DNA of 64,000 nt, from the NCBI GenBank assembly GCA_963777955.1, contig CAVZSQ010000019.1, positions 352,001 to 416,000 on the forward strand. Direction: 5' to 3'. Both the position numbers and the translations under genes were made by a program. A model generated the notes under the pieces. It made no database searches, was not told the DNA's origin, and worked only from the letters and a program-made list of their open reading frames with translations. This DNA is from Calditrichia bacterium (GTDB taxonomy: Bacteria; Calditrichota; Calditrichia; JAJRVZ01). Below, in pieces: positions 1-64,000 of the stretch; the first letter of the stretch is position 1; each line of letters starts with the position of its first letter.

Positions 1-1
1 T

Positions 2-2611
2 TTGAAAAACGAGCAAATCAGCAAAAAGTTAGATATATCCATTTTACCTTTTATATCCAAACCAGGAAGATATACAGGGAACGAGCTTAATGTTATCCAG
101 AAATCACCTTCCCGGGTCGATTTACGCTTCCTGATAGCATTTCCTGATCTCTATGAACTCGCGATGTCTTCTCAGGCAGTTGCTGCACTATATCATCTGC
201 TTAATAAACTGGATTATGTCTGGGCCGAACGCGTATTTGCACCCTGGCCTGACCTGGAACAGAAACTGCGTCAATACCAGGTGCCTCTTTTTTCTTTAGA
301 ATCTTTCACGCCGCTCGGTGAATTTGATGTGATCGGTTTTACTCTACAATATGAATTAACTTATACTAATATCCTGAACATGCTCGCCCTGGCAGATATT
401 CCGCTATGGAGCCGCGAACGACTGGATCATCATCCTGTGATTATTGCCGGCGGACCGGGAAGTTCTAATCCTGAGCCTCTGGCCCCATTTTTTGATGCTT
501 TCTACCTGGGGGATGCCGAAGATGGTCTGGAGGAATTATGCGATCTGCTCCGTCAGTGCAAACAGCAAAAAGTCACACGGCCGAATCTCTGGCGCCGCAT
601 GGCGGACCTTCGCGGTGTATATGTACCCGCCTTGTATCAGGACAGTTACAGTGCTGAGGGAACCTTTTCCGGCCTCATACCGCTTCATCCCGGAATACCG
701 GCTGTGGTCCAAACCCGTTTAACTCCGGTTCTGCAGAATCATCATTACACAACCCGGCCCCTGGTCCCGCTGATCGCTACCACGCACGACCGTCTGGCAG
801 TCGAGATCATGCGTGGTTGCAGCAGAGGTTGCCGGTTTTGCAATGCCGGGATGATCTACCGCCCGGTCCGTGAAAGAACGGTTGCCGAGCTGGCCGAATT
901 TACCCGGCAGACTCTGAATAATTCGGGTTATGATGAAGTTTCACTGTTATCCCTCTCCACCTCCGACTATTCTGATCTGGCTGAATTATTAAAAGTCGAA
1001 AATGAGATCTGTACTGATCGCCAGGTGAACATCTCTTTCCCCTCTTTACGGTTGGATAGTTTTTCGGCGGCGATTGCGGAATTAGCCAGTTCAGTCCGTA
1101 AATCGGGATTCACTTTTGCACCGGAAGCAGGCAGCGAGCGCCTGCGCCAGGTGATTAATAAAAATGTCACAACCGTTGACCTGATGCAAGCGGTAGAGAT
1201 TGCCCTGGCCAGAGGCTGGAAGACATTAAAGTTTTATTTCATGGTTGGTTTACCAACAGAAACAGAGGAGGACATACGATCCATTGCTGAATTGGTGCTG
1301 GCCGTGCTTAGAGTCAGTAAAAAATACGGATATATAGAATTACATGTATCCATTTCACCGCATATCCCGAAAGCACACACACCATTTCAATGGGAACGAC
1401 AGGACACTAAAGCAGAATTTCTTCAGAAAATTGATCTGTTGCGCAGCCTGCTTAAATCGCATAAACGGATCAAATTAAACTGGCGTGAATCGCAGGTAGC
1501 AGAAATCGAATGCGCGCTGGGCAGAGGAGACCGTAGATTAGCCCGTGTTATTCATTCCGCCTGGAAACGGGGATCCAGGTTTGACAGCTGGAATGAACAC
1601 TTTAAGTATGATAACTGGACGCAGTCTTTTCAAGAGAACGAAATAGCCATGAGCCCCTATTTACAGGCCATGGCTGAGACCTCGCCCCTGCCCTGGGACC
1701 ATATCGACAAAGGTGTTACCAAAAAGTTTTTATGGACAGAACGAGAAAAAGGCTATCGCGGCCAGAGTACCGGTGATTGCAGAGAAAGTTCCTGTACATG
1801 TTGTGGCTGGCAGCGAAAAAATGGTTTCCGGGAATTCGTCACCTGCTGTGAAGAAAACCGGCCGACTGCCGGTAAAGGCACCAGACAGGCCTCTGGGGCG
1901 GCGGCTAATCCGGCAAACCATGGGGCGGTTAGACATGAGAGTCAGGCACTGCAGACTATCAGGGTTCATTATGAAAAAACCGGCTACATCCGGTTTATTT
2001 CACATCTGGATTGCATGCGATTGTTTGACCGGGCGCTGCGCCGGGCGGAAATACCGGCTGCCTATAGTTCCGGTTATAATCCTCGCCCGAAATTGTCTTT
2101 CAGTCCGGCACTTTCTCTGGGTTATACCAGCAGTGCCGAATATTTTGACCTGGAATTACTGGAAAGTTGCGGGGCTGATCTTAAGGAGCGTTTGAATAAG
2201 GTTCTGCCGGAGGGGCTGACTATCCTGGAAATCAGGATCATCAGTAAGAAAGTACCATCGCTGCAGTCCAGTATTACAACCCTGGTGTATCAGGTCAACT
2301 TAGAAAACAATACTGTCCAGCAATCAGCACTATACAATTTATCGAATCAACCGGATATTTTTATCAGCAGGTTTAATAAAGGCAAGGAACAATCGATCGA
2401 CATCAAACCATTTATCGAATCGATTTCCAGCCATGACGGATTGTTGAAAATACAACTGAACTCCCAACAGGGAAAAACAGTGCGGGTCGAGGACATCCTC
2501 GGTTATCTATTCCAATCCACCAGAGAACAGTTGCCTTTTCTGCCTGTCCACCGGCAAAACCAATTTGTCAAAGTAGCTGATCATTATTACACGCCAATGG
2601 AGATAATTTAA
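2..2611 (+). CDS. TIGR03960-type B12-binding radical SAM protein fused to a C-terminal TIGR03936/DUF2344 radical SAM-linked domain
   Basis: KPGRYTGNELN N-terminus; CxxxCxxC motif (RGCSRGCRFC); FAPEAGSERLR; C-terminal 'YEKTGYIRFISHLD...YSSGYNPRPKLSF' domain; lies upstream of rng-rplU-rpmA. TTG start at the window edge is uncertain. Confidence 0.88.
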   Translation: MKNEQISKKLDISILPFISKPGRYTGNELNVIQKSPSRVDLRFLIAFPDLYELAMSSQAVAALYHLLNKLDYVWAERVFAPWPDLEQKLRQYQVPLFSLESFTPLGEFDVIGFTLQYELTYTNILNMLALADIPLWSRERLDHHPVIIAGGPGSSNPEPLAPFFDAFYLGDAEDGLEELCDLLRQCKQQKVTRPNLWRRMADLRGVYVPALYQDSYSAEGTFSGLIPLHPGIPAVVQTRLTPVLQNHHYTTRPLVPLIATTHDRLAVEIMRGCSRGCRFCNAGMIYRPVRERTVAELAEFTRQTLNNSGYDEVSLLSLSTSDYSDLAELLKVENEICTDRQVNISFPSLRLDSFSAAIAELASSVRKSGFTFAPEAGSERLRQVINKNVTTVDLMQAVEIALARGWKTLKFYFMVGLPTETEEDIRSIAELVLAVLRVSKKYGYIELHVSISPHIPKAHTPFQWERQDTKAEFLQKIDLLRSLLKSHKRIKLNWRESQVAEIECALGRGDRRLARVIHSAWKRGSRFDSWNEHFKYDNWTQSFQENEIAMSPYLQAMAETSPLPWDHIDKGVTKKFLWTEREKGYRGQSTGDCRESSCTCCGWQRKNGFREFVTCCEENRPTAGKGTRQASGAAANPANHGAVRHESQALQTIRVHYEKTGYIRFISHLDCMRLFDRALRRAEIPAAYSSGYNPRPKLSFSPALSLGYTSSAEYFDLELLESCGADLKERLNKVLPEGLTILEIRIISKKVPSLQSSITTLVYQVNLENNTVQQSALYNLSNQPDIFISRFNKGKEQSIDIKPFIESISSHDGLLKIQLNSQQGKTVRVEDILGYLFQSTREQLPFLPVHRQNQFVKVADHYYTPMEII

Positions 2612-2655
2612 AATTTGTGCCGCTGTCGTACCGGCAGGGACGAAAAAGCATTGCT

Positions 2656-4197
2656 ATGAAAAAAGAAATCATTATTAATTCCACGAACGAAGAAACGCGT
2701 ATAGCGATTTTAGAAGACGGGCAGCTGGTCGAGTTATTTGTAGAGCGACCGGAGGCTGAACGCATGGTTGGTGATATTTATAAAGCAAAAGTGAGCCGGG
2801 TACTGCCGGGTATGCAGGCCGCTTTTATTGATGTCGGATTGAGCCAAAACGCCTTTCTGCATTTCTCGGATATTTCCGATGCCACCAATCAATTCCTGGT
2901 TGAACTCGATGATGACGAAGAGGAGAGCGAACATCCCGTAAAAAATATACCGCTCCGGCCGCAGCATGCCCGCCAGGTCGCGCGAAACCTGAAGAAGAAC
3001 CAGGATATTATCGTGCAAATTATGAAAGAACCTATCGGCTCCAAGGGACCGCGGGTTACTTCAGACATTTCCATTCCAGGCCGTTTTGCCGTCCTGGTCC
3101 CCAATCAAAACTATGTCGGTATTTCCAAAAAGATCAGCCATCCCAAAGAGAAAAAACGGCTGCGTACAATTGCCCGGCAGGCTTTGCCAAAAAATTTCGG
3201 TCTGATCATGCGTACCCAGGCGGAGGGTAAATCCGAAAAAGTGATTATGACCGACATCAATGGATTGTTGAAAATCTGGGAAAAAATCGATGCACAGATT
3301 AAAGCCGTGGAAGCACCGTTTCTGGTTTATAAGGATTTTGGTATGGCTTCGTCGATTATCCGGGACCTGTTTACATCGGATGTAAATCACGTGATTATCG
3401 ATTCCCGTAAACAAATGCGCGAAATTAGTTCCTATGTAAAAGATGTCGCTCCGCAATTGAAACACAAAATCGAATACTATTCCAACCGGCTGCCCATCTT
3501 TGAGCATTTTAAAATTGAAGACGAAATTATCCGCACCATGGAATCAAAGGTATGGCTGAAAAATGGAGCCTACGTTGTCATTCAGCAGACCGAAGCGATG
3601 GTGGCAATCGACGTAAACAGCGGAAAATTCATCGGTAAGAAAGATCATGAATTAAATGCCTTGAAAATTAATATGGAGGCAGCCCGGGAAGTCGCCCGCC
3701 AATCGCGTCTGCGCGATCTGGGCGGAATTATCGTAATTGATTTCATCGATATGGAAAACAGTGAAAACCGCATGAAATTGTATCATGAACTGAAACGCGA
3801 GTTTCATAAGGACCGCTCTATTACTAAAATTGAGGAGATCAGCCGCTTCGGAATCGTGGAAATGACGCGTCAAAGAATACGCCCGGGTGTGCTGCATACC
3901 CTGCACGAAGAATGTCCGAACTGCCATGGAACCGGGCTGATTCCGTCGCTGCCCACCATAGTAGCTGCCATAGAACGCTGGATACAGAAGTACCGTGCTT
4001 CGCGCGGAGATCGGCGTATCACCATCCGGGTCAGATCGGATATTTTCGACTATCTGACCAGCGGAAGATTCTCCAGACGGCTACAGTTAATGTGGAAATA
4101 CTGGATTAAAATTAATGTGGTTACTGACAATACTCTGAACTGGCGTGAATTCAAGATGTACGATCGTAAGAATGAACAGGAAATAACCATGAGTTAA
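2656..4197 (+). CDS. rng: Rne/Rng family ribonuclease (RNase G/E catalytic domain)
   Basis: VGDIYKAKVSRVLPGMQAAFIDVG (S1 domain), IDVNSGK, RLRDLGGIIVIDFIDM, CPNCHGTG Zn-link; probable start ATG of MKKEIIIN. Confidence 0.93.
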   Translation: MKKEIIINSTNEETRIAILEDGQLVELFVERPEAERMVGDIYKAKVSRVLPGMQAAFIDVGLSQNAFLHFSDISDATNQFLVELDDDEEESEHPVKNIPLRPQHARQVARNLKKNQDIIVQIMKEPIGSKGPRVTSDISIPGRFAVLVPNQNYVGISKKISHPKEKKRLRTIARQALPKNFGLIMRTQAEGKSEKVIMTDINGLLKIWEKIDAQIKAVEAPFLVYKDFGMASSIIRDLFTSDVNHVIIDSRKQMREISSYVKDVAPQLKHKIEYYSNRLPIFEHFKIEDEIIRTMESKVWLKNGAYVVIQQTEAMVAIDVNSGKFIGKKDHELNALKINMEAAREVARQSRLRDLGGIIVIDFIDMENSENRMKLYHELKREFHKDRSITKIEEISRFGIVEMTRQRIRPGVLHTLHEECPNCHGTGLIPSLPTIVAAIERWIQKYRASRGDRRITIRVRSDIFDYLTSGRFSRRLQLMWKYWIKINVVTDNTLNWREFKMYDRKNEQEITMS

Positions 4198-4200
4198 CAT

Positions 4201-4229
4201 TTGACATAAAGATGAATGTTAATTAAATT
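4201..4229 (+). promoter_or_regulatory. Sigma70-type promoter for rplU-rpmA
   Basis: TTGACA-17 nt-TAAATT ending ~31 nt upstream of the rplU ATG. Confidence 0.6.
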
Positions 4230-4260
4230 AGTAGTTTATAGACTTAATTTGGAGAAAATC

Positions 4261-4791
4261 ATGTACGCAGTTGTTAAAATTGCCGGAAAACAGTTCAGAG
4301 TCGAGAAGGATACTAAAGTAAAAGTACCGCTGTTGCCGGCAGAACCAGGTAAACATGTGCATTTTGATCAGGTTCTGTTATTCCAGAATGAGAAAGGTGA
4401 ACTTTCCATCGGTAATCCGGTACTGGAAAAGGTAAATGTTTCGGCACTGGTACTCAGACATGGCCGGGAAAAAAAGATTATTGTCTACCATAAAAAACGT
4501 CGTAAAGGTTATCAGCGGAAAAAAGGACATCGTCAGGATTTTACACTGCTGGAAATAAAAGATATCGGCATTGGACGCCGGACGGAAAAAGCAATAGAGA
4601 CAGCTGCCGCAGAAAAATCCGTTACAGTGAGCGAGGTTGAAATCACCGCGAGCAAGGGCAAAACAACGGTTGCTGTCAAGCACGCAGAAAAGAAAGCGGT
4701 CCCGGGCAAAGCCAAGGTCGTCAAAGAAGTTAAAAAAGCAACCAAGAAGCCTGCGGCCGAAAAAAAGAAACCTGCGGCAAAGAAGAAATAA
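4261..4791 (+). CDS. rplU: 50S ribosomal protein L21 with Lys/Ala-rich C-terminal extension
   Basis: MYAVVKIAGKQFRV...KKRRKGYQRKKGHRQDFT; GGAG RBS before ATG 4261. Confidence 0.97.
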   Translation: MYAVVKIAGKQFRVEKDTKVKVPLLPAEPGKHVHFDQVLLFQNEKGELSIGNPVLEKVNVSALVLRHGREKKIIVYHKKRRKGYQRKKGHRQDFTLLEIKDIGIGRRTEKAIETAAAEKSVTVSEVEITASKGKTTVAVKHAEKKAVPGKAKVVKEVKKATKKPAAEKKKPAAKKK

Positions 4792-4803
4792 AGGAGAATA
4801 ATC

Positions 4804-5061
4804 ATGGCCCATAAAAAAGGTGTGGGTAGTTCCCGCAACGGACGCGATAGTCAAGGTCAACGCTTAGGTGTAAAAGCATATGGCGGTCAGGTGGTTCAGG
4901 CCGGTACGATCATTTTAAGGCAGCGCGGTACCAGAATCCATCCCGGTCAAAACGTGGGGATGGGCGTGGACGACACTATTTTTGCCAAAATTGACGGCCG
5001 GATTCAGTTCGAGAGAAAAGATAAAAAACGAAAAAAAGTCAGCGTATATCCCGTAGCTTAA
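4804..5061 (+). CDS. rpmA: 50S ribosomal protein L27
   Basis: [24 protein letters not shown] signature. Confidence 0.99.
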
Positions 5062-5085
5062 ACTTATCCTGCTGATATCACGATA

Positions 5086-5124
5086 GGGGTCGTGGCCGGT
5101 ATCTGCCGCGACCTTTTTATTTTT
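5086..5124 (+). terminator. Rho-independent terminator after rpmA
   Basis: GGTCGTGGC/GCCGCGACC stem, 8-nt loop, followed by TTTTTATTTTT. Confidence 0.8.
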
Positions 5125-5221
5125 AGTTTCCTGAAATATATTGCTTTTGTATCTTTAAGGTATATAGTTCATCCAACGATTTAATACAGAAAAATCTATT
5201 TAAAAGACAAAGGAGATTACC

Positions 5222-5413
5222 ATGACACAGAATGTCGGAGGTTTGGACAAAATTATCCGGATTATTGCCGGATTGATCATCGTGGCTCTGGTCTTTGTCG
5301 GACCCAAAACAGCATGGGGTTGGTTAGGCCTGCTTCCTCTGGCCACGGGAATCTTTAACTTCTGTCCGGCTTACCCCCTGTTGAAACTCTCTACTGCCGG
5401 GAAGAAAGAGTAA
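5222..5413 (+). CDS. DUF2892 (YgaP-like) small membrane protein
   Basis: NVGGLDKIIRII...GLLPLATGIFNFCPAYPLLKLST pattern; AAGGAG RBS. Confidence 0.9.
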   Translation: MTQNVGGLDKIIRIIAGLIIVALVFVGPKTAWGWLGLLPLATGIFNFCPAYPLLKLSTAGKKE

Positions 5414-5449
5414 CGACTTCCGCAGGCTTAAAGATCTTCGACTGAATAG

Positions 5450-6193
5450 ATGGCTTTACAACATTTTTTCGAACAGGAAAAACATACCCGCGATTATCTG
5501 TTACCTTATTTTCAGAAATATATTCCCGATCTGCCGCACTGTAAAGTACTGGAGATCGGTTGTGCCGAAGGCGGATTTCTTAAAGCACTGATTCAGCTCG
5601 GGATGGATGCACGCGGAATTGAACTGAGTGCTGCCCGGGTAGCTATTGCTCTTAAACACACTCCCCCTTTACCCGTGCAGGAGGGTGATATCACCGATCC
5701 GCATATCTGCAAACAAATCGGCGCACAATTTGATCTGATTGTCATGCGCGATGTGCTCGAACACATTCCCAATCGGGAAATCACGTTTGAAAATCTGCGG
5801 ACTTTGCTCAGACCTGCCGGCTATCTCTACATCACTTTTCCGCCGAAATACTCCGCCTACGGCGGCCATCAGCAGAATGCAGGTTCAGCGCTAAAATTAA
5901 TACCTTTTATTCACCTGTTACCTGCAGCGGTAGTAAAAAAAATAGGATTCTGGCTGAGGGAAAAATCCCAAATACCCGAACAGATTTTACAAATTTACCG
6001 GAACAGTATATCCATTCGTGAATTTGAGAAACTCTGTGTCAGGTTTGACTTCGCGTTTAAAATCAAAGGATTGTTTTTTTCACGGCCCATCTTTAAAAGC
6101 CGCTATAAACTGCCGGTTATTCGTTGCCCCAATCTGCCCGTGGTCCGCGAATTTTTTGCCAGCGGTTGTGAATATTTACTGCAAAAAAAATAA
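5450..6193 (+). CDS. Class I SAM-dependent methyltransferase
   Basis: VLEIGCAEG motif I, FDLIVMRDVLEHI, LLRPAGYLYI. Confidence 0.85.
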   Translation: MALQHFFEQEKHTRDYLLPYFQKYIPDLPHCKVLEIGCAEGGFLKALIQLGMDARGIELSAARVAIALKHTPPLPVQEGDITDPHICKQIGAQFDLIVMRDVLEHIPNREITFENLRTLLRPAGYLYITFPPKYSAYGGHQQNAGSALKLIPFIHLLPAAVVKKIGFWLREKSQIPEQILQIYRNSISIREFEKLCVRFDFAFKIKGLFFSRPIFKSRYKLPVIRCPNLPVVREFFASGCEYLLQKK

Positions 6194-7075
6194 TTCAGAA
6201 TCCGGGTCCTTTTCAGCTGCCTGGATTTTAGCAGCTTCCCAGGCTAAAATAACTTTTTTCCGCAGCGGTCCTCCGCCATAATTGCCACTGTTCCCTTCCT
6301 TGCGGATTACCCGGTGACAGGGGATGAGAAATGATACCGGATTGCTGGCAATGGCAGTCCCGACAGCCCGCGCTGCGCCGGGATATCCGATCATGGCCGC
6401 CAGGTCCTCATAGGCCAGTACGCAACCCTGAGGAATACGCAATAGTGCTTCCCAGACCTTAAGTTGAAAATTTGTGCCCTGCAGATGTAAATGAAAGGGC
6501 TGATCACTTTTCCAGGAATGGGGTTGGAAGATCCGTTGCAGCAGTGGTTTCAATTTATCTTCCTGCTCATGAAGTTCAGCCTCAGGCCAGGATCTGCGCA
6601 GCAGGCTGATATATTTTATCCGGTCTCCCACCGCTATAAAATACAGGGCGCAAATTCCCCTGGCTGTGACGGCTAATAAACATGTACCGAAGGGTGTAGG
6701 CAAGAATCCATAGGTAATTTTTAATCCGGCCCCCTGTGCTTTAAATTCTCCCGGAGTGACCGCTTCACACTTTACAAAAAGATCGTGCAGACGCCCGGGT
6801 CCGGATAAACCACTAGCGTAGGCTGCGTCTAACAGGTTTTTTGATTGGCGCAGTACCGTCTTGGCGTATTCCTTGGTCATGAATTGCAGGAAACGTTTCG
6901 GACTGATGCCGACCCAACGCTTGAACATTCTCTGAAAGTGGAATTCACTTAAACCGGCCTGGTGAGCCAGTTGTCCCAATTCGGGCTGCTGGCGGAAATT
7001 TTTGCCCAGATACCTGATGGTTTGTTCGATACGTAAGTAATCGGTTGATTGCCGGCTGAGATCATATTTTTCCAT
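6176..7075 (-). CDS. Ada-like AraC HTH plus methylated-DNA-[protein]-cysteine S-methyltransferase
   Basis: LSEFHFQRMFKRWVGISPKRF HTH; GTNFQLKVWEALLRIP; ARAVGTAIASNP; IPCHRV active site; no N-terminal Zn domain. Confidence 0.92.
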   Translation of the reverse strand: MEKYDLSRQSTDYLRIEQTIRYLGKNFRQQPELGQLAHQAGLSEFHFQRMFKRWVGISPKRFLQFMTKEYAKTVLRQSKNLLDAAYASGLSGPGRLHDLFVKCEAVTPGEFKAQGAGLKITYGFLPTPFGTCLLAVTARGICALYFIAVGDRIKYISLLRRSWPEAELHEQEDKLKPLLQRIFQPHSWKSDQPFHLHLQGTNFQLKVWEALLRIPQGCVLAYEDLAAMIGYPGAARAVGTAIASNPVSFLIPCHRVIRKEGNSGNYGGGPLRKKVILAWEAAKIQAAEKDPDSELFFLQ

Positions 7076-7139
7076 GCTTTTTCCTTTCACAATGATCTCA
7101 AACTAAAAAAAGAAAAAATGATAACCAACCCGATTCTTG

Positions 7140-9003
7140 CTATTCGTACAAGATCATATTTTGTACATACAGATCCTGAAAGTCGGCGCGGCCGGCCAAC
7201 TCTACAAAGCGAGTGCTCGCGGCCAACCAGTCAACCTGTTTCAATTGATCCTGATCGAGCAGAATCCTGCGCGCCCCTTCCAGCGAGGCATTCCCGATAA
7301 AATGAATCCGGTTAAGATCGATTGCGGGTACCAACTTCAAATCGACCGCTGTCCGCGGACGGATAAAGTTACCAAAAGCACCGGCCAGATATACATCTTC
7401 GATCGCCAGCGGTTGAATCCCGGCCAATTGGCATAACACTTGCCAGGCCGAAGTGATTGCAGATTTAGCCAGTTGAAAAGCACGGATGTCCGTTTGGGTC
7501 AGATATATATTTCTTTTTGCTCCCTGCAGCACACCTTCAATCAGCAAGGCATGTTCTCCTCTGTACAGTCCCATTCTCTGCCGGTAAAATTCTATTATTT
7601 CCGCAGTATCGAGGTCGCTTTGTTCATTCCATTTCCCGGTCGACTTTATTATTTTTTTCTGTATCAGTACATCGATTAAATGAAATAATCCACTGCCGCA
7701 AATTCCCCGGGCCGGTTCATCATCGATCGTGTCAACTAATAACTCGCTGCCCTGCCAGTGCGCATCATAGATCGCACCTGACTCAGCACGCATGCCGAAA
7801 CTGATAGAAGCTCCTTCCAGGGCCGGACCGGCCGGGGAGGAAGCGGTCATTCGAATTGAATCTGTTTCTACCACCACCTCGCAATTCGTACCGATATCGA
7901 TCAGTAATTTGGATTTCTTATCCTTCTGCCCAAATCCGGCCACCAGCATATCAGCCAACACATCGCCACCTACAAATCCTCCTAAATTTGGTGTAATCAA
8001 TATATTAGCCCCTGTACTGACGGCCAGGCCCAGATCTGCCGCCCGCTCTTTTCTCAACTCTTTAAAAACCGGGGTATATGGTGCCAGAGCCAGTGATTGC
8101 GGATTGATACCAAGAAATAAGTGGTTCATACCTGCATTCCCGCTCAAAGTCATGAGATACACATTATTCGTAGCCACTTGATGAATCTTGCACAATTCGG
8201 CTACCAGACTGTTTATACCCTGGATAATGACCTTATGCAAATGTTCCAAGCCATCTGCCTGTTGGGAAATATAGGTGAGACGTGAAATCAGGTCGGAACC
8301 AAACCTGGCCTGGGGGTTGATCGAAGCAGCGATATCGATCGTTTCCCCCGACAGTAAATGATGCAAGCTGACCACCACTGTGGTTGTGCCCAGATCTATA
8401 GCCAGGCCAAACGCCTGTTCAACCGTATTCCCCCCTTCAACATCGATGATTTCCTGATCCATAACTGTGACCGTAACTTGATAGTCATTTTCACGCAAAA
8501 CTTCAGGCAACCTTCGTAATACGGGCAAAGAAACAGTGGCCCGGATCTGATATTCCCTTTCGATTTCCTCCTGAACCAGTTGAATATCGCATTTTAAATT
8601 CTGCAGACCTTCGGCGACCGGCAATTTTAGAAAGTATTTTTTTACCGGTGGTCGTATCGCAATTTGTTCCGTCACGGATGTCTTTCAAACCGCTCAGATG
8701 GTTCAGTCTGTTTTCATCGGGAATTAATACCGTACTTGACTGGCCGACAATACTCATACAGGACAGACGCCAACCCTGCTGGATTTCCTGGGGTGTGAAG
8801 AATAACCTGTCCTGATAAGTCGGATCCGGGTACCAATCCATAAATTGAACGGCACATTTGCCACAGGAATGGTTGCCACCACAAGGATATAACAGGTGCA
8901 GATTTAATTCTTCGAATACTTTTTTAAGAGAAACAGGAGATGGAAAAGTATGTTTGATCTTGTCTGGCAGGATCTCAATTTCGAGTGCTTTATTCGCTTT
9001 CAT
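7140..9003 (-). CDS. ASKHA-domain (DUF4445/RACo/RamA-like) protein with N-terminal 2Fe-2S ferredoxin; one frameshift near 8670
   Basis: CGGNHSCGKC...GWRLSC in ORF 8503-9003 joins ORF 7140-8675 carrying GLAIDLGTTT, IDIGTNCE, AGPALEG, GICGSG, AGAFGN, IGNASLEGA. Confidence 0.88.
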
Positions 9004-9028
9004 TATACGATTTGAGAACCAGGCTGGC

Positions 9029-9460
9029 CTATTGCTGCTTTTGGCTTTCCGACTTTTTGCTGACTAAGGCCAGAATATGAAGATTGATTAATTTGTTTTG
9101 TGGATCATTTGTATGTACCCTGATGATCTTGTGAATTTTATCTCTCTTATTTTTTGTATTGAGAGATACCTCCACCTTGCCACTGTCACCCGGAACAACC
9201 ACTTCTGAACTCAGAAGTACTGCCGTACAACCTCAGCCGGGCTCCAGGCGGGTTATACGCAGCGTATCATCACCGGTATTCTTGAATTTAAAAACATGAC
9301 CGACCAGGATTCCTTCAGCCAGCTCGCCAAAATTGAACTCTTCCTGATCAAATATTATTCTGGGCGCATGTTTTGCTGTCTGATCGGATTTGGATTGGGC
9401 ACAAGCCGGTAAGGTTAACGCCAGAGCGATCAATAGAATAGTGTTGAATTTATTTTTCAT
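9029..9460 (-). CDS. DUF1573-domain lipoprotein with in-frame TGA (9235-9233), candidate selenoprotein (U-G-C motif), 143 aa
   Basis: Lipobox-like LTLPAC; FNFGEL...HVFKFKNTGDDTLRITRLEPG-TGA-GCTAVLLSSEVVVPGDSGKVEV...KIIRVHTNDPQ; the frame stays open for 67 codons after the TGA to TAG at 9029. Confidence 0.85.
9195..9235 (-). promoter_or_regulatory. Putative bacterial SECIS hairpin immediately 3' of the in-frame UGA
   Basis: Minus strand: UGA GGUUGUACG GCAGU ACUUCUG AGUU CAGAAGU GGUUGU; perfect 7-bp upper stem (9201-9218) with loop AGUU ~22 nt from the UGA. Confidence 0.7.
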
Positions 9461-9701
9461 ATTGTCTCGATTTCTAAAACTTCCAGACTGCTGCCTAATT
9501 CCGAACAGGGGTTAAATCGTTGTTTTAATAAAAATAATTTAGAAAGTGATCAGTTGCAAGAGAAAGATAATCTATCCCCGGCTCCATACTGATGATCAGG
9601 TGATCATGCCGGGAGCTCAGCTATATTTCAGGAACTTGAGATCCAGGTTCAGAAATGATAAATAGTGTTCAGCTTTTACTAAAATAATCCGAAATATATA
9701 G

Positions 9702-12700
9702 ATGAAAACTTTATTTAACAGCACTACCAGCCTCAGCACGAAGGGCATATTAATGAGTGATGCTTTACATACACTGTTGCTAGTGAATAGCAAACAGCAT
9801 ACTGATCTGATTCTGAAACAACTGCGGCAGAGCGGTTTAATAATCATGCCCCGGCAGATTAAATCTGATCGCTCTCTGCTGGCAGCGCTTCATGCCCGTA
9901 AATGGGATCTGGTAATTATTGCCGACAGGTTTACAAGTTTAAGTAATAAAAAAATCCTCCCCATCCTGGCACAAAATGGACAAAGTCCCGCACCGGTTTT
10001 TATCATATTTGAGCAAATCAACCATCAAAAAATAGTTTCGGCAATTCGGGCCGGTGCCAGTGACTGCCTCTCCTGGAATGATCTCGGAATTCTGCCCGCG
10101 TCAGTAAAGAAGGAATTATCAAAATCCGGTAAATTAAACAAACCGCTGCACCGCAAGCCGGAACAACTGGATTCCCATGAAAAGTATCTGCAATTATTCA
10201 ATGGTATCCCGATCGGACTATATAAGAGTTCAGCCGGCGGTAAACTTATTGATGTGAACAATGCCCTGGTACAGATCCTGGGTTACCCTGACAAACAGAC
10301 CTTGCTGGCCACCCGCGCTTCCAGTTTATACGTAAATCCCCAGGATCGGAAAAAATGGAAGAAACAGTTGGAGCAGGAAGGAACAATATTTGCCAATGAA
10401 GTTCAGTTTTACCGTTATGACCAGTCCAAGATCTGGGGACGGGAAAGTACGCGGGTCATTCAGAACAAACCGGGCAAAACCGTCTATTATGAAGGTGCCA
10501 TTGAAGATATTACACAAAACAAGCAAACCGAAAAAGAACTGCGGCGCAGGATCCGCGAACAGATCGTCCTGAATACCATTGCTGCCAACGCTTCCGAAGT
10601 TGAAGATGAAGAAAGTTTGTATAAACATACTACCGCTATCATCCGCGATTTACTGTTTCCCGATAGTTTTGGGATAATGTTGATTGATGAAACCGAAGGA
10701 GTTTTGCGTCTTTCCCATTCCTATCATACTCACCCGAATGATTCAAGGAAGTTGGTTGTACCCTTGGGCAAAGGAGTCACCGGTAAGGTTGCCGTGACCG
10801 GCATTGCCCGGCGTATTGCCGATTCCCGCCTGGATCCCGATTATCTCAGGATCAACACCGAAATGCGGTCGGAAATTACGGTACCGATTCGAGTACATCA
10901 AAAAATCATCGGGGTCATGGATGCCGAAAGTCAGCAACCCGATTTGTTCACCGAAAGTGATGAACGTATTCTGAGTACTCTGGCCCAGCAACTGGCCGGT
11001 ACGATTGAACGCCTGCGGGTAGTCAAAGCGTTAAAAAATGAACATCAATTTTTATCCGGTGTGATCAGTGGTAATCCGGCTATTATCTGTGGTATCGGGA
11101 TTGATGGACTTACCCGTTTTATCAATCCTGTCGGCGAGAAAATTACCGGTTACAGTGAATACGAGATGCAGAGAAAAGACTGGTGGAAAACATTCTATCC
11201 CGGTAAAGAACATGTCCAGGTCAAAAAATTATTCGCTGAACTCGGGAAGGGTGATGTTAAAGATTATGAAATGACTCTGACGGCGAAGAACAATGAAAAA
11301 CGCATCATCTCCTGGAGTTCGATGAATCATCTGGATAAAAAAGGAAAATTATTTGAAACCATCTTTTTTGGCAATGATATAACCGACCGCAAGTCCGCCG
11401 AGGAAGCATTGATCGAAAGTGAGGACCGCTTGCGCCGCATTGCTGAAGCTTCCTTCGAGGGAATTGCCTTCACCGATGGCGGAATAATTATCGATGCCAA
11501 TCCCCAGCTGGCCGAGATGTTTGGATATGCGCTTTCTGAAATTATTGGCAAAGATATAATCGATTTTGTTGCGCCTGACCAGCGCGAAATGGTCACCCAA
11601 AAAATTAAATCGGGTTACAAAAAAACATACGAACACAAAGCCATTAAAAAAGACGGTACAGCGTTTTTTGTGGAAGTGCGCGGCGGCCAGATCAGTTACC
11701 GGGGCAGATATGTGCGCGTGACCGCCGTGCGGGATATAACCGAACGGAAAAGAGTCGAGAACGAACTTTATCAATCCAAGCAGATGCTGGAATTGGTACT
11801 GGATAATATTCCGCAGCGTGTCTTCTGGAAAGACCGGACTTTCCATTTTCTGGGTTGCAATAAACCGTTTGCCCGTGATGCCAATCTGGGATCGACTCTG
11901 GACATCATCGGTAAAGACGATTATGAGTTGTCCTGGAAAGACACCGCCAATCTGTATCGCGAGGACGACCGTGCAGTGATGCAATCCAACACTCCCAAAC
12001 TTGATTACGAAGAACCGCAGAGTAAACCTGATGGAGAACCACTGTGGTTGCGTACAAATAAAATTCCGCTGCACGATCAGCAGGGCAAGGTAATCGGTGT
12101 ATTGGGAACTTACGAAGATATCACCGAGAAAAAACGAATCGAAGATGCCCTGCGTAAAAGCGAAAATAAATTCCGCCAACTGTTCCAGAATGCCAACGAT
12201 GCCATTTATCTGTGGAAACTGAATGATGCGGATCAGATCGAAAAACTGCTGGAAGTGAATAACATCGCCTGTGATATGCTCGGTTACAGCAAGGATGAGT
12301 TGCAGGCCTTAACTCCGCTGCAGATAAATTATCCCGGGTCCGTGGAGAAAAGTTCCCAGTCTGTACAAAAGATTATCAGCCAGGGTAAATATACCTATGA
12401 AATGATACATCGGCATAAAAATGGAACTCCGATACCGGTCGAAATCAATGCGCATGTATTCACCCTGGGTGAGGAGCGGGTTATACTGTCGGTTACCCGG
12501 GATATCCGGGAACGTAAAAACGCCGAGGAAGAATATAAACGGCTGCAACTGCAATTGGTGCAGACTCAGAAACTGGAATCGATCGGGACATTAGCCGGCG
12601 GGATTGCCCACGACTTCAATAATTTACTCACCGTGATTAACGGTCATTCCGAAATGGCGCTTACAAAAATCGGGCCACAGGCCCAGGACAATATCGTGTA

Positions 12701-13727
12701 CAATGATCTGTCCTCCATTCATAAAGCCTGCGAAAAAGCAATCGGCTTAACTAAACAGATACTGGCCTTCAGCCGTAAACAAATTTTTGAACCCCAGATC
12801 ATTGATATCAATACAGCCATCTATGATCTGAATATCATGTTGAAACGGCTTATCGGCGAAAATATTACCATCGAAACTGCGCTCAAAGCCGGTTTGCCGG
12901 CCATCAAAGCCGATCCAGCCCAACTGGAGCAGGTGCTGATCAACTTGATTATCAATGCCCGCGATGCAATAAACGCCCAGACTAATCCTGACAACGAAAG
13001 AAAAATCACCATCAAAACTGATTACGAGGAATTAGACCGGAACTTTACTATTAAGTATCCAGGCAGTCTGGCCGGACCGCATATTCTGATCATTATTCAG
13101 GATACCGGCATCGGCATCAGCGAAAAGATCATCAATAAAATATTCGAACCTTTCTTCACGACTAAAGAAATAGGTAAAGGCACCGGTCTGGGACTGGCCA
13201 CAGTATATGGAATAATCAAGCAAAATAACGGCAGCATCTGGGCAGACAGCGAACCCGCTAAAGGCAGCCGTTTTAAGGTATACTGGCCGGTCACTACTGA
13301 ATATATCGCCACGGTCAAAACCGAAAAGGAAAATTCCGGTGAATATCAGGGTAAGGAAACTATTCTGCTGGTTGAAGATGATGCAGCCGTGCGCGAATTC
13401 ACTAATACCGCCCTGCAGAACTTCGGTTACCGTGTATTTGAAGCCGGTAATGGCAACCAGGCCCTGAAACTGATTGCTGATACCAAAATTAAAATAGATC
13501 TACTGATCACCGATCTGATTATGCCGGAAATGAACGGAAAAGAATTAGCCGAAAAAATATCTGCCTCACTGCCCCTCTCTTCCATCCTGTTTACTTCAGG
13601 TTATACCGAAGATTATATTGTACGCAGCGGTGAACTGGAAGCCGGTATACACTTTTTACAGAAACCTTATTCCATGAATTTACTGGCCCAGAAAGTCAGA
13701 GATATCCTGGATAAAAGTCATACCTGA
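9702..13727 (+). CDS. Hybrid sensor histidine kinase: degenerate REC-PAS-GAF-4xPAS-HisKA-HATPase-REC
   Basis: Repeated 'DITERK' PAC ends, GAF (GKGVTGKVA...SEITVPI), LAGGIAHDFNNLL H-box, NLIINARDA, EPFFTTKEIGKGTGLGL, C-terminal LLITDLIMPEMNG; start could be 9753. Confidence 0.95.
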   Translation: MKTLFNSTTSLSTKGILMSDALHTLLLVNSKQHTDLILKQLRQSGLIIMPRQIKSDRSLLAALHARKWDLVIIADRFTSLSNKKILPILAQNGQSPAPVFIIFEQINHQKIVSAIRAGASDCLSWNDLGILPASVKKELSKSGKLNKPLHRKPEQLDSHEKYLQLFNGIPIGLYKSSAGGKLIDVNNALVQILGYPDKQTLLATRASSLYVNPQDRKKWKKQLEQEGTIFANEVQFYRYDQSKIWGRESTRVIQNKPGKTVYYEGAIEDITQNKQTEKELRRRIREQIVLNTIAANASEVEDEESLYKHTTAIIRDLLFPDSFGIMLIDETEGVLRLSHSYHTHPNDSRKLVVPLGKGVTGKVAVTGIARRIADSRLDPDYLRINTEMRSEITVPIRVHQKIIGVMDAESQQPDLFTESDERILSTLAQQLAGTIERLRVVKALKNEHQFLSGVISGNPAIICGIGIDGLTRFINPVGEKITGYSEYEMQRKDWWKTFYPGKEHVQVKKLFAELGKGDVKDYEMTLTAKNNEKRIISWSSMNHLDKKGKLFETIFFGNDITDRKSAEEALIESEDRLRRIAEASFEGIAFTDGGIIIDANPQLAEMFGYALSEIIGKDIIDFVAPDQREMVTQKIKSGYKKTYEHKAIKKDGTAFFVEVRGGQISYRGRYVRVTAVRDITERKRVENELYQSKQMLELVLDNIPQRVFWKDRTFHFLGCNKPFARDANLGSTLDIIGKDDYELSWKDTANLYREDDRAVMQSNTPKLDYEEPQSKPDGEPLWLRTNKIPLHDQQGKVIGVLGTYEDITEKKRIEDALRKSENKFRQLFQNANDAIYLWKLNDADQIEKLLEVNNIACDMLGYSKDELQALTPLQINYPGSVEKSSQSVQKIISQGKYTYEMIHRHKNGTPIPVEINAHVFTLGEERVILSVTRDIRERKNAEEEYKRLQLQLVQTQKLESIGTLAGGIAHDFNNLLTVINGHSEMALTKIGPQAQDNIVYNDLSSIHKACEKAIGLTKQILAFSRKQIFEPQIIDINTAIYDLNIMLKRLIGENITIETALKAGLPAIKADPAQLEQVLINLIINARDAINAQTNPDNERKITIKTDYEELDRNFTIKYPGSLAGPHILIIIQDTGIGISEKIINKIFEPFFTTKEIGKGTGLGLATVYGIIKQNNGSIWADSEPAKGSRFKVYWPVTTEYIATVKTEKENSGEYQGKETILLVEDDAAVREFTNTALQNFGYRVFEAGNGNQALKLIADTKIKIDLLITDLIMPEMNGKELAEKISASLPLSSILFTSGYTEDYIVRSGELEAGIHFLQKPYSMNLLAQKVRDILDKSHT

Positions 13728-13815
13728 CCGGCGGCAAAACCGCCTGAAGGGAAAACCTCACAGGTTTGTAAAAATCGGGATAGTTCTAAGAATAATAATT
13801 CAGGAATTAATTACA

Positions 13816-14809
13816 TCAGGGAAAGTATTTTTTAGACAGGCTTCCCGCACCGTAGCGGTACCCGATATAATCAAAGGAAACGCTATCCGGTACAGTAAAA
13901 ACCAGGAATCCACCCATATCCTCACCGTGATTCAGAGCCAGTTGCTTGATCCCACTCATATTATAATCACGGGTCATAATTTCTTTATCGACATTATATT
14001 GGTTGCCACGGTAATCTGAAAGTACAAAATTATCGAAACTGAGCGTGACCGCATATGGTAAATAATTTCTGACTACCAGCGAAAATATCATTTTGCCGCC
14101 AACGTACTCCTCCTTCAATACAGCCAGAGCCAGATGATCTTCAAAATTCAGAACTCCCAGTGTCTTGCCGTAAATACGCGAAAGCATCCGACGCAATTCA
14201 GGAGTCGTACCCCCCATGGCCTGAGCTTTTCTGATCTGGGTCAGGGCATCGAAATACAGGTTGACATCATTTCTGCTTTGCGCTCTATTGAAAATCCCTG
14301 TAGCTTTATCAACGATCTTCTGGTAATTGTTCAGTTTAATTTCGTCCAGTATATTTTGGGCATCGACATTAGTGGAGTCCAGATCAAGGGCCTGATGCAT
14401 CAGGGTGGCGGTCTTGTTTAAATTCAGACTCTTTTTCAACCTCATTAGCCGGGCGCGCTTTATAATAAGCCTGGCCGACCTGAAAAACGATCTGACTGTA
14501 AACTCTGTTGAACTCGGACGATGGTTCGAGCGGGATATATTTCTGGCCTTCTTCAAAATTCCGGACAAATGAACTTAGATTGTTTATTTTCTTATACAAT
14601 TCCTGACCACGGTACATATAAGCCAGGGCTAACCGTTCCCTGACACGCTGGCTGGTGGAATCTTGTTTATGGACCTGCAGATACGCTTCAATTGCCTTGG
14701 TATAATCACCTTTCAGAAAGGCCTGTTCGGCATCAACAGACTTATCCCCTCCACAAGCGGTCAATAGAATCATTAGCAGACTAATAAGGATTAATCCAAA
14801 GAATTTCAT
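13816..14809 (-). CDS. TPR-containing lipoprotein with C-terminal beta (DUF4352-like) domain; one frameshift near 14420
   Basis: LLTAC lipobox, TPR-like 'AEQAFLKGDYTKAIEAY'; continues in the second frame 'HQALDLDSTNVDAQ...FVLSDYRGNQY...GFLVFTVP'. Confidence 0.6.
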
Positions 14810-14898
14810 GGGTCTTTCCTCTCGGTTTAAATCTTTATTTATAATGATTTTCGGCTTATAACTGCTAATAGTTTAGGTTTTTTTAAATTTTTCAGGGT

Positions 14899-18117
<3,219 letters not shown>

Positions 18118-18189
18118 TTAAGACAAATGTAAAAAGAAAAAAGTTAATTTTGATATATGCTGCAGAGACGCAATAGACTACGTCTATAC

Positions 18190-18280
18190 AGCAGGATTAT
18201 TTCTAATATGGCGGCGAACATTTTCAATGCATTTTCATCAGGTATAATTCGGTCATAGAATCTTGGTTGCCAGGTAAAAT
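18190..18280 (-). pseudogene. Remnant of a REP-associated tyrosine transposase (C-terminal fragment)
   Basis: FTWQPRFYDRIIPDENAL, then in a shifted frame ENVRRHIRNNP; resembles the RAYT 'WQxxFYDHIIR...YIxxNP' motif; flanked by REP-like palindromes. Confidence 0.6.
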
Positions 18281-18336
18281 TTTTACCGGTAATTCCACCC
18301 GGTGTATCGCGTATTCTGGAAGGTGATGGGGATTTG

Positions 18337-18364
18337 GTAGAGCAGCGATGCATCGCGTCTCTAC
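18337..18364. repeat. GTAG-family REP-like palindrome
   Basis: GTAGAGCAGCGATGCATCGCGTCTCTAC; degenerate sister at ~18164-18189. Confidence 0.65.
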
Positions 18365-18386
18365 GAAAACGGTCATATTACAATTT

Positions 18387-20177
18387 TTACGATTCCCGGT
18401 ACATCCGTGAAATTATATCCGCATATTTTTTTTCCACCACATTGCGTTTGATTTTAAGGCTGGGGGTTAATTCATCTTTTTCGATATTAAACGGTTCGGC
18501 TAGAAGAACAAACTTTTTCACCGATTCATAACGGGCAAATGATTTTTGTTTTTCTTCAATTTCCTGCCAGATCAATTGATTTACCTTATCATGCTTCAGG
18601 AATTCCCGCAGGTCTGCGACATCTATTCCCTGTTCCGTTCCCCACTTTTTCAGTAATTCGTAATTGGGAATTATCAGAGCGCTGACAAAGCGCTGGCGGT
18701 TGCCTACCAGGCATACTTCATCAATATACCTGCTGGTTTTCAGCATGTGTTCGATCGGAGCAGGTGCGACATTTTTTCCACCGGATGTTACGATGATATT
18801 CTTTTTACGGTCGGTCAGGAACAGATAGTTATCCTCATCCAGGTAACCAATGTCACCTGTGTGCAGCCAGCCCTGGGCATCAATGACTTCTGCCGTCAGA
18901 TCCGGACGATTATAGTATCCCATCATCAATGTATCGCCTTTGACCATTACCTCTCCATCCGGGGCGATTTTTACCTGTACTTCGGGAATAGGTTTACCGC
19001 AGGAGCCATATTTCGTTTTACCCGGAGCTGTCAGGGTGATGATCAGGTGAGTTTCGGTCATGCCATAACCTTCCACAATGCGCAGGCCGATTGCTTCAAA
19101 GAACTTGAGTGTATCTACTGAAAGCGGTGCACCTCCGGCAATCGGGCAGCGGAACTTTCCTCCTAATTTGGTTTTAATCTTACTGAATACAACTTTATCC
19201 GCCAGTTGATATTTTTTCTCCAGCACTTTTGAAACCTTGCCTTCGATGCGTTTTTCGTGATATTTAAGTCCGGTATTCAAAGCCCAGTAAAATAAATTGC
19301 GCTTCAGGCTTGAACTATTCTCTATTTGTTCATAAACAGTTGCTGCAACCTTTTCATAAAGCCGGGGCACACTTACCATGACCGTTGGCCGTGCTTCAGC
19401 GATATCCTGGATCACCGTTTCAATACTTTGTGCATAATGAATGGTAGCCCCACGGTACAGGGGACACCAGTGCCCGGCCAGGCGTTCATATAAATGACTT
19501 AAGGGCAAAAAAGAAAGAAATACATCATCCGGATACAGACTTAGCACCGACTCGGCATTAATAATATCGATAATGAAACCTTTTTGATTAAGCATTACAC
19601 CTTTCGGTTCTCCCGTGGTTCCGGAAGTATAAACCAGGCTGCACAGATCCTGGGGATCTATGGCGTCGACTGCCTGCCGGAAAAAATCCGGATTTTTAAG
19701 TTGCTGTCGCCGGCCAATTTCCAGCAACTGATCAAAGGTCAGGATCTGTTCCGCTTTCCCTGCCCAGTTCTCAAAGGAAAATATAAATTCCAACTGAGGC
19801 AATTGGGATTTTATCTCTTTAATTTTGTCGTACTGCTGCTGATTCTGGACAAAAATGCTTCTGGCCCCGGCATCTTTCAGGATGTAAGCGAGTTGCGCCG
19901 GCGGCAGGGTCTGGTACAACGGCACCACCACTCCCCGCAAACAGAAGAGAGCAATATCTGTCATCATCCATTCCGGCATATTGTTGGACAGAATGGCGAT
20001 CCGGTCACCAGCTTTTATTCCCTGTTCCTTTAGTCCATGAGTTAAGAGTGTAATATTTTCCCCCACCTGCTGATAACTGAAAGCCTGAATTTTACCATTA
20101 CGCTTAATGCGCAAAGCATCCTTAGCCGGATATTTCTGGATGGTGTCGAATAACATGTGCACTACAGTGCGGAACAT
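18387..20177 (-). CDS. fadD: Long-chain-fatty-acid--CoA ligase (AMP-binding family)
   Basis: YTSGTTGEPKG, LSFLPLSHLYER, EGYGMTET, GWLHTGDIG, DRKKNIIVTSGGKNVAP, ELTPSLKIKR. Confidence 0.92.
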   Translation of the reverse strand: MFRTVVHMLFDTIQKYPAKDALRIKRNGKIQAFSYQQVGENITLLTHGLKEQGIKAGDRIAILSNNMPEWMMTDIALFCLRGVVVPLYQTLPPAQLAYILKDAGARSIFVQNQQQYDKIKEIKSQLPQLEFIFSFENWAGKAEQILTFDQLLEIGRRQQLKNPDFFRQAVDAIDPQDLCSLVYTSGTTGEPKGVMLNQKGFIIDIINAESVLSLYPDDVFLSFLPLSHLYERLAGHWCPLYRGATIHYAQSIETVIQDIAEARPTVMVSVPRLYEKVAATVYEQIENSSSLKRNLFYWALNTGLKYHEKRIEGKVSKVLEKKYQLADKVVFSKIKTKLGGKFRCPIAGGAPLSVDTLKFFEAIGLRIVEGYGMTETHLIITLTAPGKTKYGSCGKPIPEVQVKIAPDGEVMVKGDTLMMGYYNRPDLTAEVIDAQGWLHTGDIGYLDEDNYLFLTDRKKNIIVTSGGKNVAPAPIEHMLKTSRYIDEVCLVGNRQRFVSALIIPNYELLKKWGTEQGIDVADLREFLKHDKVNQLIWQEIEEKQKSFARYESVKKFVLLAEPFNIEKDELTPSLKIKRNVVEKKYADIISRMYRES

Positions 20178-20349
20178 AACGATCTCCTTATGCTTACTTT
20201 ATAATTTTGAATGGATCGAATTCGATGAAAACTATAAACTTTTATCCGCTATTCAGCCCTTCTCTGCATCGTACCATATAATGTGCATATTTATTTAATT
20301 GTATTCAATAGCAGACCATAGCAAAAATAGGCGTTTTAAAATGTAAGGC

Positions 20350-20982
20350 CTAAAATGTAGAATATTTGTAAAAAAAATAGTAACAAATTACTACTCGACC
20401 GATCAGGCCGCTGCTTCTTAATTCTTTGCTGACCGAGCGGGGATTGGCAATATACTGAGCCAATTCAGTCCAGAATTTCCGGGAGTGATTTTTTATTTTT
20501 GTATGCACCAACTCATGCAGAATCACATAATCCAGCTGGTGTTGAGGTAAACAGACTAATTTCATGTTTAAATTTATATTATTTTGGGCTGAGCAACTGC
20601 CCCACAGAGTCGCCTGATTACGGATAAAAACCCTGTTGAAAGAAAATCCATATTGGTCAGCCAATTCGTTGAGTCTGTTTATTAAAATCCGGCGCGCTTC
20701 CTGCCGGTCGGAGATTTGTAATGTCTGTTTTTGATTATTCTGATACTCCTGTTCAACCTGCTTCATCTGCCGCGAATGCTTGAGCATCCATTTGATATGG
20801 CTGTTTATAAATTCTTCGGCTCTGCTAAATGATATTCCGTATGGGACAGTGACCCGGACGCCTTTAAACGGCCTGATACTGATCCTCAAACGCCGGGCCC
20901 GCTTACTCTTTTCCAGCAGCACCGGACCAACAGAATCTATTTCAATGGTTTTGGAGTTTTTGCTCAGTAAATGGATTAACAT
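20350..20982 (-). CDS. YgjP/DUF45 (M48-like) metallopeptidase
   Basis: KRARRLRISI, WGSCS, DYVILHELVH, NHSRKFW. Confidence 0.88.
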   Translation of the reverse strand: MLIHLLSKNSKTIEIDSVGPVLLEKSKRARRLRISIRPFKGVRVTVPYGISFSRAEEFINSHIKWMLKHSRQMKQVEQEYQNNQKQTLQISDRQEARRILINRLNELADQYGFSFNRVFIRNQATLWGSCSAQNNINLNMKLVCLPQHQLDYVILHELVHTKIKNHSRKFWTELAQYIANPRSVSKELRSSGLIGRVVICYYFFYKYSTF

Positions 20983-21019
20983 ATCGGTCGGCCGGTCGGT
21001 AGATTTACAACAAATTATC

Positions 21020-21679
21020 CTAACGGATAGCAGAGTTTTTAAACATACTGCGTCGCAGGCAAATAAATATTATAATTACGCTGATCAGCAACCAGACCAC
21101 TCCCCACATGATGGTGGTTCCCCCGTATTCGGTGGCCAGCATGCGGGCATCGGAATTCAACTGGGAACGGGATATAGTATCGCTGAAAATGTCCAGGGGA
21201 ACATACAGCATACTGGTGAGACCAATCAGGCGGAGAATAAAATCACTTATATCCTGGCTGAGGTATCTGGCCACCAGCACCAGCATGATACCGGCAAGTA
21301 AACCAAACGCGATGGTAAACAAACTGCCGGCGAATCCTATCGTGATCAGGGCAATAACTATACCCAGGATCATCAGTGCAGCTTTATCAAAGCGTGTATG
21401 TACGCTCAGCAAATATATTATCACACCCCATAGCAGAGAACCGAGATATCCGGAATTTAAAACCAGAAAACGGCTGCCGCCTCGCGACATTACATAACCG
21501 CCCTGCTCCTTCAGCAGCACCAGTTGTGCAACCTCTCCTCCGCTTAAAATTGTAGCCAGAGCATGTGAGGACTCATGGAAAAATACCACTAATAGTTTCA
21601 GAGGATAGAGTATGGGAGTAGTCCAGAGGATAATAACTACGGCAATTGATATCAGCAGAAAGAAAATATTCTTCATCAT
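21020..21679 (-). CDS. M50B-like membrane metallopeptidase
   Basis: VFFHESSHALA, NSGYLGS, SDARMLA; several TM segments. Confidence 0.85.
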   Translation of the reverse strand: MMKNIFFLLISIAVVIILWTTPILYPLKLLVVFFHESSHALATILSGGEVAQLVLLKEQGGYVMSRGGSRFLVLNSGYLGSLLWGVIIYLLSVHTRFDKAALMILGIVIALITIGFAGSLFTIAFGLLAGIMLVLVARYLSQDISDFILRLIGLTSMLYVPLDIFSDTISRSQLNSDARMLATEYGGTTIMWGVVWLLISVIIIFICLRRSMFKNSAIR

Positions 21680-22515
21680 TATACCGTAAATGGTTTTTGA
21701 GCTTCAAAAACTTTATCATATACTCCACTCCAGAAATAATTGGGAGTCTGATCGGGTGGCATCCGTTGTACGATGGCCTTATGAAACTCTTTATAATTGC
21801 CTTTGAATTTACCGTGATTCCAGACCCGCAGCAATTGAGCCGTGAACAGGCCATTGAAGGTGCCATCGGCTGAATACTGGTTGTCCTGGCAGCCGGAAAT
21901 CAATAACACGCCGGCCTGTACCTTCTGGCTGGTTTTACGCGCACGGATATTACGCTGCAGTTTAATGTAGAACAGCCGGTTTTCACGATAGGTACGCAGG
22001 GCTACTTCCGGAGGCATATAACGATAGGCACTAATCCGGCCGTCACCGCTAAAACCCAGACTGATCAATGTGCCCCGGTAATAGGCCATGCGGGTCACCG
22101 TGCCGCTGTGACAACTGTCAGACAAAACCAGAATCCGCACCCCTGCGGCAAATTTCGCCAGCAGCAGATGAAGTTCATCATCGAGGAGTTCGCCGTCAAA
22201 AAGGCACCAGGTTTCGTCCATATCGTCTGGTTCCTCTCCGGCCAGGTCAGGTACCTGCCCGCCGTGACCCGAATAGGTCAACAAAAATATGTCGCCGGAC
22301 TTGAGCTCCCCGGCCGCATTTATAATTTCTGCGGTCAGCTTATCACGGGTAGCCTCAGTGGTTAATAGTGTATGCGTCTTAAACTTGCGGGATTTCGCTA
22401 CAGCACTCAGATCCTGGGCATCGGCCTCACAGGCATTCAGCGTTCCCGACCATCCGCCATAGTGATCCGGATCGACAGCATTCAGACCAATATGCAAAGC
22501 AATTCCTTTGGCCAT
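21679..22515 (-). CDS. Caspase-family (metacaspase, C14) peptidase, single domain
   Basis: ALHIGLN, YSGHGG (His), SDSCHSG (Cys), ISGCQDNQYSADG. Confidence 0.92.
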   Translation of the reverse strand: MAKGIALHIGLNAVDPDHYGGWSGTLNACEADAQDLSAVAKSRKFKTHTLLTTEATRDKLTAEIINAAGELKSGDIFLLTYSGHGGQVPDLAGEEPDDMDETWCLFDGELLDDELHLLLAKFAAGVRILVLSDSCHSGTVTRMAYYRGTLISLGFSGDGRISAYRYMPPEVALRTYRENRLFYIKLQRNIRARKTSQKVQAGVLLISGCQDNQYSADGTFNGLFTAQLLRVWNHGKFKGNYKEFHKAIVQRMPPDQTPNYFWSGVYDKVFEAQKPFTV

Positions 22516-22532
22516 AATCAAGACTCCTATAT

Positions 22533-23183
22533 TTACCAGCCCTTATCTCTCAATTCACGGTAGCGTTTGATAACGTCCCGGTACTTGCCTTTGTAAATCA
22601 ACAGGAAATTACCTTCCTCCGAACCGAGCAGATCGAGACCCTCATCAAGCAAAGTGGTGGAATTAAGATCGGGCACTGAAATGACTAATTCATAATGATC
22701 TTTGCCCCCCTGCGGCTGACAAAAATATTTGATCCTGCCTGGCATTTGCAGTTGCACTTGCATCTGCCCCGGTTTTTCCGAATCAGCCGGTTGGGCCGCC
22801 AGCTGGTCCGCGATAATCTCCTTATATATTTTCATATCCATCGGCTTGCATAAAAATATATCGGCCCCCATATCCATGGCCCGTTTATTTTCATCTCTGC
22901 CATGCAGTGCAGTGATGACCATGATTTTAATGTGCGGATAATTCCGGTGCACCTTCTCCATCAGTTCGAAGCCGCTCATAAAAGGCATTACCAGGCAGGT
23001 AGAAATTAAATCAAATTCTCCGTCCTTCTGTTCAATCAATTTTAATGCCTCGATGGGATTGGTCGCGGTTGTAATTTCCAGCGATTCCGGATTAAAATGA
23101 TTTTTTAGAAATTGCTCCAGGATAGATACCCAGCCTTCCTCATCATCGAGGATTAATATTCTCTTTTTTCTTAGTGAATTCAT
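22533..23183 (-). CDS. Atypical receiver-domain protein with uncharacterised C-terminal domain
   Basis: ILILDDE, FDLISTCLVMPFMSGFEL, VITA, GADIFLCKP. Confidence 0.8.
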   Translation of the reverse strand: MNSLRKKRILILDDEEGWVSILEQFLKNHFNPESLEITTATNPIEALKLIEQKDGEFDLISTCLVMPFMSGFELMEKVHRNYPHIKIMVITALHGRDENKRAMDMGADIFLCKPMDMKIYKEIIADQLAAQPADSEKPGQMQVQLQMPGRIKYFCQPQGGKDHYELVISVPDLNSTTLLDEGLDLLGSEEGNFLLIYKGKYRDVIKRYRELRDKGW

Positions 23184-23189
23184 AATAGT

Positions 23190-23669
23190 TTATTTATTCT
23201 TCCGGAATTTCCAGGGGGGTATAGGATCTTTTTCCTGCCATAAGCCCAATCTTTGTGCCCTGGCCTGCTGTTCCAGTTGAGCGAGGATTGCATCATCCGA
23301 ATATTTCGTATAGTGCCAGGCCAGGCCCTCTGCTACCTGAATATAATTCACGTTGATACTATCAACATAAATATCCGCAATAAGTCTGCCGTATCTGTCA
23401 TTTCCGAATGAGTACAGTTTTACCTGTTTTCCGAATACCAACTTAGAAAGACTTTCCTTACTTCTTTGACTGTAGGGCTGGTCTTTTTCCGGAGCATCAA
23501 TCCCGTTAAGCCGGACAATTTTTGTCTTCTGGTCAGCTGTCAGGATTTCTACGGTATCCCCATCTTTAATGCCGATTACCCGGCAGGAAATTGTTTTATG
23601 AGCAGAAAGGCAGAACAGCAGTACCACACATACTATCGCAAAAAACGCTGCTACTTTTATCAGACGCAT
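23190..23669 (-). CDS. Thermonuclease (SNase) family protein with signal peptide
   Basis: IKDGDT, VRLNGIDAPE, DRYGRLIA, ARAQRLGLW..PIPPWKFR. Confidence 0.93.
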   Translation of the reverse strand: MRLIKVAAFFAIVCVVLLFCLSAHKTISCRVIGIKDGDTVEILTADQKTKIVRLNGIDAPEKDQPYSQRSKESLSKLVFGKQVKLYSFGNDRYGRLIADIYVDSINVNYIQVAEGLAWHYTKYSDDAILAQLEQQARAQRLGLWQEKDPIPPWKFRKNK

Positions 23670-23701
23670 GAGATTATAATATCCGAATTTTCCTGTGCCA
23701 A

Positions 23702-23733
23702 CTTTGTCCCTTTGTCTCTTTGTCCCTCTGTCC
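23702..23733. repeat. Octamer tandem repeat (CTTTGTCC/CTTTGTCT x4)
   Basis: ctttgtcc ctttgtct ctttgtcc ctctgtcc; the same unit recurs at 30859-30913, 33401-33434 and 34047-34080. Confidence 0.8.
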
Positions 23734-23737
23734 CTTA

Positions 23738-26700
23738 TTATTTCAGCAATATAAATTTCCTGGTTTGATTAAATCCATCCCCTGTCTGCAATCTGTACAG
23801 ATACATACCACTGGCCAGACCTTTAGCATTGTAATGAAAAGTATGGTTACCGGCAGCTTTTATTTCATTCACCAAGGTCATGACCTTTTTGCCGGTGATG
23901 TCATATACTTCCAGCAGTACATGGCTTCTTTTAGGCAGCGCATACATTATATTCGTAGACGGATTGAAAGGATTGGGAAAATTCTGGGCCAGTAAATGCG
24001 TTAACGGCAAGATATCTCTGGAGTCGACGGATGCGAAGGTTGCACCGCGGACACCGATGTAATCAAAACTCATCCAGTACCAAAAACCATGCAGAGCAAT
24101 TTCATTGCTACCGGCCTGAAGTTGAACCAATAATCCCTTTTGCAGCCAGATGCTGATATTGGGTGCGGTAAATTCCACCACGCCAACCGTATCGCCGTTA
24201 ATTACCAGATACTGTGACTTGGGTGATTCATAAGTCATTTGATAACAGATAGTGAGCAGATATTCACCACTGCCCGGGACATTGATATTATTAAAAGTAA
24301 TGGTCCAGGCATCGCGCATTTGCCTGTACTTGCCGGCGCTGGCTGCAGCGTTGTTAACGATGCTGGTCTGACCTGTGGTCGCTGCCAGTTCCGCTTCGAA
24401 ACGGGTTATGGAGCCATTGTCTATGTAAATAATCAAAGGATCGGATTGGACGGTCAGGTTGCTGTCATCTGTAACGACTGCCGTAAGCTTATAATCTTTG
24501 ACTTCAGCCGGAGTCCAGTTCATTTCAAAAGGTGCCGCATTATCCGTACCCAGTGAATCGCCATCAACATAAAAAACTGCTTCAACAACTTCCCCATCGC
24601 CATCCGTGGTTGTAGCCGTTATAGTTACTTCTGTTCCAACCACAAGCACATTACCTAAATTTGTATTTACCGTGACATTCGGCGGATTTTTTGCAGAGAG
24701 TTTTCCATAGACGGCAATTTCATATAATGAAAAACCATACTGTGTTCCCCGCTGCAGTCCATGCATGCGTAAAAACCGCGCGCTGGGAAAATTCTCAAAG
24801 ACGATGTTATCCTCTCCCCCGTTGCCGGTTGGTTCGGAATAAACGGACTTCCAGAGATAGCCATCGTACGATACCTCTACATTATATTGTGAACCGTAGG
24901 CAGACTTCCCAGTAGAGAATGACCCGCTCGATGTCAATAATATCCGCAAATTCGACAGCAATCCATTCGTCATCAGGATTGTCATCCAGGTTTGAATCGG
25001 CAGGTGCATCTGTCTTCCAGGCGCTGCTCCAGCGGGTTTCCATGTCTCCATCCACGGCAAAACCCGCTACCAATTCATCGCCGCAGCAGGCTTCAAAGGT
25101 TGAGACAGTGACCGGCCGGTTCAAAGCGCGGTTGATCTGGCTCGGATCAAGAACAGTGATAGCCAGTATGGCGGTATCCTGTTCCGCTGCATTCTCACGA
25201 TTTACGGCGATCAGCGTGTAAGAGGTATCCTGCAATGGAGTTATGGCCTGTGTCCCGGTTGAATCGACCGGCACTCCATCCAGAGTAATTGTGGAAGCGC
25301 CAAAGACCAGCCAGGATAAGGTTGTGCTCTGTCCCTGTTCCACCACTGTGCGTGCCGATCGGAAATAGGCAATTTTAAAGCCGGGATTTACGTAAACTTT
25401 GAAAGGTGCTGCCGGCAGGCCTTCGGCATTATAAAGATTGGCATGAAGCGGATTATATTCCCAGGCATAGCGCACTATAGATGGTTCCGGCACCGCATCA
25501 TTCCAGACAATTACCGAATCGTTCTCGATGACGAGCTTCAGCCCAGTGTAATTGTTCATCTTCACCGGCAACGACAAAGGAACCTACCTTGCCGGCCAGT
25601 GAATCAGCAGCGACTAATCCGCTGCCCAGGTGGTCATAATTGATCACAATCCGACCGTCCGGCCGCATTCTATTCGATTTGTAACGCGGCCCGGAATAAA
25701 CGATATCTTCGCCATAGGCCACCTTGCGGCCGACCAGGGAGAGCCGGTATCCGACCGGTTGTTTGTAGGTGGGATGAATATCTTCACCGCCGACATCAAT
25801 GGTGATCGCTTCTCCCGTATTGGGCAGTGTTAAGGCTTCACTCTGGGCCGCACGCAGGACCGGCCAGGCGTCCCAGGTTTGCGGTTGATCAGACGGGGTA
25901 CCATAATTGGGCAATTGCACCCACAGGAAAGGTATATCGCCGAGTCCCCACAGCCCGCGCCAGCTATTGATGAAGTTTTTGAAATTATAACTGTACGCCA
26001 GTGCATCCTCCATATTGTCGGCATTGGATTCACCCTGATACCACAGCACCCCTTTTATAGCATAATTGTGCAGCGGATGGATCATCTTGTTATATAATAG
26101 TGTCGGTTGTCTTTCCGTTTCACCGCTGGCCATGGTGGTATCCTCTTCGTCATAGCCAAGCATGTCTTCACTCATCCAGGCTTCGATCCTGCTGCCGCCG
26201 TAGGATATGTTTAATATGCCAATGGGAATGTTGACATGCTGACGAAGATTTTTGGCGAAAAAGTAGGCTACCGCACTGAAATTGCTCACATAGGATGAAG
26301 TAGCCGGCGACCAGCTGCCCCCGGCCAGTTCTTGCTGCGGTTCTGTTGCCGAAGATTTGGGCACTTTAAATTCCCGGATCAGTTGATCATTGGCGGCGGC
26401 AATAACCTGCGCAGCGCTATCCGTTTGACTCACCGCGAATTCCATATTGGATTGTCCTGAGGCTAACCAGACATCGCCGACATATACAGCGGTGCGGTTT
26501 ATAGTCTGACCGGCGGAGGTTGCGCTCATAGTATACGGACCGCCGGCAGAGGTCGGCGGTAATTCAATCTGCCAGCGCCCGGAGTCATCGGTGACCGTGG
26601 TGTAGGTGGCCGACTGAAAGGTGACTTTTACCGTATCCCCGGCAGTACCCCAGCCCCACAACGGAACATTAGTATCCCGTTGTAAGACCATGCCGTTACC

Positions 26701-26892
26701 GAACGGTTGGGCCATCCGGAATTGGGCTTTAGTATCGGAAGTAAAACAAACTATTATTATCATGGCCATGAGCAAAATCCGAAAAAACTTAAATACCGAA
26801 CGCCGGTATGCTTTCAGATTATTCTGGAATTCTAAACGATGGAGTCTTGATATCTTTGGATCTGAAGCAGGTTGAGAACTTGGCAGAAACAT
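23738..26892 (-). CDS. Modular secreted sialate O-acetylesterase (SASA) + discoidin/F5-8 + Ig-like + CBM-like + T9SS/FlgD-type C-terminal domain; two frameshifts (~25570, ~24900)
   Basis: GMVLQRD, GDVWLASGQSNM, GVLWYQGESN, DIHP, VRYAW..NLYNAEGLPAAPF; AVDGDMETRWSS; AVFYVDG; RFEAELA; QNFPNPFNPSTNIMYAL...LASGMYLYRL. True start may be downstream of 26892. Confidence 0.8.
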
Positions 26893-27450
26893 GGAGAGTT
26901 CCTTTCATACTTAAAAATATTTATACATTCTAATCACTGCACTTCGATAAAAACTACAATCTGATTCATATCTGACTTGTATTTAAATATTTTTGATGCA
27001 AAAGTATAAAGATAAATATATTTATAAACAAGATAGTTCTGGTACGTTTATTAGCTGGAAGTAATAATCTGAACAACTATGAAATAGTACAGGAGATGTT
27101 AAAAAATGGAAGTAATTGCAGTTTTGAAATTCCTTGTCTAAAAATCAGGAATTATAAATGTCGCTAATAAGTTACACCAGATAAAACAACAAAAGAAATA
27201 AGATAGATATAAATATGAAATTTTTTACGACATGGATTGAGGTATTTCTTTTTATGAGGATTGGTGAAAACACTTACCGGTTTATGCTACTGGCAAACAG
27301 GATTAAAAACAGTATAAAAATTAATAATTACCTGATTATTTAATTAAGGCGATTTAATTATTAATGTGTTAACCCATTTATCAAGTGTTTTATCAGAAAC
27401 TGATTTTGTAGTAAGTGAAACCAATGAATCAAACAGTAAGGAGAACTGTT

Positions 27451-28280
27451 ATGAAGAATAAAATAGTTACCTCAGTAGCAGCGGCTTTAGTTCTTAGCAT
27501 TATTTCAGTCTGCAGTATTTGCAGATGGCGGCAGCAAAGATGTAAAGCTCCACATTAATCCCAAATGGGAAGAATGTTCATTTCAACTCGATCCAGCACT
27601 GACTCAGAAGGCCTGGCATCAGTTTACACGGGAAGGCGGCCTGGTTGTTTATTTACGTTCACTTAACGATGCGCGTCCGCTGGGCAGCGGTAATTATGAA
27701 TTTTCAATCCTGCAGTGGGCTACAAAATTTGATGACACCGACGCTGCCTGGAACGATACTTTTGTTCATCCCGATTCCACCCACTGGCTCAAGGATGGGG
27801 ACAGACTGGCATTTCCCGGGGCAATGTTCAGGGCTGGTATCACGGACAGAATTGACGTCGGCGCCTATCTGACCAAGAGTTTCGGGGCAAACTATGGATT
27901 CTGGGGCGGACAGGTTCAATATAATTTTGCCAGCGGTTTCAAAAAGGATTGGGCGGCTTCCGCCCGTTTAAATTTTGTATCCATGTACGGCCCGGAAGAC
28001 TTTTCCTTTACGGTCTATGGCCTGGATTTGATGGCGAGTAAAGCCTACCCGGTATACTCTGACTGGGTTTCCGTTTCGCCTTACGCAGGTGTTTCAACTT
28101 ATTTATCGAACACCCACGAAACAACAACTAAAGTCGATCTTAAAGATGAGCATGTACTGGGTGTTCAGGGTATCGGTCGGCGCTGTTGCCCAAATTTCTT
28201 TCGCCAGGCTGGCTGCAGAATACAATTTTGCGGTGGTTAATTCGATCTCCTTCAAGATCGGGATTAGGATTCTAGTTTAA
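27451..28280 (+). CDS. Exported hypothetical protein, probably an outer-membrane beta-barrel; two frameshifts (~27515, ~28170)
   Basis: AAGGAG RBS and ATG 27451 signal peptide; continuous frame 27521-28170 (DVKLHINPKWEECSFQL...RAGITDRIDVGAY...) and C-terminal 'RLAAEYNFAVVNSISFKIGIR' in a third frame. Confidence 0.55.
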
Positions 28281-28326
28281 AGGGGAGTATCCGGTTTTAT
28301 ACAAACATTTGATGCCTGGCATCAAC

Positions 28327-28426
28327 CCGCAACTCAAGAGTTGCGGCTACCACTTATGCCCTGAATTATCTAACGCATCCTGCCTAACGGTGGCTGCCAT
28401 CTTACCGGTGTTAAGGATGCGGCTAC
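28327..28426. repeat. Pair of GTAG-type REP hairpins (copy 1)
   Basis: CCGCAACTC-AA-GAGTTGCGG-CTAC and CGCATCCT-32nt-AGGATGCG-GCTAC; near-identical cassette at 33323-33391. Confidence 0.75.
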
Positions 28427-28451
28427 CGGTTTTTCTTTGTGCCTGTGTCTC

Positions 28452-28501
28452 GATTCCCGCCTACATACGATCAAGCGTGCCATACGCTTAGCGGGAATGA
28501 C
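28452..28501. repeat. GATTCCCGC...GCGGGAATGAC palindromic repeat (dRS3-like arms) with 30-nt loop
   Basis: Same arms at 49742-49792; related short form GATCCCGGC-TTTC-GCCGGGATGAC at 40046-40069. Confidence 0.65.
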
Positions 28502-28553
28502 ATTCTGGACAAATTTTCTCAGGGACTCAGGGACTTTGGTACTCGGTCCTGTG

Positions 28554-28579
28554 TTTAGTGCCGAAGGAGGGACTTGAAC
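28554..28579 (-). repeat. Duplicated 3' end of tRNA-Leu (att-like direct repeat)
   Basis: TTTAGTGCCGAAGGAGGGACTTGAAC versus TTTAGTGCCGAAGGAGGGACTCGAAC at 33438-33463 (25/26 identical). Confidence 0.85.
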
Positions 28580-28794
28580 TATCACCCTCTTGCCTTGCGG
28601 CCGCGAACGTCGATACAGTGACTATTGCCTATTTATATTCTTTATTGTAAATCTGTTTGATTTTCAAGCCGTGATTGGTAAATTTATTAGCAGGCGAAAG
28701 GAGCAGAAGAGATCAGTAGCAACCGATGCTTATCTTTTCTCCACTGCTTGCGAGTATTTAACTGCAAAAACCAAACCTGCCCATTTCTCCAAAG

Positions 28795-30762
28795 ATGAAA
28801 AAGACCGCATTAATTGTGATAATTATTTTTTTCGGCTTGCTGGCAGCAGCGCTAATTTTCCGGCAATCGTTGACGGAAATTATTATTAACCGTGGTCTGC
28901 AGCGCTTCAATGAACACTACCAGGCGAAATTTACAGTCGGTTCCTTCGCTTTCGATGGACTTTCAGGATTAAGTTTCAGAAATATTACCCTGAAACCATT
29001 ACGAGGTGATTCACTGATGAGAATCGGATACTTCCATGCCAATATCAATATAAGAAAGTTGCTTAGTTTCAAACTTGCCCTCGGAAACCTGGAAATGAAG
29101 GATGTCTGGTTCCATTTTGTGCGGTGCGATAGCTTGACCAATTATATGTTTCTGTTCGACAACGGCATAAAGACAGCTGCTAAATTAGTTCAACCTGAAC
29201 AGCCGGTAGATTACGCCGATCGTGTTGATCGCATACTCAATGCCATATTCGATAAAATTCCTTCGTCTATTACCATTAACAACCTGCGTATAGCTGCAAA
29301 TATGAATTCCAACGAATTTGGGTTTTACCTGGAGCAGCTGGCAGTTTCCGGTCACGAATTTGAAACTCTGATTGTTGAAACCGATAATGGTAAAATAACG
29401 CCGTGGGTGTTGCGAGGTGACCTTGATCCAGGAAATCGCTCAGCCCGGTTTAAATTGTTTGCTCGCAATCACCAGGCAATTGTATTCCCTTACATCGACC
29501 AGCGCTGGAATACGCATATCTCTTCCGACACGCTGCATTTCAGCCTGGCGAGAACCGGCATCACAGATAATGTTCTTACATTAAGCGGCCTGGCATCGGC
29601 GAGCAACCTGGTAATCAACCAGCCACGCCTCAGCAGCAGCGACGTATTTTTTGAACGTGTCCTTGCAGACTATCGCATCAATATTGCCCCGAATTATTTC
29701 GAACTTGACAGTACCAGCAGCTTCCTCTTCAACAAAATAGAGTTAAATCCTTATCTATGTTTCAGAGCAGAGCCAAGTGAGCAAATCACCATCATTCTCA
29801 ACAAACCGGATTTCAATGCGAATGATTTTTTCGAATCGCTGCCAAAAGGCTTGTTTTATAATCTTGAAGGGATCAAAGCCAGCGGTGACCTGGGTTTCCA
29901 TTTCAATTTTTTGGTGGATTTGGCCAGACCCGATGACCTGGTTTTCTCCTGCGATCTGGAGAAACAGCATTTCAGGATCATGAGTTATGGTAACACCGAT
30001 TTTAGTAAAATGAATGCACCGTTCATATACACTGCCTATGAAGGAGGTGTCGCGGTGCGCACTTTTGAAATTGGACCAGCCAATCCCAATTTTCGGAAGC
30101 TGGATGCCATCCCTGCTTATTTAAGGAATGCCATCATGACTTCCGAAGACGGGCAATTCTTTAATCACCATGGATTCCTGCTGGATGCTTTTCGCCAGGC
30201 TATTATCACCAATATAAAGGAACGCCGGTTTGCCCGTGGCGGCAGCACCATAAGCATGCAACTGATTAAAAACGTTTTTCTGAACCGGAACAAAACCATC
30301 ACACGCAAACTGGAAGAAGCGCTCATTGTATGGCTGATAGAGAATAACGAGTTGAGCAGCAAGAACAGGATGTATGAAGTTTACCTGAATATTATAGAGA
30401 TGGGACCCATGATTTATGGGGTAAACGAAGGTGCGCAATTTTATTTCGGAAAAGATGTATCGCAACTTTCGCTGGCCGAGGCCATTTATATGGCCAGCAT
30501 AGTACCGCATCCGAAATGGTTCAGGTATTCTTTTGACCGGGATGGCTACCTGCGCGACTTCCTGGCTTCGTATTATAAACTTGTATCGGAAAAAATGTTT
30601 CACAAAGGGCTCATCACACAAAAAGACTATGATGCGTTGTTGCCCCAGGTTGTATTGAAAGGGTCTGCCAAATGGGCTATACTCCCGCCTGATTCCATTC
30701 CTCCCGTTTCAGTCAAGTCAGATTATTCTACCGAAATGCAGGCGTCTGCGGAGGCGCAATAG
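28795..30762 (+). CDS. GT51 peptidoglycan transglycosylase-domain protein (no transpeptidase domain)
   Basis: TSEDGQFFNHHG, RGGSTISMQLIKNVF, RKLEEAL, YLNIIEMG, GVNEGAQFYFGK; N-terminal TM and long beta-rich region. Confidence 0.88.
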   Translation: MKKTALIVIIIFFGLLAAALIFRQSLTEIIINRGLQRFNEHYQAKFTVGSFAFDGLSGLSFRNITLKPLRGDSLMRIGYFHANINIRKLLSFKLALGNLEMKDVWFHFVRCDSLTNYMFLFDNGIKTAAKLVQPEQPVDYADRVDRILNAIFDKIPSSITINNLRIAANMNSNEFGFYLEQLAVSGHEFETLIVETDNGKITPWVLRGDLDPGNRSARFKLFARNHQAIVFPYIDQRWNTHISSDTLHFSLARTGITDNVLTLSGLASASNLVINQPRLSSSDVFFERVLADYRINIAPNYFELDSTSSFLFNKIELNPYLCFRAEPSEQITIILNKPDFNANDFFESLPKGLFYNLEGIKASGDLGFHFNFLVDLARPDDLVFSCDLEKQHFRIMSYGNTDFSKMNAPFIYTAYEGGVAVRTFEIGPANPNFRKLDAIPAYLRNAIMTSEDGQFFNHHGFLLDAFRQAIITNIKERRFARGGSTISMQLIKNVFLNRNKTITRKLEEALIVWLIENNELSSKNRMYEVYLNIIEMGPMIYGVNEGAQFYFGKDVSQLSLAEAIYMASIVPHPKWFRYSFDRDGYLRDFLASYYKLVSEKMFHKGLITQKDYDALLPQVVLKGSAKWAILPPDSIPPVSVKSDYSTEMQASAEAQ

Positions 30763-30875
30763 CGAGCCGCAAGAAGTAATTTTGTTGTTGCAGCAGTTAT
30801 AAGTCGCTACTCGATCCAAAGATAGCGGTTACTACTGCCCTATCACCTAAGTATTTTCCTTTGTCTCTTTGTCCC

Positions 30876-31766
30876 TTACTTTGTGCCTATGTGCCTTGCT
30901 TGCGCCTTTGTCCCTTTCCCAAGTCTTGGAATACAAAGGGCAGCAGCACCCACTACTCCAACCTCTTCCAGTTCGGAAACCTCAATCTTTAAATCCAGCA
31001 CTGCCCGCTGATAAGCGAATTTCTGTAATGCTTGCCACATTGAGTTTTTAAAGAATCGAAACGAACGACTTACCGCACCGCCCAGGATAATCATTTCCGG
31101 ATCAACGGTATACATCACGAACATAATTGCCTCACCAAGATGACTACCGTACTCAGCAAAAGCGTGCAACGCTTTTGTTTCCCCCTGGCTGGCCCGAATG
31201 GCCATCTCTTCGCCGGAAACACCATGAAAAGTACTGAAGAATGTTCCGCTGCAATAATCTTCCAGGGTGCGATCACGGAAAGGAATGCAGCCAAATTCTC
31301 CCGCACCACAGTGGCGACCGCTGTAAAGTTGATCATTGATAATTAATCCTGCACCAACCCCGGTTCCCAGCACCATACCCACGACATGGTGATATTCCCG
31401 GGCTTTACCAAACATTCGCTCACCCAGCACAAAACAATTTGCATCATTGTTAACAAAAACCGGTACTTGATAGCGGTTTTCCAGAAGACTTTTTAACGGG
31501 ACCTCTTTCCAGGAGGGGATGTTAAGCGTGTCGTAAACAATTCCCTTTTCCACATCGACTACCGTCGGCACTCCGATCCCGATTGCCTCAAATGGCAGAC
31601 TACGTACTTCATCGATTATCCGGTACAGCGTCTGCAGTACCTCTGCTGCTGTTCCGTGGGCATTATATTTCTGTGAAAGTAGGCGCAGGATTTTGCCATT
31701 CTGTATCACACCCAGCCGGGCATTGGTCCCGCCCAGATCAATACCTACCCAATATTTTCCCTGCAT
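30876..31766 (-). CDS. ROK family sugar kinase (glucokinase-like)
   Basis: VGIDLGGT, VNNDANCF, LGTGVGAG, AGEFG, ILGGAVS; start at ATG 31766. Confidence 0.9.
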   Translation of the reverse strand: MQGKYWVGIDLGGTNARLGVIQNGKILRLLSQKYNAHGTAAEVLQTLYRIIDEVRSLPFEAIGIGVPTVVDVEKGIVYDTLNIPSWKEVPLKSLLENRYQVPVFVNNDANCFVLGERMFGKAREYHHVVGMVLGTGVGAGLIINDQLYSGRHCGAGEFGCIPFRDRTLEDYCSGTFFSTFHGVSGEEMAIRASQGETKALHAFAEYGSHLGEAIMFVMYTVDPEMIILGGAVSRSFRFFKNSMWQALQKFAYQRAVLDLKIEVSELEEVGVVGAAALCIPRLGKGTKAQARHIGTK

Positions 31767-31851
31767 AGTTCTATCCTCTTCAATTCTGACTCCGATCCAA
31801 TTGCGGCATTTATAAGTGTGATTGTAAAATTTTAATCGGAACAGTATTAAT

Positions 31852-33117
31852 TTATAAATCTCTATTACTATTTTGTCTCTTTGACCAAATCGTTTCATTG
31901 ACAACCAGTGGCCTGGCCCAGAATCCCACAGCAAAAATCCAGCCCAGGGTCAGATACAGGAACAGCATACCTGATCTCAAACCAAAAAAATCCCCGATTT
32001 GTCCGATGATCAGGGGAATAACAGCGCCGCCAATAATGGCGGAGCAGAGAATTCCGGAGAAGGTACCATGGTGTTCAGAAACGGAATTTAAGGCCAGTGA
32101 AAAAATGACTGGCCACATGACCGAAAGGAAAAATCCCATCAGGGGAAAAGCCAGCAGTGCAACCTGCAGCGGTCCAAACAGTCCCAGGCCCAGGCAAATC
32201 AAGGCCGCCGCCGAAAATCCAATTAATACACGCCGGCTATCGATCAATTTCAGCAATAACATACCCACCAGGCAACCGATGGTCATCAATCCCCAAAACC
32301 AGGATACCGTATCGGCGCCTGTCGTTTGCGGATCGATATAATGGTACGTACTTAAGAATTGGGAAATCCAGTTAGCGGTTCCCTGTTCAGATCCAACGTA
32401 GGCAAAAATGCTGATGAAATAAAGCCAGACCAGAGGTTTTTTAAATAACAGATAGTGTGTTGCCCAGGTACCGGTTTTTTCTGCAGCGGTCCGCTGTACC
32501 GCCGGAAAACGGAAAAAAAAGATACCACTGACCATTAATAAAGTTATCGCGGTAAAAATCCAGTATACGGATACCCACGGTAGATCGACCGGAATTAACC
32601 GCGCTAGAACAGCGCTGAGCCAATCTCCTGGCGCTGCCGGGTCGTGTAAATTCTGGACCAGGTAAGAATAGATCTGCGGGCTGATAAACGATGCGGCGCC
32701 GAAGATAACCTGGGCAAAAGTGGAGTTGAAAGCATAATGTTCCTCGCCTCCGGCTACACGCAGCAGCGGATTTATAGCCACCTGCAACATAGCCATACCG
32801 AGACCGATTACAAAAAGGGAACTGATAGCCACTCCATAGCGGGGAAAGAGGGCAAAACAAAAAGCGCCACAGAAAGCGACCAGGAAGGAGACCAGGATGA
32901 CCGTTTTTTCCTTGTAAACTTCGATCAGCATACCGGCCGGTATGGACATTACTCCGTAGGCAATAAAAAAGGAAAAAGGTAACAGAGCAGCAGCAGTCAG
33001 ACTCAACCGAAAACTGTTAATGATATCGGGTATAATTGGTCCCAGGATATTCGTCAACAGGGAGATAACGAAGAAGATCAAAAAAATCAATCCGACCAGT
33101 ACAGGATTTCGTTGCAT
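31852..33117 (-). CDS. MFS sugar transporter (FucP/GluP-like)
   Basis: ~12 TM; LQVAINP, FAYVGSEQG, SVMWPVIFSLA, IIGGAVIPLIIG; GGAG RBS before ATG 33117. Confidence 0.9.
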   Translation of the reverse strand: MQRNPVLVGLIFLIFFVISLLTNILGPIIPDIINSFRLSLTAAALLPFSFFIAYGVMSIPAGMLIEVYKEKTVILVSFLVAFCGAFCFALFPRYGVAISSLFVIGLGMAMLQVAINPLLRVAGGEEHYAFNSTFAQVIFGAASFISPQIYSYLVQNLHDPAAPGDWLSAVLARLIPVDLPWVSVYWIFTAITLLMVSGIFFFRFPAVQRTAAEKTGTWATHYLLFKKPLVWLYFISIFAYVGSEQGTANWISQFLSTYHYIDPQTTGADTVSWFWGLMTIGCLVGMLLLKLIDSRRVLIGFSAAALICLGLGLFGPLQVALLAFPLMGFFLSVMWPVIFSLALNSVSEHHGTFSGILCSAIIGGAVIPLIIGQIGDFFGLRSGMLFLYLTLGWIFAVGFWARPLVVNETIWSKRQNSNRDL

Positions 33118-33322
33118 GGGATGGGATCTCCTTTTATTTGGTTGACCTTCCCCCCGAAAACTGGACAATTTGAAATTAGAGTTCAACTTAATAAAATAAG
33201 AAAAGTAAAATAGATCGATTTAGGAACTTTCAGATAAACAAATATTTTAGATGTGGATCTGTTAAAACAATTAATACTCTCCAGGAAGGGAGAATATGGA
33301 TTTTCTCTAGTATTATTATTCA

Positions 33323-33391
33323 CGCAACTCAAGAGTTGCGGCTACCATTCATGCCCTGATTTATTTAACGCCTCCTAAAGGATGCGGCTAC
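33323..33391. repeat. Pair of GTAG-type REP hairpins (copy 2) downstream of tRNA-Leu
   Basis: CGCAACTCAAGAGTTGCGGCTAC and CGCCTCCTAAAGGATGCGGCTAC. Confidence 0.75.
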
Positions 33392-33442
33392 CGGTTTTTC
33401 CTTTGTCCCTATGTCTCTTTGTCTCTTTGTCCCTGTTTTTAG

Positions 33443-33528
33443 TGCCGAAGGAGGGACTCGAACCCTCACGAGTTATCACACTCACTGGATTTTGAGTCCA
33501 GCGCGTCTACCAGTTCCGCCACTTCGGC
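33443..33528 (-). tRNA. tRNA-Leu (anticodon CAA)
   Basis: GCCGAAG/CTTCGGC acceptor stem, GGAACTGGTAGACGC D-arm, CTGGA-CT CAA AA-TCCAG anticodon arm, long variable arm, GGTTCGAGTCC T-loop; CCA not encoded. Confidence 0.96.
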
Positions 33529-33541
33529 TAATGCGATTTGG

Positions 33542-33570
33542 AATTTAAACAGATTAAATTTTAATGTCAA
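33542..33570 (-). promoter_or_regulatory. Sigma70-type promoter of tRNA-Leu
   Basis: Minus strand TTGACA-17 nt-TAAATT, 13 nt upstream of the tRNA 5' end. Confidence 0.65.
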
Positions 33571-33590
33571 ACGAACACAACGATTCGTAT

Positions 33591-34166
33591 TTAATTTTCC
33601 TCAACAATTTTTTCAAAAACCGAACAGATCTGTTCCTCCGTCAACCATCCGATCATTTTCTCACGAATTTTACCATGGCGATCAATAAAGAAACTGGTAG
33701 GCAAACCGGTCACACCATATTTCTCCGCGATCTCTTTCTTATCATCCAATAATAATGGAATAGTCAACCGGTATTCCTGTTTCAGTTCCAGAACATGTTC
33801 CCTGCCCTGCCCTACGTTCACCGCCAGGATCACTAATCCTCTTTCCTTCAGTTTATCACTGGCACGCTGCAGTTTCACAAACTCTTTGCGGCAGTGGGGA
33901 CACCAGTCGGCCCAGAAATTGAGGAGCACGACTTTACCGCGATAGTCTGCCAGAGTGTATTGAAGCGAATCGACGGCGGGGAGAGTAAAGGGAATGGTCT
34001 CCTGAATTTGGGTTGGTTTATATTCCCTGTCACAACTAATCAAAATAGAGACAAAGAGACAGAGAGACAAAGAGACAAAGTATGCTCGTAATGCACTGAA
34101 GTACCGAGTGCCTAAGTACCTTAGTCCCTTAGTACCTGAGTCCCTGAGCAATGTCGATGGATTCAT
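33591..34166 (-). CDS. TlpA/ResA family thiol-disulfide oxidoreductase lipoprotein
   Basis: LADYRGKVVLLNFWADWCPHC, YGVTGLPTSFFIDRHG; lipobox ILISC. Confidence 0.92.
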   Translation of the reverse strand: MNPSTLLRDSGTKGLRYLGTRYFSALRAYFVSLSLCLFVSILISCDREYKPTQIQETIPFTLPAVDSLQYTLADYRGKVVLLNFWADWCPHCRKEFVKLQRASDKLKERGLVILAVNVGQGREHVLELKQEYRLTIPLLLDDKKEIAEKYGVTGLPTSFFIDRHGKIREKMIGWLTEEQICSVFEKIVEEN

Positions 34167-34193
34167 ATCTACATCTCTATTTATTTTTCACGA

Positions 34194-35144
34194 TCATCCT
34201 GATAGAATGGTCGTCTCGACTTCGCTCGACGACCGGATCAACGGTCCCCGAGCGGAGTCGAGGGGACACTCAGTGCACCAGTGCCTTTGTGCCTTTATAA
34301 TCCTATCTCGTCTTCCCCCAGATGCGGCTTCACCATCTTCATCAATCGCCTTGACCTGCTGCAGCAGGGCTTCCAGGCGTTGCAAGGGCAGCATGCTGGC
34401 CGCATCGCACAAAGCATGCTCGCAATCGGGATGGGTTTCGATAAAGATCGCATCGATTCCGGCGGCCGTTCCGGCCCGGCTCAGAGTGAAAATGAATTCC
34501 TTGGCCCCGCCGCGCTTGTCGCTGCTGCTCACCCCATACTTGCGGATGGCATGAGTGGGGTCCAGCACCACCGGATAACCCAGATCGCGCATCACTTTCA
34601 GATTGCGCATGTCCATGACCAGATTATGATATCCAAAAAACGTACCGCGGTCAGTCAATAATATTTTATCATTACCGGTTGATTTCAATTTATTGATAAT
34701 GTGCTGCATATCCTGTGGATGCAAAAATTGTCCTTTTTTAACATTCACCACCCGGCCGGTTTTACCCACGGCCACTACCAGTCCGGTCTGCATGGAAAGA
34801 TAAGCAGGAATCTGAATCACATCCAGAACTTCAGCACAGGCTTCGGCATCGTGCAGGTCGTGTATATCGGATAATACCGGAATGCCGAGTTTTTCTTTTA
34901 CTTTTTGCAGAATCCGCAATCCCTCTTTCAGCCCCGGTCCCTGGAAGGTCTCCACCGCCGAACGATTATCTTTTAAATAGGAAGATTTAAAGATTAAAGG
35001 AAAACCGAGTTTATCGGCGATTTTCCTGATCTGTTCGGCAGTCGACAAGGCCAGCTTTTCGGATTCGATTACACAAGGACCGGCAATTAAAGCCAAGGGA
35101 TGACCGGTACCGATTTTGATTTTGCCTACTTCAACGATTTTCAT
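34194..35144 (-). CDS. kdsA: 3-deoxy-D-manno-octulosonate 8-phosphate synthase
   Basis: LIAGPCVIES, FKSSYLKDNRS, QIPAYL, NVKKGQF, DPTH, FIETHPD...CDAA; start ATG 35144; the C-terminal tail is probably an indel artefact (true stop likely ~34295). Confidence 0.93.
   Translation of the reverse strand: MKIVEVGKIKIGTGHPLALIAGPCVIESEKLALSTAEQIRKIADKLGFPLIFKSSYLKDNRSAVETFQGPGLKEGLRILQKVKEKLGIPVLSDIHDLHDAEACAEVLDVIQIPAYLSMQTGLVVAVGKTGRVVNVKKGQFLHPQDMQHIINKLKSTGNDKILLTDRGTFFGYHNLVMDMRNLKVMRDLGYPVVLDPTHAIRKYGVSSSDKRGGAKEFIFTLSRAGTAAGIDAIFIETHPDCEHALCDAASMLPLQRLEALLQQVKAIDEDGEAASGGRRDRIIKAQRHWCTECPLDSARGPLIRSSSEVETTILSG
34214..34266. repeat. CTCGACTTCGCTCG...CCGAGCGGAGTCGAGG inverted repeat
   Basis: Two complementary arms separated by ~20 nt between kdsA and tlpA. 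Confidence 0.6.
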
Positions 35145-35179
35145 GTCTAAATCTCCGGTTTCTCTTCGTTTACCAGGTG

Positions 35180-35404
35180 AAGGTAAAAGGCTAAAGGCCA
35201 AAGGTCAAAGGATAAAGAAATTCCTTTGTGCCTGTCTTACGCTAGGTCTTCGACCTTTGTGCCTTTAATTATATAGAATTTAAAGATATTTTATAATAAT
35301 TTAAAGCTAAACGCATAGGACGCTATGGTAAGCGCAAAGGCCGCAAAGATTTCCTATAGATTGTGTCTTTGCGTACTTGTGTATACCTTGGCGACCTTTG
35401 CGTT
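35180..35404. repeat. Cluster of heptamer (AAGGNYA x5) and nonamer (CGCAAAG/CTTTGCG) short tandem repeats
   Basis: aaggtaa aaggcta aaggcca aaggtca aaggata (35180-35217); gcgcaaaggccgcaaag ... ctttgcg...cctttgcg (35331-35404). Confidence 0.6.
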
Positions 35405-35421
35405 GAAAAGGTTTAGAATCA

Positions 35422-36130
35422 ATGGAATTATTTTACACCGATCTGGAACATATCGGTAGTACGGATGCTGAATTCGACCGCTTTGAATCACAGCACATCC
35501 TGAAAACTTTGCGTAAAAAAACCGGAGATGAAATATACTTCACCGACGGGCGGGGCCGGCTATACTCCGGTATCATCGACAAAACCAGGCCGGTGCTGAA
35601 AGTGCATCATACGCTGGTAAAAGAATCGATACCGGCTGCTGTATCGATCAGCCTGGCGGTGGGTTTTATCCGACCGGCCCGGATGGACTTTATCATCGAG
35701 AAAGGGACCGAATTAGGGGTGCAAAAATTTTATTTACTGTCCACGCAGCATAGTAATTACTTTACCGCCAACACCCTGCGCTGGCAAAAAATCGCCCGCC
35801 AGGCGATAAAACAAAGCTTGCACCTGTTTCTGCCGGATATCGTTGCGGTCAAATCCCTGAACGAACTCATACCACTGCTGCCGCAGTCAACTGTAAAAAT
35901 GGTTTTCGATCAGAGTGCTACTCGCCCACTGTCAGAAATTTTATCCCGGCCGTGTTCGTTAACTTCTTCAAATATCATATTTCTTGATCGGTCCTGAAGG
36001 GGGCTTGAGCGCTGATGAAATGGAATTTGTCGAAAGTAACGATTTTCACCCGATATCACTCGGTCCATACAGATTACGCACCGAAACTGCCGCCCTGCTG
36101 GCCGCAGCGGCGGGCTTATTTATAAAATAA
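35422..36130 (+). CDS. rsmE: 16S rRNA m3U1498 methyltransferase; frameshift near 35985
   Basis: [32 protein letters not shown] and [12 protein letters not shown] continue in a shifted frame to TAA 36130. Confidence 0.9.
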
Positions 36131-36152
36131 TGCAACTGATCAGGAGGTACGA

Positions 36153-36503
36153 TTGAAGAAATCAGAAACTGTATTCAGCCAGATCATCAGGAAAAAAGTC
36201 AAAGCCGAGATCATTTATGTAGACCGGCAGATTGTCGCCTTTAAAGATATTAATCCCCAGGCTCCTGTACATGTGCTTATTGTGCCCAGAAAGACGATAG
36301 CTACTTTATCCGAGGTGACGTCAAAAGATGCTTTGCTTTTGGGTAAAATGATGTTAGTGGCAAAGAAAATTGCCCACCAGCTGAAACTGGCTGATGATGG
36401 ATTCCGCCTGGTTCTGAATCAGGGCCGCTTCGGCGGGCAAACTGTTTTACACCTGCACTTTCATCTGCTGGGCGGCAGAAGAATGATGTGGCCGCCGGGA
36501 TGA
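36153..36503 (+). CDS. Histidine triad nucleotide-binding (HIT/HinT) protein
   Basis: AFKDINPQAPVHVLIVP, GGQTVLHLHFHLLGGR..WPPG. Confidence 0.95.
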   Translation: MKKSETVFSQIIRKKVKAEIIYVDRQIVAFKDINPQAPVHVLIVPRKTIATLSEVTSKDALLLGKMMLVAKKIAHQLKLADDGFRLVLNQGRFGGQTVLHLHFHLLGGRRMMWPPG

Positions 36504-36522
36504 TTTGATATCAGGAATAACC

Positions 36523-37752
36523 ATGAACTCGAATTCTTATGATCTGATAATTGTCGGGGCGGGTCCGGCCGGATGCACCGCCGCCCTGTATGCTGCCAGG
36601 CACGGTTTAAAAACTTTGCTGCTGGAAAAAGAACGTTTTCCGCGCGACAAGATTTGCGGCGATGCCCTTTCGGGCAAATCAATCACCATTCTGCGGGAAC
36701 TCGCTCTGCTGAATAAAGTTGCCGCCCTGCCCGGGGCAGCTATCAATACCATCACCTTTAGCAGTCCTGATCATACTTCCTTCAGTATCAACCTGAATCA
36801 CAGCGGACTGAAAAATACGACCAAGGGATTTGTCGTCCGGCGTAAAGTTTTCGATAACTTTTTATATCAGGAAGTGCGCCGGACCGATGTGCAATGCCGC
36901 GAAGGATTCACGGTGACCGATCTGGTGATGGAAGATGACCAGGTGCAGGGAATTCGCGGTACCCAGAATGGTAGTGGCCAGGTTCTTGAATACAAAGGCA
37001 GGATTATTATAGGAGCGGATGGGTATAAATCAATCGTTGCTCAAAAAACAGGTCTGTATCACCTTGATCCCGGACACTGGGTGGTGGCTTTACGCGGCTA
37101 TTATAAGAACGTAAAAGACCTTACCGATCAGATTGAATTGCATTTTATCGACGAAGTTATCCCGGGCTATTTCTGGATCTTCCCGGTGGATAACGGTTAC
37201 GCTAATGTCGGCATCGGCATGCTTCATTCCGCCATAAAAAAGCAAAAGGCTGATCTAAAGCAAATGCTGCAACAGGCGATTAATAGTGAATTTTTTAAAG
37301 AACGTTTCGCTGCAGCGGCAGAGGTGGACAAGCCTGTGGGCTGGAATTTACCGGTAGGCAGTCTGCACCGCCGGAATTATGGTCCCGGATTTCTGCTGCT
37401 GGGGGACGCGGCCGGATTGATCGATCCATTTACCGGTGAGGGCATCGGCAACGCCCTGTACTCCGGAAAATACGCCGTTGAAACTGTCCGGGCAGCCCTG
37501 AGTTGCGGTGATTACAGTGCAAATTTTTTATCCCGTTATGACCGCGAGTTGTGGCAGATCATTGGTCCTGAACTCGGTGTCAGTACAAGATTGCAAAAAT
37601 TAGGTCAAAACCGTTTTCTATTAAACTACGTCATAGGCAAGGCGGCCAGGAACACAGAAATCAGCCGGTTGATTGCCGGCATGATGGCCAATGAAGTTCC
37701 GCGCAGTACATTGGCGAATCCGCTGTTTTATTTGAGGTTGCTGTTTAAGTAA
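36523..37752 (+). CDS. Geranylgeranyl reductase family FAD oxidoreductase
   Basis: IVGAGPAG, FPRDKICGD, GYFWIFP, LLGDAAGLIDPFTGEGI. Confidence 0.9.
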   Translation: MNSNSYDLIIVGAGPAGCTAALYAARHGLKTLLLEKERFPRDKICGDALSGKSITILRELALLNKVAALPGAAINTITFSSPDHTSFSINLNHSGLKNTTKGFVVRRKVFDNFLYQEVRRTDVQCREGFTVTDLVMEDDQVQGIRGTQNGSGQVLEYKGRIIIGADGYKSIVAQKTGLYHLDPGHWVVALRGYYKNVKDLTDQIELHFIDEVIPGYFWIFPVDNGYANVGIGMLHSAIKKQKADLKQMLQQAINSEFFKERFAAAAEVDKPVGWNLPVGSLHRRNYGPGFLLLGDAAGLIDPFTGEGIGNALYSGKYAVETVRAALSCGDYSANFLSRYDRELWQIIGPELGVSTRLQKLGQNRFLLNYVIGKAARNTEISRLIAGMMANEVPRSTLANPLFYLRLLFK

Positions 37753-37820
37753 GACGTTCCCAGTTCCCCCTCAGTAAAGGGGGATTTTATCTTGCTCCTC
37801 ATTAATATTAAACCAAGGAA

Positions 37821-40013
37821 TCATTCCTTACCAAAAAAATTCCTCATCCAGAAATCATGGATCAGACGGTCTTCATGCCAACGCTTCAGACCGCGCCAGC
37901 CATGGCGTTCAGCAGGGTAAATCATCAACTCAAACTTTTTGCCCAGATCCTGAAATTTTGAAATCAATTGCAGTGTATTCTGAAAATGTACATTGTCGTC
38001 CATGGATCCATGGATGAGTAAAAGTTTTCCCTTATATTTCTGTGCCTGCGTCAGCACCGAACCAGATTCATAACCCTGTGGATTTTCTTCCGGTTTATCC
38101 ATGTACCGTTCCGTGTATACCGCATCGTACAAGCGCCAGTCAGTCACAGACAGCGAAGCAACACCGTGTGTAAAATAATCTGCTCCATAGGTCAGACGCC
38201 ATACAGGTGGTATAACCACCATAACTGCTGCCGGTGATGCCGATTCTGGTAGAATCAACAAAAGGCTGCTGCCGCAGCCATTTGACTGCGGTAACCAGGT
38301 CAGCCACTTCCCACTGACCCAGATGGCGGTTCATCATCATCATCCCGGCCTTGCCGAAATGACCCGATCCGCGATTATCAACAATCATAGTGATAATTCC
38401 CTGCTGTGCCAGGTAGTGCTCACGCAACAATCGAAACTTGTTCGATACACTGGCCGATTCGGGTCCGCCATAAACCGAGAAGATAACCGGGTAGCGTTTA
38501 TCAGTTTCAATCTTTGCTGGCAAGATCCATAAGGCCGGCAGGTCCAGACCATCCCTGGTTGGTATGGAAAATATTTCCACCCGGCCGAGTTCGTACTCGT
38601 CTAACGACGCTGTTTTTCTGTCACCGATAGTCCGTATAAACTTGCCATCACTGCGGAACAGATCCATCTTAGGCGGCTGGGTAATATTACTATGGGTATC
38701 GATGAAATACCTGGCGGTTGGAGAAATATCAGCATCATGAACGCCCGGTACATCAGTGATTCGCTGCTGATTCTGGCCCGAAAAACTTACCCGGTACAGA
38801 TGTTTCTGGGCAGGATGATCAGCGCTACCGATAAAATAAACCTGTTGATTCTGTTCATCAACATGCGCCAATGAAATGACATTCCATGTCGCCGCTGGTC
38901 AATTGGGATTGCCGAAGGCCTTCCATATTATAAAGGTAAAGATGATACCAACCGTCGCAATCGCTGCGCAGGATGAAACCTCTATTATTTTTCAGAACAT
39001 GTAAATCGGTATAGAATTCAATCCAGGCCTGCGGCGACTTTTCCTCATACAATAATTTTTTCTGACCATTCTCCGGATCGATGCGGTATAGCCGGGCCTG
39101 GTCCTGAGCACGGTTGAACCATTGGCAGATCAGAAATTTACTGTCCGGCGACCAGAACGGCTGAGCCAGATAGTGTTCTGCCTCCTGATCAAAATCGACC
39201 CAGCTGATATTACTACTTTTGATATTTATAATTCCCAGTCGCACCTGGGGTACCGGATCCCCTGCTTTCGGATAACGCTGCAGTTCCAGCCGGCCATGGG
39301 CTCCTTCGGCATCAAAGAGCGGAAACTCCGGCACCTTAGTTTCATCAAAACGCAGAAAAGCTATTGACTCGCTGTTGGGCGACCACCAGAAGGCCTGGTA
39401 CCGGGATGAACGCCCCAATATTTCTTCATAATAAACCCAGGCGGCCCTGCCGTTGTAAATCGCTTCGGCGCCGTCATTGGTAAGTCGTTTCTCTTCGCCG
39501 GATCGGATATCAATAATATACAGATCATGATCGCGGGTAAAACTTACATAACTACCATCCGGAGATAAGACAGGATTTTTTTCAACGCCCGGACTGGTGG
39601 TAAGTCGTTGCAGTACTTTATTGGCAATTGAAAAATAATACAGATCATCCTCTTTACTCAGTATGTATGACCTGTAATCACTGCTTACATCTTCGGCATC
39701 GCGCAGATCGAGACCCGCCAGGCGATTATTTAAACTCTGATAATCAATAAAGTTCACAACTTTTCCATCCTGAGCATTTACTTTGATCAGTCTGGAGATT
39801 TTTTTTCCGTCATCATGAAGAAATTGCAGGAAATGCTCAGCATCCAGCCAGCCATCGATAACCGGTAAACTGGCTAAAACTTCAGGTCCGGCATATTTAT
39901 AAACCTGGTCATAGGCTGAATTGCTTCTGCTGGGCCAGCAGGGGCGGAACAGCGAGAAGCATCAATAATAACACTGATGTTTTTAGCAACAATAATCCAT
40001 GATGATTATTCAT
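37821..40013 (-). CDS. S9B dipeptidyl peptidase IV family; three frameshifts (~39915, ~38875, ~38200)
   Basis: Signal peptide from ATG 40013; WVYYEEI, WWSPNS, RYPKAGD, VYGGP, GSSYGG (Ser), HGSMDDNVH (Asp), ERHG (His) spread over successive frames. Confidence 0.88.
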
Positions 40014-40045
40014 TCAAATCCTTTCTTCATATCATATATATGATA

Positions 40046-40122
40046 GATCCCGGCTTTCGCCGGGATGACATTGCATTGTTTTATAGTTTCTGTAACGCAG
40101 GGCGAGGTAACCTCGCCCTTAC
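40046..40122. repeat. Two palindromic intergenic repeats
   Basis: GATCCCGGCTTTCGCCGGGATGAC (40046-40069) and AGGGCGAGGTAACCTCGCCCTTAC (~40099-40122). Confidence 0.6.
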
Positions 40123-43100
40123 TTACTTATCCTCCGGGAACGGTTCATGCTGCGGCCAGGGACGGGGATCCTGTTTTATTTTTTGCAGCAGAATCTCCAG
40201 CGCTTTCATCAATTGGGCATCGATCCCTTTTTCCATTTCGGCTGCAGTCAGGTCAATCACAATATCCGGATCAACTCCATAATTCTCCACTACCCATTTA
40301 CCCTCAGTATTATAAATACGATAATCGGGCGAAGTAATTGTTCCTCCATCGATCAGCGGAGCATACATGGATACACCGACCAGTCCACCCCAGGTTCGTG
40401 TGCCGATCACTTCTCCCATCTTTCTTAATTTAAATTCATAGGGCAGCATATCACCGCCGGAACCGGCCTGGCGATTGGTAATACAAACCATGTGAGCATT
40501 GGTGGCCACAGCGGGCGTGGTCTGATCATGGGAATACCGCCGGGTCCAGTAGGACAATATCTTTTTATCCAGTCGTTGTAAAAAGATATCGGGATCAAGA
40601 CCGCCGCCATTGAAGCGGCCGTCTATGATCAGTCCTTTTTTGCGGGTCTGCGCATAAAAATATTTTGGAAACTCTGCAGCCGAACCGGTAAAAGTGTCCG
40701 GCAGATAAATATAGCCGATCTCACCTTTCGATAACTTATCCACCAACAGCCGGTTATGCTCCAGCCAGTCCTGGTTGCGAAACGTATATTCCCCGGAGGC
40801 AGGCTCGACAGTAATTTCACGGGCACCGCTCAGTGCAGGTTTATCATTCACCAGCAGGGTTACCTGTTTCTTAGCCAGGTTCTGAAAATAAGCGTACACT
40901 TCTTTATCGCTATATACTTCCCGGCCGTTTACCTGTAACAGATAATCACCCTCGCTGACCTGCAAACCCGGCCTGGCCAGCGGTGGAATTTCATTACCGC
41001 TCCAATCAGCCACCCGGTAAATTTTTTTGAAGCGATACCGCTGCGCCGATTTATCCACTTCATAATCTGCACCCAGCATGCCTACATTGAATCGCCCGGC
41101 CTTGCGGGAAATGTCACCGCCGGAAACATAGGTATGCGAAGTATTCAACTCGCCGATCAATTCACCGATCAGGAAACTCAGGTCCTGGCGGCAGGAAACA
41201 TCGTGTAATAGTTTCCCGTATTTTTCTTTCATGCCCGGCCAATCGATGCCATGCATTTTAGGTTCATAATAAAAATCCCGTTCCAGGCGCCAGGTTTCAT
41301 TGAACATTTGCCGCCATTCTGCCAGCGGATCCAGCCACATTTTTAAATCAGCCAGGTCGAGAGATTTAGGTTCGGCATTCCTGGCATCAGCACTCAGCAA
41401 GCCGATTATCTTGCCCTGCTTATAGACAATCCGCGAACCATCCGCGCAGAGTTTATAACCATCGATATCTTTGATCACCGGCTGCTCTTCCCTGTCCTTG
41501 AACGAGAAAGCATACAAAGTCATGGGGGGCAGATCCCTGTACTCAAAACGGTTAAAATCCCCTTCCCCGGCATTCAGATAATAAAGGTTATCTTCATTCA
41601 CTGCCAGACTGCGGTAATTTCCCCTGGCCAGCGGTAAAGTCTTCAATCCGACCGGCCAGACCGTCAAAATCTATCGTCACTCTTACTCCTGCCGCCGGTT
41701 TACCCTCACTCCCCTTAATCTTCTCCGGTATATTATTCACTTCTTCATCGCTAAGCAGCGGTAACAAGGATTCTCCATTCTTTCCGTAAGGTCAGGGCAT
41801 AGATACCGGCCACTTTTTTATATACCATCTCCCATTCAAAATCACAGAAGGTCGGATCGAAGATACGGTTGGACATAAAAATCAGATGTTCGCCATCGGG
41901 GGTGAACACCGGATTAAGGTCGTTGAAAATACCCTGGCTGACACAGGTGCTCTGGCCCGATTCCAGTGCATAAACGTAAAGATTATAGACCAGATTCTCA
42001 TTCATCTTGGCATAAGCGATGAACCGACTGTCCGGAGACCAGTTGAAATCCGCGATTGGTTTGCGGTCGATGGAGACATCAACATCTTCATATTCGGCTT
42101 TATCAATCTTAGTAATCTTCTTTGAATCAATATCGATGTAATAACAACTAAGGGTTTGATCGGCGAAGGCGATCTTTTTACTATCGGGAGACCAGCGTAG
42201 AGTATGACGATAACCGTTCTGGTGCTGAGTCAACTGTACAGCCTGGTTTTCGCTCCTGGCATCAGCCAGATACAATTCATATTCCCCGCTTTTATCCGAA
42301 ATATATGCCACCCACTTGCCGTCCGGAGACCAGGCTGCATCTTTTTCCCTGCTGCCGGAACTGTTGCTCAGGTTGCGGATCGCACCCTGTTCTTCCGGGA
42401 CGGAAAATATTTCACCGCGTGCCACGACCAGGATGCGTTTCCCAGCGGGGGAACAATTGAATCCCTGAATGGAACCGGTCACATCCTGCCAGCGGGGTCG
42501 TGCCTCAGGCGCATCGGTGCGTATCTCGACCGGGATTTGTTTAGTGATCTTGCTGGTCACATCCAGCAGCCAGAGCGAGCCGCCCAATTCGTAAATGATC
42601 CGGTTACCGCCCATGCTGGGCCGGCGCACATCATAATCGGTATGCCGGGTGATCTGTTCCAGGGTACCCTTGCTTACCGAATAAACATAAATATTGAGTA
42701 CCCGATCACGGTCTGAATTGAAATAGATATAATCTCCGATCCACATGGGCAGACGATCTGTTCCGCGAAAATTGCTTATATTTTTCTCCTGTTTGGTGGC
42801 AAAATCGTAAAGATAAATCTCCTGTGCCGTGCCACCCTGATACCTTTTCCAGGTACGCTGTTCACCGGAAACCTTGGTATAAGCAATCTGTTTACCATCT
42901 GCCGAAAAACAACCAAAAGAGGCCTCGGGTAGTATTAATTCCTCGAGTTCACTCCCGTCGGGTTTAATCAGGAATAAGTGATCAAAATAATTATAACTGT
43001 TACGCATAGAACGGAACAGAATTTTATTGGTCAGAGGCTGCCAGCCTACCACTTCATCGTAGCCCGGGTGATAGGTGACGCGCCTGATCTCTCCGCCGGT

Positions 43101-43409
43101 AGTGTTCATCACGTATATGTCGGAGTTGCCGTCGTATTCAGCGGTAAAAGCAATCAAGGTGCCATCGGGAGAAAATTTAGGAGAACGCTCCTGGCCATCG
43201 TGAATGGTCAAACGTACGGCGGTACCCCCCTGGGCCGGGACGCTCCAGATATCTTCACCATAAACAAATACAACCTTGTCCTCATATATATCCGGAAAGC
43301 GCATCAAGGGCCGTTGTTCACCGGCAGCCAGTGGTTTTATCAGTATCAATCCGATAACAATAAAAAAGAATGGTGCCAGCGGCTTTAGACCCATAGTTTT
43401 CTTACTCAT
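40123..43409 (-). CDS. Tricorn protease homologue (S41, beta-propellers + PDZ); two frameshifts (~41780, ~41640)
   Basis: LMRFPDI, WKRYQGGTAQ, PD40 repeats, GELNTSH, IIDGRFNGGG, AGSGGD (Ser), RTWGGLVG, ENYGVDPDI. Confidence 0.92.
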
Positions 43410-43536
43410 ACATTTTATCTCCTTAAAAGGTTATTTACGATTTAATGATTCCAAAATATTAAATGGTTGGAAAAGATGATCACAGGGGGATAATTAGATT
43501 GGTGGCAGATTAAATTATTTTTCCAGCCGTACATTT

Positions 43537-46069
43537 TTACGCATGGTTTCGACGGACGATGTCATAGCGCCCAGCAACTCGTTTAAACCGTTCCTGTTCG
43601 CGTATTCTCTCAAACAGGGGATCGATTTGCAGCCAGGCTGGTAAATTAAATCCCAGTTCATGGGCACGATTCAGGTAATCCAGTGCTGTCGTGCTGTCTC
43701 CTTTAATGGCCTGCACAGCCGCCAGGTCATACCATACCCCCCACCATTCGCTGCCCTGTTTGATGCTCTGCTGGTCCATTTGTATACTGAGTGCGAACAT
43801 GGTATCTGCCTCCGGATAATGGGCGGTTTTCCATAACAGGAAGCCCAGATCGGTAGTGGCAGCAATTCCGGTGAAGGGTTGCCAGCCCCGCTGTTCAATA
43901 TTCAGGGATTGCTGGTAGTACCCGGCGGCCAGGTTGGGATTGCCGGCATGCAAGGCCGCATCTCCGGCCAACAAATACAGTGCTGCATCCGTATGATTCT
44001 TAATGGCCGCCCGTTCCATTTCCGCTGCTGCTCCAGGCAGATCATTTTGCATGAGATCGATCATGACCAGAGCGATTAACGGATTGGGTTGATGTAATGG
44101 TTGCAGAGTATAAGCGATCTCCAGATATTCCCGGGCCAATTTATTTTCATGCAGGGCCAGATAGATCATGCCCAAACCGAGATTTAAATTTGGATTGGTA
44201 GGATTGAGTTGCACGGCCTTCAGCAGCCAGTGATGGGCCTGATCGAATTTACCCATTTGATAATATACCCAGCCGAGGTTACCTAACGCCGGATCATAAT
44301 TGGGATTCAACTCAACTGCGGTGCGATTAGCGGCCAGGGCCTTCTGAAACCAACTGCGGCTATAATAAATCAAACCCAGGGCTTTATACGCTTCGGCAGA
44401 ATTATTATCAAGTCGTAAAGCCTGCTCACTCTGCAGCATGGCAGAATCCAACCAGACAGAACTTTGACCATAACGCAGCGACCGCTGGACATAGGCGTCG
44501 GCCAGACCGGCATAAGCCGGGGCATAACGGGTATCCAGCGTCAGAGCCTTTTTGAAAAGGAGTATCGCATTGTCGTTATCTTCACTGCGGTAGCGATAGT
44601 AATATTCGCGTCCCTTCAGGTAATAATCATAGGCATGAATATTCATCTGAGCGCTGCTGTCCAGTCTTGCTGTGCCAGGCTGCGGCTGCTGCTTCGCTTT
44701 TTGCGGAAGCGGTGTTATTTTTAATGCAGCGGTGATTTGCCCGGCCACTTCCTGCTGAATATTGAAGACATCGGTGATCTTGCGTTCGAAGGTATCGGCC
44801 CATAGTACTTCATCATTCTTAAGGTCGATCAATTGCGCCGTTATGCGCAGATCATTCATTATCCGGCGCACCGTACCCTGCAGTACATGCCGGACTTTTA
44901 ATTCGTGCCCGATTTCCGAAATGGTTTTATTACTGCCTTTGTATAGTTTGCTGGAATTGAAAGATATGACTTTTAAATCTTTGATCTTGGATATCTGGAT
45001 CAGGATATCCTCCGTGATGCCATCGCTGAAATAGTCACTCTCCTCGCTGGTCGACAGATTTTTAAATGGTAAAACTGTAATGGAATTGTTATCTACTTTG
45101 CCGGCAAAAGTCTGTGCGACCCAGAAATAAACAAACACACTTAAAAGTATAACCGCCAGGACTGCAAAAATATAATACTTGCCTATTTTTCCCTTTCTTA
45201 CCAATGACCGTGTGGGTTTGAATATCCGATTTGAGTACCTGTTGAAAAGACCGCAGGTCTTCCAATAATTCCAGGATATGCTGATACCGGTTTTTCAGAT
45301 CTTTAGCCAGAGCTTTGTTGATGATCCTTTGCAGCTCCAGCGGAATATCTTTATGGAAGGAGTCCAGATCTTTAGGTGATTCATTCAATATGCTGTAATA
45401 CACCGCCTGGGCGTACTCACCCTGGAAGGGTAACTCGCCGCTGAGCATTTCATAAAGCAAGATACCCAGCGACCAGATATCGGTACGGTCATCGACAACC
45501 GCGCCGGAAATCTGCTCGGGTGACATATAACTACTGGTTCCCGTGGTCGGTTTTGTCCCTTCTTCTCCCTCTGCCGGTCCCCCTTTTTCGCCACGCCCCA
45601 TCAATTTGGCTACACCAAAATCCAGTATTTTGACCAGATGATCCCGGGTAACCATTATATTAATAGCCTTGATATCACGATGGACAATTCCCTTGGCATG
45701 AGCTCTGGACAGACCTTCGGCAATCTGAATGGCCAGATCCACTGCCTCCCGCGGCGATAAAGTCTCCTGTTTAATTATCTTGCTTATTGAGTCTCCATCG
45801 TAGAGAGCCATAACCATATATAACTGGCCTTCAGCAGTTTCGTTGAATTCATAAATTGTACAGATATTGGGATGATCAAGGGCTGAAGCTGCCTGGGCTT
45901 CCTGGATAAAGCGTTGCTTGGAGACGGGATCACTGGTTAGTTCGGCCGGCAGGAATTTAATGGCCACGGTACGGTGCAGATGAGTATCTTCGGCCTTATA
46001 GACAATCCCCATGCCCCCTTCACCGATTTTTTCAAGAATCCGATAGTGTGCCACCATCTGTTCCGGCAT
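43537..46069 (-). CDS. Ser/Thr protein kinase + TM + TolB-N-like + TPR domains; frameshift near 45200
   Basis: IGEGGMGIVY, VAIKFL, HRDIK, DFG, YMSPEQ, DIWSLG; then SITVLPFKNLS...YFSDGITEDI, AYDYYLKG, TPRs. Confidence 0.92.
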
Positions 46070-46119
46070 GGTATGAGGGCCTTATTCTTTTAATGAAAGC
46101 CTGTTGAACCGGATAAAAC

Positions 46120-46464
46120 CTAGGCTGATTTATTATTTTTAACAGCTTCTTCCACTGAATTATAAACTTTAAATATGCGGATCAACCGGGTGACAAAAAA
46201 CAGATTTTGCACTTTTTCAGGCAGGTTAGCCAGGGATAATTGCCCACCGCTGTTCATCACGCTGGTATAACTGCGCATAATCGAACTGACGCCCATGCTA
46301 TTTAACCAGGTCACCCCGCCCATATCCAGCACAACCTTTTTAACACCCTGCCCCAATAAACTGCGTACTTGATCATGCAGATTTTCAGTTTCCGGGGTAC
46401 CCATGAGTTTTCCCTGCAAACTGAGAATTCCGACATCGCCCCGTAATTCGTCCCTGAATTTCAT
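46120..46464 (-). CDS. STAS-domain anti-sigma factor antagonist
   Basis: VVLDMGGVTWLNSMGVSS, GGQLSLAN, TRLIRIFKVYNSVEEA; start ATG 46464. Confidence 0.9.
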   Translation of the reverse strand: MKFRDELRGDVGILSLQGKLMGTPETENLHDQVRSLLGQGVKKVVLDMGGVTWLNSMGVSSIMRSYTSVMNSGGQLSLANLPEKVQNLFFVTRLIRIFKVYNSVEEAVKNNKSA

Positions 46465-46574
46465 CGAATGGTTCTCCGGATTAATTCTGTTCAAGCTATA
46501 TCTAACCATAGTCCTCGCGGCTTTTACCGTAAAGTTAAATTTAGTTTCTTTTTTAAATAGAGGCAATTGATTAA

Positions 46575-47324
46575 TCACTTACCGAAAGACTTCCCGGAGA
46601 CGACACTGTAATATTTTAAGGCCGGATCGTCACTGGTAATGATATGCCCGGTCTGATCATTCTCCAGAGCGATCTTCCATTGAAATAATTCGGAAAAGGT
46701 ATGTTTGGTTTTATCGATGAAGGTTTTGAAAGGTCCGCTTTCTTCATAATGTACCACATCCTGTTTACTATTCCAGATGGTGATTGAGATGGCTTCGTGC
46801 AGCCGTTCACTGCTGGTGGTTAAATAGGCATAACGACACCCCGGTACGCTCTTCAGCAACGGCAGGATATCCTTTTGATAAATAGATATAAATTCCTCCA
46901 TTTTACCCGGTTGGATTTTTAACGATAACAGGCGGAGGTACATCAGTTCTACCGGAATTTTTTCATCAAATTGTGCAACTGTTCGATAGGAAGTGACCAC
47001 CGGTTCTTCAAGAACCGGTTTGTACTCTACTCTCATATCTTTAGACAACTGCGCTTTCCATTCGTTACTGACCTGCAGGTACGGTTTGATCTCCTGCATG
47101 TTGATCTGAAACATTCCGCTGCGCTCATAGTTCTCAGCATTTTCCTGCGTATCCCATAAAGTCAGTGAGATACCCTCCTCCGGATCCAATTCACTTTTAA
47201 TCAGACCGGCGAACAGACATCCCTTCATCTCCTGTAACTGGGGGATGATTTTAGTATCATAGATCTGGCGGATGATCATCAGAGCAGCCGGATCATATTT
47301 AGCCTGAACAAGACGCATGTACAT
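46575..47324 (-). CDS. Tandem antibiotic-biosynthesis-monooxygenase (ABM)-like domain protein
   Basis: Two internal repeats MYMRL...IIPQLQEMKGC..GISLTLWDTQENAENYERSG / MYLRL...ILPLLKSVPGC..AISITIWNSKQDVVHYEESG. Confidence 0.75.
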   Translation of the reverse strand: MYMRLVQAKYDPAALMIIRQIYDTKIIPQLQEMKGCLFAGLIKSELDPEEGISLTLWDTQENAENYERSGMFQINMQEIKPYLQVSNEWKAQLSKDMRVEYKPVLEEPVVTSYRTVAQFDEKIPVELMYLRLLSLKIQPGKMEEFISIYQKDILPLLKSVPGCRYAYLTTSSERLHEAISITIWNSKQDVVHYEESGPFKTFIDKTKHTFSELFQWKIALENDQTGHIITSDDPALKYYSVVSGKSFGK

Positions 47325-47352
47325 AGTTCGGTTTTCCTTTATTAATTTCTTT

Positions 47353-48690
47353 CTACTTTTTCCGTTTAATACAGATCAAGGTCATATCATCGCTTTGTTC
47401 ACATCCGGCGACATACTCTTTGACCGAGTTAACGATGCTTTGTAAAATCGTTCCGGCTGATTTATTACGCTCAGTCATGATAATTTCCTGAATATGCCCT
47501 TCTCCGAATTCTTCGGTGAAGGAATTCATCGCTTCGCTGATACCGTCTGAGAAAACTACCAGTAAATCTCCCGGTTGCAGAGATACGCTATGTTCAGAAA
47601 ACTCGAACCGTTCCAGGAAACCGAGCGGTATACCAATACTCTTCAAGCGCTGAACTTCTCCTTTTTTTGAAATCAAAAACGGATAATTATGGCCGGCATT
47701 GGCATAACATAGCCGGTTAGCACCGATATCCAGAATAGCATAGAACAATGTTGCAAATTTTTCTGAATCGGTACTATTATAAAGCAAAGTGTTGGACTGC
47801 TCCAGGCACTCGCGGGCGCAGGGGGAGCCAAGGGTTTGCCCCCGCAAAGTTGCCTGTAAATTGGCCATTAACAGCGCAGCCGGTATCCCTTTGCCTGATA
47901 CATCACCGAGACAGAAGACCAGACGATCACCGGGTAATGAAATAAAATCATAATAATCACCGCCGACTTGCTTAGCCGGGATACTGATTCCGGCAATATC
48001 GTAACCCGGCAGGACGGGAATACTTTTAGGCAGTAAATTAGTTTGAATTTCCCGGGCCAGATTCATTTCCTGGTGCAGTTTATTCATTTCATGCTGGATC
48101 TGCTGTAATTCCAGTTCTTCCCGGTATAGCCGGACTGCTTCTATAACCTGTGCCGATTGTGCTCCGATGATCGTCAATAATCTTTTATCGTCTTCGGTAA
48201 ATCCCTCGGGACAATGTCCCTCGGGACTGCGTTTATTGAATACGGTCAGCACTCCAATCATCTTACCTTTCTGATGCAGCGGGGCCGCCAGGACAGAGCG
48301 GTAGATAACTTTTTCATCTTTACTTTTGGCTATACGTTCATCGCTTTTAAAATCATTGCTTAAAAACGGTTGCCGGTTCTTTTGCATCCAGCCGGTCACC
48401 TGATCACCGAGGCGGAAGGGTAAACCGTTTGATTGCGAGCCATATTCACGGTGAATGGTCTTCTGGGAGAACTGGTCCTGATCGCTCATCAACCATATCG
48501 CTCCCTGTTCGACCTTGAGATGTTTGACGCATTTCTGAATGATTAAATCGATCACCCGGTTCAAATCCAACGTTGAAGTGATAGCGATGGCAATTTCATT
48601 CAGGATGGATAATTCATCCACTGCTATTTTAAGACGATGATTTTCCTGGCGAAGTAATTCCAGATCGTGCGGCTGATTTTCTCGGGACAT
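47353..48690 (-). CDS. GAF + SpoIIE/PP2C phosphatase (RsbU-like)
   Basis: VGGDYYD, GDVSGKG, NAGHNYP, FSDGISEA, SDDMT; N-terminal GAF; start ATG 48690. Confidence 0.93.
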   Translation of the reverse strand: MSRENQPHDLELLRQENHRLKIAVDELSILNEIAIAITSTLDLNRVIDLIIQKCVKHLKVEQGAIWLMSDQDQFSQKTIHREYGSQSNGLPFRLGDQVTGWMQKNRQPFLSNDFKSDERIAKSKDEKVIYRSVLAAPLHQKGKMIGVLTVFNKRSPEGHCPEGFTEDDKRLLTIIGAQSAQVIEAVRLYREELELQQIQHEMNKLHQEMNLAREIQTNLLPKSIPVLPGYDIAGISIPAKQVGGDYYDFISLPGDRLVFCLGDVSGKGIPAALLMANLQATLRGQTLGSPCARECLEQSNTLLYNSTDSEKFATLFYAILDIGANRLCYANAGHNYPFLISKKGEVQRLKSIGIPLGFLERFEFSEHSVSLQPGDLLVVFSDGISEAMNSFTEEFGEGHIQEIIMTERNKSAGTILQSIVNSVKEYVAGCEQSDDMTLICIKRKK

Positions 48691-48820
48691 GACCTTTTCC
48701 CTGCTCACAGGAATGGTTGCTTGATCCAACCGGTTAATCAAGATAGTCTGCAGAGCCTTAGTAGCTATAAAATAAACAAAACCGTTCCGTAGTGCAAAAA
48801 ATAAAAAAAATGACTGCGGT

Positions 48821-49705
48821 CTAAACTTGAATTGCTTTATCGGCATGATAGGAACTGCGTACCAGCGGACCGGATTCTACATGCCTGAATCCCAATTCCA
48901 AAGCCACCTCTTTCAGATCTGCAAATTCAGCAGGATGGTAATAACGGTGTAAAGGATAATGTTGCGGGGTGGGGGGTAAATATTGTCCAATAGTCAGAAT
49001 CTGGCAATCGATCGCCCGTAAATCTTTCAAAGTTTCAATAATTTCATCGACGGTTTCGCCCACACCGACCATAATTCCTGATTTGGTGGTGAATCCTGCC
49101 TCCCGGGCCCACTGCAGAATCTGCAAAGACCGTTCGTATCGGGCCTGAACGCGTATTGCTTTCTGCAACCGCTTTACCGTTTCCAGATTATGATTCAGTA
49201 CTTCAGGATTTGACTTCAGGATAATATTCAGGTTTTCCCGCAGACCTTTCAAATCCGAGATCAGGGCCTCAACCGTGCAATCTGGTTTGAGCCGGTGGAT
49301 TTGATCAATGCAATCGGCTATAATTCCGGCACCGCTATCCGGCAAATCGTCGCGGGCTACCATGGTCAATACAGCATGACGCAGACCCATCTTTTTTACT
49401 GCCTCGGCTACCCGTTGTGGTTCCTGTAAATCTACCGGATCCGGACGTCCGACCCGGACGTTGCAAAAGGTACAACTGCGGGTACAGGTATTACCCAGCA
49501 GCATAAAAGTGGCTGTACCGCGGGACCAGCATTCGCCCAGGTTGGGGCAACGGGCGCTTTCGCATACTGTGTGCAATTCATTCAATTGCAGCGTTTGACG
49601 GACATGCATAAAAGCATCACCGGAACCAAAGCGTACTTTCAACCATTCCGGACGGCGTAAGGATGTGTTGTGCTGGATGTTTTCAGGATTAGTCTTTGGA
49701 GGCAT
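48821..49705 (-). CDS. lipA: Lipoyl synthase
   Basis: RPEWLKV, CESARCPNLGECW, CTRSCTFC, NHNLETV, GQYL, GPLVRSSY. Confidence 0.97.
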   Translation of the reverse strand: MPPKTNPENIQHNTSLRRPEWLKVRFGSGDAFMHVRQTLQLNELHTVCESARCPNLGECWSRGTATFMLLGNTCTRSCTFCNVRVGRPDPVDLQEPQRVAEAVKKMGLRHAVLTMVARDDLPDSGAGIIADCIDQIHRLKPDCTVEALISDLKGLRENLNIILKSNPEVLNHNLETVKRLQKAIRVQARYERSLQILQWAREAGFTTKSGIMVGVGETVDEIIETLKDLRAIDCQILTIGQYLPPTPQHYPLHRYYHPAEFADLKEVALELGFRHVESGPLVRSSYHADKAIQV

Positions 49706-49741
49706 AAGTTTTTATTTTCTAAACGAAACCAGTAACTATTC

Positions 49742-49821
49742 GATTCCCGCTTATACTATAAGCAAGCGAGGTGCATGATTTGCGGGAATGACACTTTATC
49801 CTTTGCCCTTTACCCTTTTCC
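49742..49821. repeat. dRS3-like palindrome with 31-nt loop followed by heptamer tandem repeat
   Basis: GATTCCCGC-31nt-GCGGGAATGAC (49742-49792), then ctttatc ctttgcc ctttacc cttttcc. Confidence 0.6.
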
Positions 49822-49829
49822 CTACAGTA

Positions 49830-50825
49830 CTACAATCTCACCAGTGCCGAAGCCCAGGTGAAGCCACTGCCGAAAGCTGCCAGGCATACCAATGATTTTT
49901 CTTTTATTTTACCAGCAGCGATTGCTTCGCTCAGCGCAATCGGAATAGAAGCAGCGGTGGTGTTGCCATACTTATGGATATTGCTGTACACTTTATCCTC
50001 CGGCAATTCCAACCTGGCCCTCACCGCATCGGTGATGCGCATATTGGCCTGATGCGGGATGACCAGGTCGAGTTCATTTTTATTGACCCCGGCCGCAGCC
50101 AGCGCTTCTTCGATCACTTCCGGAAACTTGGTCACTGCATATTTGAAGACATATTTGCCGTTCATGTGCGCCCAGATCGAAGGGGTCTCCAGCAATTCGT
50201 GGGTCAGGCGTGGATTCTTCTGGCTACCCGGGTCTTCACACCATAATTCTTTGACATAGCGGCCGTCGGCATGCAAATGGGTTGTAAGAATTCCACGTTC
50301 AGGATCGTCGCTGCGGTCAACGACAGCAGCGCCTGCGCCGTCGCCAAACAATACAGCCACATCACGTCCGCGAGTGGTAAGATCGAGCCCCCGCGACTGG
50401 ATTTCTGAACCCACTACCAGGACATTCTTGTACATTCCGGTCTTGATGAATTGATCGGCGACAGAAAGCCCGTAAATAAAACCGCTGCATTGATTACGGA
50501 CATCCAGGGCACCCACTCCGGGTATGCCCAGCCTTTCCTGCAGCAGGCAGCCGCTGCCCGGGAAAAAGTAATCCGGGCTCAAGGTGGCAAAGATGATAAA
50601 CTCAAGATCTTCAGGTTTTTTACCGGCCCTTTCCAAAGCCAGGCGAGCAGCCTTTTCAGAAATGTCCACGTTATGTTCCCCGTCCCGCACAAACCTCCGT
50701 TCCTGAATTCCGGTACGTTCCCTGATCCAGGCATCGGTTGTATCCATTATTTTTTCCAGATCAAAATTGGTTATGACCTGTTCCGGAACATAATGACCAA
50801 CCCCAGCAATCTTCGCTCTGTACAT
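49830..50825 (-). CDS. fabH: 3-oxoacyl-ACP synthase III
   Basis: DTTDAWIRERTGI, NQCSGF (Cys), LFGDGAGA, IPHQAN, YGNTTAASIP, FGSGFTW. Confidence 0.96.
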   Translation of the reverse strand: MYRAKIAGVGHYVPEQVITNFDLEKIMDTTDAWIRERTGIQERRFVRDGEHNVDISEKAARLALERAGKKPEDLEFIIFATLSPDYFFPGSGCLLQERLGIPGVGALDVRNQCSGFIYGLSVADQFIKTGMYKNVLVVGSEIQSRGLDLTTRGRDVAVLFGDGAGAAVVDRSDDPERGILTTHLHADGRYVKELWCEDPGSQKNPRLTHELLETPSIWAHMNGKYVFKYAVTKFPEVIEEALAAAGVNKNELDLVIPHQANMRITDAVRARLELPEDKVYSNIHKYGNTTAASIPIALSEAIAAGKIKEKSLVCLAAFGSGFTWASALVRL

Positions 50826-50914
50826 AGAAACCCCTTCTGCTTGACAGATTTTACGGCGTGAATATAATATTATATATTTTCATTTCAAAAAATATTCAGA
50901 TTCTGCGTCCGATT

Positions 50915-50962
50915 GCCATCCGGTTTACTCCGGGTAATCCGGAGGAAAGCGGATGGTTTTGA
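50915..50962. terminator. Long GC-rich hairpin followed by TTTT on the + strand
   Basis: CCATCCG-GTTTA-CTCCGG-GTAAT-CCGGAG-GAAAG-CGGATGG-TTTT. Confidence 0.5.
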
Positions 50963-50973
50963 ACAATTTAACT

Positions 50974-51839
50974 TTACAGGTTATTCTGCTTTAAAAAGTC
51001 ATACAGCGCAGAAAAAACTTCCGCGTGATTTAACAGCGACGAGTGATCCTGGCCTGCCAGCAGACGGGTGGTGACATATTGCCCTTGTGCTTTAGAACGA
51101 AGCAGTTCGAAATCGCCTGGTGCCACGAGTTGATCTTCACTGCCATGAAGTAAAAGCAGCGGAACTGAAATTCTGGAAATATTATACTGAGGTGAAAAAT
51201 CCCTCATGCTGATATGATGAGCGAGTTCAAGGAAACGCAGCGTAACCGGAATTATCCAGGTTGGAAATTTGTTATCCCGAAAGGTCTGCTGCAATTGTTG
51301 TTTCATATCAGCGAAACTGGCAATTGAAATTACTGCTGATATCCGGGTTTCACCCGGAGCCACATTTAAACAAGCTACGGCACCTAAAGAATGGCCCAGT
51401 AAAATAACCTTATCGTTTGCCGGCGAAAGTTCCCGGCTGAAATTAATCGCTGCCTGCAAGTCCTGAATATATTGCATGATGGTTGAATAGCGCTATCCGA
51501 ATCGCTTTCACCGTGATTGCGGGTATTGATCAGCAGACAGCGGTAACCCCGCGCGATCAGAAAACCAGCGATGGGTACTAATTTTTCCATAGTGTTTTCA
51601 TAACCATGTATACCGATAATTAATGGACCGGTATTATCCGGCCCACATAAAATTGCTTCGATCGATTTTTGATTTTGCGTCATTATCCGGTAAGAATGAT
51701 AGTCGATTCCCCAGGCTGAGACGGGAGTTGTATTCTTTATCGGCGGGAAATGTAATATCTTATAACTGAGCGAGCGTTCCACATAGCGGAGCACCAGCAC
51801 CACGATGATCAGCACAATTAAAATAATAACAAATTTCAA
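50974..51839 (-). CDS. Alpha/beta hydrolase with N-terminal TM; frameshift near 51485
   Basis: IHGY, RNHGESD in the first ORF; GHSLG, LHGSEDQLV, QDH in the second. Confidence 0.85.
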
Positions 51840-51937
51840 TTTATTCCCCGCTCAGATAAAATCATCTATCCGGCCTGATCCGGTTTTTTCAATATTACCA
51901 AAAATATTCTGCTATGCAAAAAAACAATATTAATATT

Positions 51938-52372
51938 TTATCCGGATCCATGTTTCTGTTCAAACTGTTCCCTGACTGGCTGTTTATTTTTATAGTACCA
52001 AAAAAACATGAAAATCAGAACAAGAATCAGGGCACCTATGGTATCGGCCAGCCAGTCGCTGAAAGAGCAAAACCGTCCGGGTACCAGCTTCTGATGCAAT
52101 TCGTCAAATATGCCATAGATTGATGAAATAATTACGGCTAAGCTGCCGGCATATTTTTGCAGAACATTATTCCGGCTATGTTTAAAACTGTTAACAATTA
52201 AAAAACCCAGCATACCAAACGCGCTGAAATGTAAAATCTTATCCGAAATTTTCTCGGTAAATTCAGGCAGATGCTGCTGGCTGATGGAAGATACGATAAA
52301 AATAGTAATTACGAGTAACTGCCAGGGGAAATGGTATAAGAGATAATTACTGTACTTTGGTCTGATCTTCAT
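51938..52372 (-). CDS. VanZ family membrane protein
   Basis: DKILHFSAFG, YGIFDELHQKLVPGR, DWLADTIGA. Confidence 0.9.
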   Translation of the reverse strand: MKIRPKYSNYLLYHFPWQLLVITIFIVSSISQQHLPEFTEKISDKILHFSAFGMLGFLIVNSFKHSRNNVLQKYAGSLAVIISSIYGIFDELHQKLVPGRFCSFSDWLADTIGALILVLIFMFFWYYKNKQPVREQFEQKHGSG

Positions 52373-52603
52373 ACTGATTTTTTCTTCATATTATATAACT
52401 AATTGTATTTAATGATGTTACATCGACAGATAACCATGACTTCAATAATTGCCGCTTCCTGCCGATTTTAGCCGTGGTTAAATAACCTGCTAAAAAAACA
52501 AATTAGCAGTTCAATTTCAAACTTAAAATTGTTTTTTTTTATTTTGTTCCGATAATAAATAGAGTTTTTACAAAGAATGGAGCAGACGGCGGGGTAATTT
52601 ATT

Positions 52604-52632
52604 TTGACAAAATTTGATCGTTTGTATATATT
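52604..52632 (+). promoter_or_regulatory. Sigma70-type promoter upstream of the RsbW-like gene
   Basis: TTGACA-17 nt-TATATT. Confidence 0.6.
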
Positions 52633-52667
52633 TGCCGAAGGTGTTCAGAATTTTTTAGAATAGTTTT

Positions 52668-53090
52668 ATGAATAATAGAAAGAAAAAAAAATTTTTTCTG
52701 CAGATCGACAGCGACACAAAGTATTTACGCAAAGTTGAGAGTTTGAGTGCTCAGGTCGCCCGCTATGCTGGCTTAAACGACAGCCAGAGCGACGACCTGG
52801 CTATTGTAACTACAGAGTTGGTTAATAATGCCATACATCACGGCAATAAAAATAATCCCCAGAAAAAAGTATCAATCTTATTCCTGGTAAATGCAAAGAC
52901 CATTGAAATCAGAATTAAAGATGAAGGCAGCGGTTTTAATCCGGCTGAGATTAAAGATCCCCTGGCTCCGGAGAATCTGATGAGTGAAAGCGGAAGGGGG
53001 ATTTTCCTGATAAAATACCTGATGGACTCTATCGATTTTAATTTTAGCAAAGACGGCACCGAAACTATCGTCACCAAGAATCTTCATTAA
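52668..53090 (+). CDS. RsbW-like anti-sigma factor / Ser kinase (HATPase_c_2)
   Basis: ELVNNAIHHGN, IKDEGSGF, SGRGIFLIKYLMD. Confidence 0.9.
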   Translation: MNNRKKKKFFLQIDSDTKYLRKVESLSAQVARYAGLNDSQSDDLAIVTTELVNNAIHHGNKNNPQKKVSILFLVNAKTIEIRIKDEGSGFNPAEIKDPLAPENLMSESGRGIFLIKYLMDSIDFNFSKDGTETIVTKNLH

Positions 53091-53191
53091 ACTTTACTCA
53101 CCTGCCGGGACCAGATAAATTTGTTATCGCTTTAACGATTTCCGTAAATTATAATCCTGATTTCAAACGGATAGAATTAAGGTAAATTTTT

Positions 53192-54304
53192 ATGAGTACG
53201 GCGGCAAAAAAAGAGTCGGTAAAAACCGTTGCGGTGGCCATGAGTGGTGGTGTAGACAGTTCAGTAGCAGCTGTTTTACTGAAAGAACAGGGATACCGGG
53301 TGATCGGCATCACGATGAAATTATGGGATTATGCCGAGGTCGGCGGTAATATTAATCATGAGAGCGGCTGCTGTTCTATGGATTCAATTAATGATGCCCG
53401 TACGGTTTGTTCATCCGTCGACATACCTCATTATCTTTTTAATCTCAGCGATCAATTCCAGCAGCAGGTCATACAGGACTTCATCAATGAATATACCGCC
53501 GGACGTACACCCAATCCCTGTGTACTATGCAATAGCAGAATAAAATGGAAATCGATGTTCGAAGGGGCACAAAAATTAGGTGCAGATTTCATGGCTACCG
53601 GCCATTATGCCCGGATTTTCTATAATTCTGTCAATGAACGTTACGAACTCCACCGTGCCGTCGATACCAGGAAGGACCAATCCTATGCCCTGTGGAGACT
53701 GCAACAGGACGATCTGGCCCATACGATCTTTCCCCTGGGACAGTTGACCAAGGCACAGGTCAGAGACCTGGCCAGAAAATATAATCTGCCCACGGCCGAG
53801 AAAAAAGAAAGCCAGGAGATATGTTTTATTCCGGATGACAATTATCACCGCCTGATCAAAGATAAGCATCTGGAAATCAGCCGCGGAGAAATGATCGACA
53901 CAAACGGTACGCTGATTGGTTCCCATCAGGGTTACCCCTTCTATACCATCGGTCAGCGCCGCGGACTGGGTGGAGGATTCAAGGAACCGATGTATGTTGT
54001 GGATATCGATGCAGTGCAGAACCGGATCACCATCGGGAACGATTCTGCGCTTTATGCTCGTGAATTACTGGTTGAACAGGTAAATTGGCTGAGTTGTAAT
54101 GCACCTGACGAGCCGCTCGCTGCCATGGTAAAAATTCGCTATAATGATTCATTTCATGCCGGGACCTTGTATCCATGTGCAAACCGGGAAATCCGCATTA
54201 CCATGAATGATCCTGTTCGCGCGGTCACACCCGGACAATCGGCGGTTTTTTATAATGAGGATATTGTGCTGGGGGGGGGAATTATTAAGGCAAAGATAGT
54301 ATAA
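53192..54304 (+). CDS. mnmA: tRNA 2-thiouridine(34) synthase
   Basis: AMSGGVDSS, GRTPNPCVLCN, ATGHYA, KDQSY, ESQEICF, YTIGQRRG, AVTPGQ. Confidence 0.98.
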   Translation: MSTAAKKESVKTVAVAMSGGVDSSVAAVLLKEQGYRVIGITMKLWDYAEVGGNINHESGCCSMDSINDARTVCSSVDIPHYLFNLSDQFQQQVIQDFINEYTAGRTPNPCVLCNSRIKWKSMFEGAQKLGADFMATGHYARIFYNSVNERYELHRAVDTRKDQSYALWRLQQDDLAHTIFPLGQLTKAQVRDLARKYNLPTAEKKESQEICFIPDDNYHRLIKDKHLEISRGEMIDTNGTLIGSHQGYPFYTIGQRRGLGGGFKEPMYVVDIDAVQNRITIGNDSALYARELLVEQVNWLSCNAPDEPLAAMVKIRYNDSFHAGTLYPCANREIRITMNDPVRAVTPGQSAVFYNEDIVLGGGIIKAKIV

Positions 54305-54318
54305 GCACAAAGGCAATG

Positions 54319-54408
54319 ACCCTCCCCTTTATCCCCTCCCTTATGCATAAGGGAGGGGAAGGAGGGGTGGGTTACTCAGGTACTAAGGGACTCAGGTACT
54401 AAGGAACT
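54319..54408. repeat. CCCCTCCC/GGGAGGGG palindrome followed by octamer repeat
   Basis: CCCCTCCCTTATGCATAAGGGAGGGG, then (a)ctcaggta ctaaggga ctcaggta ctaaggaa. Confidence 0.6.
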
Positions 54409-54440
54409 TTAAATACAAATTAATAAAAGAAGATAAAACC

Positions 54441-55256
54441 ATGTCTGTCAATAACAATATTAAAAAAATCACCGTTCCTGCTATCGTGCAGATGAAGCAG
54501 AACCGTGAAAAAATTTCTGTGCTGACCGCTTATGATCATTTAATGGCCAGGATGCTTGACGATGCCGGACTGGATATCATACTGGTAGGCGATTCTGCCG
54601 GTATGGTTATCGCAGGCTTCGAGAGTACGCTTCCCGTAACGATGGATATGATGTTATACCACGTTGCAGCCGTACGGCGAGGTGTGCGGCGTGCTTTACT
54701 GGTAGCCGACATGCCCTTTCTTTCCTTTCAGGCCGGTATCGATACTGCAATATATAATGCCGGGCGATTTCTGCAGGAAGCCGGAGCCGAAGCCGTAAAA
54801 CTGGAGGGGGGCGAAGCGGTAGCCGAAATTGTGCATAAACTGGTGGGATATGGTATCCCGGTGATGGGACATCTCGGTTTGACACCGCAATCCATCAATC
54901 TATTCGGCGGTTATGGCCTGATAGGTAAAGAGGATAAAGCAGCAAATGTCCTGATGATGAATGCCCAGATCCTTGAGCAGGCGGGTATTTTTGCGCTGGT
55001 GCTGGAAAAAATCCCGGCTGCCCTGGCCAAAAAAATAACTAATAAATTAAAAATACCGACGATCGGTATCGGAGCTGGTAAATTCTGCGACGGACAGGTG
55101 CTGGTAACTCATGATATGCTGGGAATGTTCGAGCGATTCCAGCCGAAGTTCGCCCGCCGCTATGTAAACCTGGCCGAAGTGATGCGCAGCGCATTTGAAA
55201 AATACAGACAGGACGTAAAAACAGGCCAGTTCCCGAATGACGATGAAAGTTATTGA
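54441..55256 (+). CDS. panB: 3-methyl-2-oxobutanoate hydroxymethyltransferase
   Basis: LTAYD, ILVGDS, ADMPF, AVKLEGG, GHLGLTPQS, IGIGAG..CDGQVLV. Confidence 0.98.
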   Translation: MSVNNNIKKITVPAIVQMKQNREKISVLTAYDHLMARMLDDAGLDIILVGDSAGMVIAGFESTLPVTMDMMLYHVAAVRRGVRRALLVADMPFLSFQAGIDTAIYNAGRFLQEAGAEAVKLEGGEAVAEIVHKLVGYGIPVMGHLGLTPQSINLFGGYGLIGKEDKAANVLMMNAQILEQAGIFALVLEKIPAALAKKITNKLKIPTIGIGAGKFCDGQVLVTHDMLGMFERFQPKFARRYVNLAEVMRSAFEKYRQDVKTGQFPNDDESY

Positions 55257-56085
55257 ATCTGTAGCCGGGATGATGGAATTTTCCCGGCAATTGCATCTGC
55301 AGCATCAGCGCATCGGACTCGTGCCCACTATGGGATATCTGCATGAAGGACACCTGAGTTTGATACGTCTGGTCAGGGAAAAAAGTGACCGCGTGGTGGT
55401 CAGTATATTTGTAAACCCCAGCCAGTTTGCAGCGGGTGAGGACTTCGAAAAATATCCCCGTGATTTGGAACGCGATCAAAGTCTTTGCCGGCAGGAAGGG
55501 GTAGACTGCCTTTTTCACCCGGCTGCGGCAGAAATGTATTCATCCGCGCACCGGACATCCGTAATCACCGACCAATTGGCCGATAAACTGTGCGGTCTCA
55601 GCCGGCCGACCCATTTTCAGGGGGTGACTACAATAGTGGCCAAACTTTTTAATATTATTCAACCGGATGTTGCTGTCTTCGGGCAGAAGGATGCTCAACA
55701 GAGTTTGATCATCCGGCGGATGGTCAGCGATCTGAACTTTCCAGTGCAGATACTGGTGGCCCCGATTATACGGGAAACAGACGGACTGGCTTTGAGTTCA
55801 CGCAACAAATACCTGTCCCCTGTTCAGCGTGCAGTAGCCCCGGTACTTTATCAGGCTCTGCAGGAAGCAGAACATTTGATTCGGGTTGGAGAAACCAGCG
55901 GCAATAAAATAAAAGCAGCCATGATGGCTATGATTCAGGCAGTGCCGGAGGCCAGGTTGGATTACCTGGCTATCGTAGATTTTCAGCAGTTAGAGCCGGT
56001 TCAGAAGATTGTCCCCGGGACGCTCATAGCAGTGGCCGCATATTTTGGAGCCACCCGGCTTATTGACAATATTATAGTTACCTGA
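55243..56085 (+). CDS. panC: Pantoate--beta-alanine ligase
   Basis: VPTMGYLHEGH, SIFVNP, RPTHFQGV, FGQKDAQQ, GLALSSRN, RLIDN. Confidence 0.98.
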   Translation: MKVIESVAGMMEFSRQLHLQHQRIGLVPTMGYLHEGHLSLIRLVREKSDRVVVSIFVNPSQFAAGEDFEKYPRDLERDQSLCRQEGVDCLFHPAAAEMYSSAHRTSVITDQLADKLCGLSRPTHFQGVTTIVAKLFNIIQPDVAVFGQKDAQQSLIIRRMVSDLNFPVQILVAPIIRETDGLALSSRNKYLSPVQRAVAPVLYQALQEAEHLIRVGETSGNKIKAAMMAMIQAVPEARLDYLAIVDFQQLEPVQKIVPGTLIAVAAYFGATRLIDNIIVT

Positions 56086-56147
56086 AGAATAATTTTTGAA
56101 AACCTAATGTTTTATTAACGAAATATCACAGCGGAATAGCAAGGAGA

Positions 56148-56906
56148 ATGAGAGTGCAAAAGTTTTCTACCCTGATTATGGCAGCTGGAAAAGGCACGCG
56201 GATGAAATCGGATTTAGCCAAGGTATTACACCAGATCAATGACCGGCCCATGGTTCATTATGTAATCGATCAGGCCCGCGAGGTCGGATCGGAAAAAGTG
56301 ATATTGATCATCGGGCATCAAAAAGAAGATGTTCAGAAAGCCTGCCGGATTATGAACGTGGAGTTCGTAATCCAGGAACCACAACTGGGCACAGGGCATG
56401 CCGTGATGATGGCCGAAAGTTTCCTCAGATCATACGATGGCGACGTCCTGGTACTCTCCGGAGATGTTCCCTTACTATCGACCGGAACGATCCGTGAGCT
56501 GGTCTGCGCACATCAACAGGCCCGGGCAATCACTACTCTGCTTACCTCGGAACTGGATGATCCCAGCGGTTATGGCCGGGTTATCCGTGATTCCACCGGC
56601 CGCGTGGTAAAAATCGTTGAACAAAAAGATGCCAGCGCGGAAGAATTGAAGGTAAAAGAAATAAATGTCGGTATATATATGTTCAGACCGAAAGAACTGG
56701 TCGACGCGTTGAAACAGATCAATAATAAAAATGCCCAGGGCGAGTATTATCTGCCGGATGTGGTTAAACTTTATGTACAGCAGGGAGAAAAAGTAGTAGC
56801 GCAACTGGCTGCAAATTTTGACGAAACCCGCGGTATTAATACGATACAACAGTTAAAAGAGGCGGAAACTATTCTAAAGCAGCGCAGTATAATAAAAAAG
56901 AGTTGA
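56148..56906 (+). CDS. GlmU N-terminal-type sugar-phosphate nucleotidyltransferase (no acetyltransferase domain)
   Basis: MAAGKGTRMKS, QLGTGHAV, SGDVPL, GYGRV, IVEQKDA, NAQGEYYL; ends at 252 aa. Confidence 0.88.
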   Translation: MRVQKFSTLIMAAGKGTRMKSDLAKVLHQINDRPMVHYVIDQAREVGSEKVILIIGHQKEDVQKACRIMNVEFVIQEPQLGTGHAVMMAESFLRSYDGDVLVLSGDVPLLSTGTIRELVCAHQQARAITTLLTSELDDPSGYGRVIRDSTGRVVKIVEQKDASAEELKVKEINVGIYMFRPKELVDALKQINNKNAQGEYYLPDVVKLYVQQGEKVVAQLAANFDETRGINTIQQLKEAETILKQRSIIKKS

Positions 56907-56960
56907 CATTAAGAAGTTAAGTTTATATTTTTTTGGTAATTAATAGTATTGAGAGGACCT

Positions 56961-57464
56961 ATGAAGCAATTAAGATTATTGGTTATGCTATTTATCATTC
57001 TGCCCATAGCCGTATTGGGACAACTTAAAAAGGACGTCAGCAAACCCAATATCTCCAACACTTTGAATGCGGCTGCTTATGCCAATGGTCTGCTGGGATT
57101 CCTGGATCCCTCCCGTTTTACCATACAGCACAGTTTTTCGATGTCCTATATGGCCTTGGGCGGCGGGGGGATGATGGTCAATACCTACATGAATACGTTG
57201 AATTACCGCTTCAGCGATAAATTATTCCTGACCACCAATCTGGGGATTATGAATTCACCTTACAATTCTTTTGCTGCAAAAAATTCTCTGAATCAAACCC
57301 AGTTATTCGGTGGTGCTGAATTAAGATATGAACCGACAAAAAATACCGTTTTCTCGATACGTTTTGATTCTTCTCCCTTCATGTATCAACCGTATGCGCG
57401 TTCGCCGTTTTATGATATGAGTAATTTCACCTCCGCACCTGTTGCACCTGCTGTTAGGCAGTGA
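56961..57464 (+). CDS. Exported hypothetical protein
   Basis: GAGG RBS, signal peptide MKQLRLLVMLFIILPIAVLG, beta-rich mature part. Confidence 0.65.
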   Translation: MKQLRLLVMLFIILPIAVLGQLKKDVSKPNISNTLNAAAYANGLLGFLDPSRFTIQHSFSMSYMALGGGGMMVNTYMNTLNYRFSDKLFLTTNLGIMNSPYNSFAAKNSLNQTQLFGGAELRYEPTKNTVFSIRFDSSPFMYQPYARSPFYDMSNFTSAPVAPAVRQ

Positions 57465-57540
57465 CAGGCAATCAGGTCTAATTTTAATAAAGTAAAACCA
57501 ATCTCATATTGAATAATTAATCAGGTGAAATAAAATCGAG

Positions 57541-58158
57541 TTGCGCAGAAGAAGAAGACATTCCACTCAATTTTTCAGGTCAGACACCAATTCCTCAAAG
57601 TATCCCCAGGCAGTCAGGTCCAAGAAGAAAAGTCTGCTGCGCTATCTTATATATTTTTTACTGCTAGGCGTTGTCGGCCTGCTAGCATACTATGCCTATC
57701 AAAACTTTTATTACCCCCAGGCGGCGCAGGTAAATAAGGAAGAAAGCGTAAATAAAACATCCGATTTACCGGATGCTGCTGCCCTTACCTCGAAGCGGGC
57801 AGAGGAAACTCCGGAACCGCCCGTGCAGGAAAAGATACAGGTCGAAATATTGAATGGCTGCGGAAAAGAGGGGGTAGCCAAAATTTTTCAGACGTATTTA
57901 CAGCAACAAGGCTTCGATGTTATCAATGCAGAAAATTATATCGAAAACGGCAATCGACGCTGGGATGTTCCTGCCTCAAAGGTAATCGTCCGGACCGGAG
58001 ATATTGAATCGGCTCAGGCTGTGGCCAAATCACTGGGCATCTCTATTCAGAAAGTAGAATCAAAACCCGATCCTAATGCGCTGTATGATATAAGTGTCGT
58101 GCTGGGTCGTGATTACATGCTGCTTAAAGCCCTGACGGCGGCTAATAATAACAGATAG
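57541..58158 (+). CDS. Membrane-anchored LytR C-terminal domain protein
   Basis: TM segment, then IQVEILNGCGKEGVA...DISVVLGRDY; directly upstream of rsfS. Confidence 0.85.
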   Translation: MRRRRRHSTQFFRSDTNSSKYPQAVRSKKKSLLRYLIYFLLLGVVGLLAYYAYQNFYYPQAAQVNKEESVNKTSDLPDAAALTSKRAEETPEPPVQEKIQVEILNGCGKEGVAKIFQTYLQQQGFDVINAENYIENGNRRWDVPASKVIVRTGDIESAQAVAKSLGISIQKVESKPDPNALYDISVVLGRDYMLLKALTAANNNR

Positions 58159-58166
58159 GAAAGGAT

Positions 58167-58544
58167 TTGAACCCCAAAGAATTTGCTTATAAAATTGCCA
58201 GACTGGGTCTGGAGAAAAAAGGCCGGCAGATTGTAGTGATCGATTTAAGGAAAGTATCCAATATCGCCGACTTTTTTGTAATCATGAGCGGTAGTTCGGA
58301 TACGCAGATCAAGGCTCTGGCCGACCATATCACCAAGAAACTTAAAGATGAAAAAATAAAAATTTACCATAAAGAGGGCTTTCAATCGCTGCGCTGGGTG
58401 CTGCTGGATTATGTGGAAGTAATCGTGCATATTTTCCAGAGCGAGACCCGGGAATTTTACGGTTTGGAGCGTTTGTGGGGTGATGCGAAACTTGAATTTG
58501 TAATGGATGACGAAAATGAACGCCGAACAGTACATTCTAAGTGA
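58167..58544 (+). CDS. rsfS: Ribosome silencing factor
   Basis: EKKGRQIVVIDL, ADFFVIMSG, WVLLDY, REFYGLERLWGDA. Confidence 0.96.
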   Translation: MNPKEFAYKIARLGLEKKGRQIVVIDLRKVSNIADFFVIMSGSSDTQIKALADHITKKLKDEKIKIYHKEGFQSLRWVLLDYVEVIVHIFQSETREFYGLERLWGDAKLEFVMDDENERRTVHSK

Positions 58545-60150
58545 ACTAGCCCGGTATTTACAGCTACATAACTTCACTTCCTGCACACCTCAATTAGAAA
58601 AACCCAAGCAAAAAGCATTCGGCGATTTTACCACCAATTTAGCCTTGCAATTGGCGGCCCGGTTGCAAAAAAAACCCATCGATATCGCCCGGGAAATCGT
58701 GCAGTTTATCGATAAACCGGCTCAGTTCCTGAAAAAAGTGGAAATCGCCGGTCCGGGTTTTGTTAATTTTTTTATTTCCGATACTTCTATTTATCAGCAA
58801 CTGCTCGAAATTTTAAATCTGCAGCAGGAGTATGGCCAGGCAAATATCGGGCAGGGGAAAAAAACCCAGGTTGAATTCATCAGTGCCAATCCTACCGGTC
58901 CCCTGACCATCGGTCACGGCCGGCAGGCTGTACTGGGTGACACAATTGCGCGGCTGCTGGAAGCGACCGGACACCAGATCACCCGGGAATACTATTATAA
59001 TAACGCCGGCCGGCAGATGCGCATACTGGGCGATTCGGTACGCCGGCGATACCTGCAGTTGCTGGGTGATACGGCAGAGTTCCCGGAAGATTATTACCAG
59101 GGTGATTATATCATCGATATCGCCCGGCAGATTGTTTCTGAAAAAGGCGATGCACTGCGTGAAGAAAGCGATCTCTCCTTCTTCAAGGCCAGGGCAGAAA
59201 ACGCTGTATTTACAGACATTAAAAAAACCATCGGCCGCCTGGGCATCAGCATGGATGTTTTTTATAATGAAAACTCGCTCTACGAACAGGGCAAAATAGA
59301 GGAAGTAATTTCCATACTTCGCGAAAAGGGGCTGGCGGCGGATCGTGATGGTGCGGTCTGGTTCCTGACCACCAAACTGGGTATGGATCAGGACCGGGTT
59401 ATCGTCAAGAGCAGCGGTGAACCTACTTATCGTCTGCCGGACATCGCCTATCACCGTGAAAAATTCAGACGCGGTTTTGAATTGATCGTTGATATTTTCG
59501 GTGCCGACCATATTGCCACCTACCCTGATGTATTACTGGGCCTTGAAGCGCTGGGTTATGATAAAAGTAAAGTCCAGGTGCTGATCCATCAATTTGTAAC
59601 CCTGATGGAAGGCAGTTCTAAAATCAAGATGTCCACCCGTAAAGCCAATTTTGTCACCCTGGATGAATTGATGGATGAAGTCGGTGAAGATGTTACCCGC
59701 TTTTTTTTCCTGATGCGGCATATGAACAGTCATTTGAATTTTGATCTGACCTTGGCTAAAAATCAATCAGACGAAAATCCGGTTTACTATGTGCAATACG
59801 CGCACGCCCGGATCTGCAGTATTATCCGTTTTGGCCAGGAGCAGGGTATTACTTTTCTGGAAAATGCTGAACTCGCTCTATTGCAAAAACAGGAAGAAAT
59901 CGAACTGATCAAACACCTGGCAGTCTTTCCGGAGGTGCTGGCCGACAGCGCTTCGACTTTTGAGCCGCACCGCCTGGTAACCTATCTGATCGAAACCGCT
60001 ACCCTGTTTCATAAGTTCTATACCGAGCAGCGGGTCATCACCGAAGAAAAATCAATTACCCAGGCCCGGCTGGCGCTCTGTGCCGCCACGCAAACCGTAC
60101 TGGCTAATGGTTGTAAGTTACTCGGCATTAAGGCCCCGACCCGAATGTAA
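58516..60150 (+). CDS. argS: Arginine--tRNA ligase
   Basis: GDFTTNLA, AGPGFVN, EFISANPTGPLTIGHGR, GADH, KMSTRKA, YYVQYAHARI. Confidence 0.98.
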   Translation: MNAEQYILSELARYLQLHNFTSCTPQLEKPKQKAFGDFTTNLALQLAARLQKKPIDIAREIVQFIDKPAQFLKKVEIAGPGFVNFFISDTSIYQQLLEILNLQQEYGQANIGQGKKTQVEFISANPTGPLTIGHGRQAVLGDTIARLLEATGHQITREYYYNNAGRQMRILGDSVRRRYLQLLGDTAEFPEDYYQGDYIIDIARQIVSEKGDALREESDLSFFKARAENAVFTDIKKTIGRLGISMDVFYNENSLYEQGKIEEVISILREKGLAADRDGAVWFLTTKLGMDQDRVIVKSSGEPTYRLPDIAYHREKFRRGFELIVDIFGADHIATYPDVLLGLEALGYDKSKVQVLIHQFVTLMEGSSKIKMSTRKANFVTLDELMDEVGEDVTRFFFLMRHMNSHLNFDLTLAKNQSDENPVYYVQYAHARICSIIRFGQEQGITFLENAELALLQKQEEIELIKHLAVFPEVLADSASTFEPHRLVTYLIETATLFHKFYTEQRVITEEKSITQARLALCAATQTVLANGCKLLGIKAPTRM

Positions 60151-60160
60151 GGAGAGGCGG

Positions 60161-61061
60161 ATGGAAATCCTGGTAGTGGGTTCAGTCAGCTCTGGATAGC
60201 GTGGAAACACCCCATGGTGTTGTCCAGGATGTCAGCGGCGGTTCAGCACTATACTTCAGCATTGCGGCCAGCCTGTTTGCACCGGTGAATGTGGTGGCCG
60301 TAGTAGGACAGGATTTCGACTTTGCCCGGATCAATTTTGTCAATCAAAGAAAAATAAATATTGACGGCATCCAGGTTGTTGCTGGAAAAACTTTTCGCTG
60401 GGGCGGCCGCTATTATCAGAATTACAGCAAACGTGACACCTTATATACTCGACTCAATGTCTTCGAAAATTTTAAACCGGTGATACCCGACCGCTACCGT
60501 CAAAGTGAATATATCTTTCTGGCCAATATCGATCCACAATTACAATTAGAAGTCCTGCGGCAGGTTAAAAAGCCCCGCCTGGTCGTATTGGATACAATGA
60601 ACTTCTGGATCAGCGGAAAACCCGAACTCCTGCGGCAGGTTATTAAAAAGACAGATATCTTGATTCTCAACGATGAAGAAGCACAACAATTGACCCTGCA
60701 GAATAACCTGTTAACTGCCGGCAGGCAAATCCTGAAAATGGGTCCGCGATATCTGATCATAAAAAAAGGAGAACATGGCGCCGTCCTGTTCGGTCCTGAT
60801 CTGTATTTTTCAGCTCCCGCCTTTCCGGTAGACAAACTGATCGATCCCACCGGTGCGGGAGATTCGTTTGCCGGCGGATTCTTAGGTTATCTGGCCAAAA
60901 CGGGAAAGTCCGATGAAAATACCCTGCGCAAGGCGGTTATTTTCGGCAGTGCGGTCACTTCTTTTAACGTGGAAGATTTTTCCTTCAGCAGGCTTCAACA
61001 TCTGACCCGCAGCGAATTGCAGGAACGGATCAAAAAATTCAAGGAATTGACCAGATATTAA
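60161..61061 (+). CDS. PfkB family carbohydrate/nucleoside kinase; frameshift near 60188
   Basis: GGAG RBS and MEILVVGSV, then (shifted) LDSVETP; DTMNFWI, KKGEHG, DPTGAGDSFAGG. Confidence 0.92.
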
Positions 61062-61088
61062 TTTAGTAGCAGCGGAGCCGCAGGGATT

Positions 61089-62255
61089 TTAATTGCCGCT
61101 TACGTCGGTAAGTTTCAGGTAAGGTATCACTGCTGTAAAAGTACTGCCCTTCCCTACTTCACTCTCCAATAAGAGAGTACCCTGATGGGACTCAAAAACA
61201 TCTTTAGCCAGGGTTAATCCCAGTCCGATGCCACCACCCAGAAATTCAGTTTTAGAAGTCATATGATTCATCGGATCCTGAATTTCATAGAATGGTTCAA
61301 ACACCAGACTTTGCTTATCCGGCGGGATACCGATACCGGTATCACTAACTTTAATCGAGGTTTTTTTATTTTTTTCATTCACCGAATATTGCAGGGTAAC
61401 CTTGCCGCCCTTGGGTGTGAATTTCAGTGCATTCTGCAGCAGTTCACGAATACTGCGTTTAATCCGGTCATAATCACCCTGCACGATCACATCCGGGTCA
61501 TCCAGACGGATGTCCAGATCGATGTTGCGGTTTTCAAACAGGACTTTCATTTCTTTATATATAATCAGCAGCAACTGTTTAATGTCCAGTTCGGTTATAT
61601 TCAACTTCTTCTTACCGTGATTAAAATTGGAAACATCATGCATATCTTCAATAATACAGACCAATTCTTTCATGGTTTCAGCGACCACCGAAAAAGCGTC
61701 ATTCAGATCGGCATTCTTTGAATCCTGCAGGTAATAATCGATTAATTCCAGGTATCCTTTCAGGACTGTCAGCGGGGTACGGAGTTCATGGTTGGTGATC
61801 GTAATAAACTTGTCCTTCATTTCGTTTAATTCTTTGAGCCGTTCATTAAGAGATTTCAACTCTTCATTTTCGCGTTTAGCCCGTTGTTGCTGGACGCATT
61901 TGGACAGTACGATGCGCACATGTTCGACATCCACCGGTTTGGTAAAATAATCATACGCGCCTACCTTCATCGCCTGGATGGCATTATCCAGTGTGGCAAA
62001 ACCGGTAATGACGATTACTTCCGTGTAGGGTTTGCTTTTTTTAATATAATTCAATACTTCCAGGCCATTCATTTCGGGCATGTACAAATCGGTAACCACG
62101 ATATCGAAATCCTGTTTAACTATTTTGGAAAGCCCTTCGCGGCCATTGGGCGCTGCTTCTACTTCATAGCCAAAATACTTAAACATGTCGATGTAAGATT
62201 CGCGGACCTGATCTTCATCCTCAATAACGAGTATTTTTGCTGCATTGCCAGTCAT
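61089..62255 (-). CDS. Hybrid receiver-histidine kinase (REC-HisKA-HATPase)
   Basis: ILVIEDE, VVTDLYMP, HELRTPL, LLQNALKFT, DTGIGI, GIGLGL; start ATG 62255. Confidence 0.93.
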   Translation of the reverse strand: MTGNAAKILVIEDEDQVRESYIDMFKYFGYEVEAAPNGREGLSKIVKQDFDIVVTDLYMPEMNGLEVLNYIKKSKPYTEVIVITGFATLDNAIQAMKVGAYDYFTKPVDVEHVRIVLSKCVQQQRAKRENEELKSLNERLKELNEMKDKFITITNHELRTPLTVLKGYLELIDYYLQDSKNADLNDAFSVVAETMKELVCIIEDMHDVSNFNHGKKKLNITELDIKQLLLIIYKEMKVLFENRNIDLDIRLDDPDVIVQGDYDRIKRSIRELLQNALKFTPKGGKVTLQYSVNEKNKKTSIKVSDTGIGIPPDKQSLVFEPFYEIQDPMNHMTSKTEFLGGGIGLGLTLAKDVFESHQGTLLLESEVGKGSTFTAVIPYLKLTDVSGN

Positions 62256-62398
62256 GAAAAAACCTGTTGCCTGTATGCTGTAACTATTTATGACAGAAAA
62301 TAACTGTATATACCTCTTATAATTATAGACTATATTCGGCACAAATTTCCGCTTTTAAAGTGTATGGTGAATTTTTAGTCTTATTTATGAATAAATAC

Positions 62399-62647
62399 TT
62401 ACTTGGGACTTTTGGGATATTTAGAGATCAGTTGCCTGATTTTTTCCATCTCGCGATTGATATTATCCAGATAGCGTTTCATCTTGGGATCGTGATCTTT
62501 GGAAGATTCATGCAATAGAAACAAGGAAGTGCTTAATACATTGAGACGAGTACGTAGTTCTTCGATCAGAACATCGTATTCCAGCAGCAATCTATTAACC
62601 ATATTTTTCTCTACTTCCATTTCGGATTTATTCAAACTGACTGCCAC
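62399..62647 (-). CDS. Small stand-alone HisKA/DHp-like protein lacking the phospho-His
   Basis: LIEELRTRLNVLSTSLFLL...KMKRYLDNINREMEKIRQLI; AAGGTG RBS before GTG. Confidence 0.6.
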   Translation of the reverse strand: MAVSLNKSEMEVEKNMVNRLLLEYDVLIEELRTRLNVLSTSLFLLHESSKDHDPKMKRYLDNINREMEKIRQLISKYPKSPK

Positions 62648-62777
62648 AAAACACCTTTCAAAATTTTTGACCGACTAAGTCTGAACTTCCTCTTCAATTC
62701 AAAGATCATATGTATAATCGGTTCTTTTGCAAAGCACTTAAGGATAGGATGAAATTAGTTTGATAATTAACCAGCGG

Positions 62778-62893
62778 GTAGCCGCACCGTCAAGTCGCAG
62801 CCTTAAGGCTGCGCGTACCTGTCCCATTGCCCATTAAGCACTTCCGATCAGAAATCATGGAAGTCATATCGCAGGACGAAGTCCTGCGCCTAC
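62778..62893. repeat. REP hairpins left of RAYT
   Basis: GTAGCCGCACC; CGCAGCCTTAAGGCTGCG-CGTAC; CGCAGGACGAAGTCCTGCG-CCTAC. Confidence 0.8.
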
Positions 62894-62978
62894 CACAATA
62901 AAATAATAAAATCATGTATATCTATATGAGGATCAGCTACAGTATTTGCTTCTTGATGTTTGTTCAGGAATACTGATA

Positions 62979-63443
62979 ATGAAAAAAATAATTGAAAAGA
63001 AACACAGATTACCAGTTCATTTTTATACAGGCAATGTCATTGTCGCATTTACTCTTTGTCTGAAAGGCAAAATTAAAGATTCTGTTAATAAATTCATTTA
63101 TGATAGTTTCAAAGATTTATTATTTACTGAAGCAAAATCACACAATTGTATGGTTTTAATATATTTATTTATGCCGGATCATTGTCATATACTGCTTAAA
63201 GGGGACAGCAAAGATTGCAATCTATTGTATATAATGAATCGATTTAAACAAAAATCAGGGTACTGGTTGTCGAAAAATTTCCCTGATATCAGATGGCATA
63301 AAAACTACTATGATCAAATTTTAAGAGATAAACGCGAGTTGATTAGACAGATGAATTATATTTTAAATAATCCTGTTAGAAAAAAATTGGTCAGTAACTG
63401 GAGAGAATATCCATACAAAGATTCAACCTTATATAAGATTTGA
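62979..63443 (+). mobile_element. REP-associated tyrosine transposase (RAYT, IS200/Y1 superfamily)
   Basis: RLP..Y N-terminus, YLFMPDHCHILL (HUH), RFKQKSG, WHKNYYDQILR, YILNNPVRKKLV (catalytic Tyr); AT-rich; REPs on both sides. Confidence 0.88.
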
Positions 63444-63465
63444 TTAAAGTACAAACACCACAATC

Positions 63466-63649
63466 GTAGCCGCACCATTTATGGTGCGTATATAAGAATA
63501 TCAGATAAATCCCGTACCCGCAGGTCTTGGACCTGCGCTTAAACAGATTTTCGCTCAAGCCGGAAACCGCGGCATGGCATCATAATCTATAACGCCATTT
63601 TTGCATCATGAATTATCAAGTCTAAGCGTAACATAAATGTTGCGCGTAC
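63466..63649. repeat. REP hairpins right of RAYT
   Basis: GTAG-C-CGCACCATTTATGGTGCG; GTAC-C-CGCAGGTCTTGGACCTGCG; CGTAACATAAATGTTGCG-CGTAC. Confidence 0.8.
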
Positions 63650-63781
63650 CGGCGGCTTTTAAAAAAGATAAGAAGTAGTACTTTTTCGGCAGGAATACGT
63701 GAACAGGATTATGAGAAAAAAATGGCCTTTGTTCATCTAAATTCTCGTTTCAACTATTTGATAATCATTTATAAAATATGA

Positions 63782-63994
63782 TCATTTTTTGAATAAAGTG
63801 GAAAGTAAAAAGAATATCCCCATTATCGTATAAAGTAATCCAAAAATCTGCAAATGTGAAATTCTCTCTTCAATTGTAAATTCTCTTTTATTACCTTTAT
63901 AAGGTCCTATTAAGTTTACTATTTTTTTACAAAATACTAATGAAATTAATCCCAATAATGATGTCAGTATACTCAGAATAATATCTGTGCGCAT
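63782..63994 (-). CDS. Small hypothetical membrane protein (two TM segments)
   Basis: Two hydrophobic segments in a 70-aa AT-rich ORF at the window end. Confidence 0.45.
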   Translation of the reverse strand: MRTDIILSILTSLLGLISLVFCKKIVNLIGPYKGNKREFTIEERISHLQIFGLLYTIMGIFFLLSTLFKK

Positions 63995-64000
63995 TCAGGT

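Follow-up and report, generated by a model that had tools for sequence, protein, structure and literature searches.

Zhang and Gladyshev described in 2007 six new selenoprotein families from the metagenome of the Olavius symbionts, OS_HP2 among them; in that account the family comprised two sequences, from deltaproteobacterial worm symbionts, and was given without a known Cys homologue (PMC1976440). One year later, a table of the GOS study carried it as "OS_HP2 pfam07610 UxC" (PMC2398784), and reviews list a DUF1573 domain-containing protein under PF07610 with the motif UGC (PMC9312934, PMC13188914). The bacterial SECIS element is presented as a stem-loop directly 3' of the UGA with a G in its apical loop (PMC9312934; legend of Fig. 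5 in PMC1976440).

The window, that is, the whole stretch of 64,000 nucleotides analysed here, holds what is very probably a single intact gene for an exported, 143-residue selenoprotein of this DUF1573/OS_HP2 "U-G-C" type (Table 1). On the minus strand, a first ORF of 75 aa runs from the ATG at 9460 to a TGA at 9235-9233. Beyond this TGA, 67 further codons can be read in frame before the TAG at 9031-9029, and the ATG of the next gene is found at 9003, 25 nt beyond that TAG. Every coordinate and count given for these elements in the earlier note was correct. When the TGA is read as U, a 143-aa protein is obtained, in which L-E-P-G-U-G-C-T occupies residues 72-79, and the translation of UGA76 as selenocysteine is predicted with high confidence.

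Table 1. Features of the predicted DUF1573 selenoprotein gene (positions of the window)
Feature	Position	Strand	Basis and remarks
Complete gene, predicted selenoprotein	9029..9460	-	143 codons plus TAG stop (9031-9029); frame and translation
UGA codon 76 (predicted Sec), at the first Cys of the family's C-G-C-T	9233..9235	-	Homologue alignment
Cys78 codon TGT, putative partner of Sec76 in U-G-C	9227..9229	-	Invariant in 23/23 (alignment A2) and 33/33 (codon columns)
Predicted SECIS hairpin	9200..9219	-	Predicted fold and conservation in 34 sequences
DUF1573 / HYDIN-VesB-like Ig domain, residues 36-128	9077..9355	-	PF07610, PF22544; fold search
Predicted signal peptide, about residues 1-21	9398..9460	-	Read from the sequence; Cys20 codon 9403-9401

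Within the window TGA is a normal terminator, which ends 10 of the 35 stop-to-stop ORFs of at least 250 codons. The ORFs closing at 13727 and 56085 are among these ten and the ORF at 36503 also ends in TGA, in agreement with what had been reported for the three positions. Contigs from the public runs X1, X2, X4 and X10 were placed on positions 8400-9600, any one run containing at most 0.21 of the stretch's sampled words. The codon at 9233-9235 was reached by one contig only, about 86% alike, which ends at 9233-9238 and neither supports nor contradicts the TGA. A contig from an RNA library spans 8839-8985, which belongs to the neighbouring gene, and hence provides no expression evidence for the DUF1573 gene.

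The conservation of the UGA was evaluated by a six-frame search of 41 related genomes, which returned 39 match rows. Exactly one in-frame TGA was present in 19 of the 20 best rows, the remaining one (genome G011) having none. When the search was widened to the 86 genomes of the phylum, 35 rows from 34 genomes were obtained at E <= 1e-15, and one TGA was found in 34 of them, with G011 again as the sole exception. A TAA was also counted in two of these rows, with no stop within 40 residues before or 45 residues after the Sec codon. In all 34 extracted sequences the TGA falls in the identical column, within U-G-C-T in 33 cases and U-G-C-A in one (L062). The frame after the TGA is kept as protein, the Sec forms sharing 33-62% identity with the window protein over the whole length in an alignment of 23 sequences (A2), where N61, U/C76, G77, C78 and T79 are invariant and His55 is retained in at least 90% of the sequences. 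By family, matches were obtained in 6 of 9 genomes of f1, 23 of 26 of f5, both genomes of f7 and the single genome of f8, while in f3 one genome of ten was matched, by a Cys form. The families f2, f4 and f6 gave no match at E <= 1e-15 in the 86-genome search.

The Cys counterpart was identified at several levels. The homologue from G011 (L036) carries Cys at the Sec column, and selA was unmatched in this genome, which is 98% complete and consists of one contig; selA was above its cut-off in all 18 TGA-bearing genomes of the 41-relative search. Cys occupies the same column in all 11 two-domain paralogues (L038-L048), and C-G-C-T is likewise present in every one of the single-domain proteins P0009-P0019 from the database. 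The in-frame UGA is thus aligned with the Cys of homologues, as in a Sec/Cys pair, and the alternation between TGA and Cys codons that had been proposed as a check was observed, with TGA in 34 of 35 rows and Cys in L036 and the two-domain paralogues. Outside the phylum, four related loci were retrieved, of which those from two Bacteroidetes MAGs and one Desulfobacterales MAG are all Cys forms. The fourth was discarded as spurious, with a match of 17 residues only.

Downstream of the UGA, the hairpin ACUUCUG-AGUU-CAGAAGU, described in the earlier note with its loop about 22 nt 3' of the UGA, was located at 9218-9201 as a 7-bp stem with a 4-nt loop, 14 nt lying between the UGA and this stem and the loop beginning 22 nt from the codon. 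The six core pairs are formed in 32-34 of 34 sequences (alignment A3) and the seventh, an A-U pair in the window, in just 16 of 34; the conserved element was therefore defined as 6 bp plus the 4-nt loop. This core lies at 9217-9202, with the loop A-G-U-U at 9211-9208, and is separated from the UGA by a spacer of 15 nt (9232-9218). The A-U pair (9218/9201) and a U-G wobble (9219/9200) lengthen the hairpin of the window, which has eight pairs in RNAfold. Its position 3' of the UGA and the G in its loop agree with the bacterial SECIS definition. No Rfam family was matched, the best E-values being 0.76 and 1.9, both for unrelated families. Folding energy was unremarkable over 76 nt (z = -0.82), and over 46 nt (z = -1.47) 18 of 200 shuffles folded equally well; as neither value is significant, folding energy was dropped as support for the hairpin. 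What raises the element above chance is conservation, not its folding energy: all 34 TGA-bearing homologues keep the hairpin as well as the TGA column and the frame behind it.

Two further signals were extracted from the alignments. The stem pair 27-38 is UA in 26 sequences, CG in seven and UG in one, and is unpaired in none (n = 34); its covariation score was matched by only 2 of 500 column shuffles, and shifting its partner lowers the pairing from 91% to 31-47%. The C-G form was seen in families f1 (L031), f5 (several loci) and f7 (L064), in counts that are affected by kinship and do not represent independent events. Covariation is limited to this pair, as the other core pairs are almost constant and three never vary, which makes them uninformative. 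The stronger signal is given by frozen synonymous sites, counted in 33 sequences (L062, found later, was left out). Leu+7 (CTG), Ser+8 (AGT) and Ser+9 (TCA) use a single codon each in 33 of 33 sequences, and Leu+6 is encoded by CTT in 27 and CTC in five. In the same count, three to four codons are used at each of the invariant Gly+1, Thr+3 and Pro+14 and at the near-invariant Gly+15, and both Cys codons are in use at Cys+2. With the core pairs retained and codons +7 to +9 frozen, the hairpin showed the conservation that had been suggested as a check on it. These data strongly support a hairpin that holds codons 82-86 fixed at the nucleotide level and would thereby dictate the peptide L-L-S-S-E/G. 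In L036, the Cys form, the hairpin is absent and L-L-D-N-A stands in place of this peptide. Among the genomes searched, the L-L-S-S-E clade is restricted to the phylum.

The genome encodes the complete selenocysteine pathway, another point that had been raised for verification. The tRNA-Sec scored 65.4 bits, above the gathering score, and its anticodon was assigned as tca by ARAGORN; selB (318 bits), selA (507 bits) and selD (405 bits) all exceed their curated cut-offs. The genes selA and selB are adjacent, and selD lies on the same contig as the window, about 4 kb before its first base. Over the whole assembly, ARAGORN reported 41 tRNAs, among which the UCA anticodon occurs in tRNA-Sec only and the tRNA-Trp has CCA. 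No tRNA-Cys was found by ARAGORN in this assembly, which is 91.8% complete.

Two other explanations of the in-frame TGA were weighed against selenocysteine insertion. A nonsense pseudogene or a base-call error, which would leave a 75-residue stub or no product, could draw on the lack of read confirmation at 9233-9235 and on an assembly in which at least one site 550 nt away, the frameshift in a RACo-like gene, is probably wrong or mutated. Such an origin is nevertheless extremely improbable: the identical TGA column of the 34 TGA-bearing close homologues, drawn from 33 genomes, cannot stem from independent errors, the 67 codons beyond it contain no stop and are conserved at the protein level, the hairpin is conserved at synonymous sites, and the TGA form is confined to genomes with selA. 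Insertion of Cys, Trp or Gly at the UGA, whether through a suppressor tRNA, a near-cognate tRNA or a genome-wide code change, is hardly more credible. The tRNA-Cys missing from the ARAGORN set implies that another tRNA could have been missed as well, but TGA terminates 10 of the 35 long ORFs of the window and also the orthologues L030, L032 and L037, the sole tRNA with a UCA anticodon is tRNA-Sec, a complete Sec pathway is encoded, and a hairpin conserved at SECIS distance would serve no purpose in such a reading. It is the combination of TGA conservation, the Sec/Cys pair, the hairpin and the machinery that led us to exclude base-call error, pseudogene and general code change in favour of selenocysteine.

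The protein belongs to the OS_HP2/DUF1573 "UGC" selenoprotein family, hence it does not found a new one. It combines a PF07610 domain with U76-G77-C78, as in the literature definition of OS_HP2. PF07610 was matched with 77.6 bits (cut-off 26.1; E 7.4e-22) over residues 36-128, spanning the TGA; this match, together with the TGA in 34 of 35 homologues, bears out the proposal of a UGA-recoded DUF1573 protein with U-G-C at the first Cys. The best and only significant NCBIfam match was NF041425, "OS_HP2 family (seleno)protein", aligned over positions 2-97 of 98, and its score of 85.3 bits, with U scored as C, is below the curated cut-off of 100. For this scoring, 21 of 30 proteins were submitted, nine two-domain Cys paralogues being left out; the 17 small Sec orthologues reached 57.7-89.4 bits and L037 89.9 bits, all below 100. 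Judged by these sequence scores, the clade of the window protein is a sister clade overlooked by the curated model. In the public protein collection the clade is present as truncated pieces only, in line with the observation that the ORF track had missed the full gene. P0020, which is the product of the window itself, and P0021-P0025, at 77-89% identity, are stubs of 75 aa; P0006 is a stub of 85 aa with L-E-P-G as its last residues, and P0026 is a tail of 57 aa. Among the papers searched, none of relevance links Calditrich* with selenoproteins.

At the N-terminus of the protein a basic stretch is followed by a hydrophobic core and then by L-P-A-C-A-Q, and a hydrophobic leader was found at the start of all 17 small orthologues. 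It is a safe inference that the protein is exported from the cytoplasm through an N-terminal signal peptide. The lipobox consensus is [LVI][ASTVI][GAS]C, and a Pro at -2, as in L-P-A-C, is unusual; A-C-A followed by Q fits a signal-peptidase-I site equally well. A Cys ends the signal peptide in only 3 of the 17 small orthologues (L019, L020, L026). Lipidation at Cys20 is possible, and of the exported lipoprotein that had been proposed, the export stood and the lipoprotein assignment proved insecure. According to an AlphaFold2 model built from the 23-sequence alignment (mean pLDDT 89.8), which has a seven-strand beta sandwich and a helix at residues 2-21, the mature protein would be a single Ig-like beta sandwich. 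In this model U76-G77 lie in a loop between the strands 67-73 and 79-83, with C78 immediately before the latter, so the Sec76-Gly-Cys78 motif would be located in the loop joining the third and fourth strands. The best solved matches of the fold search were 2qsv, the PapD-like domains of HYDIN and the Ig domains of VesB/VesC, a generic PapD/ASH/HYDIN-like set. The entry 2qsv, an uncharacterised protein of Porphyromonas gingivalis, was also the sole solved sequence match (E = 0.0013) and is without the Cys pair in the alignment. The motif is absent from the solved relatives retrieved by sequence and fold searches, and these structure matches yield no functional lead.

The genomic surroundings of the gene vary by locus. 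In the window, the RACo-like gene that begins 25 nt downstream is common only to the same-genus relative L020, and no terminator was found between the DUF1573 gene and this neighbour. The RACo-like gene is itself split by a 1-base frameshift, an indel at 8682-8685 that is a probable assembly error or mutation. The named homologues of the neighbouring gene come from Calditrichales (45%), Caldithrix abyssi (41%) and Calditrichaeota (40%), mixed with Marinimicrobia and others, and are compatible with Calditrichota as the phylum. A neighbour scan around 17 loci covered 47 of 63 candidate ORFs, after exclusion of the five ORFs from L027, which nearly duplicates L023, and of 11 that were short and mainly on the opposite strand, and found no conserved operon partner. 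In 10 of 34 loci the next gene downstream, on the same strand, encodes an MsrB with a hydrophobic leader, and in 8 of 34 a MatE transporter gene lies upstream. All MsrB and MatE neighbours are confined to family f5, where the loci with MsrB represent four genera and may all go back to one ancestral gene order. In the genome of the window SelR was matched only once, and the matching sequence starts without a visible hydrophobic leader.

The following route from gene to function is proposed. The hairpin, lying within the coding sequence 15 nt past the UGA, would serve as the docking site for SelB and its Sec-tRNA(Sec); the signal peptide would then take the protein out of the cytoplasm, where Sec76 and Cys78 could form a reversible selenenylsulfide and the protein might act as a thiol/selenol redox carrier or reductase. 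An extracytoplasmic U-G-C redox centre forming a selenenylsulfide is the preferred function, at about an even chance. This reading is based on the exported-looking MsrB encoded downstream in 10 of 34 loci and on the oxidoreductase majority among characterised selenoproteins, as stated in the 2008 GOS study (PMC2398784). Its main rival, tentative and clearly less probable, is a soft-metal site for Cu(I), Hg or Zn, built from Sec76-Gly-Cys78 and perhaps His55; the protein would then serve in the periplasm to chaperone or scavenge metal. Known chaperones bind Cu(I) through C-x-C motifs, and the retention of His55 in at least 90% of the 23 aligned sequences would suit such a site. Metal-handling selenoprotein families are also catalogued, for example MerT-like proteins, E1-E2 ATPases and CopZ-like proteins (PMC9312934, PMC13188914). 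On the other hand, no metal-handling Pfam was encountered among the 47 neighbour ORFs of the 17 loci or the three neighbours in the window. Within the redox reading, it is conceivable, at a rather low probability, that the L-L-S-S-E clade acts as a periplasmic selenol/thiol electron carrier built on an Ig fold, functionally equivalent to the N-terminal domain of DsbD, and reduces exported MsrB in one family. The MsrB partnership was held as a minority reading because this neighbour is found in f5 only and because the lone SelR match of the window's own genome is leaderless.

Almost certainly, the gene is a new, mis-annotated and ordinary member of OS_HP2, which will be of little surprise to the specialist. 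Its value lies elsewhere. OS_HP2 gains an exported member that has one domain, is well sampled and is paired with a Cys form, and the locus offers a clean case of a SECIS element that seems to dictate synonymous codons plus a five-residue peptide, suitable as a test case for selenoprotein finders. As NF041425 does not reach the clade, automatic pipelines will go on truncating the gene. If the reduction of MsrB were true, it would give a first function to OS_HP2, an orphan for 20 years, and would identify a source of reducing power for the repair of methionine sulfoxide outside the cytoplasm of anaerobes.

In comparison with known systems, the protein shares with OS_HP2 the Pfam domain and the U-G-C motif, both being computational predictions; the original OS_HP2 differs from the clade of the window, which is spread over about four families within a single phylum and has a Cys form. 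With the Cys-containing DUF1573 proteins of PF07610, single- or two-domain, it has in common the fold, the invariant N61, the C-G-C-T motif with its first position as Sec, and the signal peptide. Those proteins have Cys in place of Sec, no hairpin after the motif, and a variable peptide after C-G-C-T-A rather than L-L-S-S-E. Among redox systems, DsbD has an N-terminal Ig-fold redox domain, and C-G-C or C-x-C motifs serve in redox shuttles such as Erv2. The likeness to the N-terminal domain of DsbD and to Erv2 is a functional analogy only, that of an extracytoplasmic beta sandwich or tail with a close redox pair that relays electrons; the protein is related to neither of them by sequence or family, and DsbD is absent among the best 50 fold matches listed.

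The downstream neighbour of the DUF1573 U-G-C selenoprotein gene encodes a RACo-like protein with 2Fe-2S, RACo linker, middle and ASKHA domains, and is cut by a 1-base frameshift at ...S-G-L-K/T-S-V-T... into two open reading frames (9003..8503 and 8675..7140). The gene is uninterrupted and in a single frame in the same-genus relative L020, and close homologues (86-89 % identity) reach 619-620 aa, whereas 494 aa is recorded for the window copy. In a contig from a public sequencing run (X1, record 2), one base is missing at 8682 and the rest is identical to the window. The frameshift probably stems from an indel introduced during assembly or from a mutation peculiar to this strain.

Features in the window, its assembly (G000) and a related genome (G007)
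Feature	Location	Strand	Description
Ada-like fusion gene	window 6176-7090	-	AraC-type HTH + methylguanine-DNA methyltransferase DNA-binding domain
RACo-like gene, broken	window 7140-9003, break near 8682-8685	-	downstream neighbour of selenoprotein gene
selD match	G000:C19:347112-348038		~4 kb ahead of window start
weak tRNA-like match	C19:346910-346993		36.9 bits; adjoins selD match
L037	G007:C100		344-aa ORF, multi-domain DUF1573 protein

Among the 34 TGA-bearing loci of the phylum, 10 have an MsrB (SelR, PF01641) gene directly downstream of the selenoprotein gene and in the same orientation (L024, L026, L032, L035, L072, L074, L076, L078, L082 and L085), the encoded MsrB having a hydrophobic leader at its N-terminus, and a MatE gene lies upstream in 8/34; in every case, the loci flanked by MsrB or MatE belong to one family, f5. 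Genome G025 harbours two TGA-bearing copies (L064 and L081, G025:C2), the second of which encodes a T-V-L-S-S-G peptide and has a shortened stem in which the covarying pair of the SECIS hairpin is still present, as the C-G variant.

The TGA of the multi-domain protein L037 occupies the U-G-C-T column, as in the small selenoproteins, followed by a different sequence 3' of the motif (V-A-E-Y-D-K), and its predicted hairpin is weak and differs from that of the small selenoprotein genes. Against NF041425, the NCBIfam OS_HP2 (seleno)protein model, L037 scored 89.9 bits, the highest value among the proteins tested.

Because the selD match sits within an uninterrupted 748-aa frame with zero internal stops, SelD in the window's own assembly is probably fused to another domain. 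By using ARAGORN, 41 tRNAs were counted in this 91.8 %-complete assembly, among which tRNA-Cys (GCA) was not found; the genome probably does carry this gene, in a part missing from the assembly. The Ada-like protein encoded in the window has Cys in its P-C-H-R motif and is the ordinary Cys form of an Ada-like/methylguanine-DNA methyltransferase family for which tables in two reviews list selenoproteins (PMC9312934, PMC13188914).
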